DNA of 64,000 nt from positions 512,001-576,000 of the forward strand of contig CAVPLM010000005.1 in the NCBI GenBank assembly GCA_963706025.1, in the 5' to 3' direction. Source of the stretch: an uncultured Actinomycetes bacterium (GTDB taxonomy: Bacteria; Actinomycetota; Thermoleophilia; RBG-16-64-13). The position numbers and the translations under genes were made by a program. Positions 1-64,000 of the stretch are shown here, piece after piece. The notes below the pieces were generated by a model, which was not told where the DNA came from, searched no databases, and saw only the letters and a list, made by a program, of their open reading frames with translations. Each line of letters begins with the position of its first letter. Position 1 is the first letter of the stretch.

Positions 1-461
1 TCCCACCGACTCCTGGCGTCCGACGTGGCCCCCTCGATCTCGATGGAGCGTCTATGAGGACTCTCGTGCCCGATACGAACGATCCAAGAAGGCGGGCCCA
101 GGCGCGCTACACCGGCCTGCGGCCACTCCACCAGAGTCACCGCGTCCGCCCGCACGTACTCCTCAAGGGCAAGGGCATCTTCAGCGCCGATCTCCTCCAA
201 CCGGTAAAGGTCCAGATGTTGCACCGTCACCGAACCGCGATAGATGTTGGCGATGGTGAACGACGGACTCCTGACCGGGTCCGCGACTTCAAGAGCCGAG
301 GCGATCGCACGCACCAACGTGGTCTTACCCGCACCCAAGGGGCCATAGAGAAGAACCAGATCACCAGGAAGAAGCGACCGAGCCAGCCTGTGTCCGATCT
401 TCTCCAGCCTTCTGAGCCTCACACCCTGCTCGCGCAGCACGACCTGACCGGTGGTTACCAC
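1..461 (-). CDS. tsaE: tRNA threonylcarbamoyladenosine biosynthesis ATPase TsaE (3' end runs off the window)
   Basis: Manual translation from GTG at 461, which overlaps the UDG stop: LYGPLGAGKTT Walker A, SPSFTIANIY, HLDLYRL, LVEWP. Not in the ORF track because it has no stop in the window. Confidence 0.9.
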   Translation of the reverse strand, partial: MVTTGQVVLREQGVRLRRLEKIGHRLARSLLPGDLVLLYGPLGAGKTTLVRAIASALEVADPVRSPSFTIANIYRGSVTVQHLDLYRLEEIGAEDALALEEYVRADAVTLVEWPQAGVARLGPPSWIVRIGHESPHRRSIEIEGATSDARSRW

Positions 462-1189
462 AAATGCAGTTGCTCTACGCGTTCCGGAGGTTTTCGAGGC
501 TGCTCGCGCGGGCCGACGTCGGGCCGATCCGAGACCTCCTCCCCACGGTCAGGGCCGGCGTCGGTCGCCTGCACTGGTGACGCCTCCAGACCGTGTTCGA
601 GGAGATGGCGCAGCTTCGCGAAATCCTCTTCCAATACCTGCCGGTTGGCGGGCGTGTACAGGGCTGCCGCCGGATGGAACACCGGGAAGATGACGGTGTC
701 CACGCCGGCCAACAGCCTCTCTTTGGCTTTTCCATGGAGGGCCGTCATGCTGAGTTCGGTTTCTGCCAAAAGCTTGGTGGCAAAGCGACCCAACGTGCAT
801 ATCACCTGGGGCCGGATGGTCGCGACCTGCTTCATCAGGTGGGGGCTGCAGGCATCGATCTCGTCAGGCAGCGGATCGCGATTCTCAGGTGGCCTGCACT
901 TCACCACGTTCGCGATGTACACGTCGTCGCGGGTGAGCCCGATCTGACCGAGCAATTCGGTAAGGAGCTTGCCCGCTTGGCCGACGAAAGGCTCACCCAA
1001 GCGATCTTCGTGGAATCCGGGGCCCTCGCCCACGAACATGAGCTTGGCTTCGGGGTTTCCGACGCCGAACACCACCTGGGTCCGTCCCCGGCTCAGCCCA
1101 CACAACGTACACTCGCGTAAAGACTCCTTCAGCGAGTGCAGGGTCTCGGCTGGGTCCTTACCCCCGTAAGTGATCTCCTCTTCGCTCAT
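455..1189 (-). CDS. Family-4 (Fe-S) uracil-DNA glycosylase
   Basis: [39 protein letters not shown]. Start moved to MSEEE. Confidence 0.93.
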
Positions 1190-1301
1190 GGTGCCCAGGG
1201 TAGCAGATGACGGTCGCCTGGGAGACCGCCCGGGGGCCCTCTGGATTGCCGTCGGCACCAGCTCTTGTTATGCTACGCGCTCTGGCGGCCGCGAGGATCA
1301 G

Positions 1302-1505
1302 ATGGATGCCTTGACACCGGAAGGCCTACCGCGAGGAGGCGAAGCCGAGGGCATCATCGTTCGCCGATCTCTCCCGGTCCCAGGGAAACGACCGAGCCAC
1401 GTCTGGTATCTGCGGGCAGAACTGGAACAGGCAGGTGTCTCATTAATGCTGCGCCCACATCTGAAGCAGTCGGCGCCAAAGGACCATACGCCCCGGTCCC
1501 GGTGA
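1302..1505 (+). CDS. Small hypothetical protein (67 aa)
   Basis: GAGGA RBS before ATG 1302; its stop overlaps the next start codon (GTGA). Confidence 0.45.
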   Translation: MDALTPEGLPRGGEAEGIIVRRSLPVPGKRPSHVWYLRAELEQAGVSLMLRPHLKQSAPKDHTPRSR

Positions 1506-2890
1506 TCGATCTCACCACTTCTCAGTTCGCGGTGATCGGCGCCGGGCGTCTTGGCTCCAGTCTTGCCCTCGCCCTGCGTTCTCGGGGTGCACACCTCGCC
1601 GGCTTCACCTGTCGGTCGCCGGAAGGCCGCTCCCGGGCAGAAGCCCGGCTGGGACAACGAGCGAGCGCCGACATCCACGAGCTGGTGTCTTGCTCGCCCC
1701 ATCTCTATTTCATCGCCGTGCCCGACGACGTCCTGCCCGAGGTGGCCGACGAGCTAGGCGGGGAACTGGGCTCGGCTAGGGCGGTGAATCGCGACGCGCC
1801 GCTGGTGCTCCACACCAGCGGCGCCACGTCGGTCGCGGTCCTGTCCCCCTGCGAGCAGGCCGGGGCCGTCACTCTCGTCTTTCATCCTTTGCAGACCTTT
1901 CCCGACCCGGTCGGCGGAGCGAACCGCTTCGCCGGCGCGGCGATCGCCGTCACTCCTGCTTGCGGAGGCGTGGACTCGCCCGGGGCTTCGTTCGGTTTCG
2001 CGCTCGCGCGGTCGCTGGGAGCCCGGCCCTTCTTCCTCTCGGATGACAAGCGCAGCCTGTATCATGCCGCAGCCACCCTGGCCTGCAACTACTTCGTCAC
2101 CCTCGAGCACCAGGCGGAGCAGCTCTTCATCAAGGCGGGGCTGGACGAACAGGAGGCGCTGGCCCTCTTCTTGCCGCTGGTCAACGCGACGCTCGAGAAC
2201 CTTCGCTCTCAGGGTTCGGTGGCGGCCTTGACCGGACCGCTGAGCCGGGGAGACGCGCATACGGTCGGTCTGCACCTTACCGCTCTGGCGAACGAGGCAC
2301 CCCGCCTGCTCCCCCTCTACCGGGTCCTCGGCCTGGCCACTCTCGATCTCGTCCGGGCCCGCGGCGACGTCGACCCCTCGGTGATCGCCGAACTCACGGA
2401 TTTGTTAGGCAGACACACAGACGGAGAGGATCCTAGTATGACAGCGGCAACTACGGTTTCGGGTCCGGTAACGGTGGTCACCGACCGCCTGTATTTCGAG
2501 ACTCAGGGGAACGCCGACATGGTCAACCTCACCGACAAGGTACGCCGGCTCGTAGAGGCGACCGGCCTCCAGGCCGGCACGGTCACTGTGTTCTTCCCGG
2601 GAGCCACCGGGGCCGTCACCACGCTCGAGTTCGAGCCGGGGGTGGTGCAGGATTTCCGGAACCTGTTCGACAGGATAAGCTCCCCGGCGGAGCACTACGA
2701 GCACAACGTTACCCACCCCGATTTGAACGGTCATGCTCACGTCCGGGCAGGGCTCTTGGGTCCCTCTCTGGTCGTGCCTTTCGATGACGACGGACTCTGC
2801 CTCGGCCGCTGGCAGGAGATCTGTTTCGTCTGTTTCGACAACCGTCTCCGGGAACGCACGGTCATAGTTCAGACTCTTGGCGTTCGCTAA
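1502..2890 (+). CDS. Rossmann-like/DUF2520 oxidoreductase (PanG-like) fused in frame to a YjbQ/UPF0047 domain
   Basis: IGAGRLG, HTSGA, FHPLQTF, YHAAA, LTGPLSRGD, followed with no stop by YjbQ motifs (GATGAVTTLEFEP, NGHAHVRA, LGRWQEI). Internal RBS and ATG at 2438. Confidence 0.85.
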   Translation: MIDLTTSQFAVIGAGRLGSSLALALRSRGAHLAGFTCRSPEGRSRAEARLGQRASADIHELVSCSPHLYFIAVPDDVLPEVADELGGELGSARAVNRDAPLVLHTSGATSVAVLSPCEQAGAVTLVFHPLQTFPDPVGGANRFAGAAIAVTPACGGVDSPGASFGFALARSLGARPFFLSDDKRSLYHAAATLACNYFVTLEHQAEQLFIKAGLDEQEALALFLPLVNATLENLRSQGSVAALTGPLSRGDAHTVGLHLTALANEAPRLLPLYRVLGLATLDLVRARGDVDPSVIAELTDLLGRHTDGEDPSMTAATTVSGPVTVVTDRLYFETQGNADMVNLTDKVRRLVEATGLQAGTVTVFFPGATGAVTTLEFEPGVVQDFRNLFDRISSPAEHYEHNVTHPDLNGHAHVRAGLLGPSLVVPFDDDGLCLGRWQEICFVCFDNRLRERTVIVQTLGVR

Positions 2891-2925
2891 GAAGGTTCCG
2901 CTATCTATACGAGGAGGACGACCTC

Positions 2926-4212
2926 ATGAAACCGGTACTGCAATTGGCTCTCGACTTCGTCGACCTCCCCCGCGCCCTGCAGGTGGCCGAAGAAGCGATC
3001 GCCGGAGGGGCGGACTGGCTGGAAGCCGGCACTCCTCTGATCAAGAGCGAAGGTCTGCAGGCCATCCGTGAGCTCAAGGCCCGTTGGCCCGACGTCACCA
3101 TAGTCGCCGATATGAAGACCATGGACGCAGGCCGCACGGAAGTGGAGTGCGCCGCCAAAGCCGGCGCCCGAGTGGTGGGAGTGCTGGGCGCGGCTTCAGA
3201 CGCCACCATCGCGGAGTGCGTGGAGGCTGCCCGCAACTACGGGGCCGAGATCGTCGTGGACATGATCCAGGTGCCCGATGTGGTGGCTCGCTGCATAGCC
3301 GTCCAGGAGACGGGCGCCAGCTACGTGGGCATCCATGTCGCCATCGACGAGCAGATGCAGGGCAAGGCTCCCTGGGATACGTTGCGGGAGGTAGCCAGGG
3401 CCGTGTCGATACCGGTGGCCGTGGCGGGAGGCATCAACTCCGAGACCGCTCCCCTCGCTCTGCAGGCTGGGGCTTCCATCGTAGTCGTGGGCGGCGCCAT
3501 CACCAAGGCCGTCGATGCCACGGCCGCTACCAAAGCGGTGAAGCAGGCCATGGAGACGCTGTTGTCTGTGAAATCGGAGTACTTCGTGCGGGCCACCGGC
3601 CCTGATCTGCGCAAGATGCTGACCCGCGTGTCGACGGCCAACGTCTCCGACGCCCTGCATCGTACCGGAGACCTCCCCGGGCTGCGGCCGTTGACCCCTG
3701 GGTCCAAGCTGGTCGGACCCGCGCTCACCGTCCGCACCGCCCCTGGTGACTGGGCCAAACCAGTGGAGGCTATCGACAAGGCCGAGCCGGGGGACGTCCT
3801 GGTCATCGACGCAGGCGGCGTCCTCCCCGCGGTATGGGGAGAACTGGCCACCAACTCGGCGATAGAGAGAGGGGTGGCCGGAGTGGTCATCTTCGGAGCG
3901 GCCCGTGACACCGGCGATATCCGGTCCCTCGGCTTCCCGCTTTTCTCCACTCTGGTGTCCCCCACTGCCGGGGAAGCCAAGGGCTTCGGCGAGATCGGCG
4001 TGCCGGTCCGTATCGCGGGAGTGCGCGTTTGCCCCGGCGACTGGATCGTCGGGGACGACGACGGTGTGTGCGTCATCCCTCGGGAGAAGGCAGTGGAGTA
4101 CACCAACCGGGCCATGGACGTGCTCGAAAGGGAGAACCGTCTCCGCTCGGAGATCCAGGCCGGCAGCACTCTCAGTCAGGTGGGCTACCTGCTTAGGTGG
4201 GAGAAGAAGTGA
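2926..4212 (+). CDS. hxlA: 3-hexulose-6-phosphate synthase fused to an RraA/MenG-like domain
   Basis: LQLALD, EAGTPLIKSEG, VADMKTMDAG, AVAGGI; C-terminal TANVSDAL, AVWGELA, PGDWIVGDDDGV. Confidence 0.9.
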   Translation: MKPVLQLALDFVDLPRALQVAEEAIAGGADWLEAGTPLIKSEGLQAIRELKARWPDVTIVADMKTMDAGRTEVECAAKAGARVVGVLGAASDATIAECVEAARNYGAEIVVDMIQVPDVVARCIAVQETGASYVGIHVAIDEQMQGKAPWDTLREVARAVSIPVAVAGGINSETAPLALQAGASIVVVGGAITKAVDATAATKAVKQAMETLLSVKSEYFVRATGPDLRKMLTRVSTANVSDALHRTGDLPGLRPLTPGSKLVGPALTVRTAPGDWAKPVEAIDKAEPGDVLVIDAGGVLPAVWGELATNSAIERGVAGVVIFGAARDTGDIRSLGFPLFSTLVSPTAGEAKGFGEIGVPVRIAGVRVCPGDWIVGDDDGVCVIPREKAVEYTNRAMDVLERENRLRSEIQAGSTLSQVGYLLRWEKK

Positions 4213-4268
4213 ACAACGTCCCTCACGACTGCGCGCGCTGCTGATACGTCGGGGGAACGACGGCTCCC

Positions 4269-4847
4269 ATGTCCATATTCCGGTGGACCGCCCCCATCTT
4301 CAAGCTGACCGGAGGTCGCTGGTCGGAAGATGACTTCCGGGTGGTGGCGGGGTGGCTCCGGCCCTTCGTGACTCCCAACGGGGTATTCATGGACCTTGGA
4401 GGCGGGACCGGCTACCTGGGCGCCGGCGTGGCCCGGGCCCTCCACGCCCAGGTGGTGATCGTCGACTCCACCCCACAGATGCTGGCCCGTGTTCCGGCGC
4501 AGACCCTTGTCTCCGTGCGACTCGCGGCCGCGGAGGAACTGCCGTTCCCCGACGCCCACTTCGATGCCGTCCTCTGCTCCGACGCCTTCCACCATTTCCG
4601 TGATACAGAAGCGGCGGTCCGTGAGATCAGGCGCACCGTCCGGCCGGGCGGAGGAGTGGTGATACTGGAGATGGATAGGACCGGAGGTGGACGCCTCATT
4701 GCCGCCCTCGAACGGCTGGTAGGGGAACCGGCCGGATTCAGGACCCCCGTCGAGCTACAAGAATACCTGGCGGCCCGCGGTGTATTCGGGACCAGCGCCC
4801 CCCAGGGTCGGATCAGCTACGCCTTCATCGGAGCCGTTCACGATTGA
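4269..4847 (+). CDS. Class I SAM-dependent methyltransferase
   Basis: MDLGGGTG, AEELPFPDAHFDAV, VRPGG. Confidence 0.85.
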   Translation: MSIFRWTAPIFKLTGGRWSEDDFRVVAGWLRPFVTPNGVFMDLGGGTGYLGAGVARALHAQVVIVDSTPQMLARVPAQTLVSVRLAAAEELPFPDAHFDAVLCSDAFHHFRDTEAAVREIRRTVRPGGGVVILEMDRTGGGRLIAALERLVGEPAGFRTPVELQEYLAARGVFGTSAPQGRISYAFIGAVHD

Positions 4848-4909
4848 CAGAGGGTGGCGGTAAGCTGGCGTCGGAAAGACCGAGCGCATTGCGGGATAGG
4901 AGAGGTGCC

Positions 4910-5761
4910 ATGACCGATATACCGACCACGCCGATCACGGGGGCGACAGCTCTCGCCGGCCAGACCGCCCTGGTCACGGGCGCCGGCAGCCCTGCAGGCA
5001 TCGGTTTTGCCACCGCCCGGCTCTTGGGCGGTATGGGAGCAGCGGTGGCGGTGGCCTCGACCACCGAGCGAATACACGAACGCGCCGCCGAGCTGAAGAG
5101 CGAGGGCGTCGAGGCCTTAGGCCTGGTGGCCGACCTGACCGAACCGTCCCAAGTGGCAGCCCTGGCGGCCGCTGTGGGGGCGTGGCGCCCGGCAGTCGAC
5201 ATCGTTGTCAACAACGCCGGCATGGTCTCGCTCATCAGCGGCTGGGATGCCGAGAAGCCCCTCGAGGACCTGACCCTCGCCGAATGGGATGAGGCGCTCG
5301 CCCGGAATCTGCGTACCGCCTTCCTGGTGACACAAGCCTTCCTGCCTGGGATGAAAGCCCGCAAGTACGGAAGGATAGTGTACGTATCGTCGACTACGGG
5401 ACCTTTGGTGGCGATGCCTCTCCAGTCCACCTATGCGACCGCCAAGGCCGCCATGGTGGGGCTAACACGTGCCCTGGCCCTCGAGGTGGCCCAGGCCGGC
5501 ATCACGGTCAACGCCGTGGGTCCGGGATGGATCGCAACCGCCTCGGCCACCCCTGCCGAGGCGGAGGCTGCTCTGGCGTCACCGCTGCGTCGAGCCGGGA
5601 CCCCGAACGAAGTCGCCGCGCTCATCGCCTTCTTGGCTTCGCCGGCGGCCTCATACGTGACCGGGCAACTGGTGATCGTCGACGGGGGCAATTCGATCAT
5701 CGAGGACAAAAGCTCGTCTCACAATGACGCTTTACCGAATGGGTGCGATCGGCACGAGTGA
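4910..5761 (+). CDS. SDR family NAD(P)-dependent oxidoreductase
   Basis: LVTGAGSPAGIG, VNNAG, YATAK, VDGG. The C-terminal tail is encoded by a repeat copy. Confidence 0.9.
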   Translation: MTDIPTTPITGATALAGQTALVTGAGSPAGIGFATARLLGGMGAAVAVASTTERIHERAAELKSEGVEALGLVADLTEPSQVAALAAAVGAWRPAVDIVVNNAGMVSLISGWDAEKPLEDLTLAEWDEALARNLRTAFLVTQAFLPGMKARKYGRIVYVSSTTGPLVAMPLQSTYATAKAAMVGLTRALALEVAQAGITVNAVGPGWIATASATPAEAEAALASPLRRAGTPNEVAALIAFLASPAASYVTGQLVIVDGGNSIIEDKSSSHNDALPNGCDRHE

Positions 5762-5769
5762 GGCGAGGA
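5711..5769 (+). repeat. Degenerate partial copy of the MITE left end
   Basis: agctcgtctcacaatgacgctttaccgaatgggtgcgatcggcacgagtgaggcgagga aligns with 32122-32180. Confidence 0.75.
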
Positions 5770-5831
5770 GCTCTAAGGCCCACCCCTGAGCTTCGCCGCC
5801 GATTCTGCTGCTCGATTCGGGTGGCCGGACC

Positions 5832-6680
5832 TCAGCCGGCCAACGTGATGTTGTCGATCAGCCTCGTATCGCCGAACCAGACCGCCACAGCGATAAGACA
5901 CTCTCCCCTCACGGTCACTACCGGCGAGAGATCGGCCTTGTTGACTATCTCCACGTAATCGATCCGCCCCAGAGTCGCTTCGGCCAACACCGAGCGCACG
6001 GTGCCGTCCAGCACGGCTGCGTCACGCTCGCCGCCGTGTAGCAGCTCTCTCGCTGCCAGGAGTGCGCGGTAGAGAACGGGAGCTTCCTGCCGCTGCTCGG
6101 CGGTCAGGCGCGCATTGCGTGAGCTCAGGGCCAGACCGTCCGCCTCGCGTACGGTGGGACAGGGAACGATTTCCACCGCCAAGTTGAGATCGCGCGCCAT
6201 CCGCGTGACCACCACCAGTTGCTGGGCGTCCTTCTCGCCGAAATAGGCCCGGTCCGGACGGCAGATGTTGAGGAGTTTCGTCACCACGGTGCACACCCCG
6301 CGGAAGTGCCCGGGCCTTGATCTTCCACAGAGCCCGGCGGTCAGTCCCTCCAGATCCACCCACGTAGAGTAGCCTTCCGGGTACATCTCGAGCACGGATG
6401 GAGCGAAGATCAGGTCCGCCCCCGCCGCCGCGGCCAAATCTCGATCGTGCTCCAAAGGCCTGGGGTAGTGCCGCAGGTCCTCGCCCTGCCCGAACTGCGT
6501 CGGATTGACGAATATCGACACGATGACGACCCCGCCGTCCGCCCTGGCCTTGCGAATCAGAGAGAGGTGTCCCTCGTGCAGCGCCCCCATGGTGGGCACC
6601 AGTCCCACCGTCAGTCCGCGGGCGCGCGCCTGCTCGAGCGCGGCCCGCGTCGCAGCAGTGGTCGTCAGACAGCGGCTCAC
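5832..6680 (-). CDS. panC: Pantoate--beta-alanine ligase
   Basis: VPTMGALHEGH, SIFVNPTQF, RPGHFRGV, FGEKDAQQ, LSSRN, RLIDN. Confidence 0.97.
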   Translation of the reverse strand: MSRCLTTTAATRAALEQARARGLTVGLVPTMGALHEGHLSLIRKARADGGVVIVSIFVNPTQFGQGEDLRHYPRPLEHDRDLAAAAGADLIFAPSVLEMYPEGYSTWVDLEGLTAGLCGRSRPGHFRGVCTVVTKLLNICRPDRAYFGEKDAQQLVVVTRMARDLNLAVEIVPCPTVREADGLALSSRNARLTAEQRQEAPVLYRALLAARELLHGGERDAAVLDGTVRSVLAEATLGRIDYVEIVNKADLSPVVTVRGECLIAVAVWFGDTRLIDNITLAG

Positions 6681-7639
6681 GTCACGGACGCAAGGTCCTT
6701 CAAGGCCGGTGCTCCGCCGAGACCTTCCGCCACCCTCACTGCCCTACGAATGCTCATCGCCACAGCCTCGGCTGCGGCAGCCCCCACCTGGAACACGTTT
6801 GACGGTCTCTCGCCGGTGGCGAGAACGAACACGCAGTCCCCATCGACCGGCGTATGCACCGGATTGATCGCCCGGCCAAGTCCATCGTGACTCATCCGCG
6901 CCACGATCGAGCAATGCAGCTTGTCCATCTTGGCGTCGGTCAGGACGACCGACAGTGTGGTGCTCTCCATTGCCGCGAACGTCGGCGCCTCAGGCAAGGA
7001 AAGCAATAGTCTCGCGCTGTCCACGAAGGCATTGTCTCGCCTGGCACCGGCGAGGATGGCGCCATTTTCAGCGATTACGTCCCCGAGGGCGTTGACGACG
7101 GTCAAGGCGGCGACCGTCACCCCCCCGCCCAGAACCACAGTGGACAAGGCCAGGCCTCCCTTCATGAGACCACCCGCGCCCAGGATCTTGCCGACCGTGG
7201 CCCCGGTGCCGGCGCCCACCGAGCCCTCCTCGACGTGGAACCCCGCCGAATCGCAGGCCTGGTAGGCGTCCTCGTAGCTTGGGCAGGCCTGCGCGCTACC
7301 CAGTCCCAAGTCGTATATGACGGCCGCCGCCACCAGAGGAACCCGGGCGTACGGGGTGCGGTAACCGCAACCGCCCTCGCGCAGAAACGCAGTCACACCG
7401 GCGGCCGCCCCCAGCCCAGGGGCGCTCCCACCGGTCAGCAACACGGCGTGGATCTCGCCGACTGCGGCAAACGGCGACAGCAAAGCCGTCTCCAGAGTCC
7501 CCGGCGCACCGCCACGGATATCTACAGAGGCCGTCACCCCGGCAGGAGTGAGGATCACCGTGCATCCCGTCAGGCCCTCACGGTCAGAGAAATGACCGAC
7601 TGAGATCCCTTCCACCGGGAGCGCCAATGTCATGTCCAA
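6677..7639 (-). CDS. P1/S58 (DmpA-like) peptidase
   Basis: [39 protein letters not shown]. Confidence 0.88.
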
Positions 7640-7691
7640 ACCCGTCCCTCGAGCCGATGCCTGCCGGCCTTCACCCGACCCATCCCGGCCG

Positions 7692-8993
7692 TCACCGGGT
7701 GTTCTTCCGCATGCCCTCGAGGAACTCCGGGTTGGACTTGGTCTCTTTCAGCTTGTCGATGAGCAACTCAATAGCCGCATTGGGATCGAGCGCATGCAGC
7801 ACCGCCCTAAGCTTCCACACCATCTTCGCCTCGGCCGGGTCCATCAACAGCTCTTCTTTGCGCGTGCCGGAGTTCTCGATGTCGATGGCCGGGAAGATCC
7901 GCTTGTTGGCCAGTTGGCGAGTCAGACGTACCTCCCAGTTGCCTGTGCCCTTGAACTCCTCGAAGATGACCTCGTCCATCCGCGACCCCGTCTCGACCAG
8001 CGCTGTCGCCAGAATGGTAAGAGAGCCTCCTTCCTCGATATTCCGCGCCGCCCCGAAAAACTTCTTGGGTGGATAGAGAGCCGTCGAGTCGACCCCGCCC
8101 GAGAGTATGCGGCCGCTGGCCGGAGCCTGCAGGTTGTAGGCTCGGGCCATGCGGGTGATCGAATCCAGAAGGACCACCACGTCCTTGCCCACTTCCACCA
8201 GGCGTTTGACCCGTTCCAGCACCAGTTCGGTCACCTGCACGTGGTTCTCCCCCGGCTGATCGAAGGTCGAGCTCACCACCTCGCCGGTCACTGTGCGCTC
8301 CATGTCGGTGACCTCTTCCGGGCGCTCGTCCACGAGCAGCACCAGAAGGTGAACCTCCGGATTGTTGGTGGCGATGGCGTTGGCGATGTCCTTCAGGATG
8401 GTGGTCTTTCCCGCCTTGGGAGGGGAGACGATCAGCCCCCGCTGCCCCTTGCCGATGGGACTCAGCAGATCCATCACCCGGGCGGCTATCCGGTCGGGCG
8501 TCGTCTCCAGCCGCAGGCGTTCGTCAGGAAAGAGCGGCGTCAACGAGTCGAAGGTGGGGCGGTGACGAGCCTGTTCGGGATCGATGCCGTTCACCGATTG
8601 GATCTTGAGCAAGGCATGGTACTTCTCGTTGTCACGCGGGGTGCGCACCTGCCCCGTGATCTCGTCGCCCCGGCGCAATTTGAAACGCCGTATCTGCGAC
8701 AGCGACACGTAGATATCGGAGTCCGACTGCGTATAGCCCTGCGTGCGCAGGAACCCATAGCCATCGGGCAGTATGTCGAGCAACCCTGTGCGAAAATGCA
8801 GGCCCCGGTCCTGAGATTGCTCGTTTAGGATCTTCATGATCAGATCCTGCTTCGAGTACTTCCGGTAATTCTTGATACCCAGCTCGCCCGCGACCATGTG
8901 CAAGTCGGAGAGGAGCTTGGGCTCCAATTCGGCTAGGGACATCGTCTTACTTCCCACTGTTGGCTCATGTTCACCGTCCTTATGTTCGTTCAC
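7692..8993 (-). CDS. rho: Transcription termination factor Rho
   Basis: [43 protein letters not shown]. Confidence 0.98.
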
Positions 8994-9038
8994 GTTGGCT
9001 TGTCTTCTCTCCTGGTCGTCAGCTCTTCGGTCCCGCTG

Positions 9039-10052
9039 CTATCTCGCGTCTAGGCTCACCCGCGGCCCTCCGTTACCCGCCCGGTGTATCGTCCTTACCA
9101 CACGTATCGCGTGACAGCGGGAGCAGAGAAGAAGCGTCTCGGAGCGTACTCCGTCGGAGCGGACATCTATGCCCCGCAGGAATCTGCCTCCGGTGACCGC
9201 GGTGGCCACGAATAGCACGCCATCTCCGGCCATGTCGCTCGTGGTCAGACGCGTCTCGATGTCCTCGATACCCGCGATCCTCACCTGCTCAACCTGATGA
9301 CGGGAGACCGGCCAGAAGCGGGCCTGCATCTCGCCCCCCAGACAGCGCAGGGCCGCGGCCGTCATGATGCCTTCGGTGGAGCCTCCGATGCCCACATACA
9401 AGTCGACACCGGCATCTCGCGTCGCCGCAGCGATGCCCGCCGACACGTCACCGTCCGCTATGAGTCTGAGCCGCGCGCCTGAACGCCTGATCTGAGCTAT
9501 CAGATCCTCATGGCGTGGCCGGTCGAGGACGACCACGTTGAGGTCGGCGGGCCGCCGTCCGAGGGCGGCGGCCACTGCGTTGATATTGTCGCCCATGGGA
9601 GCGTCGATGTCGATGGCCGCGGCCGCCTCACCGGCCACGATCAGCTTCTGCATGTACATCTCCGGCACGGCCATGATGCTGCCAGGCGGTCCGGCGGCCA
9701 GCATGCACAAGGCACCGTCCAGGCCGTGCCCCAGGGCGGCATGGCCCTCCAGCGGGTCCACCGCCAGATCCCATATCCCCTGTGGGTCTTCTTCGCTCCC
9801 CGGACCCACTTCGTGGCCCACTTCGTCTCCCACACACAGAGCACTGGACGGCTCTGTGGCTCCGTGACCGGTCACCACCCGTGCCTTGAACGGTGCCGGC
9901 ATCTGAGCAAGCTCAGCCGCCATGGCCTCTCTCGCGGCCTCGTCGCCAAGCAGGCCATCTCCCCTGCCTGCCCACTCGGCAGCCGCAAGACCACCGGCTT
10001 CCGTTACCAGCGCGAAGCGACCACAAATGCACCGTCCCTCAATAGTCCCCAC
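9039..10052 (-). CDS. glpX: Class II fructose-1,6-bisphosphatase (GlpX) family protein with a divergent active site
   Basis: VTEAGGLAA, AVDPLEG, YMQKL, LDRPRH, DGDV, GIGGSTEG, FVATAVT. Start set at GTG 10052, after a GAGGAG RBS. Confidence 0.8.
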   Translation of the reverse strand: MGTIEGRCICGRFALVTEAGGLAAAEWAGRGDGLLGDEAAREAMAAELAQMPAPFKARVVTGHGATEPSSALCVGDEVGHEVGPGSEEDPQGIWDLAVDPLEGHAALGHGLDGALCMLAAGPPGSIMAVPEMYMQKLIVAGEAAAAIDIDAPMGDNINAVAAALGRRPADLNVVVLDRPRHEDLIAQIRRSGARLRLIADGDVSAGIAAATRDAGVDLYVGIGGSTEGIMTAAALRCLGGEMQARFWPVSRHQVEQVRIAGIEDIETRLTTSDMAGDGVLFVATAVTGGRFLRGIDVRSDGVRSETLLLCSRCHAIRVVRTIHRAGNGGPRVSLDAR

Positions 10053-11019
10053 TGCCCAACTCCTCAGTCTGTTCGATGAGACCATACAAGGCGTCGACGA
10101 CCATCCCCACCGTGTCGTCGATGCTCACGTTGTCCACGACAAGTGTCCCTTCGGCTCCTGCCCGCTCAAGGATGAATTCCTGGATCTTGCGTATCTCCTC
10201 GAATCCCTTCAGGTAACGAGCAAACACCCTGCGCCCAGATGTCTCCTGCTCCCTCACCAAGAAATGGCTACGATGCAGATGCGAGTCGGTCACGGCCACG
10301 ACCAGGGGAAGCAAGAGAGCCTCCCCGCTCCGCTCTCGAGCTCCGATCGAGGCGAGCATCCCGGGAACCATGTGCACACCCTCCACTACCAGGCTGGTGC
10401 GCTCCTCTATCGCCCTATCCAACACGGCCAGCACACCGACATTGACCATCTCCACCTGCTCCATGAAACCTATCAAGTTCGAGTCTATGCCGACGCGCAA
10501 CGGGATCCGAACAGCCTTGTCCGCGTCGTACGACGAGTAGTGGATTGCCGGCATGAGGCTCTCGGAGAAGAAGGCCCTCATCACCTGCCGAATGGCGTCG
10601 GTGGAGATGATCCTCACCACCCCAAGCCGCTCCGCCACCTGGGCGGCGATCGTACTCTTGCCCACCCCGGTGGCTCCTCCGATCAGCACGATGACCGGCA
10701 TGTCCTCTCTAGCCAACCGATTCCAGGCGCGGTAGCGCTGCAGGTACCGTTGCCCTTCGCTCTCAGCCAACACCAGCTCCACCATCTGGCGTAGCCGGTC
10801 CACGCTCACCTCGCGGTCGAGCCCCTGCAGCAGCTGCCACTCCACATCCATGGCCACCCCAAAGGCCCTTTCCGGCGGTAGCCCGGTGGCGGTCAACGTG
10901 GTTGCCAGCAGTCCCTTCGAGAAAGGCACCTTGTGACCCTCTCTCACCAGTTGGATGGGGAAGTTCTCCGGCCTGGAAAGCCTGGCGCCCGTGTCTTGCC
11001 GGCCTTCGCCGCTGCCCAT
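10039..11019 (-). CDS. pgk2: 2-phosphoglycerate kinase (ATP-cone plus P-loop kinase)
   Basis: PFSKGLLA ATP-cone, LIGGATGVGKST, ISTDAIRQVMR, HYSSYDA, VEGVHMVPG, EIRKIQ. Confidence 0.88.
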   Translation of the reverse strand: MGSGEGRQDTGARLSRPENFPIQLVREGHKVPFSKGLLATTLTATGLPPERAFGVAMDVEWQLLQGLDREVSVDRLRQMVELVLAESEGQRYLQRYRAWNRLAREDMPVIVLIGGATGVGKSTIAAQVAERLGVVRIISTDAIRQVMRAFFSESLMPAIHYSSYDADKAVRIPLRVGIDSNLIGFMEQVEMVNVGVLAVLDRAIEERTSLVVEGVHMVPGMLASIGARERSGEALLLPLVVAVTDSHLHRSHFLVREQETSGRRVFARYLKGFEEIRKIQEFILERAGAEGTLVVDNVSIDDTVGMVVDALYGLIEQTEELGSGDY

Positions 11020-11023
11020 CCCG

Positions 11024-12406
11024 CTACACCCGCTTCTCGAAACGCGTTCTTGCCAACTGAGCCAACTCCTCCGCCACCTGAGCCAGACGCCCCTCGTGTC
11101 CGGGCGACACCTCGACAGGAAGGTTGTCGACGAACACCACTTCAAGTCCACGTGCTTCGGCTTCGGCGGCCACCATGTCGATGGCCGCAGCCTTGATCTC
11201 CGTCAGAACCGCGTCCACCCGCCCCATCTCCGGCCGCTCTAGATCGGCGCGCAATTCCGGCCGACTGGAGAGGTTCCCCGAGAACAGCTCCACTCGGCAG
11301 CCCCAGCGCTCCTCCATGTACCGCCTCAGCAACCCCTCCTGGACGCGAGGCGCCGAGGAGAAGAAGGCTACCCGTCTACCCTCGACCGGCTGCGCCGGGT
11401 GCGGCCTGAACACGACGGGAAGGACCTCTAACCCCGGTTTGACCTCGTTCACCGCGTCAAAGACTGCGCGCACCTTCTCCCTCGACGCTAGAGGCTCCTC
11501 GGCCATGGTCAGCACCAACGCATCGCTGGTTAGCAGGCGATATGTCCCCAGGTATCCGGCGATGTGTTCCACCGGCTGCTGGGCTCCGGCCACCAGCAGG
11601 CGCGCATCTGTGCCGACGGGCGGCAGAGTCGCCCCACTGCCCTCAAAGATCACCAGACCCGGGGCCAGGCTGTTGGCCAGTCGCGCCCCGGCAGCCACAT
11701 TTGAGACGAAGGGCTCTCCGGCCATGCCCCCGCCACATCTGCGGCACCCTACGGTCACCACCCGGCTAAGGACCGCATCCTCGAAGTGATCCGACGCCGC
11801 GTGCCGGCCCTCCCGACTCCAGGCCAGAAGATCCTCGACAGTCAGACCGACCCGAGCCCCGTCGATGATCTCGGGTTCCGCAGGACCGCCGCGCCCCATC
11901 GCCACGACCACCACTTCGTGCGCGTCTTCCCTGGTCGCCAAGCCCCGCAAGACCCGCGCCACGTAGCCGCTGATCGCCGTTTTGCCCACCCGCTTCCCCG
12001 TCCCGACGACGGAAAGCGAAGGACTTGCGCAAAGATGATCTGAGCTTGTAGGGCTGAAGTGGAAATCCGGACCAACGTAGCCTACGTTCCGCGCCAAGCT
12101 GTGGCTGATGAGACGGAAACGCACCTCGTATCCTAGCACCGGCTCATCGCTCAGGTCAACGACCACCTCCGGATCGAACATCTCGATGGCCCGGCCCAAG
12201 CCTCGGCTCAGATCCGGGTCGAACACTACAGGCAGACCATAGATTCTTTCGGCCGCAGCCTCTAGGTCATCGTCCCTGATCTTCTCGAACCCACCTAGGA
12301 ACAGGGCGCCCCGGAACTCGAAACGCTCCGCGGCTTGTCGTAGGGCGTCGACCACCACCGACGGATAGTGCTCCCCATCGATCAGAGCGACGGCCGGCTG
12401 CTTCAT
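11024..12406 (-). CDS. cpgS: Cyclic 2,3-diphosphoglycerate synthetase
   Basis: ALIDGEHYP, VVDLSDEPVL, GTGKRVGKTA, AMGRGGP, HAASDHFED, GCRRCGGGMAG, EGSGA, TEIKAAAID. Confidence 0.9.
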   Translation of the reverse strand: MKQPAVALIDGEHYPSVVVDALRQAAERFEFRGALFLGGFEKIRDDDLEAAAERIYGLPVVFDPDLSRGLGRAIEMFDPEVVVDLSDEPVLGYEVRFRLISHSLARNVGYVGPDFHFSPTSSDHLCASPSLSVVGTGKRVGKTAISGYVARVLRGLATREDAHEVVVVAMGRGGPAEPEIIDGARVGLTVEDLLAWSREGRHAASDHFEDAVLSRVVTVGCRRCGGGMAGEPFVSNVAAGARLANSLAPGLVIFEGSGATLPPVGTDARLLVAGAQQPVEHIAGYLGTYRLLTSDALVLTMAEEPLASREKVRAVFDAVNEVKPGLEVLPVVFRPHPAQPVEGRRVAFFSSAPRVQEGLLRRYMEERWGCRVELFSGNLSSRPELRADLERPEMGRVDAVLTEIKAAAIDMVAAEAEARGLEVVFVDNLPVEVSPGHEGRLAQVAEELAQLARTRFEKRV

Positions 12407-13203
12407 GGCCCAGGCTCTGCCTCAATGGGGAGACCATTGCGCAGATAGGCCTTCGAGGCTGCGTCGAACTCGACGATCACCTCCGCCCCATGGAAGGGAT
12501 ACCGGCGCGATATCGTCACGTGATCGCCTAGGATCTCGATGACGTTGTAGCAGGGTTTCGTGTCGCCCCTGAGCCGCAGAGTAGCGACGGTCCCAGTGTT
12601 CACGACGAACATGTTCTCGAGACGCCACGCGTAGGGCACGTGCTTGTGGCCGGAGAGTACGAGTTCCACACCGCACTCCACCAGCACCTCCAGCACGTCA
12701 CCTGCATCGTTGACGATGTTACGCTCCCGCCCGGTGCCCGGGATGGGAAGCAGATGGTGATGCAGGACAAAGATCTGGAAGTCTCCGGGGCACTTTGTGA
12801 ACGCTTCCCTCATCCAGGGATAGCGGTGCCGGCCGATGCGCCCGTAGTCGAGGTCGGGCTCGGTAGAGTCGACGCCCACCAACGTGACGCCTTTCTTGCG
12901 GATCACGTTCTCCCGGGATGCGAACAACCGCTCAAAATGTGCGTAGCCGACGTTTCGGCTGTCGTGGTTGCCGGGCACCACCAGGACGTCAGGGCAGTCG
13001 AGCCGGTCGAGATACTCGCGCGCCTCTCGGAATTCCTGGCGATACCCCATGTTGGTCAGGTCTCCGGTGACAACCACGACGTCGGGGGCCAGGTCGTTCA
13101 CCTCCACCAGGGCCCGGTCCAGCAGATTGGGCACGAAGTACTGGGAGCCCGTGTGCAGGTCGGACAGGTGGGCGATGACACAGGAGCGAGTCTTGTTGTC
13201 CAT
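12403..13203 (-). CDS. Calcineurin-like metallophosphoesterase (CpdA/Icc-like)
   Basis: SDLH, TGDLT, PGNHD, HHH, SGHKH. Confidence 0.9.
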   Translation of the reverse strand: MDNKTRSCVIAHLSDLHTGSQYFVPNLLDRALVEVNDLAPDVVVVTGDLTNMGYRQEFREAREYLDRLDCPDVLVVPGNHDSRNVGYAHFERLFASRENVIRKKGVTLVGVDSTEPDLDYGRIGRHRYPWMREAFTKCPGDFQIFVLHHHLLPIPGTGRERNIVNDAGDVLEVLVECGVELVLSGHKHVPYAWRLENMFVVNTGTVATLRLRGDTKPCYNVIEILGDHVTISRRYPFHGAEVIVEFDAASKAYLRNGLPIEAEPGP

Positions 13204-13272
13204 GTCGACTTCCTCCGCCTGGAATGCCCAGTTCAGCCCGCATTCCGGACCGGGACGGGCTGAAAGCGCCGC

Positions 13273-14340
13273 CTACTCAGCGCTCGCTATGATCTCCTCC
13301 ACCGCCGCCAGATCAGCCGGACAATGGATGATCGGCCGTGACTGGTCGATGGCGGTCTGTGGATCCTTCAAACCATGGCCGGTAAGAACCGCTACCAACG
13401 TATCACCGAAGGGCAATCCGGTGCTGCGGTACTTGAGCAGCCCGGCCACGCTGGCCGCCGAAGCGGGCTCGCAGAACACGCCCTCCTTCTGGGCCAGGAG
13501 TCGTTGTGCGGCCAGTATCTCCTCGTCGGTCACATCGCGTATCGCGCCGTGCGACTCGCACGCGGCCGCCAGGGCTTCTTCCGCTCGGGCCGGATTGCCG
13601 ATGCGGATGGCCGTCGCGACCGTCTCCGGCTTCTCCACCACATGTCCGCACACCAAGGGGTTGGCCCCCTCGGCCTGGAAACCCCACACCACCGGCAGCC
13701 GTCCGGCCAGCCCATTCTGGTGGTACTCGCGGAAACCCTTCCAGTACGACGTGATGTTGCCCGCGTTGCCCACAGGGATGGAGAGCATAGCGGGGGCCTC
13801 CCCCAGACGGTCGACGATCTCAAAGGCCGCCGTCTTCTGTCCCTCGATCCGGTAGGGGTTGAGAGAGTTCACCAGGGTTATGGGCTGCCGCTCCGAGATC
13901 TCCTTGACGTATTCCAGCGCGAGATCGAAATTGCCCTCGATCGCGATCGCCACGGCCCCGTGCATGAGCGCCTGCGACAACTTGCCCATGGCTATCTTGC
14001 CTTCAGGTATCAGTACGACACAGCGCATTCCGGCCCGGGCCGCGTACGCGGCCGCGGAGGCCGAAGTGTTGCCCGTCGAAGCGCAGATGACCGCCGTCGC
14101 GCCTTCTTCCAAGGCCTTGGTGATGGCCACGGTCATACCCCGGTCTTTGAACGATCCCGTAGGATTGGTCGCCTCGTACTTGAGGTACACGCGGCAACCC
14201 AGCTCCTTGCTCAACCACTCGGCCGGGATCAGCGGAGTGCTGCCCTCACCCAGGCTGGCCGGAACGGTGTCGGGCTTCAAGGGCAGGTAACGGCGATACC
14301 GCTCGACCACCCCAAAGGGACGCTCGTCCCCCGCGCCCAT
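13273..14340 (-). CDS. thrC: Threonine synthase
   Basis: [35 protein letters not shown]. Confidence 0.96.
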
Positions 14341-15621
14341 CTAAAGCACCCTCAGGGTCATGGGCCTGCTCTTGCAGCACTTCAAGCCCTTGGCCTGCTC
14401 GATCGCGGCGAAGAAATCCTTTTCGCGCGTGGGGTGCGTGATGAGCACCAACTCCGCCTCCGCCCCCCTGCCCTTCTGGATCATGCTTGCGATCGAGACC
14501 CCGTGCTCGCCGAACACGGACGCGATCTGGGCCAGCACGCCGGAAACGTCTTCCACGTTCATCTTGATGAAGAAGGCCGATTCCACCTCATCCGCCGGGT
14601 AGAAGCCCAGATGGCGGTAGCAGGAGCAGCTCTGCAGGAAGCCGACGTCCTTGGTGTTGGCGATGGAGATGATATCGCTCACCACTGCGGTAGCCGTAGG
14701 TGCGCCGCCGGCACCGGGCCCCATCAACATGATCTCCCCGATGGCGCTGCCACGTAGGAACACCGCGTTGTGAGAGCCGCTGATGGACGCGAGTGGATGA
14801 TCGACCGGCACCAGAGCGGGAAACACCCGCACGCTCACCCGCTCGTCCATCAGACGAGCCGCGCCGATCAGCTTGACCACAAAGCCCAGGTCCTTGGCAT
14901 AGCGTACGTCCTCCAGGCCTATTTCCTGGATGCCCTCGAACGATACATCGGCCAACGTGACGCGCGAATGGAAAGCGATCGACCCCAGAATGGCCATCTT
15001 CGCAGCCGCGTCGGCTCCACCCACATCGGCGGTGGGATCGGCTTCAGCAAAACCCAGTTCCTGAGCCTTGGCCAGGATGTCGGCATAGTCGCCCTCGTCG
15101 CTATACATGCGGCTGAGGATGTAATTGGTGGTGCCGTTCACTATCCCGTACACCGTGTGGAGTCCCGCCGCGATCATGCTCTCCCGCATCACCTTGATGA
15201 TGGGGATCGCCCCAGCTACCGAAGCCTCGAAACGCAGGTGACGTTTCTCGTCTCGAGCAAGATCGAACAGGGCCTCACCTCGGGAAGCCAGAAGCTGCTT
15301 GTTGGCCGTTACCGCGTTCTTTCCCTTCCGCATCGCCGCATCGAGAAAGGTGAACGCGGCGTCGGTGCCGCCGATCAATTCCACCACGATATCTATGGAG
15401 CGATCGTCCACGATCTGAGCGAAATCGCTGGTGAACAGACCCGGGGGCGCGTCGGCGGGGATCTTCGCCTCATCGATCTCCAGCACCTTCGCGACCTGGA
15501 GGTCCACCCCGGTACCGTCCAGGATCTGGTCGTGTTCCTTCTGGATGAGCCGGTACACGCTGGATCCGATGGTACCGAAACCCAGCAGACCGAGTCGTAC
15601 GGTCCTTTGCTCCCGACTCAT
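14341..15621 (-). CDS. hom: Homoserine dehydrogenase with C-terminal ACT domain
   Basis: GLLGFGTIG, VTANK, EASVAGAIP, NGTTNYIL, AEADPTAD. Confidence 0.96.
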   Translation of the reverse strand: MSREQRTVRLGLLGFGTIGSSVYRLIQKEHDQILDGTGVDLQVAKVLEIDEAKIPADAPPGLFTSDFAQIVDDRSIDIVVELIGGTDAAFTFLDAAMRKGKNAVTANKQLLASRGEALFDLARDEKRHLRFEASVAGAIPIIKVMRESMIAAGLHTVYGIVNGTTNYILSRMYSDEGDYADILAKAQELGFAEADPTADVGGADAAAKMAILGSIAFHSRVTLADVSFEGIQEIGLEDVRYAKDLGFVVKLIGAARLMDERVSVRVFPALVPVDHPLASISGSHNAVFLRGSAIGEIMLMGPGAGGAPTATAVVSDIISIANTKDVGFLQSCSCYRHLGFYPADEVESAFFIKMNVEDVSGVLAQIASVFGEHGVSIASMIQKGRGAEAELVLITHPTREKDFFAAIEQAKGLKCCKSRPMTLRVL

Positions 15622-15646
15622 ACCGCTCCCTTCTCTGTCGTCCCCA

Positions 15647-16966
15647 CTAGTCGTGCAGCGGGTGCTGCTTCGCCACCAGATCGGCGTAGCTCTCGCGCTC
15701 GATGATGACCCGCGCCCGGCCCTCGTTCACCAGGATGACGGCCGGCCGCAGGCTACCGTTGTAGTTCGAGGCCATGGCGTAACAGTACGCGCCGGTGGCC
15801 GGCATGACCAGAACGTCACCCGGCTCCGGACGGGCGATGACGGCGTCCCGGATGAGGATGTCGCCACTCTCGCAGTGCTTGCCCGCAACCGTGACGGTCG
15901 TGTCTGCGGGCGCCTCGGCCTTGTTCGCCAGCATGACCTCGTACCGGGCATCGTAGAGCATGGGACGGATGTTGTCGCTCATGCCCCCGTCGACGCTCAC
16001 ATAGGTGCGGACGCCCGGGATCTCCTTGATCGTTCCGACCCGGTAGGCGGTGATGCCCGCTTTGCCTACGATCGATCGTCCGGGCTCGATGAGAACCCTG
16101 GGCATGGGCAGGCCCATGGCCGCCATTTCTTCCCGGACCCCTTCGACCTTCACCGTTACGTAGTCGGCGATGGACGAAGGCGCGTCGGCTTCGGTGTAGC
16201 GGATGCCCAGACCGCCCCCGATGTTGAGATAGCGACAGTCGAAACCGAGGCTCGCATGCGCTTGACCTATGAGTCTCACCAGGATCTCGATCGCCTTCCT
16301 GAACGGCTCGAGAAGGAATACCTGGCTGCCTATGTGGGCGTGCACGCCCACGAGATCCAAGTGAGGCGCGGCGAGAGCCCGGCGGATGGCCTCCAGAGCC
16401 ACTCCCTCCAGAAGCCCGAAGCCGAACTTCGAATCGACCTGGCCGGTCTCGATGTATGAATGCGTGTGGGCTTCGACGCCTGGAGTGATGCGAAGAAGGA
16501 TCCGCTGCGAACCTCCCCGTGCTGCTACCAGTTCTTCCAGCAAGTCCAACTCCTGGAAGCTGTCGACCACGATGAACCCAACGCCTCGCGCAAGCGCGTA
16601 TTCCAGCTCCTCGCGGGTCTTGTTGTTTCCGTGGAAGAAAATGCGCTCGGCGGGAAAGCCGGCTACCTCGGCCACGTGGTATTCCCCTCCAGACGACACG
16701 TCGATCGAAAGCCCCTCCTCGAGCACCAACTGGTCCACCGCCACCGAGGAGAACGCCTTGCTGGCGTAGATCACCTCGAAGTCGTCGGTATGCTCGCGGA
16801 ACGCCGTTAGGTAGCGCCGACACTGGTCGCGGATGGACTCCTCCTCGTATATGACGAGGGGGCTGCCGTACCCGGCCACCAACTCGGCGACATCGCAGCC
16901 ACCGACCTGCAGGTGTCCGGCCGCGTTGTGCGAAGCAGTGATGGGATAGACGAGCGTGTGGGTCAC
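15647..16966 (-). CDS. lysA: Diaminopimelate decarboxylase
   Basis: YASKAF, HGNNK, DSKFG, HIGSQ, EPGRSIV, GKHCESGD. Confidence 0.96.
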   Translation of the reverse strand: MTHTLVYPITASHNAAGHLQVGGCDVAELVAGYGSPLVIYEEESIRDQCRRYLTAFREHTDDFEVIYASKAFSSVAVDQLVLEEGLSIDVSSGGEYHVAEVAGFPAERIFFHGNNKTREELEYALARGVGFIVVDSFQELDLLEELVAARGGSQRILLRITPGVEAHTHSYIETGQVDSKFGFGLLEGVALEAIRRALAAPHLDLVGVHAHIGSQVFLLEPFRKAIEILVRLIGQAHASLGFDCRYLNIGGGLGIRYTEADAPSSIADYVTVKVEGVREEMAAMGLPMPRVLIEPGRSIVGKAGITAYRVGTIKEIPGVRTYVSVDGGMSDNIRPMLYDARYEVMLANKAEAPADTTVTVAGKHCESGDILIRDAVIARPEPGDVLVMPATGAYCYAMASNYNGSLRPAVILVNEGRARVIIERESYADLVAKQHPLHD

Positions 16967-17034
16967 TTCAGCCTCCAGAAGGGAAACACCGGTACGTTAC
17001 CACACAAGGCCAACTGGTAGAATGAACTTCCAGG

Positions 17035-17391
17035 ATGACCGACGAAACGTCCAGTTTTTCCTACTACCGGGGCACCAAGGAGCCCGGCTTCGCCACCCGA
17101 ACGGAGCTGGAGGCGGCCAAGCTTTTCGACTATCACCGGATCGCCTGGGAGTATGAACCGCGCACCTTCATCCTCGAGCAGGACGAGCGGGGAAACATCC
17201 TCGAAGCTTTCACGCCCGACTTCTTCTTACCTGATCTCGATCTCTTCATCGAAGTGACCGAGATGAAGCAGTCGTTGGTCACCGCCAAGAACCGCAAGGT
17301 ACGGAAGTTGCGCGAGAGGTACCCCGATATCCGCATCAAGCTCCTCTATCGCAAGGACTTCGTGCGGATGGCCCAGAAGTACGGTCTCTGA
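17035..17391 (+). CDS. Small PD-(D/E)XK nuclease-fold protein
   Basis: E..AKLFD..WEYEPRTF..FTPDFFLP..FIEVT..KNRKVR pattern. Confidence 0.6.
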   Translation: MTDETSSFSYYRGTKEPGFATRTELEAAKLFDYHRIAWEYEPRTFILEQDERGNILEAFTPDFFLPDLDLFIEVTEMKQSLVTAKNRKVRKLRERYPDIRIKLLYRKDFVRMAQKYGL

Positions 17392-17395
17392 GGTC

Positions 17396-18001
17396 TTGAT
17401 GACTGTCCTCCCGCCGCCAACCACTTCATCCTATGGCGCGCGGCGCCGCGACGACAGGATCGGCGAGACATACCTCGACTCGACCACCATCGGCGAACGC
17501 GTGCAGGAACTGGGGGCGGAGATCACTCGCGACTACCGAGGTCAAGACCTTCTCCTTATCTCGATCCTGAAGGGGGCGGTCTTCTTCATGGCCGACCTTG
17601 CCCGGGCCATCGATCTTCCGCTCGAGATCGACTTCTTGGCGATCAGCTCCTACCTGCACGAGCACGGCCAGACAGGCACGAAGGCGATCCGTTTCTTGAA
17701 GGACCTGGACAGACCGGTCAAGGACAAGAACGTCCTCGTCGTCGAGGATATGATCGACTCCGGTCTGACCCTGCACTACATCATACGATCGCTCGGCTTA
17801 AGAAGGCCCCGCTCGTTGGAAGTGTGCACGCTCTTCGACCGGCCTCATCAACGCTTGGTGGATATCGAGGTGCGCTACGTGGGCTTCCAGGTGACCGACG
17901 ACTTCTTCGTGGGATACGGTTTCGACTATCGTCAGTTGTTCCGCAATATCCCTCATGTAGCCTACCTGCGACTCGAGCCCCAGCAACCTTCGCTGTTCTA
18001 G
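17396..18001 (+). CDS. hpt: Hypoxanthine phosphoribosyltransferase-like protein
   Basis: ILKGAVFFMADL, ISSY, VLVVEDMIDSGLTL, FVGYGFDY..RN. Confidence 0.88.
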   Translation: MMTVLPPPTTSSYGARRRDDRIGETYLDSTTIGERVQELGAEITRDYRGQDLLLISILKGAVFFMADLARAIDLPLEIDFLAISSYLHEHGQTGTKAIRFLKDLDRPVKDKNVLVVEDMIDSGLTLHYIIRSLGLRRPRSLEVCTLFDRPHQRLVDIEVRYVGFQVTDDFFVGYGFDYRQLFRNIPHVAYLRLEPQQPSLF

Positions 18002-18036
18002 GGGACCCCGTGGCTTGTCCGGTCTCCTTGGCCCAG

Positions 18037-18819
18037 GTGAGCTTGCGGTCCGCGCCCGAAGCCGGGCAGGAACGCATTCTGGAGCTGGTCGCCACTCTCT
18101 ATTCACCCGCCGCCGAACCGACGCGACCGTCACCCGGTCTCGTGGTGGGCCATGGAGCCGGCAGCAGAAGAGAGCGGCACGACGGCTTCTGCCGCGAAGC
18201 CTGCCGGCAGGGATTCGTCGTGTTGGCGCTCGATTTCCGAGGGCACGGTGACAGCAGCGGGTTGGGAGACGGCCCGCTGGAGCAGGATATCCTCGCCGCT
18301 GCGGATCTTCTCCGGGCGCATCCAGCGGTCGACGGAGAGAGGTTGTGCTACAGGGGGTCGAGCATGGGTGGGTTCTACGGTCTCAAGGCTGCGCCTGAAG
18401 CCGGCTTCGCAGCCATGGCCTTGCTCTGCCCCGCCGGCGAGGACGTCATACTAGAAGCGCTGGACGAGAACGATCGGAAGGACAGAGACGACGATACGGC
18501 GTTCTCCTCCGCAGTCGTGCCGCCCCGCTGGGACACCATCGGGCTCCGCTCGTACTTCGAACGGCAAGACAGCGGGTGGCTGGCCTCTCAGGTGGAGTGT
18601 CCCGTCCTTTTGGTGCACGCGCGGGGGGACGAGGTGGTGCCGCTGGCCCATTCGTTCTTACTCGCCGCACGCCTCCGTACCGAGACGACGCTGCTGGCGC
18701 TGGAAGGCGGCACTCACACCACGGCCCAGCATGAACCCCAGATCCACCGTTTCACAGCGGCGTGGCTACTCGACAAGGTCGGCGGGCTGCAGATCAGCGC
18801 ATGCACTGAACGTACTTGA
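18037..18819 (+). CDS. Alpha/beta hydrolase
   Basis: HG, DFRGHGDS, GSSMGG nucleophile elbow, HARGDEVVP, GGTH. Start uncertain. Confidence 0.85.
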   Translation: MSLRSAPEAGQERILELVATLYSPAAEPTRPSPGLVVGHGAGSRRERHDGFCREACRQGFVVLALDFRGHGDSSGLGDGPLEQDILAAADLLRAHPAVDGERLCYRGSSMGGFYGLKAAPEAGFAAMALLCPAGEDVILEALDENDRKDRDDDTAFSSAVVPPRWDTIGLRSYFERQDSGWLASQVECPVLLVHARGDEVVPLAHSFLLAARLRTETTLLALEGGTHTTAQHEPQIHRFTAAWLLDKVGGLQISACTERT

Positions 18820-19096
18820 AGAAGACGTCGAAGGCCTTCTCCACAGCAGCCGGGTCGAGCGTCAACCCTGTCTGATCCTCCAGGCATTCCTTCATACGAT
18901 GACTGATGAGATGGGTGCCTACACGGTCCAGGGCCGATCTCACCGCCGCCAATTGGGCGAGTATCTGCTCGCATTCTTTGCCCTCTTCGATCATGCGCTG
19001 CAGTCCGCGCACCTGGCCCTCGATGCGGGCCAGCCGGTTGAGGATGCGCTCCTCCTCCCCCACCGCCCTGCCCGCTCCTGCGTCGCTCTCTGCCAT
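18794..19096 (-). CDS. CsoR/RcnR family transcriptional repressor
   Basis: RLARIEGQVRGLQRMIEEGKECEQILAQLAAVRSAL...MKEC. Confidence 0.9.
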   Translation of the reverse strand: MAESDAGAGRAVGEEERILNRLARIEGQVRGLQRMIEEGKECEQILAQLAAVRSALDRVGTHLISHRMKECLEDQTGLTLDPAAVEKAFDVFFKYVQCMR

Positions 19097-19223
19097 CGCC
19101 GAACTCCTTGCTGTTCGCTGCCTAAAGGGCGGCTTCGTTGCCGGCGTCGCCCCCGCCGGCAACACGACCTTCGCACCCCGTCTTCGGTCACCGTCGTTAT
19201 TCATCGAGAAGTCAAACGCATCA

Positions 19224-19237
19224 TACCCACGGGGGTA
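19224..19237. promoter_or_regulatory. CsoR-type operator TACCC-N4-GGGTA overlapping the repressor's own promoter
   Basis: tacccacgggggta lies between minus-strand TTGCGC (-35) and TATGAT (-10), and resembles known CsoR-family G/C-tract operators. Confidence 0.7.
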
Positions 19238-19274
19238 CCAACAGCGCAACAGGCGAGTCACGGAAAGAAGAAGG

Positions 19275-19347
19275 AGCGGAGTACGGGGTTCGAACCCGCG
19301 ACATCCAGCTTGGGAAGCTGGCACTCTACCAACTGAGTTAACTCCGC
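19275..19347 (-). tRNA. tRNA-Gly(CCC); CCA end not encoded
   Basis: Acceptor GCGGAGT/ACTCCGC, D-arm AACTCAGTTGGTAGAG, anticodon arm CCAGC-TTCCCAA-GCTGG, T-arm GGTTCGAACCC. Confidence 0.96.
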
Positions 19348-19527
19348 TCGCAGGTCGGTCATGCCCAGTTCGCGAGGATTCTACCACACGGTTTCCGCCA
19401 TCAAGCGGGTGCGATACCCGCCGAGCTGCGCGGTGTCGCGCGTCCGTGCGCTGCAGGCGGATATGTCTTCCGCTGGCACCGCGCGCTCGCAGCGCTGTTT
19501 TCGACCTTGATCGGCCCCGCGGGAGGC

Positions 19528-19555
19528 TTGACGGCGCGGCAAAGCCGAGTACAAT
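19528..19555 (+). promoter_or_regulatory. Sigma70-type promoter
   Basis: TTGACG-N16-TACAAT with no downstream ORF. Confidence 0.7.
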
Positions 19556-19563
19556 ACATTGCA

Positions 19564-19708
19564 GAGTCCCGAGAGCTCAGACGCAGCATCTGAGGAGCTT
19601 ACAAAGGGGCCCGCAGAGGAAACGCGGAGGCAAATGGCCGCGGAGTACAGTGAAGCGGGAACGAAGTGAGAGCCGGTGAAAGGTGAAAAGCGAGTGCACT
19701 CGGGGCTC
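19564..19708 (+). ncRNA. Probable 6S RNA-like structured ncRNA
   Basis: About 145 nt between the promoter and a T-tract. 5' GAGTCCCGAG pairs with 3' CTCGGGGCTC; inner CCCGC/GCGGG and CGCGG/CCGCG stems surround purine-rich bubbles. Confidence 0.55.
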
Positions 19709-19792
19709 GCTTTTTTGTTGCAGTCAAGTGCGGTCCCGATCGCATCGCCCCTCCGCCCTTTGCGCGCTGCTGGCGCGCCAGACACTCCGACG

Positions 19793-20623
19793 CTACTTCT
19801 GACAACCTGGGCAGAAGGCGGTGCCGCGCCCCGTTACCACCACCCGCGTAAGGACAGCCCCGCAGCGCGAGCAGGTCTGTCCCTGTTTTCCGTAGGCCCG
19901 TAGCCACTCCTGAAAGCTTCCGACCTTCCCCTCGGTGTCCACGAAATCGGATATCGAACAGCCCAGTAGCCGCACTCCTTCACCCAGCCGCCGGGGGATC
20001 TCCTCTCCAAGCCTGGCCACCTCCTCCGTTGACAACGAACCGGCGGGCCGGAGTGGCGACAGTCGCGTCCACCAGAGGATCTCGTCGGCGTAGATGTTCC
20101 CGATGCCGGCAAGGTGTCGCTGGTCGAGGAGGAAAGCCTTGAGCGGCGCCTTGCGCCCGCGAAGCCGCTCTCCGAGATAGGCTGTACCCCATACTCCTTG
20201 CCAAGCGTCCGGACCCAGGTTCTTCAGACGAGGCGCCGGCTCGCCGACGGTCAGGTGAAGACGGCCGAACTTGCGCATGTCGCGGAACTCGAGGCGCGCC
20301 CGACGCCCGTCGTCGTCTTTCAGGTAGAAGATGAACCGCGTATGGTCGCTCGAGTCTTCATATGGCTCGGCTTCCACAAGGAGGTTCCCGGTCATTCCCA
20401 GGTGGAGCGTCAAGAACCTGTCTTCGCTCAGGGCCAGGATCAGGAACTTCCCCAGCCGATCCACGCTGTCGACCCGGCTACCGGGCAGCAGATCCCCCAC
20501 CTGCTGCTCCGTGCAGTCCCGCAACATGGCCGGCTCCACCCTCTCCACCGCGTCGAAACGCCTGCCGACCAGAGACACAGCCAACTGGCGCCTGACCGTC
20601 TCGACTTCGGGGAGCTCAGGCAC
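19793..20623 (-). CDS. mutM: Formamidopyrimidine-DNA glycosylase
   Basis: N-terminal PELPEVE, HLGMTG, DMRKFG, AGIGNIYADE, C-terminal CxxC...CxxC zinc finger. Confidence 0.96.
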   Translation of the reverse strand: MPELPEVETVRRQLAVSLVGRRFDAVERVEPAMLRDCTEQQVGDLLPGSRVDSVDRLGKFLILALSEDRFLTLHLGMTGNLLVEAEPYEDSSDHTRFIFYLKDDDGRRARLEFRDMRKFGRLHLTVGEPAPRLKNLGPDAWQGVWGTAYLGERLRGRKAPLKAFLLDQRHLAGIGNIYADEILWWTRLSPLRPAGSLSTEEVARLGEEIPRRLGEGVRLLGCSISDFVDTEGKVGSFQEWLRAYGKQGQTCSRCGAVLTRVVVTGRGTAFCPGCQK

Positions 20624-20634
20624 CTGTGGCCTTC

Positions 20635-22329
20635 CTACATCGTCTCGGGAGCGCTGACCCCCAGAAGGTCCAGACAGCGGAATATGACCCGCTTTGCCAC
20701 CAAGCAGAGAGCGAGTCGCGAGGCAGCCTTGCCGGGTTGCACTCCGATGACGCGGCAATGCTTGTAGAAGACGTGGAAATCGCCGGCCAGTTCTTGCGCG
20801 TAGCCGGCGATGCGGTGCGGGGCCCGCCGTTCGGCGGCGTCCTGCACCACCATCGAGAAGCTCTCCAGTCGCTTGACGAGATCCTTCTCGTAGGGAGAGG
20901 CGAACACGCCTGGGTGGGCCGGGACCGCGGCCTCGACGGCCTCGGGGACGTTGCGCAAGATGCTGGCTATGCGCGCGTGTGCATACTGTACGTAGTAGAC
21001 GGGGTTCTCCTGCGATTGCTGCCGGGCCAGACCGATATCGAGGTCGAGAGTCTGATCGTGGGAACGCATCACCAGGAAGAAGCGAGCCGCGTCCACCCCG
21101 ATGGCCTCGATCAACTCGGCCAAGGTCACCATCTCTCCGCGCCGGGTTGACATCTGTCGGAGTTCACCCTCCTCCAGCAAGTTGACCAGTTGGCCGATGA
21201 TGACCTCCAGCGTGCCCGGCCGGCCGGAGAGGATCTCCACGGCCGCCTTCATACGGGCCACGTAGCCGTGGTGATCGGCTCCCCAGATATTGATCAGATG
21301 CTCGAAGCCACGCTCCAGCTTGTCTTCGTGATAGGCGATGTCCGCGGCAAAATAGGTCGGCTGTTCGTTGCTGCGGATGAGCACCCGGTCCTTGTCGTCT
21401 CCTCGCGAAGAGGTGCGGAGCCAGATCGCATCCCCTTCCCGGTAGGCTTCCCCCTCATCCAGCAGCCGCTCTATCACCCGTTCCAAACGCCCGCTCTCGT
21501 GTAGCGTCGCCTCACTGAACCAGCGGTCGAACACCACCCCGAAACCTTCGAGCTCCGCTTTCATCTCTTCAAGCATGAGGGCGCAACCCCGGGACCGGAA
21601 GAAGCCGACCGCCTCCTCGACCTCCGGGAGCGCCGGCCATTCGGCTGCGCCCGCCGCCGCTAACCGGAGCGCCTCCACCCATCGATCGCCCACCTCGGCG
21701 CGGACCGTGGCGGCGACATCTTTGACGTAATCCCCCTGGTAGCCCTCGTCGGGCACCGGGAGATCGACGGCGAAGGACTGTGCATACCGTGCGGCTACGC
21801 TCCGTCCGAAGCGGTCCATCTGCCGTCCGAAGTCATTGATGTAGAACTCCGCGGAGACGTTGAGGCCGCTGAAGGCGAGGAGACGATGGAGGGAGTCGCC
21901 ATAGGCCGCGTAGCGCCCATGACCCACGTGCAGCGGACCATTGGGGTTCACGCTCACGAATTCCAGATTGATGCGCGGCTGAGAGCGCGCCGGACCCCGG
22001 CCGACGTCGTCTCCCTGCCCCAGCATCTCAGCCGTGGCTTCAGCGTAGGCCGCGCTGCTGAGCGTGAAATTGAGGAAGCCTGGGCCGGCTACCTCGATCT
22101 TGTCGACGAGCCGGGCCAGCTCCGCATCATCCAGCAGACGCCGGCGCAACTCCTCCGCCAGGGCCCGCGGCGCTTGCTTGGCGGTCTTGGCCATCTGCAT
22201 GCAGACAGGGGTGGCATAGTCACCGTGCGCTTCCTCGCTCGGACGAGCGAGCTCGCATGCGGGCACACCGACATAGCCCTGCTCTGCGGCCCACTCCGAG
22301 ACGACCCTCCTTACGTGTTCAGCCAACAC
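20635..22329 (-). CDS. argS: Arginine--tRNA ligase
   Basis: AGPGFLNF, EFVSVNPNGPLHVGH, WGADHHGY, MSTRRG, YVQYAHAR. Confidence 0.97.
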   Translation of the reverse strand: MLAEHVRRVVSEWAAEQGYVGVPACELARPSEEAHGDYATPVCMQMAKTAKQAPRALAEELRRRLLDDAELARLVDKIEVAGPGFLNFTLSSAAYAEATAEMLGQGDDVGRGPARSQPRINLEFVSVNPNGPLHVGHGRYAAYGDSLHRLLAFSGLNVSAEFYINDFGRQMDRFGRSVAARYAQSFAVDLPVPDEGYQGDYVKDVAATVRAEVGDRWVEALRLAAAGAAEWPALPEVEEAVGFFRSRGCALMLEEMKAELEGFGVVFDRWFSEATLHESGRLERVIERLLDEGEAYREGDAIWLRTSSRGDDKDRVLIRSNEQPTYFAADIAYHEDKLERGFEHLINIWGADHHGYVARMKAAVEILSGRPGTLEVIIGQLVNLLEEGELRQMSTRRGEMVTLAELIEAIGVDAARFFLVMRSHDQTLDLDIGLARQQSQENPVYYVQYAHARIASILRNVPEAVEAAVPAHPGVFASPYEKDLVKRLESFSMVVQDAAERRAPHRIAGYAQELAGDFHVFYKHCRVIGVQPGKAASRLALCLVAKRVIFRCLDLLGVSAPETM

Positions 22330-22344
22330 CTTCCGCGGTCCTCC

Positions 22345-23367
22345 CTATTCCACGCGGGTGGGAGGGGCACCGATCAGCTCCTCCAGCTTGGTTATCTCCG
22401 GCGGCGTGCCGATGGCGATAATCTTGTCGCCCGGGTCCAACGGCAGGTCCGGGGAGGGGTTCGTGTCGAAGACCCCGCTGTGGGTACGCCGTACCGCGAG
22501 GATCGTGGCTCCCGTCCGCTCGCGTATGCGCAGGTCCTTGATCGACTGGCCGATGGCACAACACTGTGCGTTCAGCTCGAACTCCTCAAGCCGGAACTCC
22601 AATTCGCCACCGCCGGTGACCACTTCCAGGTAGTCGCTGACCAGTGGTTTGAGCATCAGCGTGGCCATCCGCCTGCCCCCTATCCCATAGGGTGACACCA
22701 CGTGGTCGGCCCCAGCCCGTTCGAGCTTGCTCTGGGTGTCCTCGGAGCCGGCCCGGGCGACGATGAGCAACCCCGGATTCAGCACCCGAGCCGAAAGAGT
22801 CACGAAGATGTTTCCAGCGTCAGACCCCACGGCAGCCACCAGACCCCTGGCCCGGGTGATGCCTGCCGCTTCGAGCACGTCGTCGGCTGCGGCGTCTCCA
22901 CGAACCGCCAGGAATCCCTCGGCCTCAGCCCGGGAAAGAACCTCGGGATCCTCGTCCACTACCACGAACTTGGCGCCGCTCCTCAGGAACTGTCGCGCCA
23001 CGCTCTCGCCCACGCGACCGTAGCCACATATGATGTAATGCTCCTCCAATCTGTCCACCTGCCGCTTCACCACCCTCCTCCGGAACGCGCCCGTGAGCTG
23101 ACCCCCGACTACGAACTCCCCCATGGCTCCTATGCCATAGAGTATGGTCCCCACCCCGCCGAAGATCAGCAGCAAGGTGAAGATCGACCCTGCAGACGAC
23201 AAGGGGTGGACTTCCCCGAAACCCACCGTGAAGATGGTGGTCACGGTCATGTAGAGCGAGTCTAGCAGGCCCCAACCCTCGATCAGCACAAAGCCGATCG
23301 TGCCGATCACCACGACAGCGAGGATCGCCGCGAGAACGACGAGCCCGGTCTTCAGTTCCTGTCGCAT
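22345..23367 (-). CDS. Potassium channel with TrkA-N/TrkA-C (RCK) domains
   Basis: TVGFG filter between two TM helices, ICGYGRVG. Confidence 0.9.
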   Translation of the reverse strand: MRQELKTGLVVLAAILAVVVIGTIGFVLIEGWGLLDSLYMTVTTIFTVGFGEVHPLSSAGSIFTLLLIFGGVGTILYGIGAMGEFVVGGQLTGAFRRRVVKRQVDRLEEHYIICGYGRVGESVARQFLRSGAKFVVVDEDPEVLSRAEAEGFLAVRGDAAADDVLEAAGITRARGLVAAVGSDAGNIFVTLSARVLNPGLLIVARAGSEDTQSKLERAGADHVVSPYGIGGRRMATLMLKPLVSDYLEVVTGGGELEFRLEEFELNAQCCAIGQSIKDLRIRERTGATILAVRRTHSGVFDTNPSPDLPLDPGDKIIAIGTPPEITKLEELIGAPPTRVE

Positions 23368-23387
23368 CCGATCGCCGGTCTTCTTCC

Positions 23388-23849
23388 TTAGTGATGGTAG
23401 GGCTCGCCCCGCTCGATCTTCAGCGCCCTATAGAGTTGCTCCAGGACTATGCACCGGGCCATCTGATGAGGGAACGTGAGCGCAGAAAGCGACCATTGCG
23501 CCTGCGTGGCTGAGAGCACGCTCCGGTCAAGCCCGACGGCGCCTCCCAGTATAAACTGGAAGTGACTCAAGCCGTGCACCTTCCTGTCGGCCAGTAATGC
23601 GCTCCATTCCTCTGAAGAGTATTCCCGACCGCGGCTGTCGACGGCCACAGTGAAAGCCTCCGGGCGCAGGAGAGCAAGGAGCGCACTGCTCTCCCTGGCC
23701 CGCACCTGCTCGGTCGTGAGAGATCGTGGCGCCTCGGGAGTCTCGAGCACCTCTAGTTGAAGGTAGGGCCGCACCAAGTCCGCGTAGTGCCGCCAGATGG
23801 GGTGGTACTCACGAGCGAGGCGGCCCACACAGACCAGGGTCGCGCGCAT
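23388..23849 (-). CDS. rlmH: 23S rRNA pseudouridine-1915 N3-methyltransferase
   Basis: FILGGAVG, SLSALTFPHQMAR, EQLYRA, GEPYHH. Confidence 0.95.
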   Translation of the reverse strand: MRATLVCVGRLAREYHPIWRHYADLVRPYLQLEVLETPEAPRSLTTEQVRARESSALLALLRPEAFTVAVDSRGREYSSEEWSALLADRKVHGLSHFQFILGGAVGLDRSVLSATQAQWSLSALTFPHQMARCIVLEQLYRALKIERGEPYHH

Positions 23850-23855
23850 GATCCG

Positions 23856-24548
23856 TCAGATGAAAGGAAGCTCGTCGGTGTCATCTTCGTCGAGTGCATC
23901 GGACCGGCGCAGACGACGGAAGATGGGGTCCTTCAAGATGCTGGGCATGTTCCGCCACAGACACAAGTCCGCTTTGAGGTAGCGTTCCTTGATCTCGGGC
24001 GAGCACTCCAGAGTGCAGGTGAGGCAGAACTCCTCCTCCACCGATATTTTCTCGCGCCCGGGTCGCTCCCCCTCGTCCACACGACGATATGCCTCGAGGA
24101 GGAGGTTCTCGACGTTGATGGAAGGGATCACATTGAACTGGACCGGTCGCGAAGGTACGACGAATCGAAACGTGCCGGTATTCCAGTACATGAGCTGCAT
24201 GATCTGGTCGGCGGTATGACGGTTGACGATCTCGACCAGGACTTCCGGCTCCGCCTCGGCCGCATCAAGAAGAGCCGCCAGTACCGGCTGCTCCTCGTCG
24301 GCCTGGGAGTATCTCATCCAGCATTCCTTCGCCTTGCTCTCTGCGAGAGTCCCTGTAGCCACCAGTTTCGCTCCCAGCGCCTCATCGGAGAGCGGCATGC
24401 TGATGGCGTCGATCCGCCCATTGGAAAGATATATGGCTCCGAACTCCTCGAAATCCTGGATCTCGAGCACTCCCGACCTCCGTTGGGAGGCAAGGAACTG
24501 GAGGATGCTAAAGAGTGGGAACTCCCGGATGTTGCCCCAGAGGATCAT
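23856..24548 (-). CDS. DUF4388 (PatA-N-like) domain protein with a Cys-rich tail
   Basis: LWGNIREFPLFSILQFLA..RRSGVL, W.TGTFRF, NLLLEAYRRVDE. Confidence 0.75.
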   Translation of the reverse strand: MILWGNIREFPLFSILQFLASQRRSGVLEIQDFEEFGAIYLSNGRIDAISMPLSDEALGAKLVATGTLAESKAKECWMRYSQADEEQPVLAALLDAAEAEPEVLVEIVNRHTADQIMQLMYWNTGTFRFVVPSRPVQFNVIPSINVENLLLEAYRRVDEGERPGREKISVEEEFCLTCTLECSPEIKERYLKADLCLWRNMPSILKDPIFRRLRRSDALDEDDTDELPFI

Positions 24549-24635
24549 GTCCAGATTCTAACCCAAAGTGCACCGGGGTTGTGGGGTCGACGCGCGTTGC
24601 TAGGCAAACCATCGATCCGGGCTTGCTCAGAAGGC

Positions 24636-24664
24636 TTGACACAACGGGTCCCAGCACCCAAAAT
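24636..24664 (+). promoter_or_regulatory. Putative sigma70 promoter of DUF485-actP
   Basis: TTGACA-N17-CAAAAT. Confidence 0.5.
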
Positions 24665-24738
24665 ACCGGGCACCTGTTCACATGAGGCGAAGGGGAAAAC
24701 CGGGTCGGTGACGACCATCACTCAATTGGGGGACGCGC

Positions 24739-25020
24739 ATGCTCCATGAACCAGCGACAGTACACGGGGTAGACGAAGCGGCTGCCTACAAGAAACGCCT
24801 TGGGCTGTGGATGTTGCTCTTCTATAGCGTTCTGTACATCATCTTCATCATCATCAACGTCGTCTGGCCAAAGTCCATGGGCACCATCGTGGTGTACGGG
24901 CTGAACCTCGCGATCGTCTACGGCTTTGCGCTGATCATCATAGCCTTTCTCCTAGCTATCGCCTACAACTGGCTGTGCACCAGGCACGAGAAGTCGTTCG
25001 AAGGCGAGGAGAAGGCCTAG
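24739..25020 (+). CDS. DUF485 (YjcH-like) small membrane protein
   Basis: Two TM helices, GLNLAIVYG; lies immediately upstream of actP. Confidence 0.85.
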   Translation: MLHEPATVHGVDEAAAYKKRLGLWMLLFYSVLYIIFIIINVVWPKSMGTIVVYGLNLAIVYGFALIIIAFLLAIAYNWLCTRHEKSFEGEEKA

Positions 25021-25021
25021 C

Positions 25022-27010
25022 ATGAATACGGTAGAGCCTCTCGCCATCATCATCTTCCTGTTGATCGTCGGCCTGGTCCTCTTCGTCTCTTTCTATACCG
25101 CACGCAGAGCCAGGTCCGCCAGCGGCTACTACGCAGCCGGGGGACGGATACACTGGGGAGTCAACGGTATCGCCTTCGCCGGCGATTACTTGTCTGCGGC
25201 TTCCTTCCTCGGCATCTGCGGTCTTATCGCCGTCTCCGGCTACGACGGGTTTCTCTACTCGATCGGCTACTTGGCCGGCTGGGTGGTCGCCCTGTTCGTC
25301 GTGGCGGAGCCGCTCAGGCGGCTCGGTCGCTACACGTTCACCGACGCTCTCGACGCCAAGTTCAACAAGCGCAGCGTGAAGCTCATGGCCGCGATCGCCA
25401 CGCTTATCGTGTCCATCTTCTACCTCATCCCTCAGATGGTGGGGGCAGGAGTGCTCATCGAGCCGCTCCTGGGCTTCCCTTACTGGGCGGGGGTAGTCTT
25501 GGTCGGCGCGATCGTCATAACCATCGTGGCCACTGCGGGAATGACTTCCACGACCTACGTGCAGTTCATCAAAGGCTCGCTCCTCATCGTCTTCGTCCTC
25601 GTGATCGTGGTGGCACTCTGCATACGCGGTTTTTCCACCGAGCCTGATCAGGGAGGCAGAGTCCCCTTCCATCACTACAAGACCATCACCGCGACGGAGA
25701 CCAACGGCACGATAACTCCGGACGACACCACCTACGAGGTTGTCGGCCAGCAAGACGTAACGGTCAAGGATAAGACCACCACGTTCGTCAAGCTCGACAG
25801 AGACGGGGTCGCCACCTGGTGGAAGATGACCACCGGCGATTCCGGAGTCGCGCTCCACGAGACGCAGGAGGTGGTGATCAAGGAGGACGGGACCAAGTAC
25901 GTCAACGGTGCTCCCGTGACCGACGACAATCAGTTGAGGCAGGTCAGCCACATGAGTCTCATCGCCGGCGAGACATACACCGACGGTGGCGCCGTGAATC
26001 CCTTCAAGTTCCTCGCCCTGATCGGCGATCCTGAGTCCACCATCAACCTATGGAAGAAGGCCGCGTTCGAGGACGGCGGCGACCAGGTGTCTGTGTACTA
26101 CTCGGTGCCTGTCTCGGGCGACACGGTAGTCAAACCGGGTCAATCGTTCAAGCTCGAGGGCTCGGTCCTGGACCGGGTCGACTTCGTCTCCCTCATGATC
26201 GCTCTCTTCCTGGGAACAGCCGCGCTGCCACACATCCTCATACGCTACTACACCGTGCCCAGCCAGAGAGCGGCCCGCAAGTCGACGGTGGTCGCCATCG
26301 CCGCGATCGGCTTTTTCTACATACTCACACTCTTCATGGGCCTCGGGGCCATGACGAGCAACACGGTGAATGTTTTGGACAACAACATGTCGGCGCCGCT
26401 TCTGGCTCGATCGTTCGGGACCTTCCTGTTCGCCATGATCTCGGCCATCGCCTTCGCGACCGTCCTCGGGACCGTGAGCGGCCTGATCATCGCCGCCTCC
26501 GGCGCGGTCGCCCACGATCTCATGGACCGCTTCGGCGGCTTGATCAAAAACGACAAACAGAAAGTGGTCGCAGGACGGGTCGCCGCCTTTGTGGTGGGAG
26601 CCATCGCGATCCTTCTCGGCATAGCGTTCCAGGGCATCAACGTGTCTTTCTTGGTGGGTCTTGCCTTTGCGGTGGCTGCGTCGGCGAACCTGCCCTGCAT
26701 CATCATGATGCTCTTCTGGAAGCGAACTACATCGAAGGGTATGGTCGCGTCCATCATCGTGGGCATCGTGGCTTCGGTGGGCATCATCGTGTTCTCGCCT
26801 ACAGCGTGGGAGCTCTACGGACTCAATCCCGCCGATGCCCCCATCCCTCTCAAGAACCCGGGCATCATCTCCATCCCGCTGAGCTTCATCGCCATATATC
26901 TGGTGTCGAAGTTCACCAAGCCCGACATGATGGAGGAGCACCCGGTGACGGGACAGTACTCTGTTGCGGGGTCTCAGGGAGCTGTCGCGGAGACCGCGCC
27001 GGCCGAATAG
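25022..27010 (+). CDS. actP: Cation/acetate symporter (SSS family) with a large soluble insertion
   Basis: NGIAFAGDYLSAASFLG, FYLIPQMVGAG, TTYVQFIKG, GTAALPHILIRYYTVP, AASANLP. Confidence 0.92.
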   Translation: MNTVEPLAIIIFLLIVGLVLFVSFYTARRARSASGYYAAGGRIHWGVNGIAFAGDYLSAASFLGICGLIAVSGYDGFLYSIGYLAGWVVALFVVAEPLRRLGRYTFTDALDAKFNKRSVKLMAAIATLIVSIFYLIPQMVGAGVLIEPLLGFPYWAGVVLVGAIVITIVATAGMTSTTYVQFIKGSLLIVFVLVIVVALCIRGFSTEPDQGGRVPFHHYKTITATETNGTITPDDTTYEVVGQQDVTVKDKTTTFVKLDRDGVATWWKMTTGDSGVALHETQEVVIKEDGTKYVNGAPVTDDNQLRQVSHMSLIAGETYTDGGAVNPFKFLALIGDPESTINLWKKAAFEDGGDQVSVYYSVPVSGDTVVKPGQSFKLEGSVLDRVDFVSLMIALFLGTAALPHILIRYYTVPSQRAARKSTVVAIAAIGFFYILTLFMGLGAMTSNTVNVLDNNMSAPLLARSFGTFLFAMISAIAFATVLGTVSGLIIAASGAVAHDLMDRFGGLIKNDKQKVVAGRVAAFVVGAIAILLGIAFQGINVSFLVGLAFAVAASANLPCIIMMLFWKRTTSKGMVASIIVGIVASVGIIVFSPTAWELYGLNPADAPIPLKNPGIISIPLSFIAIYLVSKFTKPDMMEEHPVTGQYSVAGSQGAVAETAPAE

Positions 27011-27031
27011 ACCCAGCTTGACGTCTGAAGG

Positions 27032-27071
27032 GAGAGGCCGCCGGATGCGATCCCGCATCCGGCGGCCTCTC
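27032..27071. terminator. Hairpin between convergent actP and satP
   Basis: gagaggccgccggatgcg-atcc-cgcatccggcggcctctc, a perfect 18-bp stem. Confidence 0.8.
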
Positions 27072-27093
27072 GACTTCCAGGGAGTGCGCGCTC

Positions 27094-28149
27094 CTAGAAC
27101 ACGTCTTTGGCAGTGAGGGGAGCTCCGGTGTAACCGGCGCTCGCATAGTAGACCGCTCTGTCGAAGAACCTGCCCAGCTCGCGGTTGAGGTCCACCGCCT
27201 TCTGCAGATCCATGGCCGACTCCCATACCCCGTGGGTACGGGCCGACATCCATATCTCCCGTTTCAACAGCAGGATGGCGCTTATCAACTCAGGCAAAGG
27301 CAGTCCCTGGGCGGCTCTTGTCGTCCCGAGCCGGTGGAAGAACTCGCCTATGTCGGCCTCGGTGGGCTTGCCGGTGAAGTACTCGTCCACCTGGGTTAGG
27401 GCGAACTCACCTGCGCCTATCAGTTCGGCATCCGACACCACTCCGTACGAAGGCGTTTGCGGACTGCGCCGCAGGCTGTCCAGCCACAGAGTGGCTATCT
27501 CTTCCCCGTAATCCTGCACGAAGCCCCTCGAAAGCTGGCTGACGGGGCCCAGCGGCAGCAGAACCCGCTTGTAAGTCTCATTGAGTATCTGGGCACAGGC
27601 GGCATAGACCGCCGCAAGTCCGGTGATGATGCCTTCGTAGCCGGCGATCGTCCCCCAGACTGCTCCGCCTCCGAAATCGCGGATGGCGAGAAGGAAGAAA
27701 AGGATGGCCAGGAGGGCGAAGACCACCTGCAGGGCCCGATTGAGCTTGAGGGTGCCTACGAACATGTAGGCCGTGAAGAGCCCCCAGAAAACGAAGTACC
27801 AGGCCAGGGCGGTCTCGCTCGGTTTGGCGGCCGCGGCTGTGTCCGGAAAGATCGACGGGAGAAGCCAGATTCCCGCCAGCGTCAACCAGAACAACCCGTA
27901 TGAAGTGAAGGCCAGGGTCCCGAAGGTGTTGTTCTTCCGCCACTCCATGATCCCGGCGACGATCTGGGCCACACCGCCGTAGAAGATGCCCATGGCCAGG
28001 ATCATGGCGTTCAGCTCATAGAATCCTGCATTGTGGATATTGAGGAGGACGGTCGTGAGGCCGAACCCCATCAGCCCCAACGGAGCGGGGTTGGCGTTAG
28101 TGTCGAGCAGTTTGGTGACCGTTTCGGTCGAGATTAGTCCGTTCGCCAT
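27094..28149 (-). CDS. satP: Acetate channel SatP (GPR1/FUN34/YaaH) fused to a C-terminal RsbRD_N/HisK_N-like helical domain
   Basis: [30 protein letters not shown]. After VLLPLG come about 145 extra aa (EEIA..W...TPSY...LG..RA.QG.PL.E...L.K..IW...FFDRAVYY...GY). Confidence 0.85.
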
Positions 28150-28366
28150 CTACCAAGTACCTCCCATTGTGCCCACACGACCGTGTGCCCGTGATCAGTC
28201 ACCGACCGTCCCACCGCCAGGTTCCGGGCCGGACCGGTCGACACTATACTCGCGACCGGCAGGACTTGTCCACCCGAGTCGGATTTCTTGTAAAATGTTT
28301 TGGCCTCGTCGCGAGATGTGCCGGGGGTAATAAGAGTCCAATCAGAACGACGTCAAGAGAGACACC

Positions 28367-29134
28367 ATGACTGACATCATTCGGGTTGACCTGCACTGCC
28401 ATTCGTCGGCGAGCGACGGAGATCATTCGCCGGGCTACGTAGCCCACCAGTTGGCTACCGCCGGTGTAGTCTGGGCCTCCCTCGCCGATCACAATACGGT
28501 CGGGGGACTGGAGCGTTTCCGAGCGGCCGTCGAGAGACGAGGGATGCGCTATATCCCAGGCGTGGAGATGCATGCCCGGTCGCCCAAAGGGCCCGTGCAC
28601 CTGCTGGGCTATGGGGTCGACCCTGAGAACCAGCCTCTGCTGAGCGCATTACAGATACTGCGTCAACCCTGGCGGACTTCGGCCCGCCAGAGGCTCGCAC
28701 GAGTGTTCTCCCGGGGCAGGAGCGAGACACCAGAGACGGCGACCCGCCCCCCGGACGACGGTGATCCGTCACCCCAACACCAGCCCGACACTGCCGAGTC
28801 CATCCGTCTCATCCACCAGGCGGGAGGACGCGTCCTTCTAGCCCACCCGCTTGCAGGCCTGAAGACGATCGAGCGGCTCGAGGAATACCTGGACTGGCTA
28901 CAACCTCAGGGGCTAGACGGTATCGAGGCCTTCTACAAGTTGTACTTCCGCAGCACACAGCAGGAACTGCTGGAGCTCGCAGAACGCCGTGGCCTGCTGA
29001 CGACCGGTGGCAGCGATTTCCACGGGCTTCACAACCATGATGGAACCAGTCCCGGCGTCGAAATGCCGTTGGAGCAGCTGGAACGCTTTGTGGCAGCGGT
29101 GGGACTCCGACAAGAGCAGGATCTTGTTACCTGA
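28367..29134 (+). CDS. PHP-domain phosphoesterase
   Basis: DLHCHSSASDG, ADHNT, GVE, HLLGY, AHP, GGSDFHG. Confidence 0.9.
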   Translation: MTDIIRVDLHCHSSASDGDHSPGYVAHQLATAGVVWASLADHNTVGGLERFRAAVERRGMRYIPGVEMHARSPKGPVHLLGYGVDPENQPLLSALQILRQPWRTSARQRLARVFSRGRSETPETATRPPDDGDPSPQHQPDTAESIRLIHQAGGRVLLAHPLAGLKTIERLEEYLDWLQPQGLDGIEAFYKLYFRSTQQELLELAERRGLLTTGGSDFHGLHNHDGTSPGVEMPLEQLERFVAAVGLRQEQDLVT

Positions 29135-29168
29135 GGCGACCACGGTTAGCCGATCCTAAGGGGGAACG

Positions 29169-32120
29169 TTGAGAACCAGCAGAGGGCTGCTGCCCAGACT
29201 CAACCCGCGCAACTGGTCCAGTTTCGCCTTGCGCATAGTGCTGCCGGCGGTCCTGGCCATCGTCCTCTTCATCATCGCCATCTTCCTGATACTGATCCCC
29301 TCGGCCGAGAACCAACTGCTGGAAGGCAAGAAAGCAACTGCCCAGGAACTGACGCGGGCCGCGGTCAGCATCCTGGACGAGTACTATGCCGAGGAAGCGT
29401 CGGGCAGTATGACCAGGGAACAGGCCCAGGAAGAGGCAGCCGCCCGGATCGAGAACCTGAGATACGGTGATGAGGGGAAGGACTACTTCTGGATAACGGA
29501 CACGTATCCCACGATGATCATGCATCCGTACGTTCCAGAGCTGAACGGCCAGGACCTGACGGATTACGAAGACGAGAACGGCAAGAAGATCTTCGTGGAG
29601 TTCGTGAACGCCGTGGAGGACGACGGCTCCGGTTGGGTGGAGTACTACTGGCAGTGGCAAGACGACCCCACCCAGATAGTCCCCAAGATCTCCTACGTGC
29701 AGCTCTTCGAGCCCTGGCAGTGGGTGATCGGTACCGGGATGTACGTCGAGGACGTGAACGCAGCCATAGCGGAGGTGGAGCGAAACCTGATCTACATCTC
29801 GCTGGCGATCGTGGTGGCGGTCGCCCTGCTGCTCCTCTACGGCATCCGTCAAAGCGTCAAGATCGACAGAAAGCGTGCGGTGGCCGAAGAGGGGCTCAGG
29901 GAGTCACACGAAAAATACCGGGCCTTGGTGGAGGCGGCCACTGAGGGCCTCCTTATGACCCTCGAAGGCAAGTGCGCCTATTCGAATCAACCGTTGCTCG
30001 ATATGCTCGGCTACAAGGCCGAGGAGCTCGCCGAGACGGATGTGACCCAGCTGTTCTACCGGGAGACGGCCGACGATCGCGAAGCGCTGGCCAACATCGA
30101 GGCCCTCTCGAAAGGCGAGACAGTCCCCGAGACCTTCGAAGCTCGCTTCCGGCACAAGGACGGGCGCCCGGTCGAAGTCCTGCTGACGCCGGCGCCCATC
30201 TCGTTGGCGGGGAGAGAGGGCTTCATCCTCATCGCCCGCGGCTTGACCGGGCAGAAGGCCATCGAGGCGGCGCTCGATGATACCAGGCGCCAGTTCAGGA
30301 CCATGTCCGATGCCCTCAGCTTGGGAGTGTTCCGCAGCACCTGGGGCCGCAAAGCGACGCTCTTGGAAGCGAACCCGGCCATGCGAAACATCCTTCGCCT
30401 TCCTGTGTCCGTTGAACTGGCCGGCGCCGACTGGTTAGACCGCATCGTCGACCCAGCTGAACGTGAGGCCCTGGTTGCCCGACTGAACAGCGACAAGGCG
30501 GTGCAGGATTACCAGCTGGGACTCCGGCGTGAGGACGGAGGAAGAGTGGATGTGTCGTTGTTCGCCGTGCTGGTGGATGACGACAGCGGTGAACCACTTT
30601 ATTGCGACGGCATCTTCGAAGACATCACCCAGAAGAGAAAGGGCGCGGAGGAACGGGAGGCGCTGATCGCGCAACTACAGACGTCACTGTTCTTCCTGCA
30701 GGAGCCCATCACCCAGGCCGTGACACCGGCCGTGTCGGTGGAGATCGCCCAGACCGTATCCCGCGCCGCGGTCCTTATGACCAAGAACCGGGCCGGCGCG
30801 GTGTTCGTCAACGGTCCTGACGGAGAGCTCATGGGGATCGCGACCGACCATGATTTCCGTGAACGCGTGGTGGCTGAAGGTATTTCTCCAGAGGCCCCGA
30901 TGAGTTCGATCATGACCGCTCCCGTTGCCTCCATATCGTCCCAGGCGCCGATCTATGAAGCGCTTCTTCGCATGCAGGAAAGGAACGTGGATCACCTGGC
31001 GGTAATGGATGAGAGCGGCAAGCTTGTGGGCATAGTCCGTCTTCGCGACTTGGTCCAGTATCAGCGGTCTTCCTCGGTCGTCATCACCGACTCGATCCGG
31101 CGGGCGCGCTCGATAGACGACATCACCGAAGCCCACGCCAAGCTGCCCGAACTGGTCAAGGCCGTGGTCGACTCAGGAGCCGCCACCCGCTATGTCAACC
31201 GCATCATCTCCGGTGTTTCCGACGGGGTGGTCCAGCGGCTCGTGGCGATGGCGATCGATAGACTGGGACCCGCCCCGGCCCGCTTCGCCTTCCTGGCGCT
31301 CGGCAGCGAAGGCCGGGAGGAGCAGACGCTGCTTACCGACCAGGACAATGCGCTCCTGTACGAGGATCCACCGGCTGAGAGAGCCAAGGAGACCTCAGAA
31401 TACTTCCTGGCTCTGGGGACACTGGTGTGCGACTGGCTTGCTGAGGTGGGCTACTCCTATTGCGACGGTGGCGTCATGGCCAAGAACCCCCGATGGAACT
31501 TGCCCCGCTCGGTCTGGCGTCAGCAGTTCTCCCACTGGATCCACAATGCGGACCCACAGGAACTACTTGAACTCAACATGCTCTTCGACTTCCGTTGCGT
31601 ACATGGCGAGCAGCAACTCGCCCGCGAGTTGCGCGCGTGGGTCTTCGACCAAATGGAAGCCTATCCGCTCTTCTACCTGCACTTCGCTCAGAACGCCTTG
31701 CTGTACAAGCCGCCTCTGAGCCTGTTGGGTAATCTCCAGACCACCTCTTCGGATGAAGGCGTCAAGGCCCTCAGCCTCAAAGAGGCACTGATGCCGGTGG
31801 TGAACTCCGCCCGGCTCTATTCCCTGAGACATCGCATCGACTCCACCAACACTCTGGATAGGATCTCCGAGTTGCGGGACCGCGGGGTCCTGAGTCGCGA
31901 GTCCTACGAAGAGATGGCGCCGGACTACGAAACGCTCATGCGCATCAGGCTCCGCAGGCAGGCGGTCGCGATCGGCGAGAACCGCAAACCCAGCAACCTC
32001 ATCCCGCCGGAGGAGTTGACCTCTGCCGAAGAGATCAGGCTGAAGCGGCTCTTCACGCTCGCAGAGAACCTGCGCAAGAAGATAAGCTACGACTTCCTTG
32101 GGGGGATATCCGGCTTCTAA
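29169..32120 (+). CDS. Membrane sensor: sCache_2 - PAS - PAS - CBS pair - DUF294 nucleotidyltransferase/DUF294_C
   Basis: TM, RYG..DYFWI..MIMHP..KISYV..W.W.IGTG.Y, TM, two PAS domains (DIT end), CBS pair, LGSEGREEQTLLTDQDNAL, GGVMAKNPRW, FDFR. Confidence 0.88.
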   Translation: MRTSRGLLPRLNPRNWSSFALRIVLPAVLAIVLFIIAIFLILIPSAENQLLEGKKATAQELTRAAVSILDEYYAEEASGSMTREQAQEEAAARIENLRYGDEGKDYFWITDTYPTMIMHPYVPELNGQDLTDYEDENGKKIFVEFVNAVEDDGSGWVEYYWQWQDDPTQIVPKISYVQLFEPWQWVIGTGMYVEDVNAAIAEVERNLIYISLAIVVAVALLLLYGIRQSVKIDRKRAVAEEGLRESHEKYRALVEAATEGLLMTLEGKCAYSNQPLLDMLGYKAEELAETDVTQLFYRETADDREALANIEALSKGETVPETFEARFRHKDGRPVEVLLTPAPISLAGREGFILIARGLTGQKAIEAALDDTRRQFRTMSDALSLGVFRSTWGRKATLLEANPAMRNILRLPVSVELAGADWLDRIVDPAEREALVARLNSDKAVQDYQLGLRREDGGRVDVSLFAVLVDDDSGEPLYCDGIFEDITQKRKGAEEREALIAQLQTSLFFLQEPITQAVTPAVSVEIAQTVSRAAVLMTKNRAGAVFVNGPDGELMGIATDHDFRERVVAEGISPEAPMSSIMTAPVASISSQAPIYEALLRMQERNVDHLAVMDESGKLVGIVRLRDLVQYQRSSSVVITDSIRRARSIDDITEAHAKLPELVKAVVDSGAATRYVNRIISGVSDGVVQRLVAMAIDRLGPAPARFAFLALGSEGREEQTLLTDQDNALLYEDPPAERAKETSEYFLALGTLVCDWLAEVGYSYCDGGVMAKNPRWNLPRSVWRQQFSHWIHNADPQELLELNMLFDFRCVHGEQQLARELRAWVFDQMEAYPLFYLHFAQNALLYKPPLSLLGNLQTTSSDEGVKALSLKEALMPVVNSARLYSLRHRIDSTNTLDRISELRDRGVLSRESYEEMAPDYETLMRIRLRRQAVAIGENRKPSNLIPPEELTSAEEIRLKRLFTLAENLRKKISYDFLGGISGF

Positions 32121-32425
32121 GAGCTCGTTTCAGAATGACGCTTTGCCGACAGGGTGCGATCGGCGCGAGTGAGGCGAGGACTAGAGGGAGCGCTCGTAGA
32201 CACCTCGGATACCGGGTCTCCTGCAGCTGCGTTTCGCTGCGCGGCACGATTCTTCCGGAGACCCGGTATTCCTCCTCATATGGGGAGCCGCATTTGTCTC
32301 CGGGAAACATCGTCGCAAAACGCAGTTGGACGGAGGCAAGGCGGCGACCGGGCGCGACTGAGGACGATGGATCGCTCCGCCCAGCGCGGAATGAGGCGGC
32401 CAAGACTTCATTCTGAAACGAGTTC
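32121..32425. mobile_element. Non-autonomous MITE, 305 bp
   Basis: TIR gagctcgtttcagaatga / tcattctgaaacgagttc (17 of 18 match), flanked by TAA and TAG, no transposase. Confidence 0.8.
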
Positions 32426-33297
32426 TAGGACCGCGGGCCTCGCCGGGCCGGCTGGGCGCTTCGGCGCCCCAGCCGCCAGGCGAGGCCCCGTCCAGGCGCG
32501 AACAGGAACGCGAGCAGAAAAATGGCGGTCGCCACCAGAACGATCGCGCCCCCGGACGCTACATCGAGGTAGTAGCTCGCATAGAGGCCTCCCACGGCCG
32601 ACAGGACCCCGATGAACGCCGAGACCACCATCATGACGGGCAATCTGCGCGTGAGCAGGTACGCGGCCGCGGGCGGAGTGACCAGCATGGCTGCTACCAA
32701 CGCCACCCCGACCGTCTGAAGCGAGATCACGATGGTGACGGCCAACATCAAGAACAGGCCCGTCTGCAGCGCGTGCGTGCGCAACCCAAGCGTCTGCCCC
32801 AAGATGGGGTCGAACGACACCACCAGGAGCCTTCGGTAGAGCAGGAGGATCGCCGCCAGGACCAGGAAAGCCAGGGCCCCGGTGATCCAAACATCGGTGG
32901 CGGTCACCCCTAGGACGTTGCCGAAGAGCACGTGCGTTAGATCGAGGGCATAGGTTCGCACGGTGCTTATCAGCACCACCCCCAGAGCCAGAGCCGCCGC
33001 GAAGAATATCCCTATGGCAGTATCTTCCCTGATCGCGCCGCCGCGGGACACGTAACTGATGCCCACGGCGACGATCAGACCGGCAACAAGCGCCCCGGCG
33101 AGGAGATTCGCCCCCACCAGATATGCCACGGCCACTCCGGGCAGGATCGCGTGTGCCAACGCGTCCCCCAGGAAGGCCATCGAGCGCAGCACCACGTAGC
33201 AGCCCAAAACTGCGCACACCACCCCCACGATGACCGATGCCATCAACGCCTTCTGCATGAAGCCGAGAGCAAAGGGTTCCGTCAGCCAGGCGATCAC
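32425..33297 (-). CDS. znuB: Zn/Mn ABC transporter permease
   Basis: GDALAHAILPG, EDTAIG, LFGNVL, SFDP, VGVALV. Confidence 0.9.
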   Translation of the reverse strand: MIAWLTEPFALGFMQKALMASVIVGVVCAVLGCYVVLRSMAFLGDALAHAILPGVAVAYLVGANLLAGALVAGLIVAVGISYVSRGGAIREDTAIGIFFAAALALGVVLISTVRTYALDLTHVLFGNVLGVTATDVWITGALAFLVLAAILLLYRRLLVVSFDPILGQTLGLRTHALQTGLFLMLAVTIVISLQTVGVALVAAMLVTPPAAAYLLTRRLPVMMVVSAFIGVLSAVGGLYASYYLDVASGGAIVLVATAIFLLAFLFAPGRGLAWRLGRRSAQPARRGPRS

Positions 33298-34133
33298 CTT
33301 GGATCACCGCCTCCAGAGCTACCTTCGCGCTCATGAGCAGGACCGTGCCCGGCCGGATGGTCTTCCGGCCCATGGCCTCCGCAGCACTGATCGACGACGA
33401 TAGTCCTACCATTCAGGACGACCATCTGACCTCCAAAGGCCGCCTGCAGATGCTCCTGCGTGAACACCTCTTGGGGCCTGCCCATGCTGATAAGACGCGT
33501 GTTCAACAGCGCCACCTGGTCGAAACGTCCGGCCGCGAGATCAAGATCATGAGTCGAGACAAGCACCGTGACCGCACGGGCACGCAGCCCGGCCAGCAGC
33601 TCGAGAGTGGCCTCTCGCGTACCGATATCCACCCCGGTAAAGGGTTCATCGAGCAGAAGCACGTGCGGCTCCTGCGCCAGAGCGCGGGCGAGAAAGACCC
33701 GCTGCTGCTGCCCTCCTGAAAGCTCACCAATGGGCCGCTGGGCCAACTCGGTTATGGCCAACCGCTCCAGGCATCGCCCGACCATGTCTCGATCGCCGGA
33801 TGACAGGCGCCGCAACCAGCGTCCCCTGCCGTACCGCCCCATGGCGACGACATCGAACACCGTGACAGGAAAGCGCCAATCGACCTCTTCCCGCTGAGGC
33901 ACGTAGGCCACCGGATCCCGGTACTCGGCGAGGGGCCGGCCATGCATGAGCATCTCTCCAGTACGAAGAGGTAGCAGTCCCACCAGGGCTTTGAAGAGCG
34001 TGGATTTGCCGGCCCCATTAGGTCCCACCACCGCCACTTGGGCTCCGTGGGGAACGTCCAGAGAGACCGAATCCAGCGCCAAACGCCCGCCATAGAAGAC
34101 GCTGACGTCACGGAGTTCCAGGAGCTCGTTCAC
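33294..34133 (-). CDS. znuC: Zn/Mn ABC transporter ATP-binding protein
   Basis: GPNGAGKST, YVPQR, LSGGQQQR, LLDEPF; His/Cys-rich tail. Confidence 0.9.
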   Translation of the reverse strand: MNELLELRDVSVFYGGRLALDSVSLDVPHGAQVAVVGPNGAGKSTLFKALVGLLPLRTGEMLMHGRPLAEYRDPVAYVPQREEVDWRFPVTVFDVVAMGRYGRGRWLRRLSSGDRDMVGRCLERLAITELAQRPIGELSGGQQQRVFLARALAQEPHVLLLDEPFTGVDIGTREATLELLAGLRARAVTVLVSTHDLDLAAGRFDQVALLNTRLISMGRPQEVFTQEHLQAAFGGQMVVLNGRTIVVDQCCGGHGPEDHPAGHGPAHEREGSSGGGDPR

Positions 34134-34143
34134 CGGAGCGCGT

Positions 34144-34587
34144 CTACGCCGCTCTTTCGCCGTTCTGGGCGCATTCCCGACACAGTCCGAGCAGCTCCAA
34201 GTAATGATGGCTGATGACGAATCCCGTCTCCTCACCAGCTCCTTCGATCGTCTGCGCGAGATCGCAGGCGGAGAACTCGGCCACTCGGCCGCATCCGGTA
34301 CACAGCACATGGTGACCATGAAGGGCCGAGCAGAGAACGAGACCCTCCCCGCCGTCGGTCTGGTGGACCCGCCGCAGGCAGCCGCCGTCCTCCAATAGAT
34401 CGACGGTCCGATACACGGTGGCCAGACCGAGATCCGGACACTCGTGGTGGGCCTCGTCGAGAATGCCCTGCGGAGTCAGGGCCGCGGAGGCACGGCACAA
34501 CACCGAAAGAATGGCCATTCGCTGTCGGGTGATGCGCCACCCTCCATCGCGCAACCGGCCTGCGAGTTCCTGGGCCTCGATCAACAT
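34144..34587 (-). CDS. zur: Fur family regulator (Zur-like)
   Basis: RITRQR, LATVYR, HGHHVLCTGCG, GLCREC; lies upstream of znuCB. Confidence 0.85.
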   Translation of the reverse strand: MLIEAQELAGRLRDGGWRITRQRMAILSVLCRASAALTPQGILDEAHHECPDLGLATVYRTVDLLEDGGCLRRVHQTDGGEGLVLCSALHGHHVLCTGCGRVAEFSACDLAQTIEGAGEETGFVISHHYLELLGLCRECAQNGERAA

Positions 34588-34597
34588 CGCTCCTTAC

Positions 34598-34614
34598 TTG
34601 AGAACAGTTCTCAA
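34598..34614. promoter_or_regulatory. Zur/Fur box
   Basis: Perfect 8-1-8 palindrome TTGAGAAC-A-GTTCTCAA just upstream of the zur start. Confidence 0.8.
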
Positions 34615-34659
34615 ATAGAACGATGTTAGCACGCCCGAGTCCGCCGCGATCCCCGAACG

Positions 34660-35391
34660 CTACTTGATCCTGCCTACTCGCTCGAGCAGAGCGCGGTCTT
34701 TGATATGCACTTTGCGGCCCCGGGTCTCCACCGCCCCGGTCCGAGCCAGTTGCTGAAAGGCGCGGGACAGGGTCTCCGGCACCGTCCCGACCGCCGCCGA
34801 CAGCTGCGTCCTGGAGAGCTCGAGTTCCACGACCTGTTCTTGCTCCCCCTCGGCGGCCAGCGACAGGAGATGGGCCGCGAGCCGCTCGGCCACTTCACGC
34901 AACGAGAGATCCTCGATAAGCGATGTGAACGAGCGAAGGCGCGCCGACAAAGCAGCCAGGAGGCGCAGGGCCACTTCCGGCTCGCGGCGTACCATGTCGA
35001 GAAACGCCTGCCGGGGGACGTAGAGCGCCTCGCTCGGCTCCAGGGTCTCGGCGTTGGCGGGATACGACTCCCCGGCAAGCACCGCCACTTCGCCGACCGG
35101 CTCGCCCGGTCCCATGATCATCAGGGTCTGCTCCCGGCCCTTTGGTGACATCTTGAACACCTTGACCCGACCGCTGACCACAACGTACATACCCTGAGCC
35201 CGGTCGCCTTCAAGGAACACGGTCTGTCTGCCGGCAAAGCGCCTCCGCCGGCTCCTGGATATGAGCTCCTGCAGATGTCCATCGTCCAGGCCTTCGAACA
35301 GACTCGCCCGCCTGAGGATCTCGGCGAGTCCCGGTTCTGCGCTCGTGCCTGTTCGCACAGTCGACCGATCTATCACAACGTCTCTTCTCAC
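34660..35391 (-). CDS. Crp/Fnr family regulator (HcpR-like)
   Basis: cNMP-binding fold and HTH GTVPETLSR; divergent from hcp. Confidence 0.88.
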   Translation of the reverse strand: MRRDVVIDRSTVRTGTSAEPGLAEILRRASLFEGLDDGHLQELISRSRRRRFAGRQTVFLEGDRAQGMYVVVSGRVKVFKMSPKGREQTLMIMGPGEPVGEVAVLAGESYPANAETLEPSEALYVPRQAFLDMVRREPEVALRLLAALSARLRSFTSLIEDLSLREVAERLAAHLLSLAAEGEQEQVVELELSRTQLSAAVGTVPETLSRAFQQLARTGAVETRGRKVHIKDRALLERVGRIK

Positions 35392-35415
35392 CTTGACCCC
35401 TGGGGGTCGGACGCA

Positions 35416-35431
35416 CTTGACTTAGATCAAG
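35416..35431. promoter_or_regulatory. Fnr/HcpR-type binding site
   Basis: cTTGAC-ttag-ATCAAg between the regulator and hcp. Confidence 0.75.
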
Positions 35432-35537
35432 GGCAAGGGCCGGCGACTATGTTAGCTTCTGAACGGGAAAACAAGAACACAGTGCTGACCATCCTGGGGA
35501 TGGGCAGACACGGACAGACTAACCGAGGAGGACACCG

Positions 35538-37169
35538 ATGTTTTGCTACCAATGCGAGCAGACCGCAAGGTCGACGGCATGCACCGTCAAGGGGGTATGC
35601 GGCAAAGTGGACGATGTGGCGGCCATCCAGGACGCCATGGTGCACGCGCTCAAAGGCCTGGCGATCGTGGCCGAGAAGGCTGCTCCAGAAGGCATCGCTC
35701 TCGGTGACACCTCCACTTTTTTGGCCGAGTCATTGTTCATGACCCTCACGAACGTGAACTTCGACCCCGAGCCCCTGGCGAGCCAAGTCCATGAGGCCGT
35801 CGAGAGACGCGACGCTCTCAGGGCTGCTCTCGCCAAGAAACAGCCGGCGGTCACCTTCGCCGAAGGACCGGCCTCGTTCGTGCCTGCCGACACGGTGGCC
35901 GGACTGGCGGACCAGGGTCGCGAGCACGATGTCAACACGGAGGCGTCGTCAGACCCCAACATCCGCTCACTGCAGCATACCGTGCTTTACGGCCTCAAGG
36001 GACTCGCAGCGTACGCGTTCCATGCCGCCGAGTTGGGTTACCGGGACGACGCCGTGGACGGCTACCTCGTCGAAGCCCTGGCGGATCTCGCCCGCCACGA
36101 CGAAGGCGACCTCAATGATTGGATCGGCAAAGCCCTCCGTTGCGGCGAGATCAACTACAAGACCATGGAGCTGCTCGACCGGGGCAATACTGAGACCTTT
36201 GGCACCCCCACACCGACGGAGGTGCCGCTGGGTGTCAAAGCCGGGAAAGCCATACTGGTCTCCGGCCACGACCTGCTCGATCTCGACGAGCTCCTCAAGC
36301 AGACCGAGGGCAAAGGGATCACCATCTACACGCATGGCGAGATGCTGCCGGCCCACGGTTATCCCAAGCTCAAGGCCTATCCGCAGCTGTACGGCAACTA
36401 CGGCACCGCTTGGCAGAACCAGAAGAAGGAGTTCGCCGAGTTCCCCGGGGCCATCTTGATGACCACCAACTGCATCCAGGAACCCCAGGCCTCCTACGTC
36501 GACAACATCTTCACCAGGGCGACCGTCGGATGGCCGGGTGCTAGACATATCGAGAACCGCGATTTCAGTGCGGTCGTCGAGCGGGCGCTGGCGCTGCCCG
36601 GGTTCCCCGAGGATGCGCCCGGTAAGACGGTCCACGTGGGCTTCATGCGGAACGCGGTGCTCGATCACGCTGAGAAGATTATCGAGTTGGTCAAGGCCGG
36701 CAAGATCCGCCACTTCTTCCTGGTCGGTGGATGTGACGGGGCCAAACCGGGCCGCGACTACTACACTAGATTCGTCGAGGAAGCCCCCGCCGATACAGTG
36801 ATCCTCACTCTTGCCTGCGGCAAGTACCGCTTCTACGACAAGGATCTGGGATCGATCGACGGCATCCCCCGCCTGCTCGACATGGGACAATGCAACGACG
36901 CCTATTCCGCCATCCAGGTGGCCCTCGGCCTGGCCGATGCATTCGAGGTCGGGGTCAACGATCTGCCCCTTACCCTCATACTCTCGTGGTACGAGCAGAA
37001 GGCCGCGGCCATACTTCTCACGCTGCTGTACCTTGGTCTCAAGGACATGCGGCTCGGCCCCACTATGCCGGCTTTCTTGACCCCGGACGTGGCCAAGTTC
37101 ATCGTCGACACCTACAACCTGCACCCAATAACCACTCCAGAAGAAGACCTGCAGACCATCCTGGCCTGA
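35538..37169 (+). CDS. hcp: Hybrid cluster protein (hydroxylamine/NO reductase)
   Basis: MFCYQCEQT..C...GVCGK, YTHGEMLPAH, TTNC, GGCDG, GQCNDAYSA, SWYEQKA. Confidence 0.97.
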   Translation: MFCYQCEQTARSTACTVKGVCGKVDDVAAIQDAMVHALKGLAIVAEKAAPEGIALGDTSTFLAESLFMTLTNVNFDPEPLASQVHEAVERRDALRAALAKKQPAVTFAEGPASFVPADTVAGLADQGREHDVNTEASSDPNIRSLQHTVLYGLKGLAAYAFHAAELGYRDDAVDGYLVEALADLARHDEGDLNDWIGKALRCGEINYKTMELLDRGNTETFGTPTPTEVPLGVKAGKAILVSGHDLLDLDELLKQTEGKGITIYTHGEMLPAHGYPKLKAYPQLYGNYGTAWQNQKKEFAEFPGAILMTTNCIQEPQASYVDNIFTRATVGWPGARHIENRDFSAVVERALALPGFPEDAPGKTVHVGFMRNAVLDHAEKIIELVKAGKIRHFFLVGGCDGAKPGRDYYTRFVEEAPADTVILTLACGKYRFYDKDLGSIDGIPRLLDMGQCNDAYSAIQVALGLADAFEVGVNDLPLTLILSWYEQKAAAILLTLLYLGLKDMRLGPTMPAFLTPDVAKFIVDTYNLHPITTPEEDLQTILA

Positions 37170-37196
37170 TTCTGGCCTGCTGCACGGACCCGGTGC

Positions 37197-37233
37197 GCGA
37201 GAAGGCCCGCCTGAATCAGGCGGGCCTTCTCGC
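37197..37233. terminator. Hairpin between convergent hcp and hisG
   Basis: gcgagaaggcccgcctga-a-tcaggcgggccttctcgc. Confidence 0.8.
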
Positions 37234-37277
37234 TACCTTCTGAGATGGGTCCGAGCGCTGCCCCGACCGCCCCAGGG

Positions 37278-38147
37278 TCACATGACGATCTTGTTGAGCG
37301 GGTACTCCACTATGCCCTGGGCACCGGCTTCCTTGAGACGGGGGATGATGGTACGCACCGTAGATTCGTCGATGATGGTGTTCACTGCCAGCCATTCCTC
37401 GTCGCTGAGCGCGGAGATCGTCGGCTTGAGGAGAGCGGGCAAGGTCTCGAGCACCGTCGGAAGATCGCGCCGACGCACGTTGAGCATGAGGCCCACCTTG
37501 CCTAACGCAGCCATGGCTCCCTCCAGGAGCATGGCCAGGTCTTCCAGCTTGCGACGCTTTTCAGGGTCTTCCCAGGAATCAAGGTTGGCGATGAGTTGGG
37601 TGTTCGACTCCAGGACCGTCTCGATGATCCGCAGCTTGTTGGCCCTGAGAGAGCTGCCCGTCTCGGTCACCTCCACGATGGCGTCGGCCAACTCCGGCGG
37701 TTTGACCTCCGTGGCTCCCCAGCTGAACTCCACCTTGGCCTTCACTCCCTTTTCGGCCAGATAGCGCTTGGTGGTGGCGACCAACTCGGTGGCTATGATC
37801 TTTCCTTCCAGGTCGTGGACGCTGTGGAACGGCGACGCCTCGGGAGCGGCCAGGACCCAGCGTACCTTCCCAAAACTCTGTTTGGCGTAGACCAGATCGC
37901 ACACCGGATGTACTACCGCCTCGTTCTCCTGAACCCAATCCAACCCGGTGATGCCCGCATCCAGGAGGCCGTTTGCCACGTAGCGCGCCATCTCTTGAGC
38001 CCGGATCAGCACGCACTCGATCTCGGGGTCGTCGATCACGGGGAAGTAAGAGCGGCTGCTGGTGCTTACGTTGAAGCCCGCCCGGCGCAACAGCTCGACG
38101 GTGGCGTTCTCCAGGCTGCCCTTCGGGATTCCCATCTTCAGGATCAT
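37278..38147 (-). CDS. hisG: ATP phosphoribosyltransferase (long form)
   Basis: [41 protein letters not shown]-terminal regulatory domain. Confidence 0.95.
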
Positions 38148-38303
38148 ATGGTTCTCTCCGCCACTCGAGAATTGAACGCGGCTCTTTTGCCACCAACCGG
38201 GCCGGCGATGCACCGGAGGGAGCGCCAGCGAATTATAACGCGGCGATACACTCCCGGGATCCGAGCGCCGTTCGGTTCGGGATGCCGGGCGGTCTTCCGA
38301 GCC

Positions 38304-39479
38304 TCACTCAAGACCCTCCTCGGCGTGCTTGGCGGCTATGGCGGCCGCCAGCTCGTCGACGCGAGAAAGGTCTTCCGCGCGGGGAGAGCCCCTGACCAAG
38401 AGGGGCTCCATCATCTCCGCCTTGAGTCCAGCGGTGAGCGAGATGACCACGTCCACCACGTTGCTCGCCCATCCGTAGGATGCCAGAACCGCGAGGTGCC
38501 GCACCGGGGGCCGCAGGGCACCAATGAGGTAAAGAGCGGACATCATCGCCGGATGGGGGTTGGTGAGAACGGTGGGAGTAGCGACCACGAGCGTGGCAGC
38601 GTCGACCAGGGCAGCGGCGAGCCGCCCGAGATCCACGGTCGACAGGTCAAAGCGCTCGACCCTCACTCCTCGAACGGCCAGTGCTCCCGTCAGATGCTCC
38701 ACCAGAGCCAAGGTGCTGCCGTGCATGGTCACGTAAGGGATCACCACCAGGTTGCGTGCAGGTCCGTCCACCCAGTCACGATAGGCATTCATGATCACCG
38801 ACGGGTGCCCGTGGATCGGTCCGTGGCTGGGAGCGATCGCGTCGAGATCCAGCGTCCCCAACTTCTCGAGGTTCTTTCTGACCGCGGGCCGGAGCGGCAT
38901 CATGATCTCGGCGAAATAGCGCTTGGCCGCAGGAAGGACCTCCTCGTCCCGTCCGAACAGGTCACTGGTGGCCAAGTGCGATCCGAACAGGTCGCAACTC
39001 AGAAGCATCCGGTCTTCGACGAGATAAGTGGACATAGTCTCCGGCCAGTGCACCCAGGGAGTGTGAAGGAATCGAAGCGTCTTGTCTCCGAGCGAAAGCT
39101 CCTCGCCGTCCGCCACAGCCGTCAGCGCCTCGGCTGGGACATGGAGGTGAGTTGCCAGCAGGTCGATCGCCTTCGGGCTGCAGAGGACCCGAGCCTTGGG
39201 ATAGCGGGACATGACCACGGGCAGCGAGCCCGAATGATCCTGCTCCGCGTGTTGAATCACGATGTAATCGAGGCTTTCGACTCCCTCCAAGTACTCCAGG
39301 AGTACCTCTGTCTTGGACGGGTCCACCGTATCGAAGAGGACCGTCTTCTCGCTTCCCTGTACCAGGTAGGCGTTGTAGCTGGTACCTTCGGGCAGCGGGA
39401 TCAGGGCGTCGAACAGCCGCCTGTCCCAGTCGACGGCCCCCACGTAGTAGACACCCGGCACTATTTCACGCGGTCTCAT
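38304..39479 (-). CDS. fprA: Flavodiiron protein (FprA family)
   Basis: GTSYNAYL, HAEQDHSG, HWPE, SCDLFG, PSHG, flavodoxin domain SYGW. Confidence 0.92.
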   Translation of the reverse strand: MRPREIVPGVYYVGAVDWDRRLFDALIPLPEGTSYNAYLVQGSEKTVLFDTVDPSKTEVLLEYLEGVESLDYIVIQHAEQDHSGSLPVVMSRYPKARVLCSPKAIDLLATHLHVPAEALTAVADGEELSLGDKTLRFLHTPWVHWPETMSTYLVEDRMLLSCDLFGSHLATSDLFGRDEEVLPAAKRYFAEIMMPLRPAVRKNLEKLGTLDLDAIAPSHGPIHGHPSVIMNAYRDWVDGPARNLVVIPYVTMHGSTLALVEHLTGALAVRGVRVERFDLSTVDLGRLAAALVDAATLVVATPTVLTNPHPAMMSALYLIGALRPPVRHLAVLASYGWASNVVDVVISLTAGLKAEMMEPLLVRGSPRAEDLSRVDELAAAIAAKHAEEGLE

Positions 39480-39540
39480 ATCTCCCAGCCTCCGGGACGG
39501 CGCAGCCGATCCTCATCGGCCGGTCACTCGCCCCTGTCGT

Positions 39541-39584
39541 GCCGATCGCACCCTGTCGGCAAAGCGTCATTCTGAAACGAGCTC
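39541..39584 (-). repeat. Partial MITE copy (one end only)
   Basis: 44 nt identical to the reverse complement of 32121-32164. Confidence 0.85.
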
Positions 39585-39702
39585 ATAGGGGAATCTTCCC
39601 GCGCCGCGTCTCAACGCAAACCCTCTGCCTCCGACCGGACGCGCTCTCTGACGGCTCCCGACATTGATGTCGCCGCGTCCTTAGGCCAATATTGCACGCT
39701 GT

Positions 39703-41103
39703 ATGACAACACCCAATGTAGCTCGACCCGCCGCCGACCCCGAGTCGCAGCCTCCGCTCGGTGCCCGTCGCATCCTGAAGACATGGTGGCCGCTCGCCGC
39801 CAGCTGGATACTTATGGGCTTGGAGGGCCCGGTTATCAGTGCGGTCGTATCGCGCTTGGCCGAGCCCAAGACCAACCTGGCCGCATTTGGAGGTCTGCTC
39901 TTCCCCCTGGCGCTGATTATCGAGGCTCCGATCATCATGATGCTGGCCGCTTCCACGGCCCTCTGCCGTGACTGGACCTCGTACTTGAAACTTCGGCGCT
40001 TCATGAATGGTCTTGGCGCCACTCTCACTGCCCTTCACATCATCATGGTCGCTACACCCGTGTACTACCTGCTGGCGCGCGATGTCATCCACGCGCCGGA
40101 AGAGATCATCGAGCCGGCCCGTGTAGGCCTGTTCATCATGATCCCCTGGACCTGGTCCATCGCATATCGTCGCTTTCATCAGGGAGTGCTTATCCGATTC
40201 GGGCACTCACTGAAGGTGGGGCTGGGTACAGCGGTGCGACTCGCCGCAGACGTTACGGTGCTGGCCGTCTGCTACTTCGTGGGCGGCGTTCCCGGTATCG
40301 CTGTTGCGGCCGGCGCTCTCGTGGCGGGGGTATTGACCGAAGCCCTCTACGTTCATCTCGTCGTGCAGAAAACCCTGAGAGACGAATTGAAGCCCGCTCC
40401 CAGGTTGGGGAGACCGCTCTCCACCAAAGCAATGCTCGACTTCTACATCCCGCTCTCCCTGACCCAGCTACTCGTCATCGTCGCCAGTCCGATCGGTAGC
40501 GCAGCCATGAGCCGCATGCCGCTCGCGCTCGAGTCACTCGCGGCTTGGCCGGTGGTGAGTGGGGTCAATTTCATATTCCGCGGCTTCGGCGGCGCTTACA
40601 ACGAGGTCGTCGTGGCCCTCATCGAGGAGAAGCGAGCCATGCGGGCGATGCGTCGCGTCGCCCTCGGCCTGGGGGTGGCGGCCACCGCCGCCCTCATGAT
40701 CCTGATGGTCCCCCCGATCGCGGAAGCCATCTTCGAGGATCTCCTCCACCTGGCCGAGCCTCTGCCGTCGATGGTGTGGCAGAGCCTCTTCATCCTCCTG
40801 CCCATGCCGGCCATAGCCGTGGCGGAGAGCTATTTCCAAGGCGCGATACTCTACAGCAGGCGTACCCGCAGCATCACGGAATCGGTCGGCATGTTCCTGG
40901 GGCTCGCCACCCTCATACTGCTCGGCGGGGTACTCTGGGGCGCAGTGACCGGGCTGTATGTCGCACTGTTCGCTTTCCTGGCGGGCGAACTGCTCCGCAC
41001 CTTGTGGCTCTGGATCCGCAGCCGGGCAGTGCGCCGCGACCTCAACGCCGCCATGACTCCTCCCGCGCGATATCCCTCGCCCGGCATCGCCGATCGGCTC
41101 TAG
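39703..41103 (+). CDS. Multi-TM MATE/MOP-like membrane transporter
   Basis: About 12 hydrophobic segments in two internal repeats (WPLAAS../IPLSLT..; LAAF../LAAW..). Confidence 0.7.
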   Translation: MTTPNVARPAADPESQPPLGARRILKTWWPLAASWILMGLEGPVISAVVSRLAEPKTNLAAFGGLLFPLALIIEAPIIMMLAASTALCRDWTSYLKLRRFMNGLGATLTALHIIMVATPVYYLLARDVIHAPEEIIEPARVGLFIMIPWTWSIAYRRFHQGVLIRFGHSLKVGLGTAVRLAADVTVLAVCYFVGGVPGIAVAAGALVAGVLTEALYVHLVVQKTLRDELKPAPRLGRPLSTKAMLDFYIPLSLTQLLVIVASPIGSAAMSRMPLALESLAAWPVVSGVNFIFRGFGGAYNEVVVALIEEKRAMRAMRRVALGLGVAATAALMILMVPPIAEAIFEDLLHLAEPLPSMVWQSLFILLPMPAIAVAESYFQGAILYSRRTRSITESVGMFLGLATLILLGGVLWGAVTGLYVALFAFLAGELLRTLWLWIRSRAVRRDLNAAMTPPARYPSPGIADRL

Positions 41104-41129
41104 CTTTGGCGCTCGCGGGGCCAGAGGTC

Positions 41130-41651
41130 CTAGCAGATGCTCCCTGGGTCTTCCAGGGCGCGTTTCCAACGTTCGATGTGACCGTACTCATCGGCCTGGT
41201 CCTTCTCGACGAACACCCTGGTCTCGTCATCCCACTCGACACCGGCGAGCAGCTCGGTGTAGTGGTGCACGGCCTTGGTCTCTACCCATATGCCGGTCTT
41301 CAGGATGCGACGCGTGCCGAGTAGCCGTGAACCCAGCCCGAACACGTATCCGACCATCCAGTACATCCAGCGCATCTTGCTGGGCTTGAAACCGTACTCG
41401 TAGAGCTTGGTCTGGAAATCCTGCGCGTGGGTCATCTCATTGCACATAGCGGCGGTGAGTTGCGTGTTGAGTGCGCAGTCCTTCGAGGTGATCTGGCACT
41501 TGTAGATATTGGTGGCCATGATCTCCAAGGTGTGCAGTGCGCGCAGCCCCTTCTTGAGACCAGCCTTCCGACCGGGACTGAAGCCTTGCCCTCGGGACTT
41601 CACCTGCTCGGCCCGCATCTCAGGCCGGATGACGGAGATATCGTAGGCCAT
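41130..41651 (-). CDS. Ferritin-like di-iron protein (COQ7/DMQ hydroxylase-like)
   Basis: E.MA..IY..Q, NEMTH, VETKAVHHY, DEYGH di-iron motifs. Confidence 0.75.
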   Translation of the reverse strand: MAYDISVIRPEMRAEQVKSRGQGFSPGRKAGLKKGLRALHTLEIMATNIYKCQITSKDCALNTQLTAAMCNEMTHAQDFQTKLYEYGFKPSKMRWMYWMVGYVFGLGSRLLGTRRILKTGIWVETKAVHHYTELLAGVEWDDETRVFVEKDQADEYGHIERWKRALEDPGSIC

Positions 41652-41789
41652 CGGTTCGTCCTCCATTCCGCGTAGTACTCTGCCGGCCGCCGTGCGGAGA
41701 CCTACTCGCTGCTTACCCGGCAGGGACAAGTTCTATGCGCCCGACGTACCCAAGGGTAAACCTTGCGCGAGCGGCACGTAGGGCTGCGT

Positions 41790-41963
41790 TCAGCCGTTCG
41801 TCTTGAGTGGAGGTGACTTCTTGTCAAGAAGGGCGCGTCTTCGGGCCTGTTCCTCCTCGAGACGCTCAGCCTGCTCTTCGAGCTCGTCCAGTTCCTTCTG
41901 GAGGATCTGTTCCTCTCTGATGTCCTCCTGGATCGCGCTTCGGTCCTCTTCGATCTCCTGCAT
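41790..41963 (-). CDS. Small acidic coiled-coil protein (57 aa)
   Basis: AAGGAG RBS, Glu/Gln-rich heptads, GC3-biased codons. Confidence 0.55.
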   Translation of the reverse strand: MQEIEEDRSAIQEDIREEQILQKELDELEEQAERLEEEQARRRALLDKKSPPLKTNG

Positions 41964-42172
41964 GGCGACTGCACTCCTTGCGCGTGAGTGTTTCACGCCC
42001 CATCTTCCCAAAAGAGGGCTCCCCGACACCATCCTGTGCTGGGGAAATCGCGGCAGGCGCCCGGGGGTGGTCTCGTCGGTTGAAGTGCAGTTGCGGCAAC
42101 GCCCGGTCCGGGAGTATTCTCTCTAAGCTCTCTGGAATTCGCCAGCCGACCCTCAAGGAGGATCCCGAAGGC

Positions 42173-42883
42173 ATGGAATGCCCACACTGCCGGGCGGAGT
42201 TGAACGCGAAGACCCACGTTTTTGCCCTGGGAGAGGATCCAGACGGCTCGTGGCAGGTCTCAAACACCCGGTGTCCCACCTGTGATCGACTCGTAGTCAG
42301 CTTATGCACGAAAGACGGATGCACTTACCCAATCCGGCCGTTGTCCTCGACGAGGGCGCGACTGAGTGATGACGTGCCGGCCGAGTACGCGGATGACTAT
42401 CATTCCGCCTCTCAGATCATCTTCTACAGTCCCGAAGCCTCAGCTGCCATCAGCCGGCGCTCGCTGCACCGCTTCCTGGCCGCCAAGGTGCACGCCGGAC
42501 ACGGTGGGCTGGCCGACCAGATCCGCCAGGCTGGTCTTGCTCCCGACCTGCCGGCCTACTTGAAGCAGGCCCTCCAAATGGTGGCCACTGTGGCCAAGCT
42601 GGAGCCGGATTCCGTCAAGAGCCTGCGGCCCGAGGCGCTCGCGCCGGTGGAGCCTGGAGAGGCCGATTGGCTGCTGGACGTCCTGGAACCGCTTTTCGAT
42701 CTCTACTTCGTGCAGCCGGCCCTTATGCAGCGCAAACAGGACTCTATGGAGGAGAAGACCGCTCCGCCTGCGCCGCCTGCGCCCTCCTCTGAGACCGTTC
42801 CCGCAGCCCCAGCTGCTGGAGACCAGGCGGCGACCCTGGAAACCGATGCCGAAACTCGGCCTGCCCTCGGCACGGCCACGTAG
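42173..42883 (+). CDS. Zn-ribbon plus DUF4145 (HEPN-like) protein
   Basis: CPHC..CPTC, VP..YADDY..A..SP.ASAAISRR.L, EADWLLDVLE.LFD.YFVQPA. Confidence 0.65.
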   Translation: MECPHCRAELNAKTHVFALGEDPDGSWQVSNTRCPTCDRLVVSLCTKDGCTYPIRPLSSTRARLSDDVPAEYADDYHSASQIIFYSPEASAAISRRSLHRFLAAKVHAGHGGLADQIRQAGLAPDLPAYLKQALQMVATVAKLEPDSVKSLRPEALAPVEPGEADWLLDVLEPLFDLYFVQPALMQRKQDSMEEKTAPPAPPAPSSETVPAAPAAGDQAATLETDAETRPALGTAT

Positions 42884-42934
42884 GACACATCCGAGGACCA
42901 AACCGACCCATAAACGGGATCCAAGGAGTTAGAC

Positions 42935-44236
42935 ATGGAGACTGAGATCAACGAACTGAGAGCCCAGGCCTTGCCGCATGGGGTCGCGAGCGCCACGACG
43001 TCGATCATAGCAAGCGCCAACAACGCCACCATCATCGACACGGAGGGCCGGGAGTACATCGACTTCGCCGCCGGCATTGGGACCATGAACGTGGGCCATT
43101 CCCACCCCCGGGTCCTGGCCGCGGCCCATGCGCAGCTGGACCGTTTCGCCCACACCTGCGTCCACATTTTCGGCTATGAGGCTTACATCAGGCTGGCGGC
43201 CAAGATGAACGAGAAGGCCCCCGGTACCTCGCCCAAACGGAGCTACTTCGTCAACTCCGGCGCCGAAGCGGTGGAGAACGCAGTCAAGATCGCCCGTTGC
43301 GCAACGGGACGCCCGGGGATCGTGGCTTTCGACAACGCCTTCCACGGACGCACCAACCTCACCATGGGCCTTACTTCCAAGATCGCCCCCTACAAGAAGA
43401 ATTTCGGCCCCTACACCCCCGAGATCCACCGGATCCCCTATGCCTACTGCTACCGCTGCCCCCTGAACCTCACCTACCCCGCCTGCGGGGTGGAGTGCGC
43501 GGAGTTGCTGCGGCGAGGGTTCGACAACTACTTTCAGGCCGATAAGATCGCCTGCGTGATCGCCGAACCGGTGCAGGGCGAAGGCGGTTTCATAGTGCCA
43601 CCGCCTGAGTATCACAGCAGGCTCAAGGCCATCTGCGAGGAGCAGGGCATCCTTTTCATCGCCGACGAGATCCAGACCGGGTTCGGCCGCACCGGCAGGC
43701 TTTTCGCCATGGAGCACTACGGCGTCGAAGCGGACATCATGACCACCGCCAAGTCGCTGGGGGCCGGGTATCCCATCGCCGGGATCACCGGCAAGGCCGA
43801 AGTCATGGACGCTCCTCATCCAGGGGGCATCGGCGGCACCTTCGGGGGCAACCCGCTGGGCTGTGAGGTCGCCCTCGAGGTGATCGCCATCATGGAAGAG
43901 GAGCGCCTGCCCGAGCGGGCGAACGAGATCGGTCGCCGGGTGAGAGAACGCTTCATCGCCATGCAGCAGCGGTTCCCCGTGATCGGCGACGTACGCGGGT
44001 TGGGGGCCATGATGGCCATGGAACTCGTCGAGGATCGCGACACCAAGAAGCCTGCGACGGACCTGACGAAGGCCTACCGGGCCAAGCTGTTCGAGAACGG
44101 CCTTGCCAACCTCCAGGCGGGGACCTACGACAACGTGATCCGCACCCTCATGCCCCTCACCATCGAGTGGGAGACGCTGCAGCGCGGTCTCGACATCATG
44201 GAGGAGACCCTCGCCCAGGTGACGGCAGCTTCGTGA
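42935..44236 (+). CDS. gabT: 4-aminobutyrate aminotransferase (class III)
   Basis: IDFAAGIG, NSGAEAVENAVK, FHGRT, EPVQGEGG, DEIQTGFGRTG, AKSL, GGTFGGNP. Confidence 0.88.
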   Translation: METEINELRAQALPHGVASATTSIIASANNATIIDTEGREYIDFAAGIGTMNVGHSHPRVLAAAHAQLDRFAHTCVHIFGYEAYIRLAAKMNEKAPGTSPKRSYFVNSGAEAVENAVKIARCATGRPGIVAFDNAFHGRTNLTMGLTSKIAPYKKNFGPYTPEIHRIPYAYCYRCPLNLTYPACGVECAELLRRGFDNYFQADKIACVIAEPVQGEGGFIVPPPEYHSRLKAICEEQGILFIADEIQTGFGRTGRLFAMEHYGVEADIMTTAKSLGAGYPIAGITGKAEVMDAPHPGGIGGTFGGNPLGCEVALEVIAIMEEERLPERANEIGRRVRERFIAMQQRFPVIGDVRGLGAMMAMELVEDRDTKKPATDLTKAYRAKLFENGLANLQAGTYDNVIRTLMPLTIEWETLQRGLDIMEETLAQVTAAS

Positions 44237-46065
44237 CCGACACGACCAGGACGAGCGCTCCGGCCGCCAACGCGGGCGCGGGCGCCAACTCGGCCGTCGG
44301 CTCCAGCGCCGGCCGTTCAAGCGCGCGCGACCTCGAACGTAAGTCCTCGGCGGTGACACTCTCCGACATGGAGGTGTTCATCTTCCCTGAGCTGATGTAC
44401 AGCCTCGTGCTGGCCAACATCATGTCTCCCCGCATCTGGGCCTGGCGCGACGATCCTTGGTTCGCCGGCATCGAGAAGCTGACCCCCTACCGGCGTGTCA
44501 CACGGATCAAGCAGTACATCATGGACCACTACGCCTTCAACCTCGACCTCGACACCTGGGGACTCACGGACAAGCAGCGTGAGATCGACCGGTTCAAGGA
44601 CTGCGTGGATCCCGAGGCACTGGCCCAATCCAACGCCTTGTTCGGTTACGAAGGCGACAAGTACTACTTCGACATCGACATCCGCACGCACTTCGGCCTG
44701 GACAAGTACGGGGGCGACGTGATCCCCTACTGGAAGACCGAGACGGTCGAGGCCATGGACGCCTTCCGTCACAAGCCCACGTACTCCTCTGGGGCTGGAG
44801 AATGCGTCTCTTTGGCTACGCTCTATGCGGCCGCCCTGTTCATAGTCGCGCGCATCCCCCTGAGCGACATCTTCCTCATGGCCACGCCACTTCACTCCCA
44901 GAACTTCATCGACACCGGCCAGGGCGTTCTCACCAACAATCGCCGCCTTGTGACCAAGAACATGTGGTTCAACGGCACCGCGCTCTCCGCCCAGGCCCGC
45001 CGCGCCCTGGAGAACGAGCGGGTGACGCTCGTCGCCCACGAGACCGGATACGTACACATACTGTTCCCCGAGGCCACCATCGACCCTGAGGCGTACAAGC
45101 GGTTCGTCGGTAAGCTGCGCCGCTTCCTCCAAACGGCGCTCACCCCGGAGATCCTCGGCAACTTCGTGCGTCACAGCGCCGAGCTCCAGAAGTGCTTCCA
45201 GGTCCGTTGGCGGAACTTCGGCGTCGACCACTACATCGCCATGGAGAGGCTGCTCGCTTACGAGTACGACTGCCCGTTCCGCTTCAACGACGACACTCGC
45301 GAGCGCCTCATGATGGAGGTCGCCGGTGAGGACTTCGAAGCGCAGCCCCTCCCCGACCGCATCGTGCTGGACGACCTGGAAGAACTGGTGCGGCAGAAGC
45401 GGGTTGACATCCGCACCGTCGAGGGCTTCGCTCTTCTGGTCGACCAAGTTGCCGGTTCCTGCTTGAAGGCGCAGGACGCCATCGAGCGATTGCGCGACTT
45501 CTGCTGGACGGAACCGCGGCTCCCAGACGCAACGACCAGGACCTTCGCACGGGACCAGCCCCCACTGGACATCGATCTCGGCATGGAGCGTGCCGAGATC
45601 GTGGCACGGCTCGAATCACTGCGCGAGGCCAACGAACTGGCGGACCTGGCCTTCTATGCCTACCGCGACCTCAACCGCACCGAGGCGGAGCCCTTCCTCA
45701 AGGCGGCCCTCGAACGCTGTCCGGTCTCGATCGCGGCCTGCGCCGGCTTGGACGACGCCGCCGTGGTAGTGGCCGTCGAAGCGCTGGTGGACGAGTCGAT
45801 CTACGACGAGCCCGGACGGCTGGCGCAGCCGGACGAGGTGTGGAACTACGGCCGCGGCGATGGAGCAGAAAAAGCGCTGCTTCTGGCGAACCTATTGCGG
45901 GCCCGACACCCCGAGGCGAAGCTGGCCATCGAGGTCACGCCCGAGTCGGCCACGCTTCGCGCGGCCGCTTTGGACGCCGCGGACGCTCCCACCGCCGGCC
46001 TCCGGACCTACCGTTTCAGCAGCCGCAAACTGCTGCGGGCGCAGACCTGGGACTGCAGCGCATAG
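44233..46065 (+). CDS. Conserved hypothetical protein with a possible transglutaminase-like Cys-His core
   Basis: Long GC3-biased ORF coupled to gabT (GTGA overlap); GAGECVSLATLY...PLHSQNF. Confidence 0.7.
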   Translation: MTDTTRTSAPAANAGAGANSAVGSSAGRSSARDLERKSSAVTLSDMEVFIFPELMYSLVLANIMSPRIWAWRDDPWFAGIEKLTPYRRVTRIKQYIMDHYAFNLDLDTWGLTDKQREIDRFKDCVDPEALAQSNALFGYEGDKYYFDIDIRTHFGLDKYGGDVIPYWKTETVEAMDAFRHKPTYSSGAGECVSLATLYAAALFIVARIPLSDIFLMATPLHSQNFIDTGQGVLTNNRRLVTKNMWFNGTALSAQARRALENERVTLVAHETGYVHILFPEATIDPEAYKRFVGKLRRFLQTALTPEILGNFVRHSAELQKCFQVRWRNFGVDHYIAMERLLAYEYDCPFRFNDDTRERLMMEVAGEDFEAQPLPDRIVLDDLEELVRQKRVDIRTVEGFALLVDQVAGSCLKAQDAIERLRDFCWTEPRLPDATTRTFARDQPPLDIDLGMERAEIVARLESLREANELADLAFYAYRDLNRTEAEPFLKAALERCPVSIAACAGLDDAAVVVAVEALVDESIYDEPGRLAQPDEVWNYGRGDGAEKALLLANLLRARHPEAKLAIEVTPESATLRAAALDAADAPTAGLRTYRFSSRKLLRAQTWDCSA

Positions 46066-46107
46066 CGCCCGGACGACGGCCCCTGGCTCGCACGATCTCC
46101 CCGACAC

Positions 46108-46136
46108 GACGAGAGGGCCCCTGAGGCCCTCTCGTC
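46108..46136. terminator. Hairpin terminator
   Basis: gacgagagggcc-cctga-ggccctctcgtc. Confidence 0.65.
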
Positions 46137-46205
46137 TCCTCGCAGCCTCCCGGCCGGCCGCTGCGGGGCGAAGCCCGGCGGAAGGCCGGCTGCTTCGGCC
46201 GGGTG

Positions 46206-46439
46206 CTACCGGTAGTCCTCCCCGCTGACCATACCCGTGATGGCGTAGACCCCCTCGACCGGCGGCGGGGGCACCACCTTGGCGGCTTCGGCCATGGCGC
46301 CGCGAATCGCGTCGGCATCCTTGGCGTCCCATTCACAATAGAGCCTGCCCTCCTCGGGCACGTACCAACTCCGGACCCAATAGGCGTCGGTGGTGGAATT
46401 CGCCTTCACGGCCCGGGCCAGGGGCGCAGCCGCCTCCAT
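46206..46439 (-). CDS. DUF4242-like small protein, possibly N-terminally truncated
   Basis: WVRSWY..EGRLYCEWDA.DADAIR pattern. Confidence 0.55.
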   Translation of the reverse strand: MEAAAPLARAVKANSTTDAYWVRSWYVPEEGRLYCEWDAKDADAIRGAMAEAAKVVPPPPVEGVYAITGMVSGEDYR

Positions 46440-46591
46440 TCTCCGCGGTAGCGGGCGGCCGTCAAGTAGATTGTTCCAGCCCTAGGTTTGACCGCTTCGA
46501 GTTCATGGAACCATAGCCGAGGGATCGCCGCGCCGCGCGCCAGGCGATCGTTCCGGTAGTGCTCACGAGATGCTCCTAGGAGGTTCTTGGT

Positions 46592-47134
46592 ATGAAGTAC
46601 AGGTGTAGTGTGTGTGGCTACGTTCACGAAGGTGATTCACCCCCGGACAGCTGCCCACAATGCAGGGCGCCCGGTTCGGCCTGCGTCTTGATGACCGAAG
46701 TCGACATGACCTGGGCGGCCGAACACGTGATCGGTATCGCCAAGGACGTCGATGCCCGTGTCATCGAGGGTCTGAAGAACAACTTCAACGGTGAGTGCAC
46801 CGAAGTGGGCATGTATCTGGCTATGTCCCGAGCCGCCGACCGCCAGGGCTACCCTGAAGTGGCCGAAGCCTACAAGCGTATCGCCTACGAGGAGGCGGAC
46901 CACGCCTCCCGGTTCGCGGAGCTTCTGGGTGAAGTGGTCTCTGCCGAGAGCAAGACGAATCTGGAGATGCGGGTCGAGGCTGAATACGGCGCGACCGCGG
47001 GCAAGGTGGAGCTGGCCAAGCTGGCCAAGGAGTTGGGCTACGACGCCATCCACGACACCGTGCACGAGATGGCCAGAGACGAGGCCCGCCACGGCAAGGC
47101 CTTCAAAGGCCTGCTGGAGCGGTACTTCGCCTGA
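46592..47134 (+). CDS. Reverse rubrerythrin / NADH peroxidase
   Basis: N-terminal CSVCGY..CPQC, then [19 protein letters not shown]. Confidence 0.93.
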
Positions 47135-47173
47135 TCCCCCACCCGTCGTCTCGGGTGCGGATAGAGACCTGTG

Positions 47174-47217
47174 ACAGACGGCCCCGGCGGGCGAATCCTC
47201 CCGCCGGGGCCGTCTGT
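47174..47217. terminator. Hairpin between convergent genes
   Basis: acagacggccccggcggg...cccgccggggccgtctgt. Confidence 0.8.
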
Positions 47218-47223
47218 ACGGGC

Positions 47224-48150
47224 TCAATCGAACTCGTCGGATTCCTCGGCCGAGTAAAACAGGTACAGATCGTCCCCCTTGAGGTTCCCCTCGTCCCTGC
47301 TCAGCAGGTGCTTCTCGGCTTGCTCCCGTGCTTGGATGGCCGCTTGTTCCATGACCGCCAGCTTCTCCGGGATCCCGCGTTCGGCGAGAACCGCCTTCGC
47401 GGCGCGGAACAGAGTCCGGCTGCCGTATAGCCAGACTGCCTCATCAAGGATCTTGCAGGGCACCATGTTCTTGAACGTATCGAACTCGGCCTGCTCTTTC
47501 AGACGCTCGAGCGGCTTGATGACGTAGTCGATCTCCTCCCTGATGGAAGGGTTGATCAGGTGCCGGTACTTCTGCTCGTAGATGGCGTCGTCTATTTGCT
47601 GCGCCAACTCGTCCGGCGCCTGGTCATCCATGATGACGACCAGATCGAGATCGGAGCCCCTGACCATCCTACCGGTGCTGCGCTCCGGCCGGGGCGCGTC
47701 ATGACCCATCTCGTAGACGATGTCGCCCGCGAGAAGGACGCAGAAGCGCCCCTCCTCCGAACGCTCGTCTTCGAGAAGACGGCTACCGATGTCGCCGATC
47801 ACCCTCTGGGCCAGCTTCAACTTGGCTGCGCTGATATCCCTTGCGTGGGCGGCAAGCTCTTCGGTCCGCAGGTCCAGCGCGGCGGTGTCACCCGCTAACC
47901 CCACCACTGAGTAGGTGAGGAACTCGCGCAGGATCGACGGTGAGAGTCGGGCGTAGCCTTCGACCTTGTGGTCGAGCCTGAGATATCGCCTGCCCACGCG
48001 TCTGACCACAAGCCGGGTCGACCGCATGCAGGTCTTCCACTGACCGAAACCGTCCTCACCGAGAGCTTCGCGCAATTCGGCCCCGGTCTGGGGACCGCGG
48101 TCCTCCAGCAGCCGGACGATCTTCTCTTCCACCGACTTAGCCTGCGGCAC
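47224..48150 (-). CDS. Hypothetical protein with an N-terminal wHTH-like region and a Pol-beta-type nucleotidyltransferase-like motif
   Basis: GPQTGAEL at the N-terminus; LAGDIV...GSDLDLVVI...EEIDYVIK. Confidence 0.6.
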   Translation of the reverse strand: MPQAKSVEEKIVRLLEDRGPQTGAELREALGEDGFGQWKTCMRSTRLVVRRVGRRYLRLDHKVEGYARLSPSILREFLTYSVVGLAGDTAALDLRTEELAAHARDISAAKLKLAQRVIGDIGSRLLEDERSEEGRFCVLLAGDIVYEMGHDAPRPERSTGRMVRGSDLDLVVIMDDQAPDELAQQIDDAIYEQKYRHLINPSIREEIDYVIKPLERLKEQAEFDTFKNMVPCKILDEAVWLYGSRTLFRAAKAVLAERGIPEKLAVMEQAAIQAREQAEKHLLSRDEGNLKGDDLYLFYSAEESDEFD

Positions 48151-49116
48151 CTACGGGCTGTCGCGCAGGTCGACGATCTCGCAACCCTTGGACTCGGCCT
48201 CCGCGCGGCGCGCAAGCACTTCCGCCGCGGCGGCCTCGTCGAGGACGTAGACCAGATTACCGCCCGCGGCGGCGTACTTCTGCCCGTAGCTGATGGGCAC
48301 GTCGCAGGTCACTTCTCCCAGGACGGACTCCGCGACCGGGCCGGTCTTCCTGCTGCCGTTCGCCAAGAGGACGATGGTGGGCGCCTCGTAGACCAGCTCG
48401 GCGCCCATGGATATCGCGTACCGCGGGCTCTCCTCGATCGAGGGGAAGTGGCCGTCGCGAACGGCGTTGCCCACGGTGCTGTCGTCCAGCTTCACCAGCA
48501 ACACCCGATTGCCCGCAAACGGTATGCCGCTCTCGTGGAAGGCCACGTGCCCCCGGCCTCCGACCCCGACGATGTGGAGATCGATACCGCCGACGGACTT
48601 GATCTTCCGTTCGTATGCATCAAGCACGCTTTCTTTGATCGAGCCCAGGACGCCGCCGGCGCCGTCCTTGATGACGATGGCTTTGCCCTGATCGACCCCC
48701 TGCATCTCATAATCGTCCTGGTACTTGTCGAGAGCCGCGATCAGCTCGTCCTGCTCGACAAGCGTTCCCCAGGGAACATTGGTCTCGGCGAACTTCCGTT
48801 CCAATAGTCCGAACAGTTCCTGCACCATGAAGTAGCTGTAAGACTCGCAGTGAAGGCAGCGTTGCTGGGCGTTCTCCCCTGGGAGACCCACGTACTCGTC
48901 CAGGTTGAAGGTACGGACCCGGCCGGCGTCTATGCCGCCCTGGTTGAACGCTTCGGCCAGGTGTTTGTACAGGCCGGTGGGTGAGTTGCCGGTGGCAAGC
49001 CCGAGAACGTACTCGTCTTTGACCGCCTGCTTCTCCTTGATATCGGCCCCGACGATGTCGGCGGCGACCCGGCTCATCTGGTCGTAATCCCGGGTCACGA
49101 AGATCCTGAAGGCCAT
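48151..49116 (-). CDS. nagB: Glucosamine-6-phosphate deaminase family protein
   Basis: LGLATGNSP, TFNLDEYVGL, GVGGRGHVAFHE, AISMG. Confidence 0.85.
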   Translation of the reverse strand: MAFRIFVTRDYDQMSRVAADIVGADIKEKQAVKDEYVLGLATGNSPTGLYKHLAEAFNQGGIDAGRVRTFNLDEYVGLPGENAQQRCLHCESYSYFMVQELFGLLERKFAETNVPWGTLVEQDELIAALDKYQDDYEMQGVDQGKAIVIKDGAGGVLGSIKESVLDAYERKIKSVGGIDLHIVGVGGRGHVAFHESGIPFAGNRVLLVKLDDSTVGNAVRDGHFPSIEESPRYAISMGAELVYEAPTIVLLANGSRKTGPVAESVLGEVTCDVPISYGQKYAAAGGNLVYVLDEAAAAEVLARRAEAESKGCEIVDLRDSP

Positions 49117-49125
49117 GTCTCTCTC

Positions 49126-50475
49126 CTATCCGATCGCGGCTTTCACCACATCGGCCAACTGCGAGGCGTATTTCTCCGTGATCTCCTCAGTGGGTCCCTC
49201 GACCATGACCCGGCACATGTTCTGGGTGCCCGAGTACCGCACGAACACCCGCCCTTCGTCCTTGAGCTCGGCCTCCACCTGCTTGATCGCCTCGACGATC
49301 TGGGGCACCGTCTGGATATCCGGCTTGCTCTTCACATCCACGTTGATGAGCTTCTGCGGGAAGACATCCATCAACTTGGCCATCTCCGAAAGGGGTTTGC
49401 CCGCCTTGAGCATGGCGGCCAGCAGCTGCATGGCCGTGAGGATCCCGTCACCGGTGGTGTGGTGGTCGAGGAAGATCAGATGCCCGGATTCCTCGCCGCC
49501 CAACACCCCACCCAGCCGCTGCATGTCTTCCAGCACGTAGCGATCGCCCACCTTCGCCGCATGGTTCTTGAAGCCGTACTTCTTGCAGGCCACGCTCAAG
49601 CCCATGTTGCTCATGATGGTGGAAACGAGAAGATCGTTCTTGAGCCGGCCTTCTTCCTTCAGCATGCAGGCGCAGATGATCATGATCTGGTCGCCGGTGA
49701 TCTCGCTGCCCTTCTCGTCCACGGCGATAAGACGGTCGCCGTCGCCGTCGAAGGCCAGACCGATGGCCGCTCCGTTCTCCACGACCGCTTTCCTCAGGTC
49801 CTCGGTATGCTGCGACCCGCAGTTCTCGTTGATGTTGAGGCCATTAGGGGTGTTGTGGATCACCGTGACCTCGGCGCCCAGTTCGGTGAAAGCCGCCGGG
49901 GCTACACGATACGTCGCACCGTTGGCCGTATCCAGGACGATCTTCAGGCCTTCCATGGAGAGCGTGCGAGGAAATGTGTTCTTGAGGAACACGATGTATC
50001 GGCCGGGAGCGTCGTCCAACCGATAGGCACGGCCCATGCCGTGCGGCGGAGGCACCATCTCGGGGAGCTTCCCGCCCAGTATGAGCTCCTCGATGGCTTC
50101 TTCCTGCTCGTCGGAGAGCTTGAAGCCGGCGCCTGAGAAGATCTTTATGCCGTTGTCCTGATAGGGGTTATGGGAGGCGGAGATGACCGCGCCGGCATCA
50201 GCCCGCATGCTCTCGGTGATGAACGCGATCCCCGGAGTGGGCAGGACCCCCACCAGGTAGGGCACACCTCCCATGGACGTGACGCCGGACTCGAGGGCGC
50301 TCTCCAACATGTAGCCGGAGAGACGGGTGTCTTTCCCGATGATCACCCGAGTGGTGTGATGCGACTTCTTGAGCACTCGAGTCACGGCCTGGCCCACGGC
50401 AAAGGCCGTGTTCGCATCCATCGGATAACGGTTGGCCTCGCCTCTTATGCCATCGGTCCCGAACAACTTGCCCAT
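49126..50475 (-). CDS. glmM: Phosphoglucosamine mutase
   Basis: FGTDGIRG, GKDTRLSG, ISASHNP, FDGDGDR, VGDRYV, GGEESGH, RYSGT. Confidence 0.96.
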   Translation of the reverse strand: MGKLFGTDGIRGEANRYPMDANTAFAVGQAVTRVLKKSHHTTRVIIGKDTRLSGYMLESALESGVTSMGGVPYLVGVLPTPGIAFITESMRADAGAVISASHNPYQDNGIKIFSGAGFKLSDEQEEAIEELILGGKLPEMVPPPHGMGRAYRLDDAPGRYIVFLKNTFPRTLSMEGLKIVLDTANGATYRVAPAAFTELGAEVTVIHNTPNGLNINENCGSQHTEDLRKAVVENGAAIGLAFDGDGDRLIAVDEKGSEITGDQIMIICACMLKEEGRLKNDLLVSTIMSNMGLSVACKKYGFKNHAAKVGDRYVLEDMQRLGGVLGGEESGHLIFLDHHTTGDGILTAMQLLAAMLKAGKPLSEMAKLMDVFPQKLINVDVKSKPDIQTVPQIVEAIKQVEAELKDEGRVFVRYSGTQNMCRVMVEGPTEEITEKYASQLADVVKAAIG

Positions 50476-50499
50476 GTGTTGCTCCTCCCCACAAAAGAT

Positions 50500-51723
50500 C
50501 TAGCGTTTATACTCGTCCTCGAACAGGTCCATCGACCTCAGAAGCGCGTCTGCCTCCCCACAGAGCGCGTCGACGATCTGCTGCAACCACTGCACCCCTA
50601 GGGCGCGTAATTCCGGCGTGAAGCCCTGGATCGTTTCAATGTAGCCGGCGGCGGCAGCCGCGGCGCCCGGCTGGAACGCATCGAGGAACTCCGGTCGGCC
50701 CGGCGTCCCCGGGTACTCACCGAACACGGCGCAGACCTCGCCGACCCGCTCCCTGAACTCCGGCCCCGCAGCACTGGAGTCCGGCACCTTCCCCGCCATG
50801 GCGGTCAGGCGCTTCGTGCGCTCTTCTTTTGCCAGCGACAGCATCTCCAGGGCCCCTTCGTAGACGAGGATCCCCATCTCTTGCTTGGCGAAGAAGGGCT
50901 CCCGGACCTTTCTGTACCATTCCTCGAGCGCTACCAGATTGGCGAGATAGATGACGTTGTTGCGGACCAAGCGGGCCAGATTCTTGTAGGTGCGCGGATG
51001 GTGGTCCCGCTCGAAGCCGGGAGGCGGCACGGCAGCCACGAGCTTTCCGTCCTCGAGGATGTCGTGGAGCAGGACCGAACCTGCGGCCACCACGGTGCCA
51101 TACCCGACTCGAACGGGGCCTACAGCGCCCCCTTGACCACCCAGGAAGATCGGTGGCTGGTCCAGCATCACCCCACGCGGTACGTCCCCAAAAAGGGAGG
51201 CCGTGGTCTTGTCGCCGTCAGGGGTGAAGTTGAAGTGGATGTAGGAACTCCCCACCTCGCTGTGGTCTTTGCGACTGGTGCCGCCGGCCATCAGGCAATC
51301 GCAGAAGTTGATGAGGCTCCCCAGGGTGACGAACGGCAGCAGGATGGTCTGTTTGAGCCCGACACAGTGGGCACCGCCCGCTTCCTCCTCGAGCAGACAG
51401 CCCTCGCGGACCTGGGCTCCCAGCCCCATGTTGGCTTTCTCGAGAAAGACGGCCTGCTTGAAGTAACCCCCTTTGAGCTCAACCTTGGGGCCCAACCTGC
51501 AGCCGTCGAGAGTCACCGGACCCTCGGCGCCCAACCTGCAGCCTGCCGAAATGACCGTCTTCGCACCGGAGAGCCGGCACCCGGGATAGAGGGTCACCCC
51601 ATCTCCGGAGATGAGGTTCACGTCGACATCGTCGCCGACGTCAAGGCTGAGGGGATTGGGTGCGACTACCCCCTTGTCGATCAGTTGAACGACTTTGTCG
51701 TAACCCCTGGGTAGTAGATCCAT
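50500..51723 (-). CDS. GlmU-related left-handed beta-helix protein lacking the N-terminal uridylyltransferase domain
   Basis: Begins at the GlmU linker helix (LIDKGV..PNP), has hexapeptide repeats and GTVVAAGSV, and adds a helical C-terminal domain. Confidence 0.7.
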   Translation of the reverse strand: MDLLPRGYDKVVQLIDKGVVAPNPLSLDVGDDVDVNLISGDGVTLYPGCRLSGAKTVISAGCRLGAEGPVTLDGCRLGPKVELKGGYFKQAVFLEKANMGLGAQVREGCLLEEEAGGAHCVGLKQTILLPFVTLGSLINFCDCLMAGGTSRKDHSEVGSSYIHFNFTPDGDKTTASLFGDVPRGVMLDQPPIFLGGQGGAVGPVRVGYGTVVAAGSVLLHDILEDGKLVAAVPPPGFERDHHPRTYKNLARLVRNNVIYLANLVALEEWYRKVREPFFAKQEMGILVYEGALEMLSLAKEERTKRLTAMAGKVPDSSAAGPEFRERVGEVCAVFGEYPGTPGRPEFLDAFQPGAAAAAAGYIETIQGFTPELRALGVQWLQQIVDALCGEADALLRSMDLFEDEYKR

Positions 51724-51942
51724 CAAGAGCTCCTCAGCAGCCGGACCCTTCGGTGAGGCCCGTATCGTCATCGCGGCAAAGCGTCAAAAACTCGCGCAAG
51801 AGTCGCGCAGCGAGGGCTCGTTGTCAAGCGGCGTCGGAGTTGCGAGGCGGGCATCGAGACATGTGACCTTTCCCTAAGTGATGCAGACCGTTGTGCCGTG
51901 CCCTGCTTCCCCGGGGCCGCCAGGCCGTGTAGAGTGGATTCC

Positions 51943-52857
51943 ATGGCCGCAGAGTCGAAGAAAGCCGTTATCGCCGCGATCATCGGCAACGCGGCCATCG
52001 CAGCGATCAAGTTCATGGCCGCTGCCCTTACCGGCAGCTCCGCCATGATCTCCGAAGGCATCCACTCCCTGGTCGACACCGGGAACGGGGTCCTCCTCTT
52101 CCACGGTCTCCGCCGCGGGGCCCGGCCGGCCGACATCAACCATCCGTTCGGCCATGGCATGGAAGTCTATTTCTGGAGCCTGATCGTGGCGGTGAGCATC
52201 TTCGGCATCGGCGGCGGCATGTCGATCTACGAAGGCATCGTGCACATCCGCGACCCTTCCCCACTTGAAAACCCAACCATCAACTACGTCGTGCTCGGTC
52301 TCGCGATGGTCTTCGAACTGCTCTCGTTCAGCGTGGCCTGGAGGGTGTTCGGCAAAGCCAGGGGGTCGCGCCGGGTTCTGACGGCGATCCACCACGGCAA
52401 GGATCCCAGCCTGTTCACGGTACTCTTCGAAGACACGGCGGCGCTTCTGGGGCTGGTGGTCGCCTTCTTCGGTGTCTTCCTCAGCCATCAGTTCGAGGAG
52501 CCGGTCATCGACGGCGTGGCTTCGGTGGCGATCGGCGTGATCTTGGTCTGCACAGCGAGTTGGCTTGCTTACGAGAGCAGGAGCCTGATGGTCGGCGAGG
52601 CGGCCGATCCAGCTCTGGTGGCCGCCATCCGTGAGATCGCGCTTGCAGACCCGGCGGTCGTCGGTCTCGGCGCCGTTCTGACGCTGCACCTGGGACCGGA
52701 GAATGTGCTTCTGAACATCGAGGTGCGTTTCGCCCCTGGCATAACAGTCGAGGAGATACAGGCCGCTGTCCATCGCATCGAGGAACACATCACCGGGCCC
52801 TTCCCCGAGGTGGATCGCATCTTCATCGAGGTGGAGGGCCCTTCCCATCCGGCCTAA
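51943..52857 (+). CDS. Cation diffusion facilitator transporter
   Basis: SEGIHSLVDTGN, HPFGHG.E.YFW, FEDTAA, C-terminal dimerisation domain. Confidence 0.92.
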   Translation: MAAESKKAVIAAIIGNAAIAAIKFMAAALTGSSAMISEGIHSLVDTGNGVLLFHGLRRGARPADINHPFGHGMEVYFWSLIVAVSIFGIGGGMSIYEGIVHIRDPSPLENPTINYVVLGLAMVFELLSFSVAWRVFGKARGSRRVLTAIHHGKDPSLFTVLFEDTAALLGLVVAFFGVFLSHQFEEPVIDGVASVAIGVILVCTASWLAYESRSLMVGEAADPALVAAIREIALADPAVVGLGAVLTLHLGPENVLLNIEVRFAPGITVEEIQAAVHRIEEHITGPFPEVDRIFIEVEGPSHPA

Positions 52858-53020
52858 GAACTCGTTTCAGAATGAAGCTCCGCCGTCAGGGACGCCCTGG
52901 GCGAGCGCGAGAGAAGAACGCAGGGAGCGTGAATAGCAGCGCTATTTGCGCGACCGAGGACGTACGGTCGTGCCGTCCAGGGTGCACTAGGCGGCCGCGG
53001 CTTCATAGTGAAACGAGTTG
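52858..53020. mobile_element. Non-autonomous MITE, 163 bp, with a TAA target duplication
   Basis: TIR gaactcgtttcagaatgaagc / gcttcatagtgaaacgagttg (18 of 21 match); TAA on both sides (52855-52857 and 53021-53023). Confidence 0.82.
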
Positions 53021-53086
53021 TAAACGGGCGGCCCATCTGGTGCCGGCCGAGCACCTCGACTATCCCTTTCCCCCCGTCCGGCGCCG

Positions 53087-53476
53087 TCAGGAAAGGTATC
53101 GCTGTCCGGTCTCCGCGGAGAGCCCCAACGAGTGGCGAAGAGCCTCGTCAACCTGGTCCATCAGCCATGAGGGACATTCGCCCAACGCCTGGGGATCGAT
53201 TCGCCTAAGGCTGACGGTCCAGATCTGCTCGCACATGATGATCCCGGGCTTACCCAGGATCTCCGGCGGAAGCTCCACGTGAAACGGATACGATCTCGAA
53301 GGCAGGCCTGAGCTGAGAGGCACGACGATGGTGGTATCTGCGTAGGCGTTCCCCCAGTCGTTCTGTACGACGAGGACCGGTCGCTTCTTGCTCCGACCAG
53401 CATGCCGGGGATCATTGCCGGTCCCGAAGTCGACAACGTAGATCGATCCTCGCCGTATCTCGCCCTCGCCTGTCAT
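53087..53476 (-). CDS. mazF: MazF/PemK family toxin
   Basis: RRGSIYVVDF, KKRPVLVVQND.GN, TIVVPLSS, CEQI.TVS. Confidence 0.9.
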   Translation of the reverse strand: MTGEGEIRRGSIYVVDFGTGNDPRHAGRSKKRPVLVVQNDWGNAYADTTIVVPLSSGLPSRSYPFHVELPPEILGKPGIIMCEQIWTVSLRRIDPQALGECPSWLMDQVDEALRHSLGLSAETGQRYLS

Positions 53477-53721
53477 CGCTCCAGGCCGCTCCCGGAAACG
53501 GCGATCACCTCCTCCGCCAACCGCCTATCGGTCTCCCGCATCTCTTCATACCCGACGCGCATGAGCCGGCGAACGTCGTCCGTCCTTAACCGCCACAGCG
53601 CCTCGACCACCACATCGGTCTTGGTGACACCCCGCTCCTTCGAGCGAAGGTCAATGTATTCGATCGCCCACGCCGGCATCCTGATGTTGAAAGGCTTCGT
53701 TCCTCTAGGCTCCTCATCCAT
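53473..53721 (-). CDS. Ribbon-helix-helix antitoxin
   Basis: FNIRMP...KTDVVVEAL...MRVGYEEM; ATGA overlap with the toxin. Confidence 0.78.
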   Translation of the reverse strand: MDEEPRGTKPFNIRMPAWAIEYIDLRSKERGVTKTDVVVEALWRLRTDDVRRLMRVGYEEMRETDRRLAEEVIAVSGSGLER

Positions 53722-53858
53722 CGATTTCCCTCTTCTTTCCCCGATCCCCTTGTACGTGGGAAAGACCGGCCCTTCGGAGCCGCTTCCTTCCCTGAGTCTA
53801 GTTTCGCCAACCGTAAAGCAATACCTGCTTTACGTACTGTGATAGGCATTGGAGAGAG

Positions 53859-53907
53859 GGAGAGGACAGGGGGCGGCGGCCCTCGGCCGCCGCCCCCTGT
53901 CCTCTCC
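53859..53907. terminator. Long perfect hairpin downstream of the GYD gene
   Basis: ggagaggacagggggcggcggcc-ctc-ggccgccgccccctgtcctctcc, a 23-bp stem. Confidence 0.75.
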
Positions 53908-53945
53908 ATTGTCGCTCCGGGCTGTGCTCGCCCCGAAAACGGTCT

Positions 53946-54233
53946 TTACTTCTCGAGGCCCGCGATGAACTCGTCGGTAGGGATAGCCGGGAGTGTGAGA
54001 GTCGACACCGTCCCCCGAGACCCTAGCTGAACGGCCATGCGAGTGATGGCCTCATTGCTGTCGGCTTCGAGGATGTTCAGGAAGTCGAACTGGCCGAGAA
54101 GGGCGTACTGGGCTTTGAGAGCGATCCCCTGCGCCTCGATCTCCTTGTTGACCTCCCTGATCCTTCCCGGATTGTGGAGGAGGGTCTTCCTGCCCTCGTC
54201 CGTGAGGGTGGTGAGCACCACGTAGGTGGGCAT
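53946..54233 (-). CDS. GYD domain protein
   Basis: MPTYVVL..LTDEG, YALLGQFDF, TLTLPA. Confidence 0.85.
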   Translation of the reverse strand: MPTYVVLTTLTDEGRKTLLHNPGRIREVNKEIEAQGIALKAQYALLGQFDFLNILEADSNEAITRMAVQLGSRGTVSTLTLPAIPTDEFIAGLEK

Positions 54234-54334
54234 CTTCGTTCTCCTTTCGCCAAGCGCAGTTCGGTCCGCTCGCCTTACGGCTCACTCGTGGTTATTCCTG
54301 CGGACGCCTTGAACCAAACGAGTTCGACGTAGGA

Positions 54335-54952
54335 TCAGCCGCTGCGACCCCCACTCGCCCTACCCAGCAGGGTGATGACCCGGTACGACAAGCCGGCGAG
54401 AACCACGGCTGCGTAGATCGCGAACCAGCTCTTCAGAAAGACCTCGTTCCTCAAGTCATATCCGAGCACCAGTCCGTGGACCATGACTGCTGCGAAGATC
54501 AGATAGTTGAGGCGGTGGATCCACCGCCAGGAGCGCCGGAGCCGCCTTCGGGTCGAAGCTGTGGCGATGACGGCCACCAACACGACCAAGACGGCAGGAC
54601 CCACCCAGACGGCAGCGGTCGCATAGCCTGAGATTCCAAAGACGAAGGCCATGAGACCATGCGCGAGACCGGCCGCGAACCCGATCGATGCGATGACGAC
54701 GTGAGCGCGCTGAACCGTCCGGCCCTTGAACGTCCGCACGAAGAAAGGTCGAAACGAACCGGTCACGATGTCGATGAATACCAAGGTGAACGCTTCGAGA
54801 GCGGCGAGCCGCAAAGCGTTCCACAAGACGTCAGAAGAACCTCCACCCGAAAGGGCGAGCACAACCGGAGGAACCGCCAACAATCCCAACCCAACAGCGA
54901 CCAGCAACACCTGCAGCATTGATCGAGTAGCGCCTGCGAACGGCTTCTTCAT
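54335..54952 (-). CDS. Ferric reductase-like transmembrane (heme b) protein
   Basis: About 6 TM helices; His pairs AHVV..LAHG and WRWIHRLNY..VHG. Confidence 0.75.
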   Translation of the reverse strand: MKKPFAGATRSMLQVLLVAVGLGLLAVPPVVLALSGGGSSDVLWNALRLAALEAFTLVFIDIVTGSFRPFFVRTFKGRTVQRAHVVIASIGFAAGLAHGLMAFVFGISGYATAAVWVGPAVLVVLVAVIATASTRRRLRRSWRWIHRLNYLIFAAVMVHGLVLGYDLRNEVFLKSWFAIYAAVVLAGLSYRVITLLGRASGGRSG

Positions 54953-54997
54953 CGTTTTCAGCCCCTGACCATGCGAGGCGGTCAGAACGCGAAGCTG

Positions 54998-55399
54998 CTA
55001 CTGCTCCAGCTTTCCAACCACCCGCATCTTCTCCAGAAGCGCCCTCATGCTCGCGGGGGCCTGCTCGATCTCCTCCGATAGGTCCTTCCCCGCCATAGCG
55101 CCGAGGTTGCACGAAGAGTGCTGGCCTTCGGGCCACCTCACGCTGCCGGACACGTCGTAGACCACCCCGTCCACCGCGACATAGGCCGCTCCGCCGTCCT
55201 TGCCGTCGAACTCAGCCAACTCGGTCAGGCTGAAGATCTTCTCTCCCGTGCCGAGCGCGGTGGTCACGGTACTCCCACCGGCGGTCGTGTCCGTGCTTGA
55301 ATCCCCCAGGCCCGATCCGTCTCCGCCACAAGCCGCGAGCCCGAGGGCGACCACGACCAGGAACAGGACCAGTACGCATGCCGCCGCCGACCTCTTCAT
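54998..55399 (-). CDS. Cytochrome b5-like heme/steroid-binding lipoprotein
   Basis: Lipobox LAAC; ELAEFDGKDG..AYVAVDGVVYDVS..W..G.H..AGKDLS. Confidence 0.82.
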   Translation of the reverse strand: MKRSAAACVLVLFLVVVALGLAACGGDGSGLGDSSTDTTAGGSTVTTALGTGEKIFSLTELAEFDGKDGGAAYVAVDGVVYDVSGSVRWPEGQHSSCNLGAMAGKDLSEEIEQAPASMRALLEKMRVVGKLEQ

Positions 55400-55669
55400 T
55401 CTCGCCCTCCCCATGCGCCGGCGAGACCCGGACTCACTCAGGGTCCCACCCTTTTCTTGCCTGCGCTCATTGTTCCCTACGCTGCTCCTGGAAGTCAAAC
55501 ACCGCTCACCGGGACGCCCCACTCCACCGGCTCTTTCGCGGCGCGGGCGTGAGACCGCCGGTTCCGGCCAAGTCCCACGAGTTGACGGCCCGTGAGCCAC
55601 ACTATACAGTTCCCTCTTACACACGAGGCACTCGGCCGTCACAACTCTCTAACGGGACGTAGGGGAAAA

Positions 55670-57316
55670 GTGGACAGACCTGCGCGCAGCATCGAATGGA
55701 GAAGTCTCAGGAGTGAAATTTCGGCACGGTACGAGCAGGGGGATCTCGACGGAGCCATCGAGGTGGCCCAGAAGGCGCTAGAACTGGCGGAGCAGGGCTC
55801 GGGGCCCGATAGCCTTGAGGTGGCCTCAAGCTCTGCCGATCTTGGTTTGCTTCTTGCGGCCAAGGGCGACTACCCGGGAGCGCAGGCGAATCAAGAACGG
55901 GCCCTCTCCATCCGCGAGAAGGCCCTGGACCCGGACCACCCGGACGTGGCCCAAACTCTGGAGAACCTCGCAGACTCACACCGCTCTCAAGACGACGACG
56001 AGACCGCCGAGGCGCTCTACGAGCGCGCGCTGGCCATTTGGGAGAAGGCCCTGGGTCCGGATCATCTGGACCTGGCCCTCATCATGGAGAACCTGGCCGG
56101 CGTGTACCAGAGCCGGAGCCGGTATGCAGAGGCTGAGGCCCTTCACAAGCGTGCCCTGGCCATCCGGGAGAAAGCCCTTGGTCCGGACCACCCCCGCGTG
56201 GCCATCATTCTGACCAACCTTGCCGAGCTGTATGACATCCAAGGGAGGCCCATAGAGGCCGAACCGCTGTACCAGCGCGCTCTTGCCGTCCTGCAGGCCG
56301 GCGTGGGGCCGGATAGCGCCGATACCCTACCCGCGCTGGAAGGTCTCGCCGAACTCTACAGGGTTCAGGGCCGCTATTCCGAAGCTGAGCCGCTGTACGA
56401 GCGTGCGGTTTCCATTCGCGAGAGAGGGCTTGGTCCCGACCATCCCGATGTAGCGAAGAGCCTCAACAATCTGGCGAGCTTGTATTTTGCGCAGGGACTG
56501 TACGCGAAGGCCGAGCCGCTGTACAGACGTTCCCTCGCTATCGCCGACAAAGCCCTGGATCCGGAGCATCCCGATCTCGCTTTGAGCCTCAACGGCCTTG
56601 CCGTGCTGTACAGCGTCCAGGGGCGGTACGCGCAGGCTGAACCGCTGCACGAGCGTGCCCTCGCGATATGGGAGAAGGCCCTCGGACCTGACCACCCTGA
56701 TGTTGCCACCAGCTTGGGTAATCTGGCGGTGCTATATGACGCCCAGGGTCGCTACGCAGAGGCCGAACCCCTCCATACGCGCGCCCTCGAGATACGGGAG
56801 AAAGCGCTTGGACCCAATCATCCCCACGTGGCCACGAGTCTGGACAATCTCGCCGAACTGTACCGGGGTCAGGGCCGCTACGACGAGGCCGAGCCCCTCT
56901 ACAAACGAGCCCTCGTGATTGGGGAAAAGGTCCTCGGGCCGGAGCATCCGGATGTGGCCCTCAGCCTGGACAATCTCGCGGAGCTCTATCGGGCCCAGGG
57001 GCGCTACGAGGAAGCTCGGCCGCTGTACGAGCGCGCCCTCGCCATCGCCGAGAAGACATTGGGGGCCGGTCATCCGGACGTGGCGCTGAGTCTGAACGGC
57101 CTCGCGGAGGTACACAGGGCCCGCGGCGAGTATGCCGAAGCCGAGGATCTCCACACGCGCTCTCTGGCCATTCGGGAGGCGGCCCTCGGTCCCGATCACC
57201 CCGATGTGGCGACCAGCCTTGAGAATCTGGCTGCGCTCTACGCGGAAACGGACCGCGCCGAGGAGGCCGCCGCCCTGCAAGAGAGAGCGGCGGAGATTCG
57301 CAAGATCACGCACTGA
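55670..57316 (+). CDS. Tetratricopeptide repeat protein (about 13 x 42-aa kinesin-light-chain-type repeats)
   Basis: Repeated HPDVA.SL.NLA.LY..QGRY.EAEPLY.RAL.I.EK.LGP. Confidence 0.9.
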   Translation: MDRPARSIEWRSLRSEISARYEQGDLDGAIEVAQKALELAEQGSGPDSLEVASSSADLGLLLAAKGDYPGAQANQERALSIREKALDPDHPDVAQTLENLADSHRSQDDDETAEALYERALAIWEKALGPDHLDLALIMENLAGVYQSRSRYAEAEALHKRALAIREKALGPDHPRVAIILTNLAELYDIQGRPIEAEPLYQRALAVLQAGVGPDSADTLPALEGLAELYRVQGRYSEAEPLYERAVSIRERGLGPDHPDVAKSLNNLASLYFAQGLYAKAEPLYRRSLAIADKALDPEHPDLALSLNGLAVLYSVQGRYAQAEPLHERALAIWEKALGPDHPDVATSLGNLAVLYDAQGRYAEAEPLHTRALEIREKALGPNHPHVATSLDNLAELYRGQGRYDEAEPLYKRALVIGEKVLGPEHPDVALSLDNLAELYRAQGRYEEARPLYERALAIAEKTLGAGHPDVALSLNGLAEVHRARGEYAEAEDLHTRSLAIREAALGPDHPDVATSLENLAALYAETDRAEEAAALQERAAEIRKITH

Positions 57317-57353
57317 GTCCAACGCGACCCACTGCGTCCCGCTCGCGGCCCTC

Positions 57354-57938
57354 TCAGTCGATGGCCACGAGAAGTTGACCGCTGTCGACCGAGTCACCCT
57401 TCTGGACGGCCACCGACTTCACCGTGCCCTTCGTGGGAGCACAGAGCTCGTTCTCCATCTTCATGGCCTCCAGCGTGACGACCGGGTCGCCTGCTTCCAC
57501 CTTGTCCCCAGCTTTGACGAGGATCTTCACTATCTTGCCCGGCATGGGCGCGCGCACGCCCGTGCCCGTATCTTCGACCACCTTGGCGGTCTCCGCCGGT
57601 TTGGCCGCGCCCGCCCCGACCGGGGCGGGCGCGGCGGTCACCCGTCCCCCGATGACCGACATGGCGGTACCTCGTGCCGGGGTCATGCCTCCCATGGAGA
57701 TGTCCATCACGGAGATAGGGATCCGTTCGCCGGCGAGTTCCAGCACATGTGTACCCGCTTCCCCGTCCGACTCAGCGATGCGGACCTCGTAGCTCTTCTC
57801 CCCCACCTGGACCACACGTCGGTCGCCCGAGGGTCTGCTCAGCTTCACATCGAACCGGTGAGCATCGACGGCCAGCGTACCGTCGGGGCTAGAGACGATC
57901 TGGTGATCCACGCCGTCGATCTTGACCCGGAACTTCAC
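57354..57938 (-). CDS. Biotin carboxyl carrier protein
   Basis: APMPGKI, LEAMKMENE. Confidence 0.92.
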   Translation of the reverse strand: MKFRVKIDGVDHQIVSSPDGTLAVDAHRFDVKLSRPSGDRRVVQVGEKSYEVRIAESDGEAGTHVLELAGERIPISVMDISMGGMTPARGTAMSVIGGRVTAAPAPVGAGAAKPAETAKVVEDTGTGVRAPMPGKIVKILVKAGDKVEAGDPVVTLEAMKMENELCAPTKGTVKSVAVQKGDSVDSGQLLVAID

Positions 57939-57939
57939 T

Positions 57940-59472
57940 CTAGTACCCCCATGCTCCGCCCCGGGTATTCACGTGTTCCCGGCGCGCGGCCAGCGTCCAG
58001 GCCGACGCCGTCGCACTCGGAGGGCAGGCCGCCGCGCGGTCCTGAACCTCTCTCTCCTCTCTCGCACCCAGGAGTTCCGCTATCACCGCCGCCAGGGAGG
58101 CGACCTCTGGGAGGGGGCGCTCCTTGCGATCGCGGCGTTCGAAGAATTCCAGAGCCACCTGGGGGAACAAGGCATAGGACACGACGTCTTCCTCGCTGAA
58201 CCTGATGCCCTTCTGAGCGAGCTCGTCCCTCCGCAGGGGAAGCTCGGGTTCAAGGGAGTCCGCAGGCCGGGTCGTGATGGGGGTCTCGTCTCCTATGCAC
58301 AGTTTCTGGATCTCTGGGTCTATCGGGCCGGGTGGCCTTCCGTAGAGCCCCTGCACATAGGCCTTGGTCTCCTTGGTGATCATCTTGTAGCGGCCCATGA
58401 GCACGTTCAAGGTGGCCTGCGTGCCCACGATCTGAGAGGTCGGCGTCACCAAAGGCGGGTAGCCGAGTTCCTGGCGTACCCGCGGGACCTCGGCCATTAC
58501 CTCGTCCATGCGGTCCAGAGCTCCCTGTTCTTTCAGCTGGGAGCTAAGATTGGAGATCATGCCGCCCGGGATCTGCCAGAGCAGCACGGCCGGATCGACG
58601 GCGGTGAACGCGCTCTCATAGGGCGCGTACTTCTTGCGCACGTCGCGGAAATAATCCGAGATCTCCTTGAGCAGCCCGATGTCCATGACGGTCTCGCGTT
58701 CGGAACCCGCGAAAGCAGCGACCATAGCCTCCGTCGGAGGATGGGACGTCCCCATGGACATGGAGGAGATAGCGCAATCGAGGATGTCAGCGCCGGCCTC
58801 CACGGCCTTTAGATAGGACATGGATGCCATCCCCGAGGTGTAGTGACAGTGCATGTGCACGAGGATATTCGGATACTCGGATTTGAGCGCGCTCACCAGC
58901 TCATAGGCGTCCCCGGGGTCCAATAGGCCGGCCATGTCCTTGATACAGATGCTCTGTGCGCCCATCTCCGCCACCTCGCCGGCGAAGCGGAGGAACGAGG
59001 ATACGTCGTGCACCGGGCTCTTGGTGTAGCTGATGGTGGCTTCGACCCACTTCCCGTTCTCCCTGACAGCCTCCATAGCTACCTGCATGTTGCGGGCGTC
59101 GTTGAGGGCGTCGAATATGCGGAATACATCGATGCCGGCTCGTGCAGCCAGGCGGACGAACTCACGCACCACATCGTCGGCGTAGTTGCGGTAGCCGACC
59201 ACGTTCTGGCCGCGCAGGAGCATCTGCAGCCTGGTATCGGGCATGGCCGCCTTGAGCGCCCTTACCCGTTCCCAGGGATCCTCGTGCAGGAAGCGCATCA
59301 TGGCATCGAACGTAGCCCCGCCCCACATCTCTAGCGACCAGTACCCCGCTCGGTTGAGCTTGTCGGCGATGGGTAGCATGTCCTCGACGCGCATACGGGT
59401 GGCAAGCAGAGACTGGTGCGCGTCGCGCAACACGAGGTCGGTGATCTGGACGGGGTTCCTGGAACTGGGCAT
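57940..59472 (-). CDS. Pyruvate/oxaloacetate carboxyltransferase (PycB/OadA/transcarboxylase 5S-like)
   Basis: RDAHQSLLATR, WGGATFD, IKDMAG, HCH, PGGMISN, LVTPTSQIVG; no biotinyl domain. Confidence 0.9.
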   Translation of the reverse strand: MPSSRNPVQITDLVLRDAHQSLLATRMRVEDMLPIADKLNRAGYWSLEMWGGATFDAMMRFLHEDPWERVRALKAAMPDTRLQMLLRGQNVVGYRNYADDVVREFVRLAARAGIDVFRIFDALNDARNMQVAMEAVRENGKWVEATISYTKSPVHDVSSFLRFAGEVAEMGAQSICIKDMAGLLDPGDAYELVSALKSEYPNILVHMHCHYTSGMASMSYLKAVEAGADILDCAISSMSMGTSHPPTEAMVAAFAGSERETVMDIGLLKEISDYFRDVRKKYAPYESAFTAVDPAVLLWQIPGGMISNLSSQLKEQGALDRMDEVMAEVPRVRQELGYPPLVTPTSQIVGTQATLNVLMGRYKMITKETKAYVQGLYGRPPGPIDPEIQKLCIGDETPITTRPADSLEPELPLRRDELAQKGIRFSEEDVVSYALFPQVALEFFERRDRKERPLPEVASLAAVIAELLGAREEREVQDRAAACPPSATASAWTLAARREHVNTRGGAWGY

Positions 59473-59490
59473 GTCGTCGATCCTCCCGGA

Positions 59491-60954
59491 TCAGAGGGGG
59501 ATGTTGCCGTGCTTCTTGGGCGGCCGGCCCTCTCGTTTGGACGCGCAGGCCTCGAGAGCCGAGATGAGCCGTGGACGCGTGTCCCGCGGCTCGATGATGT
59601 CGTCGATATGACCGCGCTCAGCCGCTGAATACGGGGAGGCCAGTGCGTCTGCGGGACCGACGACCGCGAACTCCGCCGAAGGCCAAGCAAAGCTGAGATC
59701 AGCCCGGGCGTGTTTGGAGCACATGACGTCGTAGGCATCGGCGGACGCCTTGCGGGTGATCAGCGTGATCTTGGGCACGGTCGCCTCGCAGAAGGCGTAG
59801 AGGAGCTTCGCCCCGTGGCGGATGATACCGCCGTATTCCTGAGCAGTCCCGGGCACGAAGCCGGGCACGTCCTCCAAGACGATCAAGGGGACGTTGAAGG
59901 CGTCGCAGAAGCGCACGAACCTGGCGCCCTTGATGGACGCGTCGTTGTCGAGCGCACCTCCGGCGCAGGCCGGCTCGTTGGCCACGACCCCGACCGAGCG
60001 CCCGCCCAGCCGGGCGAACCCGACGACGAGGTTCTGCGCCCAGTAGGGCATGATCTCGAAGAATTGGCCTTGGTCGACGACCCGGAAGATGACCTCGTGC
60101 ATGCTGTACGACCCGCCGGGATCACTCGGCACGATGCCGTCGAGTCCTTCGTCCTGACGGTCCACCGGGTCATCGGACTCCATTCGCGGTGTCTCGTCCA
60201 GGTTGTTCTGCGGCAGATAGGAGAGCAGCGCCCGGATCATCTCGAGGCAGTGCTCTTCGTCGTCGGCGGCCAGATGCGCGACCCCGGTCCGAGCGCTGTG
60301 CGTAATGGCCCCTCCCAGCTCCTCGCCGGTGACCGTCTCGCCGGTCGCGGTCTTGATGACTGCGGGGCTATTGACGAACATGTGGCTCGTGCCCTTGACC
60401 ATGATGATGAAGTCGGTCAGTGCAGGAGCGTAGACGGGTTCGCCCGTACAGGGACCCATGACTGCCGATATCTGGGGCACGACCCCGGAGGCCATGACGT
60501 TGCGGAAGAATACCTCGGCGTAGCCGCCCAGAGAGGTCGCGCCTTCTTGGACGTGGGCAGCCCCCGCGTCGTGGATCCCCACTATCGGGGCGCCGTTCTT
60601 CATGGCCAGGTCCATCACCTTCACGATCCTCCTGGCGCCTGTTTCGGCCGGCGGACCGTCGAGAAGAATGGAGTCCTGGGAGAAGACATACACGTCCCGT
60701 CCGGCGATCTTGCCATATCCGGTGATGACCCCGCCCCCCAGGACCCGCTCGTGGTCCGTGCCCGACTCGTGGGCTGGGGAGGTCATGAACATGTCGAGCT
60801 CGACGAAGGTGCCCTGGTCGAGCAGTTCTACCACCCGCTCGCGCGCCGCCTTCCTCCCCTTCTTGTGCCGGGCCTCAACACGTTCCAGCCCGCCGCTGTG
60901 AAGAGCCTCCGTCTTGAGTGTGCGCAGCCGCCCCGTTACCTTGTCATCGTTCAT
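59491..60954 (-). CDS. Acyl-CoA carboxyltransferase (PccB/12S-like), divergent
   Basis: ARERV..LLD.GTFVE, EELGGA..H, GFARLGG, FCDAFNVP, DVPGF, KKHGNIPL. Confidence 0.88.
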   Translation of the reverse strand: MNDDKVTGRLRTLKTEALHSGGLERVEARHKKGRKAARERVVELLDQGTFVELDMFMTSPAHESGTDHERVLGGGVITGYGKIAGRDVYVFSQDSILLDGPPAETGARRIVKVMDLAMKNGAPIVGIHDAGAAHVQEGATSLGGYAEVFFRNVMASGVVPQISAVMGPCTGEPVYAPALTDFIIMVKGTSHMFVNSPAVIKTATGETVTGEELGGAITHSARTGVAHLAADDEEHCLEMIRALLSYLPQNNLDETPRMESDDPVDRQDEGLDGIVPSDPGGSYSMHEVIFRVVDQGQFFEIMPYWAQNLVVGFARLGGRSVGVVANEPACAGGALDNDASIKGARFVRFCDAFNVPLIVLEDVPGFVPGTAQEYGGIIRHGAKLLYAFCEATVPKITLITRKASADAYDVMCSKHARADLSFAWPSAEFAVVGPADALASPYSAAERGHIDDIIEPRDTRPRLISALEACASKREGRPPKKHGNIPL

Positions 60955-61073
60955 GTGTATGACACCCTGTCCGCTAGACCGCCGTTTCTCGCCGATGCGC
61001 CGCAGCGGTGCATCACCTCGTGATCCTGGCCGGGATGATACCAGCCCGAGCGTCGTCTTCGCTCCCTCTTCGG

Positions 61074-61565
61074 TCAGCCTACCTGACCACCCATCGAGAA
61101 GAAGCGCCCTCGGTGCCAGAGCAAAGGACTTCGCTCGGTGTCCACCACATATGCCAATACTTCGGCCGTATAGACCCGGTACGTGGCGGCCGGATGGGAT
61201 CCCACCACCTTGCATTCCAGGCTGGCATAGCTTCCGGCGATGCGGGGGGCGCCCACCCTCTCGCTCAACTCGGCGGCGACGCCGAACTCCTCGAACTTGT
61301 CCAAGTCGCGACCATGAGTGGAGCCCAACTGTCGGACCATCTCGAACTGCTCCGGCGTGGCCAGATTGACCACGAACTCACCGGACTCGTCGATCAACTC
61401 GTTCGTCAGATGGTGGCCGGCCACGCTCACGCTGAGTAGAGGCGGAACCTCTGATACGAAGAACGCTGTCGCCGTCATGGCGTCGCGTCTCTCCCCAGCC
61501 GCAGCAGTCAGGATGACTGCCGGACACGGAAGCAAGGCGGCGACAGCTGCTTGCTGCTTGGTCAT
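61074..61565 (-). CDS. Flavin reductase-like FMN-binding protein
   Basis: PPLLSVSV, GEFVVNL, GRDLDKF, LECKV. Confidence 0.85.
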   Translation of the reverse strand: MTKQQAAVAALLPCPAVILTAAAGERRDAMTATAFFVSEVPPLLSVSVAGHHLTNELIDESGEFVVNLATPEQFEMVRQLGSTHGRDLDKFEEFGVAAELSERVGAPRIAGSYASLECKVVGSHPAATYRVYTAEVLAYVVDTERSPLLWHRGRFFSMGGQVG

Positions 61566-61647
61566 GATGGCCCTCCATGGAGTGCTGTGATTGACCATGG
61601 TCATACCCACCACGCGACGAACCTAGTCTGACGGTTCTTGAAGCTTC

Positions 61648-62460
61648 TCAGACCGCCATTTCCCGGTAGATCCGCTCCACTATTTCGGTGCCGTATTTCT
61701 TTTCGAGGCGTAGGATCGCGAAATGACCCCGGGCCATCTCCTGGAAATGATCCATGAACAAATAGTTGATCCCGGCGCCCGATACAGCCCCCAGGACAGG
61801 TACGGCTTTCGCAGCCACTTCCTCGGTGACGACCACGCTGAAGCGCGAACCGATGGCCGAGATGAGCCTGATCAGAGCGGGTGCTCCTTCGTGGACGGCC
61901 CCTTGCCGGGTCAGATGACTCACCGCTTCCGGTACCAGTTTCGCCAGCGCGGCTCGAGTCGTCCAGTATCCGGTCTCCGAGGAATCATCCAAGGGGCTCT
62001 TACCCCCCAGGGCAAAGACTCCCAAGCACCCCAACTGCACTTCCAGCTGAGAGACGTCGTGCCCCTCGCTTCGCGCGATATCGGCGATCGAGCGGAGCAT
62101 GACGCACGTCGAGAACGGCAATTCGACAATAAGAAAGTAGATGCCGGCCGCACCTGCCGCCGCCCCCGAGCCGACCACGACCACCTTGTGCAGCCAGTCG
62201 CGGGAGGGTCTCGGCTCGGCCTCCCCCATCGTGCGGATCGCATACTCGAGGCCCTTGAAAAGCGCCGCCTCGGTAGCCTCTCCCACTCTGTGGTTCCATC
62301 CCCTGGGCAGACGCTTGAGGCCCGCTTCGATCGGGCTCCCAAGTGTGGCGGCAACCCTGGCGGCGAGGCTCGGATGCTCCAGTCTGCGCTTCGCCTCGCG
62401 GAGATCGTTCAGGTCGCACTCGCTGAATTCCAGCTCGCCTACAAAGCTCACGTCACCCAC
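61648..62460 (-). CDS. EcsC family protein
   Basis: ELP.ST..MLRSIADIARSEG, VPVLGA..GA.INYLF.DHFQ. Confidence 0.8.
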   Translation of the reverse strand: MGDVSFVGELEFSECDLNDLREAKRRLEHPSLAARVAATLGSPIEAGLKRLPRGWNHRVGEATEAALFKGLEYAIRTMGEAEPRPSRDWLHKVVVVGSGAAAGAAGIYFLIVELPFSTCVMLRSIADIARSEGHDVSQLEVQLGCLGVFALGGKSPLDDSSETGYWTTRAALAKLVPEAVSHLTRQGAVHEGAPALIRLISAIGSRFSVVVTEEVAAKAVPVLGAVSGAGINYLFMDHFQEMARGHFAILRLEKKYGTEIVERIYREMAV

Positions 62461-62462
62461 CT

Positions 62463-63809
62463 CTATTCGTCCTCAGAGTAGTCGTCGGCGGCTTCAACCT
62501 CGAAGGCGCCCAGCGCGAGAAGGTCATCCGCGCTTTCGGCCGGGATCTCCTGAACAGTCCTCAACTTGCGCTCGATGGTCCGACTCTTCCTCGCGGCGTC
62601 CTCGATGGTAGTCGACGCCTGATCGAGCTTCTTGTGCACCCTTTCCAGCAGCCCGCCGAATTGCCCGAACTGGGTCTTCACCGCCCCCAGGAGCTGCCAG
62701 ACCTCGCTTGAGCGCTGCTCGACAGCCAGAGTGCGGAAGCCCATCTGCAGGCTGTTCAGGAGGGCAGCCAGGGTCGTAGGACCGGCGACCACCACCCGGC
62801 AGTCGTTCTGAAGAGATTCCGCCAGACCCGGACGGCGAAGGACCTCCGCGTAAAGGCCCTCGGTGGGCAGGAACATGATCCCAAAATCCGTGGTCCGCGG
62901 GGGATCCAGATACTTGGCCTGGATGTCTTTCGCCGAGTTCTTCACGCGCGCCTCGAGCCCCTTCAGTGCCACCTCCATTCCCGCGGAATCGCCTATCTCC
63001 TGGGCATCGAGCATGCGTTGATAGTCCTCGAGGGGGAACTTGGCGTCGATGGGAAGCCAGACCGCCTGATCCTTTCCGTCGTCTTGGCCGGGAAGCCTTA
63101 TGGCGTACTCGACGCGTTCCGCGCATCCCATCTTGCAGGCCACGTTCGCCTGGAATTGATCGGGGGTCAAGATCTGCTCTAGCAGCATCCCCAGCTGGAC
63201 TTCCCCCCAGGTACCGCGGGTCTTCACGTTGGTGAGCACCTGCTTGAGGTCGCCCACACCGGCGGCAAGGGACTGCATCTCCCCGAGCCCCTTGTGCACC
63301 GCCTCCAGTCGCTCGCTCACCTGCTTGAAAGACTCGCCCAAGCGCTGCTCCAGGGTGGCCGTCAGCCGTTCGTCCACGGTCTGACGCATCTGTTCGAGCT
63401 TGGTGGCATTCTCGTCCTGTATCTGCTTGAGGCGGCCATCCACCGTCAAACGGAGCTCGTTCATGCGCTTTTCGTTCGATTCGGTGAGCGAGACGAGCTG
63501 AGTGGCGAAGGTATCGAATTGGTTCTTCTGCTGCTGGCCGAGTTGGCCGATGCTGTTCACGGTCGAATCGCCCCAGCCTTTCACCACGGCGGTGACCTCT
63601 TCGCGCACCTGCTGTGCGCTCCTGGCCGATTCCTCACGGCTCCGGGCCATCTCTTCGCGGAGCAGGCGCTCCCCCCGTTCCTGGGCCTGCCCCAACCGCT
63701 CCACCTCGACGCCCATCTTGTCCCGCCGAGAGCGCAGAACAAGCATCAGAAGCAGCCCCACGGCGACGACCAAGAGAACGACGGAGACGACGGCCAGCGC
63801 TTCGGACAT
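62463..63809 (-). CDS. rmuC: DNA recombination protein RmuC
   Basis: N-terminal TM and coiled coil, KTRGTWGEVQL, LPIDAKFP, MFLPTEGLYAE, GPTTL. Confidence 0.95.
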   Translation of the reverse strand: MSEALAVVSVVLLVVAVGLLLMLVLRSRRDKMGVEVERLGQAQERGERLLREEMARSREESARSAQQVREEVTAVVKGWGDSTVNSIGQLGQQQKNQFDTFATQLVSLTESNEKRMNELRLTVDGRLKQIQDENATKLEQMRQTVDERLTATLEQRLGESFKQVSERLEAVHKGLGEMQSLAAGVGDLKQVLTNVKTRGTWGEVQLGMLLEQILTPDQFQANVACKMGCAERVEYAIRLPGQDDGKDQAVWLPIDAKFPLEDYQRMLDAQEIGDSAGMEVALKGLEARVKNSAKDIQAKYLDPPRTTDFGIMFLPTEGLYAEVLRRPGLAESLQNDCRVVVAGPTTLAALLNSLQMGFRTLAVEQRSSEVWQLLGAVKTQFGQFGGLLERVHKKLDQASTTIEDAARKSRTIERKLRTVQEIPAESADDLLALGAFEVEAADDYSEDE

Positions 63810-63857
63810 ATCAGACCTCCTTGAGGCGTGCGGAGGAGCGTGATCGGATTCGCCCTA

Positions 63858-64000
63858 CTAACTTAGCACGCGGGCCGGACGGGTTGGCCCGGGTCGGAGC
63901 TCCTTGACGGCGGCGAGGACGGCGAGGGCGACCGACCGCGCCAACGTCAACGCGCGATCGGTCGCCGGCACTCCCACGAGGCGCGCTACTGCACGTTCAA
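63858..64000 (-). CDS. 3' end of an unidentified CDS entering from the right edge
   Basis: Open frame ERAVARLVGV...PARVLS* ending at TAG 63858. Confidence 0.35.
   Translation of the reverse strand, partial: ERAVARLVGVPATDRALTLARSVALAVLAAVKELRPGPTRPARVLS

Follow-up and report, generated by a model that had tools for sequence, protein, structure and literature searches.

A bacterial gene cluster that joins homologues of the archaeal cyclic 2,3-diphosphoglycerate synthesis enzymes to a candidate hydrolase of the same compound

Organization of the locus

Four tightly packed genes on the minus strand between thrC and rho of an uncultured Actinomycetota bacterium would form a single unit for the synthesis and turnover of cyclic 2,3-diphosphoglycerate (cDPG), in which a metallophosphoesterase (MPE) most likely is the hydrolase that opens the cDPG ring and a GlpX-like protein most likely is not a phosphatase. 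This combined reading, which is built on sequence comparisons, is given an even chance of being correct. The closest relatives of the source organism are labelled Gaiellales or Thermoleophilia. The window, i.e., the entire stretch of DNA that was analyzed, spans 64,000 nucleotides and the features of interest within it are as follows.

13273-14340, minus strand: thrC, upstream neighbor (TIGR00260, E 4.7e-94, above cut-off)
12403-13203, minus strand: MPE, 266 aa (Pfam PF00149 Metallophos, E 3.9e-18)
12403-12406, minus strand: ATGA overlap between the MPE stop codon and the cpgS start codon (read from the sequence)
11024-12406, minus strand: cpgS, cDPG synthetase homologue, 460 aa (PDB 8ORK/8ORU, E 4.3e-116)
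10039-11019, minus strand: 2-phosphoglycerate kinase (2PGK) homologue, 326 aa (NF008994, E 1.9e-83; NF003259, E 2.1e-81)
9039-10085, minus strand: GlpX-like gene, 348 aa (Pfam PF03320 FBPase_glpX, E 8.6e-95)
7692-8993, minus strand: rho, downstream neighbor (TIGR00767, E 1.6e-199, above cut-off)

The kinase reading frame is open up to position 11151, but the likely start is the ATG at 11019 which is located 4 bases past the cpgS stop codon. The GlpX-like gene begins with the ATG at 10085, such that its first 47 nt are shared with the 3' end of the kinase gene. A first-pass annotation of this DNA had described the four packed genes between thrC and rho and the ATGA overlap, and had recognized an archaeal-type cDPG synthesis pair in a bacterium; both the arrangement and the gene identities were confirmed, the latter by profile and structure-database matches. 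The interpretation that it placed on the locus stood with respect to the gene identities, the synthesis pair and the link between MPE and cpgS, but not in the assignment of the GlpX-like protein as a 2,3-DPG phosphatase.

The predicted synthesis pair

Residues 5-452 of the window CpgS protein aligned with residues 7-452 of the Methanothermus cDPG synthetase chain in 8ORK, and the protein matched no Pfam or NCBIfam model. In the solved synthetase, K145, R146 and T150 belong to the Walker A motif, D208 is a Mg ligand, E45 and K46 of the partner subunit contact 2,3-DPG, and E305, P335, T353 and E404 contact ATP (PMC10690619). The first six of these residues are identical in the window protein, as are E305 and E404, whereas T353 is replaced by Ser and P335 was not placed on the alignment. 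Thus, eight of the nine ligand residues that could be mapped are identical. On the basis of this strong homology and the conserved ligand residues, CpgS is predicted to close 2,3-DPG to cDPG with ATP. The adjoining kinase comprises an ATP-cone (Pfam, 29.5 bits) and a P-loop domain, and by homology would phosphorylate 2-phosphoglycerate to 2,3-DPG. Its scores fell below both curated NCBIfam cut-offs (273.7 bits vs. 343 for NF003259 and 280.7 vs. 603 for NF008994).

The pair resembles that of Methanothermus fervidus (8ORK/8ORU; PMC10690619) in that CpgS is alike over its full length and in its Walker A, Mg-ligand and substrate-contact residues, and in that a gene for an ATP-cone and P-loop kinase adjoins cpgS. 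In contrast to the hyperthermophilic M. fervidus, the pair is carried here by a bacterium, most relatives of which are metagenome bins from soil, sediment and digesters. Moreover, the genes are part of a thrC-to-rho array with two additional genes, the kinase is below the curated family cut-offs, and cDPG is the predicted product. That the bacterial homologues yield a product other than cDPG would accord with these kinase scores and with a kinase family that includes enzymes with other substrates: a mevalonate-3-phosphate 5-kinase model was among the NCBIfam matches. The available text of PMC10690619 also reports cDPG only from archaeal methanogens. Nevertheless, a different product is very unlikely in view of the near-complete retention of the mappable ligand-contacting residues in CpgS and of a kinase-synthetase pairing that is the same as the archaeal one.

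Linkage of the metallophosphoesterase gene to cpgS

The neighbors of cpgS were surveyed in 80 related loci, among which 77 had at least 800 nt of upstream sequence and 75 had enough downstream flank. The MPE gene was directly upstream of cpgS on the same strand in 63 of the 77 testable loci and overlapped the cpgS start in one more (64/77); it was in this position in 9/9 further loci also. On the other side, the kinase gene directly followed cpgS in 70 of the 75. An arrangement of MPE, cpgS and kinase genes this frequent is far from chance.

Presence and absence of the genes were compared in a sample of 401 genomes from 78 families of the phylum. CpgS was found in 228 genomes and MPE in 227: both were present in 224, cpgS alone in four, MPE alone in three, and neither in 170. 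Three of the four cpgS-only genomes and one of the three MPE-only genomes have contigs that end at the junction, and cpgS in the fourth cpgS-only genome carries an in-frame TAG. Co-occurrence within a single phylum is largely a matter of shared descent, so these counts overstate independence.

A second arrangement is found in the Thermococci, in which cpgS-2PGK is adjoined, in one orientation or the other, by a CBS-pair gene and a gene for a fused double MPE. As in the window, the families of CpgS, 2PGK and MPE are linked here, the N-terminal domain of the fused MPE shares 37-42% identity with the window MPE, and the 2PGK neighbor shares the ATP-cone and P-loop architecture of the window kinase. 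Unlike in the window, the Thermococci MPE consists of two fused copies (503-507 aa), is preceded by the CBS-pair gene and is positioned downstream of the kinase gene in either orientation, and the cluster is without a GlpX-like gene. Among 133 genomes of the class, 96 possess both cpgS and MPE, one has cpgS only, 13 have MPE only and 23 have neither; in the sole cpgS-only genome the gene is incomplete and is at the end of a contig. In at least 10 Thermococci genomes the two genes share a contig but are separated by 5 to 745 kb. The first-pass annotation had proposed co-occurrence of the phosphoesterase with cpgS/pgk2 as a check, and this was borne out in the Actinomycetota and in the Thermococci. 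Overall, the link between MPE and cpgS/pgk2 is strongly supported by co-occurrence and adjacency in the Actinomycetota and by the independent arrangement in the Thermococci.

Outside these groups, a close MPE was absent from four of five cpgS-bearing genomes of other phyla (labelled Anaerolineae, Acetothermia and Calditrichota, and one uncultured bacterium). As cpgS occurs there without MPE, the latter is not needed for synthesis, which fits an accessory or catabolic role. A Gaiellales genome (L029) retains cpgS-2PGK-GlpX-rho and yielded no MPE at E 1e-10. Conversely, MPE relatives are present without cpgS in the 13 Thermococci genomes noted above and in two genomes (G117 and G315) in which the neighboring genes are unrelated, and paralogues with 54-56% identity to MPE and the same invariant residues have a SAM hydroxide adenosyltransferase gene as neighbor in 3/3 loci. 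These exceptions in both directions, together with cyclic-nucleotide phosphodiesterases as the nearest solved relatives, would be expected if MPE were a general cyclic-nucleotide or other phosphodiesterase whose place beside cpgS reflects inherited gene order or shared regulation and no chemical tie to cDPG. This explanation is rather improbable, as it is at odds with the near-perfect match in presence and absence across the 78 families, with the adjacency in the Thermococci that was kept through inversion of the CBS-MPE unit, and with a broken MPE gene in one Thermococci genome (G531) that lacks cpgS. Furthermore, the MPE-only and paralogue copies were placed outside two cpgS-adjacent groups in a quick tree, the backbone of which was poorly resolved and does not show the cpgS-linked MPEs as a single clade.

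The metallophosphoesterase as a candidate cDPG hydrolase

The window MPE possesses DxH, GD, GNHD/E, H and GHxH sequences, which we take to be the five metal-binding motifs of the family. Across 44 sequences, residues D15, H17, D48, N79, H80, H148-150, H186 and H188 do not vary. Arginines R83, R159 and R212 also are invariant among the 44 relatives and R125 and R161 are almost invariant, as would suit a polyanionic substrate. The MPE gene is the most constrained of the four (dN/dS 0.02-0.10). When the AF2 model of the protein (pLDDT 88) was compared with solved structures using Foldseek, the closest folds were Rv0805 (3IB7; E 4.9e-16, TM 0.74) and GpdQ (TM 0.66-0.74), and purple acid phosphatases also were among the matches. 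From its sequence and modeled fold, the protein is classed as a metallophosphoesterase of the class III phosphodiesterase type. It scored 44.3 bits against the NCBIfam CpdA model NF008359 (cut-off 225) and so is not an equivalog-level CpdA cAMP phosphodiesterase. The likeness to Rv0805 (3IB7, 2HY1), GpdQ (3D03, 2ZO9) and Lmo2642 (2XMO) extends to the fold (TM 0.66-0.74, Foldseek E ~1e-15) and to all of the metal motifs, but identity to these proteins is just 18-23% and the MPE group has invariant residues of its own, e.g., GNHDSRNVGY and PGTGRERN.

MPE is linked genomically to the pathway and its substrate is predicted to be cDPG, making the protein a good candidate for the cDPG hydrolase. As an accessory enzyme of the pathway, its two-metal site most likely would open the cyclic pyrophosphate of cDPG to give 2,3-DPG, with recovery of the stored carbon and phosphate. 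The choice of cDPG is favored by the nearest folds, which are those of phosphodiesterases with cyclic or disubstituted phosphates as substrates. Other considerations count against it. Producing a synthetase together with an enzyme that destroys what it makes is wasteful in the absence of regulation, and because the genes for synthesis and breakdown would be co-transcribed the hydrolase would need post-translational control. In addition, the available text of the review PMC1224877 describes a cDPG hydrolase activity in Methanothermobacter thermautotrophicus (van Alebeek 1994; Sastry 1992) that is inhibited by K+ and phosphate and that catalyzes the reaction proposed here for MPE, cDPG to 2,3-DPG, as an exit from the cDPG pool. 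That activity is described as membrane-bound, whereas MPE contains no transmembrane-like stretch (highest 19-residue Kyte-Doolittle mean 1.29). Literature searches found no gene assigned to the cDPG hydrolase, in agreement with the statement in the first-pass annotation that the gene had not been established.

MPE instead may act in the pathway on another substrate, either as a 2,3-DPG phosphomonoesterase or by removing a by-product that the kinase or the synthetase forms. The co-occurrence data apply equally to this possibility and are silent on the substrate. Metallophosphoesterases include monoesterases, an example being the purple acid phosphatases that the structural comparison returned, and with the GlpX-like protein degenerate, as described below, a turnover cycle would have no assigned enzyme for its 2,3-DPG phosphatase step. 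However, GpdQ, Rv0805 and Lmo2642, the nearest relatives in sequence and fold, are diesterases and, by our own reasoning, cDPG is a disubstituted pyrophosphate when considered per phosphorus atom. Action on an intermediate other than cDPG is regarded as unlikely, and ring opening of cDPG is the preferred role for MPE.

Degeneration of catalytic positions in the GlpX-like protein

PF03320 covers the full length of the GlpX-like protein (profile positions 7-307 of 307), and the score against TIGR00330 (231.9 bits) was below the equivalog cut-off of 259.3. The full-length GlpX domain, the Tyr114, Arg159 and Arg161 triad that binds the 6-phosphate, Asp183 and Glu208 are shared with the class II FBPase GlpX of M. 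tuberculosis (6AYY), whose numbering is used here, and of E. coli (3D1R). In contrast to these enzymes, the window protein has His (His115) in place of the catalytic Thr (Thr84; Thr90 in E. coli) and Ala (Ala76) in place of the metal ligand Glu51, and both positions are unconstrained in its relatives. The catalytic Thr is kept in just four of 46 cluster-linked copies vs. 30 of 30 copies elsewhere, and the residue at this position in the 46 copies is P, H, R, A, L, T, Q, I, M, V or S. The metal ligands Glu51 and Asp79 also vary, even among relatives that are 82-84% identical to the window protein. All ten catalytic-site residues are retained in only two of the 46 copies (L032 and L036).

Free variation at catalytic positions is the pattern of lost catalysis and not of a new conserved specificity. 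Thus, with the catalytic Thr and metal ligands degenerate and variable, the analysis does not support the proposal in the first-pass annotation that the altered GlpX could dephosphorylate 2,3-DPG. There is a slim chance that the protein is an active phosphatase with changed specificity, e.g., for 2,3-DPG, in which His115 and other residues replace the usual ones. The triad, Asp183 and Glu208 are invariant in 46/46 copies, the gene is under purifying selection (dN/dS 0.09-0.21), and two copies preserve the intact site. In addition, no class I or class V FBPase was found in this genome (92% complete), in which the GlpX-like protein is the only FBPase homologue detected. Against these points, a new specificity should bring new conserved residues in place of the diversity observed, and the available text of PMC5892879 reports that the T84A change renders M. 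tuberculosis GlpX inactive. The GlpX-like protein most likely is not a phosphatase and, with its sugar-phosphate-binding residues, a new four-Cys motif and purifying selection all maintained, probably is a non-catalytic ligand-binding protein. It may bind a ligand or a metal and perhaps serve as a sensor for the pathway, although this role is a guess. The window protein also has gained a four-Cys CxC...CxxC motif that distinguishes it from 6AYY and 3D1R and that is absent from 29 of the 30 copies outside the cluster.

Organization of the four-gene array

Four genes with hardly any spacing between them lie on the minus strand of the window, confirming the operon proposed in the first-pass annotation. 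They encode a metallophosphoesterase (MPE), a homologue of cyclic 2,3-diphosphoglycerate (cDPG) synthetase (CpgS), a homologue of 2-phosphoglycerate kinase, and a protein that resembles class II FBPases (GlpX-like).

Genes of the array and its flanks
13273-14340: thrC, upstream flank
12403-13203, minus strand: MPE, 266 aa; Pfam Metallophos, E 3.9e-18
11024-12406, minus strand: cpgS, 460 aa; matches 8ORK/8ORU
10039-11019, minus strand: 2-phosphoglycerate kinase homologue, 326 aa; frame open from 11151
9039-10085, minus strand: GlpX-like gene, 348 aa
7692-8993: rho, downstream flank

The stop codon of MPE overlaps the start codon of cpgS in the tetranucleotide ATGA, and the ATG of the GlpX-like gene at 10085 produces a 47-nt overlap with the end of the kinase gene. 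The kinase start was set at 11019 because the alignment of relatives begins only at residue ~45 and an ATG is located at this position, four bases past the cpgS stop. The genes lysA and hom are found upstream of thrC, and the region downstream of rho (5832-7639) includes panC and a gene for a DmpA-like peptidase of family S58, both ordinary in appearance. Open reading frames on the opposite strand of the locus had no Pfam match, an Rfam search of the locus returned no match, scans for promoter-like and terminator-like sites were no better than chance, and a PADLOC search produced nothing meaningful. Two 151-nt contigs from one sediment metatranscriptome run mapped within the MPE gene (12727-13010) with one mismatch each, although carry-over of DNA is possible; the remainder of the operon was almost uncovered in this run, and the contigs give neither strand nor level.

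The CpgS protein had no match among Pfam and NCBIfam models, but its entire sequence aligned with that of the Methanothermus fervidus cDPG synthetase, for which structures are available (8ORK/8ORU; E 4.3e-116). The accessible text of the structure paper lists the residues that contact ADP, Mg and 2,3-DPG (PMC10690619). In the sequence alignment E45, K46, K145, R146, T150, D208, E305 and E404 are identical in the two proteins, and T353 is replaced by serine. The kinase comprises an ATP-cone and a P-loop domain and matched the NCBIfam 2-phosphoglycerate kinase models with E values of 1.9e-83 and 2.1e-81, which are under both curated cut-offs. Its gene is situated immediately 3′ of cpgS in 70 of 75 related loci with sufficient downstream flank.

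Distribution of cpgS in bacteria

When one genome was scanned for each species, 114 cpgS relatives were obtained, the best 80 of which were analyzed as loci. These 80 derive mainly from metagenome bins titled Thermoleophilia, Gaiellales, Acidimicrobiia or Geothermincolia, and a few belong to other bacterial phyla, to Thermococci or to a single Thorarchaeota bin. A record labelled Acidimicrobium ferrooxidans (L070) is among the carriers of the cluster. Of 401 genomes sampled evenly across the phylum of the window, 228 contained cpgS, corresponding to 149 of 249 genera, and clusters recovered from the ESM Atlas were solely actinobacterial. The literature as searched places cDPG among the solutes of methanogens that are hyperthermophilic, and the accessible text of PMC10690619 states that it occurs exclusively in these archaea. 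A full-text search, with most subscription journals outside it, recovered no publication that describes a cDPG pathway in bacteria. The same search found no gene assigned to cDPG hydrolase, in agreement with the earlier statement that this gene has not been established. The hydrolase is on record only as an activity in Methanothermobacter, described in the early 1990s, that is membrane-bound and inhibited by K+ and phosphate, according to the accessible part of PMC1224877. The portion of the M. fervidus genome paper that is available makes no mention of neighboring genes.

Linkage of the metallophosphoesterase with cpgS

The co-occurrence of MPE and cpgS, which the first-pass annotation had named as a check on its hydrolase proposal, was assessed in the same 401 genomes, with MPE presence called at E ≤ 1e-25. 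The MPE was detected in 227 genomes: both genes were present in 224, cpgS only in four (G195, G281, G391 and G019), MPE only in three (G117, G270 and G315), and neither in 170. Entire families are devoid of both genes, including f14 (0/21), f15 (0/19) and f20 (0/13). For G195, G281 and G391, the contig stops on the 5′ side of cpgS; for G270, it stops right after MPE. An in-frame TAG is present in cpgS of G019, in which the position of MPE is occupied by a gene for a peptidase of family S49. The MPE relatives in G117 and G315 are 48-52% identical and have unrelated neighbors. As the exceptions consist of contig ends, a cpgS gene that bears a stop codon, and MPE relatives with unrelated neighbors, no intact cpgS among the 401 genomes was shown to lack MPE. 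The tallies take in 14 genomes with an unpublished flag (G318, G001, G226, G048, G239, G018, G174, G343, G088, G120, G148, G082, G268 and G391), of which 14 possess cpgS and 13 MPE.

An upstream flank of 800 nt or more is available for 77 of the 80 loci, and MPE is located immediately upstream of cpgS on the same strand in 63 of these; MPE overlaps the cpgS start in one further locus (L031). The same order was noted in nine of nine additional loci from two other families. As related genomes are not independent, much of this adjacency and co-occurrence reflects shared descent. Long open frames that resembled an MPE-cpgS Rosetta-stone fusion proved to be upstream extensions in high-GC DNA, and this candidate was rejected.

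The link recurs among archaea. Loci of Thermococci carry, after cpgS and the kinase gene, a gene for a CBS pair (136-139 aa) and a gene for a fused double-Metallophos protein (503-507 aa) whose N-terminal domain is 37-42% identical to the MPE of the window. The two-gene unit occurs in either orientation relative to cpgS, as at L075 (8159-10077) and L076 (8249-10188), in which it is inverted between genomes. This is an independent arrangement of the same link, and the unit may, judging from its CBS pair, be controlled by adenine nucleotides. The archaeal counts cover one class, in which 133 genomes were sampled (the phylum-level sample is the same 133). Both genes were present in 96, and neither in 23. 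One genome possesses cpgS only (G498, a partial gene at a contig end). Thirteen genomes have MPE only: six with 48% identity, five with 35-38%, G449 with 79%, and G531 in which the gene is broken. At least ten genomes (G448 and G450 to G458) carry MPE and cpgS on the same contig at distances of 5 to 745 kb. The double metallophosphoesterase of G531 (C1:489024-490534) is in two pieces with an in-frame TGA, in a genome that has no cpgS, and may represent decay following loss of the latter.

Outside of these groups, a search for MPE in five cpgS-bearing genomes of other phyla revealed no close copy in four; in the fifth, the Thorarchaeota bin, the copy detected is 45% identical, is located on a separate contig and does not adjoin cpgS. 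One Gaiellales genome (L029) possesses cpgS, the kinase gene, GlpX and rho, but no MPE was detected in it at E 1e-10. In this locus (1256-5819), the genes upstream of cpgS are instead two that encode an N-terminal domain of pyruvate phosphate dikinase (PPDK). Additional MPE copies that are 54-56% identical to that of the window were detected in family f19. These paralogues adjoin a gene for SAM hydroxide adenosyltransferase (PF01887) in three of three loci (L123, 7191-8924; L124, 6891-8636; L125, 5853-7492), which is a second conserved pairing of this phosphoesterase group. In a quick tree, the f19 paralogues and the MPE-only copies were placed outside both groups of cpgS-adjacent MPEs. The backbone was open and thus the tree does not decide for or against a common origin of the MPEs that are linked to cpgS.

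Properties of the metallophosphoesterase

The metal-binding motifs of the MPE are invariant in all 44 aligned sequences, as are group-specific residues that include Arg-83, Arg-159 and Arg-212. The same invariant residues are present in the f19 paralogues. An AF2 model (pLDDT 88) was nearest to Rv0805 (TM 0.74), GpdQ and Lmo2642, with identities of 18-23%, and sequence searches were concordant. Pairwise dN/dS values were 0.02-0.10 for MPE compared to 0.12-0.17 for cpgS, with dS near saturation, and constraint is stronger on MPE than on any other gene of the array. No hydrophobic segment was found in the MPE sequence, whereas the accessible part of PMC1224877 describes the Methanothermobacter hydrolase activity as membrane-bound.

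The proposal that bacterial cDPG synthesis genes are accompanied by a linked phosphoesterase that is a candidate cDPG hydrolase is well supported as a hypothesis. The MPE accompanies cpgS in two domains of life and is a concrete, easily cloned candidate. If it were confirmed, cDPG in mesophiles would be viewed in terms of storage or regulation instead of heat protection, and biotechnological production of cDPG, for which a one-step enzymatic method is the topic of PMC12136491, would have to avoid any hydrolase of the host.

The GlpX-like protein

The GlpX-like protein is the sole FBPase homologue found in the window's genome (92% complete), in which searches for class I and class V FBPases found none. 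Ten catalytic-site residues are listed for M. tuberculosis GlpX, in which the T84A change is inactivating (accessible text of PMC5892879). In the window, Glu-51 is replaced by alanine and Thr-84 by histidine (M. tuberculosis numbering). These positions were compared in 46 copies that adjoin the kinase gene.

Retention of catalytic-site residues in 46 GlpX-like copies (M. tuberculosis numbering)
Tyr114, Arg159, Arg161, Asp183, Glu208: 46/46
Asp79: 27/46
Asp27: 23/46
Glu51: 6/46
Thr84: 4/46
All ten residues: 2/46 (L032, L036)

The substitutions vary even among close relatives. The comparison group consisted of the 30 GlpX genes from elsewhere in the class with the highest Pfam scores, a choice that is itself biased toward conserved residues; all ten residues are present in 26 of them and the threonine in 30. 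The window's own family has the degenerate copy only; family f7 has a canonical GlpX together with a cluster copy bearing Thr84 to Arg and Glu208 to Gln changes. The dN/dS values of 0.09-0.21, from pairs in which dS is near saturation, indicate that the gene is not decaying. Four cysteines have been gained, as a CxC near the N-terminus and a CxxC near the C-terminus; the individual cysteines occur in 46, 45, 45 and 45 of these 46 sequences. All four are found in one of the 30 comparison copies (L115), which is also located between a kinase gene and rho. Structure prediction of a complex of the GlpX-like protein with the kinase gave a score of 0.01, which counts neither way.

The part of the original proposal that concerned synthesis genes and a linked phosphoesterase is well supported as a hypothesis, with both MPE and cpgS present in 224 genomes, whereas the assignment of the GlpX-like protein as a 2,3-DPG phosphatase is not supported, as the catalytic-site residues Thr-84 and Glu-51 are lost in the window and vary across the 46 copies. 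Judged from its residues, we read the protein as one that would still bind a phosphorylated ligand, and perhaps metal, and would have lost hydrolysis. Confirmation of the MPE would make this a clear case of a metabolic enzyme rendered non-catalytic within a pathway operon. A broader reading, which we regard as rather unlikely, is that cDPG in many non-thermophilic Actinomycetota would be a pool with rapid turnover, serving as a phosphate, carbon and energy buffer or as a regulatory metabolite, and not a bulk heat protectant. A synthetase and a hydrolase dedicated to cDPG would together determine its level, much as PFK-2/FBPase-2 or Rel/SpoT do for their products. The MPE would be the hydrolase that has long been missing, and the four-cysteine pseudo-FBPase would gate the cycle by sensing redox state or sugar phosphates.

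In other actinobacterial classes, the slot of the GlpX-like gene between the kinase gene and rho is occupied by a gene for a 215-aa transaldolase/fructose-6-phosphate aldolase (FSA; L070, 8434-9081; L122, 9631-10278).

The empty thrB slot

A canonical thrB was not found in the window's genome. A role for the array in threonine synthesis, raised by the empty thrB slot, was rejected: a weak GHMP match proved to be IspE, and an ApgM-like gene is present elsewhere. This gene, on another contig (G000 C11:28010-29253; L126, 5011-6320), has matches to 'proposed homoserine kinase' (TIGR02535) as well as to cofactor-independent phosphoglycerate mutase and appears to be frameshifted. In the same region (L126; G000 C11:23000-35000) an aminotransferase is split into two open reading frames, and a pyrophosphatase gene and the ApgM-like gene are truncated. 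The window's assembly, for which the contamination estimate is 7.3%, may harbor frameshift errors. In loci of the Acidimicrobiia type, a member of the ApgM-like family is located exactly between thrC and MPE (L070, 3959-5143; L122, 2963-4153), and, given this placement, its function could lie in threonine synthesis or in the provision of 2-phosphoglycerate for the cDPG genes.

Follow-up and report, generated by a model that had tools for sequence, protein, structure and literature searches.

A candidate carboxylate receptor with nucleotidyltransferase and phosphoesterase modules linked to a DUF485-ActP symporter

In this work, we describe a gene module, found in a 64,000-nucleotide stretch of DNA from an uncultured Actinomycetes bacterium (the window), whose make-up suggests a reversible, so far uncharacterised tagging switch acting on the uptake of acetate. 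The reading that we favour, with a probability of roughly 0.48, is that of a carboxylate receptor in the service of the DUF485-ActP symporter, with a writer that nucleotidylylates protein and a phosphoesterase as its eraser. Direct observation covers the domains, their fold and the intact residues for catalysis and ligand contact, together with the gene fusion and the conserved linkage, the last two being seen in a comparison set of 80 related loci drawn from many phyla.

Five genes were confirmed at the coordinates reported below and the domains of all of them were verified by HMM, a check called for in the initial annotation of this DNA. The features are:

24636..24664, + strand: promoter match of sigma-70 type ahead of the DUF485 gene (hexamer matches 10/12)
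24739..25020, + strand: DUF485 (YjcH-like) small membrane subunit, divergent subtype (PF04341, E 1.1e-9)
25022..27010, + strand: ActP/MctC-type sodium:solute symporter, 662 aa (PF00474, E 8e-73)
25625..26185, + strand: hydrophilic stretch of about 185 aa inserted into ActP at residues 202-388, with a TM helix on either side (hydropathy)
27094-28149, - strand: SatP gene, 351 aa (AceTr_1, residues 20-199, with about 146 extra C-terminal residues)
27097..27534, - strand: C-terminal cytoplasmic sensor-globin (RsbRD_N-like) domain on SatP (PF14361, model fold)
27535..28149, - strand: SatP/AceTr acetate channel domain, residues 1-205 (NF038013, 260.4 bits vs a cut-off of 50)
28150..28366, no strand: intergenic spacer separating SatP from the divergent PHP-sensor operon (coordinates)
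28367..29134, + strand: PHP phosphoesterase, TrpH/Cv1693 type, 255 aa, the proposed eraser (PF02811, 26.5 bits vs a cut-off of 26.4)
29169..32120, + strand: TM-sCache_2-TM-PAS-PAS-CBS-CBS-DUF294-DUF294_C sensor nucleotidyltransferase, 983 aa, TTG start (Pfam, hydropathy)
29322..29783, + strand: extracytoplasmic sCache_2 domain with a predicted C2/C3-carboxylate pocket (4K08, E 2e-37; 5G4Y, E 5e-37)
29910..30638, + strand: two cytoplasmic PAS domains (PAS, residues 248-357; PAS_4, 394-490)
30723..31061, + strand: CBS pair (E 1.4e-20, in two stretches, residues ~519-631)
31140..32096, + strand: DUF294 + DUF294_C nucleotidyltransferase module, the proposed writer (Pfam, motif, fold)

The PHP gene and the sensor gene, initially taken for a divergent pair, lie on the same strand and are separated by 34 nt: the gene divergent from PHP is SatP, across a spacer of 217 nt. 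A single promoter-like site was found within this spacer, on the minus strand (28272-28243). Since the promoter-like sites of the region are not above the count in shuffled sequences (2 vs a mean of 1.8), the match upstream of the DUF485 gene is merely a positional hint.

Orthologues of the sensor share 65-85% identity in close kin and 32-50% in many phyla, and receptors of this type are present in MAGs assigned to more than 12 phyla. The sCache_2 domain (residues 52-205, PF17200, E 2.8e-42) is flanked by TM helices at 23-41 and 208-226, as judged by hydropathy, and its best PDB matches, 4K08 and 5G4Y, are acetate- and propionate-binding sensor domains. When the domain is aligned with 5G4Y, Y106, W108, H119, F142, Y159, W161 and K173 are identical to the seven PscD ligand contacts given in the accessible text of PMC5062169 (Y90, W92, H103, F126, Y143, W145 and K156), and all seven are invariant in 12 out of 12 aligned sequences. 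The domain is probably of the short-carboxylate type, as had been suggested, with an extracellular acetate-like acid as its predicted ligand. On the cytoplasmic side, PDB CBS proteins align with residues 516-644. The HMM search of the 983-aa sensor reported no kinase, GGDEF or HTH family, in agreement with the earlier description of its output, and the Pfam search found no match to the cNMP-binding domain PF00027.

The C-terminal part of the sensor consists of DUF294 (PF03445, residues 658-797, E 1.5e-45) and DUF294_C (PF10335, residues 834-976, E 2.7e-36). The nucleotidyltransferase motif, previously written GS..R.EQ...DQD, is indeed intact; its real spacing is longer by one residue, and it reads GSEGREEQTLLTDQD. 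Residues G712, S713, R716, E718, D724, Q725 and D726 are invariant in 65 out of 65 aligned sequences from many phyla. The same is true for the pattern G-S-x10-D-x-D, which agrees with the Pol-beta signature G-[SG]-x(9-13)-D-x-[DE], and for D807, which may provide the third catalytic carboxylate.

The model of the module (pLDDT 92.8, pTM 0.90) was compared with PDB structures. Foldseek returned four chains at E <= 0.001, every one of them DrrA or GlnE (E 3e-8 to 8e-7), the top match being DrrA 6YX5_B (E 3.3e-8, TM 0.65). Z scores obtained with VIA-align were 25.9 for 1V4A, 24.8 for 6YX5_B and 24.5 for 3K7D, over 300-301 residues, while the next full-length class reached 8.7. No sequence match of the sensor to GlnE or GlnD was detectable in PDB. 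The modelled structure is that of an intact module built on the GlnE/DrrA protein-adenylyltransferase fold, and the kinship with protein nucleotidyltransferases proposed at the outset is upheld by fold and motif alike; sharing this fold does not establish a shared substrate class.

It is conceivable that nucleotidyltransferase and phosphoesterase instead make and destroy a small nucleotide second messenger upon extracellular acetate, the signal being read by a separate receptor, for instance a Crp-like one. Synthase and hydrolase on one sensor polypeptide are the usual layout of second-messenger systems, as in GGDEF-EAL and RelA/SpoT proteins. Moreover, in five loci (L064, L073, L079, L089 and L117) the gene of a regulator with cNMP_binding and HTH_Crp_2 domains separates the sensor block from the transporter, the soluble kin of the sensor carry a cNMP-binding domain, and the Metallophos proteins that accompany many related sensors weakly resemble YfcE-type and CpdA-type phosphodiesterases, all far under cut-off. 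However, the 300-residue module fits the protein-modifying enzymes GlnE and DrrA (Z about 25), while DncV, representing the cyclases, ranks low in Foldseek (E 0.38, TM 0.21), below AadA (E 0.016, TM 0.29). DUF294_C is grouped with the C-terminal substrate-binding domains of GlnD and GlnE, according to the accessible text of PMC3710099, and no receptor gene is kept across the 17 PHP-type loci. We consider a second messenger unlikely.

The PHP protein fails the equivalog cut-offs of its two nearest NCBIfam models, pAp phosphatase (E 1.9e-31, 109.2 bits vs a cut-off of 400) and RNase RNM (E 1.5e-23, 83.4 bits vs 375); its nearest PDB relatives are 3E0F, 2YB1 and 7UG9. Nine positions, H10, H12, D17, H42, E67, H78, H160, D217 and H219, are invariant in 28 out of 28 sequences, and we take them to be the metal ligands of the PHP family.

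Fusion ties this enzyme to the sensor. Of the 80 loci, 23 encode PHP and the sensor as one ORF, and 5 others have the PHP gene immediately upstream; in aligned fused homologues it is placed N-terminal to TM1, and PF02811 was found on 37 of 120 homologues among the matches listed. Overall, a phosphoesterase is fused or adjacent in 66 loci out of 80: PHP in 28, Metallophos in 34 and AP_endonuc_2 in 4, the last two with gaps of at most 422 nt. None was found in the other 14, 6 of which have a contig end cutting a flank. In the fused form, the putative writer and eraser flank the Cache sensor on opposite sides of one polypeptide.

Soluble CBS-DUF294 kin are partnered by AP_endonuc_2 (L019, L024) or by RNase_T (L020, L028), and in Pseudomonas PP_0354 is paired with the RNase_T protein PP_0353, according to the accessible text of PMC9927547. 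RNase_T gave no matches among the 112 + 47 ORFs that surround the sensor in Cache-type loci. Phosphodiester hydrolysis is the reaction common to the PHP, Metallophos, AP_endonuc_2 and RNase_T partner families. In a quick tree of the nucleotidyltransferases, partner type tracks two clades, PHP and Metallophos, with AP_endonuc_2 nested within the latter: swaps have therefore been few events, rather than many independent ones. The sequence comparison strongly backs the earlier proposal that PHP substitutes for the DEDD partner, given the 23 fused loci and the presence of unrelated phosphoesterases in the same position elsewhere.

Nucleases occur in all four partner superfamilies, and the enzyme might accordingly be imagined to tail RNA or DNA 3' ends which the partner exonuclease would trim, the acetate link being regulatory, for example through small RNA or tRNA tailing. 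The PHP relative 7UG9 is a 5'-3' exoribonuclease, and AP_endonuc_2 partners weakly match deoxyribonuclease IV. Yet the fold is that of protein adenylyltransferases, terminal uridylyltransferases being retrieved by Foldseek at E 0.3-0.5 and TM of about 0.2; the enzyme is membrane-anchored, its gene lies inside a transporter operon, and neither an RNA gene nor an RNA-binding domain was seen in the module. We judge 3'-end tailing to be improbable.

A further idea is that DUF294 is non-catalytic: the receptor would control ActP, or expression, by binding alone and the phosphoesterase would be an unrelated housekeeping enzyme, removing for example pAp. Activity is known for no DUF294 protein, and PHP genes are common, the genome carrying 8 PF02811 matches. 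On the other hand, 65 sequences from many phyla keep the G-S motif and the catalytic carboxylates without exception, the PHP metal ligands are invariant in 28 out of 28, and one would not expect a housekeeping PHP protein to share an ORF with the sensor in 23 loci or to be swapped in place for other phosphoesterases. This explanation appears very improbable.

The transporter genes adjoin the receptor. The DUF485 gene (hydrophobic segments 21-52 and 57-75) ends at 25020, directly upstream of the ActP start at 25022; its N-terminal motif, MLHEPA, is kept across 41 aligned sequences (the window and 40 loci). ActP falls below the NCBIfam cut-offs for both MctC (438 bits vs 670) and ActP (417 vs 750), the match being split by the insertion of about 185 aa, which is predicted from hydropathy and the positive-inside rule to face the outside of the cell. 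ActPs of 630-660 aa from related loci likewise match SSF in two separate parts. Insert-bearing ActP occurs in 3 out of 301 Actinomycetota genomes; one genome, G317 (93% complete), has it, with no sensor homologue at E <= 1e-10.

Of the 80 loci, 41 have an ActP homologue of at least 55% identity and 21 a different SSF symporter. The sensor-ActP linkage, asserted from the start, is confirmed and is conserved far past close kin. No further family recurs among 92 flanking ORFs of the 17 PHP-type loci. Inspection for an acceptor residue gave no standout candidate, DUF485 Tyr17 not being conserved in Bacteroidota-type loci and the ActP insertion being predicted to lie extracellularly.

SatP, which matches PDB 5YS3 at E 5e-56, has a narrower distribution. 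Its tail scores 19.1 bits for PF14361, under the cut-off of 24.3, while stand-alone homologues (29-36% identical) reach 28.6 and 34.6 bits. The tail model (pLDDT 86) resembles pXO2-61, pXO1-118, RsbR-N and globin-coupled sensors (3PMC, 3PMD, 2BNL, 5OHF) with TM 0.63-0.72, each at a Foldseek E above 0.001. A domain of the same type is also found on a Nudix protein elsewhere in the genome. Tailed SatP occurs in 5 of the 80 loci, all of them close kin, and is an addition specific to the actinobacterial family of the window. The tail had been suggested as a possible modification target; since it is a lineage-specific module of sensor-globin type that a Nudix hydrolase of this genome carries as well, it bears no mark of that status. 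The neighbourhood survey suggested in the initial annotation finds PHP in 28 and ActP in 41 of the 80 loci, and tailed SatP in 5: the description of a system built around two acetate transporters holds in the window's lineage only. Taken as a whole, that annotation stands for the Cache type, the DUF294 fold, the ActP link and the PHP substitution, and fails for gene orientation and the generality of SatP.

In the mechanism we propose, whose ligand, NMP transfer to protein, removal by PHP and target we infer, the PHP gene and the 983-aa gene would be two halves of a one-component receptor, joined in one polypeptide in most of the other lineages. Acetate or a similar C2/C3 carboxylate would bind the extracytoplasmic sCache_2 domain, and the two PAS domains and the CBS pair would supply cytoplasmic inputs, with energy charge as a possible signal for the CBS pair. 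The GlnE/DrrA-type nucleotidyltransferase would attach NMP to a protein hydroxyl, and the PHP metallo-phosphoesterase would hydrolyse the resulting NMP-protein phosphodiester. The module would serve specifically the DUF485-ActP monocarboxylate symporter of the adjoining genes; by analogy with GlnD-GlnK-AmtB, it would most likely set symporter activity post-translationally. The modified protein could be ActP, DUF485 or the sensor, or else a more remote one, Acs for example. That Cache receptors with a reversible protein nucleotidylylation output directly gate DUF485-ActP, as the acetate counterpart of GlnD-GlnK-AmtB, we consider less likely than not.

DUF294/COG2905 proteins occur widely, and in Pseudomonas and its relatives they belong to acetate regulons. 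New here are a predicted C2/C3-carboxylate ligand, a fold pointing to protein AMPylation or uridylylation, and a fusion argument for the phosphoesterase counterpart; these three additions render the question of DUF294 function testable. If the favoured reading is true, one-component membrane receptors would gain a new output class, short-chain fatty acid uptake would be under fast, transcription-independent control in many anaerobic and environmental lineages, and the long-orphan DUF294/COG2905 proteins of acetate regulons would acquire a function. Should it prove false, a new nucleotide messenger, as the alternative, would be at least equally interesting.

Among known systems, the core of CBS pair, DUF294 and DUF294_C is common to the COG2905-type cNMP-CBS-CBS-DUF294 proteins, such as P. 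putida PP_0354/PP_0353 and P. fluorescens Pflu5625. The latter belongs to the CrbS/R (MxtR/ErdR) acetate regulon and, in the available portions of the sources, these systems resemble the window also in that a phosphoesterase gene lies next to them and that they are tied, through genome position or regulation, to actP and acetate metabolism (PMC9927547, PMC5715377, bioRxiv 10.64898/2026.09.07.749794). They differ in three respects. Their cNMP-binding domain is replaced in the window by TM-sCache_2-TM-PAS-PAS, which makes the window protein a membrane receptor; their partner is a DEDD exonuclease, whereas here it is PHP, fused in other phyla; and their transporter tie runs through a shared regulator, in contrast to direct gene adjacency. 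Deletion of Pseudomonas homologues is described, in the accessible parts of PMC9927547 and bioRxiv 10.64898/2026.09.07.749794, as giving no acetate phenotype and moderate pyruvate/propionate effects. In the literature searched, no activity is assigned to DUF294/COG2905 proteins, and mutants are nearly without phenotype.

TrpH/YciV (RNase AM) and Cv1693 (3',5'-nucleoside bisphosphate phosphatase) resemble the window enzyme in their PHP fold and in all nine metal-ligand positions, and are its nearest PDB and NCBIfam relatives. The latter is about 40 residues shorter in mid-protein than 3E0F/2YB1, where HMMER alignments break, and, unlike them, is dedicated to or fused with a sensor.

GlnE has the same Pol-beta nucleotidyltransferase plus helical substrate-binding domain fold (Z 24.5-25.9), and its G-S/G-x-D-x-D motif recurs in the window module. 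GlnD, in which the nucleotidyltransferase is combined with an HD hydrolase, likewise couples writer, metal-dependent hydrolase and sensor domains. Erasure in GlnD/GlnE relies on an HD domain or a second nucleotidyltransferase domain, while PHP, Metallophos or AP_endonuc_2 would take this role here; unlike both, the window enzyme takes its input from an extracellular Cache domain. The AMPylation domain of Legionella DrrA/SidM, the closest Foldseek match (Z 24.8), modifies protein tyrosine, and this AMPylation is undone by SidD, an unrelated enzyme of metallophosphatase fold. DrrA, however, acts on Rab GTPases of the host as a secreted effector; it is devoid of sensor domains and only 11-16% identical to the window module. 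Finally, sCache_2 sensors of the PscD/McpP/Adeh_3718 type are matched by the Cache domain at E of about 1e-37 to 4K08/5G4Y, with the 7/7 contact identity based on the accessible PscD text; those domains drive chemoreceptor signalling modules, whereas the Cache domain described here would drive a nucleotidyltransferase.

The five genes and the domains proposed in the initial annotation were recovered by ORF listing and HMM scans, and are arranged in the window as follows:

24739-25020, + strand: DUF485 protein (PF04341, E 1.1e-9)
25022-27010, + strand: SSF symporter of 662 aa, nearest ActP/MctC (PF00474, E 8e-73)
27094-28149, - strand: SatP, 351 aa (AceTr_1, 260 bits against a cut-off of 50, residues 20-199, followed by 146 extra C-terminal residues)
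28367-29134, + strand: PHP phosphoesterase, 255 aa (PF02811, 26.5 bits against a cut-off of 26.4)
29169-32120, + strand: sensor, 983 aa, TTG start (sCache_2 52-205, PAS 248-357, PAS_4 394-490, two CBS, DUF294 658-797, DUF294_C 834-976)

The symporter, called ActP hereafter, scores 417 bits (ActP) and 438 bits (MctC), short of the respective NCBIfam thresholds, 750 and 670. The PHP and sensor genes had been described as a divergent pair; they lie instead on a common strand, 34 nt apart, and it is SatP which is divergent from PHP. The sensor is the sole DUF294 gene of the assembly and, as had been stated, features no kinase, GGDEF or HTH family in HMM scans.

In 13 of 15 loci of the window's family synteny covers the entire cluster with SatP; it extends to the flanking RlmH, K-channel and ABC genes as well, and so adds little independent evidence. 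A full DUF485-ActP-SatP-PHP-sensor cluster lacking flanking synteny was found in another family of the class (L044, G058:C2:161441-180376), each gene appearing as overlapping pieces in shifted frames, interrupted by stops, which could reflect decay after transfer or poor assembly. Upstream of the DUF485 gene lies a 230-aa ORF of no family (23856-24548, - strand), kept in 11 of 15 kin loci. Downstream, at 34660-37169, a Crp/FNR-family regulator is divergent from a hydroxylamine reductase (hybrid-cluster protein), a pair which suggests an anaerobic host. Elsewhere in the genome, an acetyl-CoA synthetase match (G000:C5:10696-12572) falls into two frames that abut (model positions 2-208 and 209-628), possibly through a frameshift or misassembly.

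The main new result is the fusion of PHP to the sensor, together with the swap of partner superfamilies. Among the 120 homologues listed in a search of a large protein collection, 37 bear PF02811 and are 1189-1260 aa long; most share 41-53% identity with the sensor, three close-kin proteins reach 71-72%, and alignment places the fused PHP domain N-terminal to the first transmembrane helix (TM1). A contig scan, with one genome per species, gave a best set of 80 loci, mostly from MAGs, classified in Actinomycetota, Chloroflexota, Verrucomicrobiota, Armatimonadota, Spirochaetota, Acidobacteriota, Planctomycetota, Gemmatimonadota, Sumerlaeota, NC10, Bacteroidota, Ignavibacteriota, Chlorobiota, Myxococcota and others. 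Because its search patterns sit in the Cache domain, the 598 pattern matches obtained cannot be taken as 598 Cache-DUF294 genes or as a family size.

Partners of the sensor in the 80 best loci
PHP: 28 loci; within the sensor ORF in 23, as a gene directly upstream in 5
Metallophos (calcineurin-like), about 250 aa: 34 loci; abuts the sensor gene
AP_endonuc_2: 4 loci
Partner not found: 14 loci, in 6 of which a contig end truncates a flank

All gaps between partner and sensor are of 422 nt or less. RNase_T was absent from the 159 scanned neighbour ORFs of Cache-type loci; among soluble CBS-DUF294 genes of the window's own class, two adjoin AP_endonuc_2 and two adjoin RNase_T. Four unrelated phosphoesterase superfamilies hold one position beside sensor/DUF294 genes. 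The sole reaction common to them is phosphodiester hydrolysis, the activity required to erase an NMP-O-protein bond or a nucleotide product. The earlier proposal that PHP stands in for the DEDD partner is strengthened by both the same-ORF fusions and the unrelated enzymes at the same position. In two genomes of the same class, the partner of a soluble cNMP-CBS-DUF294 protein is a class-II glutamine amidotransferase-domain protein in place of a phosphoesterase (L025:475-1437 and L027:2857-3780).

A quick maximum-likelihood tree of the nucleotidyltransferase (NTase) module, DUF294 plus DUF294_C, separates PHP-type from Metallophos-type sensors with a branch support of 99, AP_endonuc_2 loci being nested in the latter; partner switches were therefore few events, not many. 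The window PHP is nearest the TrpH/Cv1693 group, yet far under the cut-offs of that group. The genome has eight PF02811 matches in all, which makes this PHP a dedicated paralogue.

Both active sites are conserved: 28 of 28 sequences share the same PHP metal-ligand residues, and the nucleotidyltransferase motif, reported as intact from the start, keeps its Pol-beta signature (G712-S713 ... D724-x-D726, plus D807) in 65 of 65 sequences from many phyla. A non-catalytic or coincidental association, which clashes with these invariant sites and with the PHP fusions, is hardly credible.

No solved structure of DUF294 is detectable by sequence in the PDB at E <= 10. An AlphaFold2 model of residues 640-983, built on the 65-sequence alignment (pLDDT 92.8, pTM 0.90), was compared with the PDB by Foldseek: four chains match at E <= 0.001, every one a protein adenylyltransferase, namely DrrA 6YX5_B (3.3e-8, TM 0.65), GlnE 3K7D (two chains) and GlnE 1V4A. 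Next come aminoglycoside NTases (E 0.016, TM 0.29) and DncV (E 0.38, TM 0.21). An independent all-against-representatives structural alignment gave Z scores of 25.9, 24.8 and 24.5 over 300-301 residues; the runner-up among full-length classes scored 8.7. The modelled module thus has the protein-AMPylase (GlnE/DrrA) fold over both domains, in agreement with the grouping of DUF294_C with GlnD/GlnE C-terminal domains in passages of a HEPN survey (PMC3710099).

This fold bears on two other readings of the pair. That the two enzymes synthesize and hydrolyze a second messenger would suit their architecture, the weak matches of Metallophos partners to YfcE/CpdA-like enzymes and the Crp-like regulators inside five loci; weakened by the GlnE/DrrA result, this reading is rather unlikely. 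Tailing and trimming of nucleic acids, suggested by the kinship of the partners with nucleases, fits poorly both the fold and the membrane-transporter setting and is very improbable. Writing and erasing of an NMP group on a protein is the reading followed below.

On the input side, hydropathy places TM helices (23-41 and 208-226) on either side of the Cache domain, which matches the solved sensor domains 4K08 (E 2e-37) and 5G4Y (E 5e-37). According to passages of PMC5062169, seven residues contact propionate in PscD-SD (Y90, W92, H103, F126, Y143, W145, K156) and are shared without change by the acetate-binding domains of McpP and Adeh_3718. All seven are identical in the sensor by HMMER alignment (Y106, W108, H119, F142, Y159, W161, K173) and invariant among 12 aligned family members, with identity down to 41%. 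These contacts support the suggested short-carboxylate type of the domain, and a C2/C3 carboxylate is therefore a well-founded prediction for its ligand.

ActP, at an identity of at least 55%, occurs in 41 of the 80 best loci, where the genes usually run DUF485-ActP-(PHP)sensor along a single strand. In 21 there is a different SSF symporter, with DUF485 or DUF4212, and none was found in 18, many with cut flanks. No further family recurred among the 92 ORFs around the block in 17 PHP-type loci, which leaves transporter, phosphoesterase and sensor-NTase as the conserved unit. Co-occurrence with PHP and with ActP extends beyond close kin, whereas SatP with its tail was found in just 5 of the 80 loci, all close kin.

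Other genes were noted around these loci. In five Bacteroidota-type loci (L064, L073, L079, L089, L117) a Crp-like regulator (cNMP_binding plus HTH_Crp_2) separates the sensor/Metallophos block from the DUF485 or DUF4212 symporter operon. A 400-430-aa protein of no Pfam family follows the symporter in 20 of the 80 loci (Bacteroidota, Ignavibacteriota, Chlorobiota; L107:7841-9142, L076:15040-16257 and L085:8026-9219, the last with a weak Porin_O_P match), and may be an outer-membrane channel of the same uptake module. In some loci the Cache-DUF294 gene has additional acetate-related neighbours: a soluble cNMP-CBS-DUF294 paralogue (L055:7455-9278), an sCache_2 histidine kinase (L062:7124-8665), and an acetyl-CoA synthetase and a sigma-54 response regulator (L061:7621-9597 and 14925-16508).

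Several candidate NTase targets were considered. Between two TM helices ActP carries an insertion of about 185 aa, hydrophilic and apparently rich in beta structure (25625-26185, residues 202-388); predicted outward-facing by hydropathy and the positive-inside rule, it would be beyond reach of a cytoplasmic enzyme and was rejected. The insertion was found in just 3 of 301 Actinomycetota genomes; a similarly split SSF match is seen in 630-660-aa ActPs beside Cache-DUF294 genes in other phyla. Strict co-occurrence of insert-bearing ActP and sensor does not hold, since one of these three genomes (G317, 93% complete, its ActP gene near a contig end) has the former and no sensor match at E <= 1e-10. 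A conserved acceptor tyrosine in DUF485 was also discarded, Tyr17 being Lys in Bacteroidota-type loci.

The SatP tail probably belongs to the RsbRD_N family: its own match reaches 19.1 bits against a Pfam cut-off of 24.3, and its stand-alone homologues pass that cut-off. Its model (pLDDT 86) is a helical sensor-globin fold, with TM 0.63-0.72 to the pXO2-61 and pXO1-118 sensor domains, RsbR-N and globin-coupled sensors, all at E > 0.001. A second copy, 36% identical, is part of a 335-aa Zn_ribbon_Nudix, NUDIX and RsbRD_N-like protein of the same genome (G000:C3, L139:4922-5929, - strand); one sensor-globin module is thus joined to two effectors in one genome. Homologues, stand-alone copies included, occur in 24 of 301 Actinomycetota genomes. 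Stand-alone ones of about 165 aa, from other Actinomycetota families (L140-L144), adjoin His_Phos_1 phosphatases (L140, L141) or MoxR/Mg-chelatase-like AAA and VWA proteins (L142, L143, L144). As NTase target nothing singles the tail out, limited as it is on SatP to the window's family and modular on other proteins; complex prediction with the NTase module scored 0.00, a 'no answer' which weighs neither for nor against binding. The tail may be a cytoplasmic sensor gating SatP.

The system combines a carboxylate-type pocket, intact writer- and hydrolase-type active sites, a modelled protein-AMPylase fold, a two-enzyme fusion and linkage to a monocarboxylate symporter. Acetate binding would shift the balance between NMP transfer to a protein and NMP removal, the likeliest target being, by parsimony and by analogy with GlnD-GlnK-AmtB, the neighbouring DUF485-ActP complex; the sensor itself and distant proteins, such as Acs, whose gene lies about 500 kb off on the same contig, are possible targets too. 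In fused forms PHP sits on TM1 and the PAS-CBS-NTase arm on TM2, so that a single ligand event could, speculatively, raise one activity while lowering the other.

The system is of an already known, uncharacterised kind: in acetate regulons, a DUF294 sensor-NTase is accompanied by a nuclease-like partner. A published functional statement on DUF294 was not found, the text matches examined for one being to DUF2946; passages found on DUF294 itself come from the HEPN survey alone, on its DUF294_C domain only (PMC3710099), and no literature was found on PF03445 or on the combination of Cache, CBS, PHP and acetate permease. In the literature searched, nothing was found in print on the Cache-PAS receptor form, its fusion with PHP, the occurrence of Metallophos or AP_endonuc_2 in the partner's place, or the tight cross-phylum adjacency of the Cache-DUF294 receptor to DUF485-ActP. 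In the passages found on Pseudomonas, mutants have no acetate phenotype and only moderate pyruvate and propionate effects (PMC9927547; bioRxiv 10.64898/2026.09.07.749794), and the authors still ask for biochemistry (PMC9927547; PMC5715377; bioRxiv 10.64898/2026.09.07.749794). The partner named in those passages for the Pseudomonas DUF294 system is the RNase_T protein PP_0353 (PMC9927547), whereas that of the window system is a PHP phosphoesterase.
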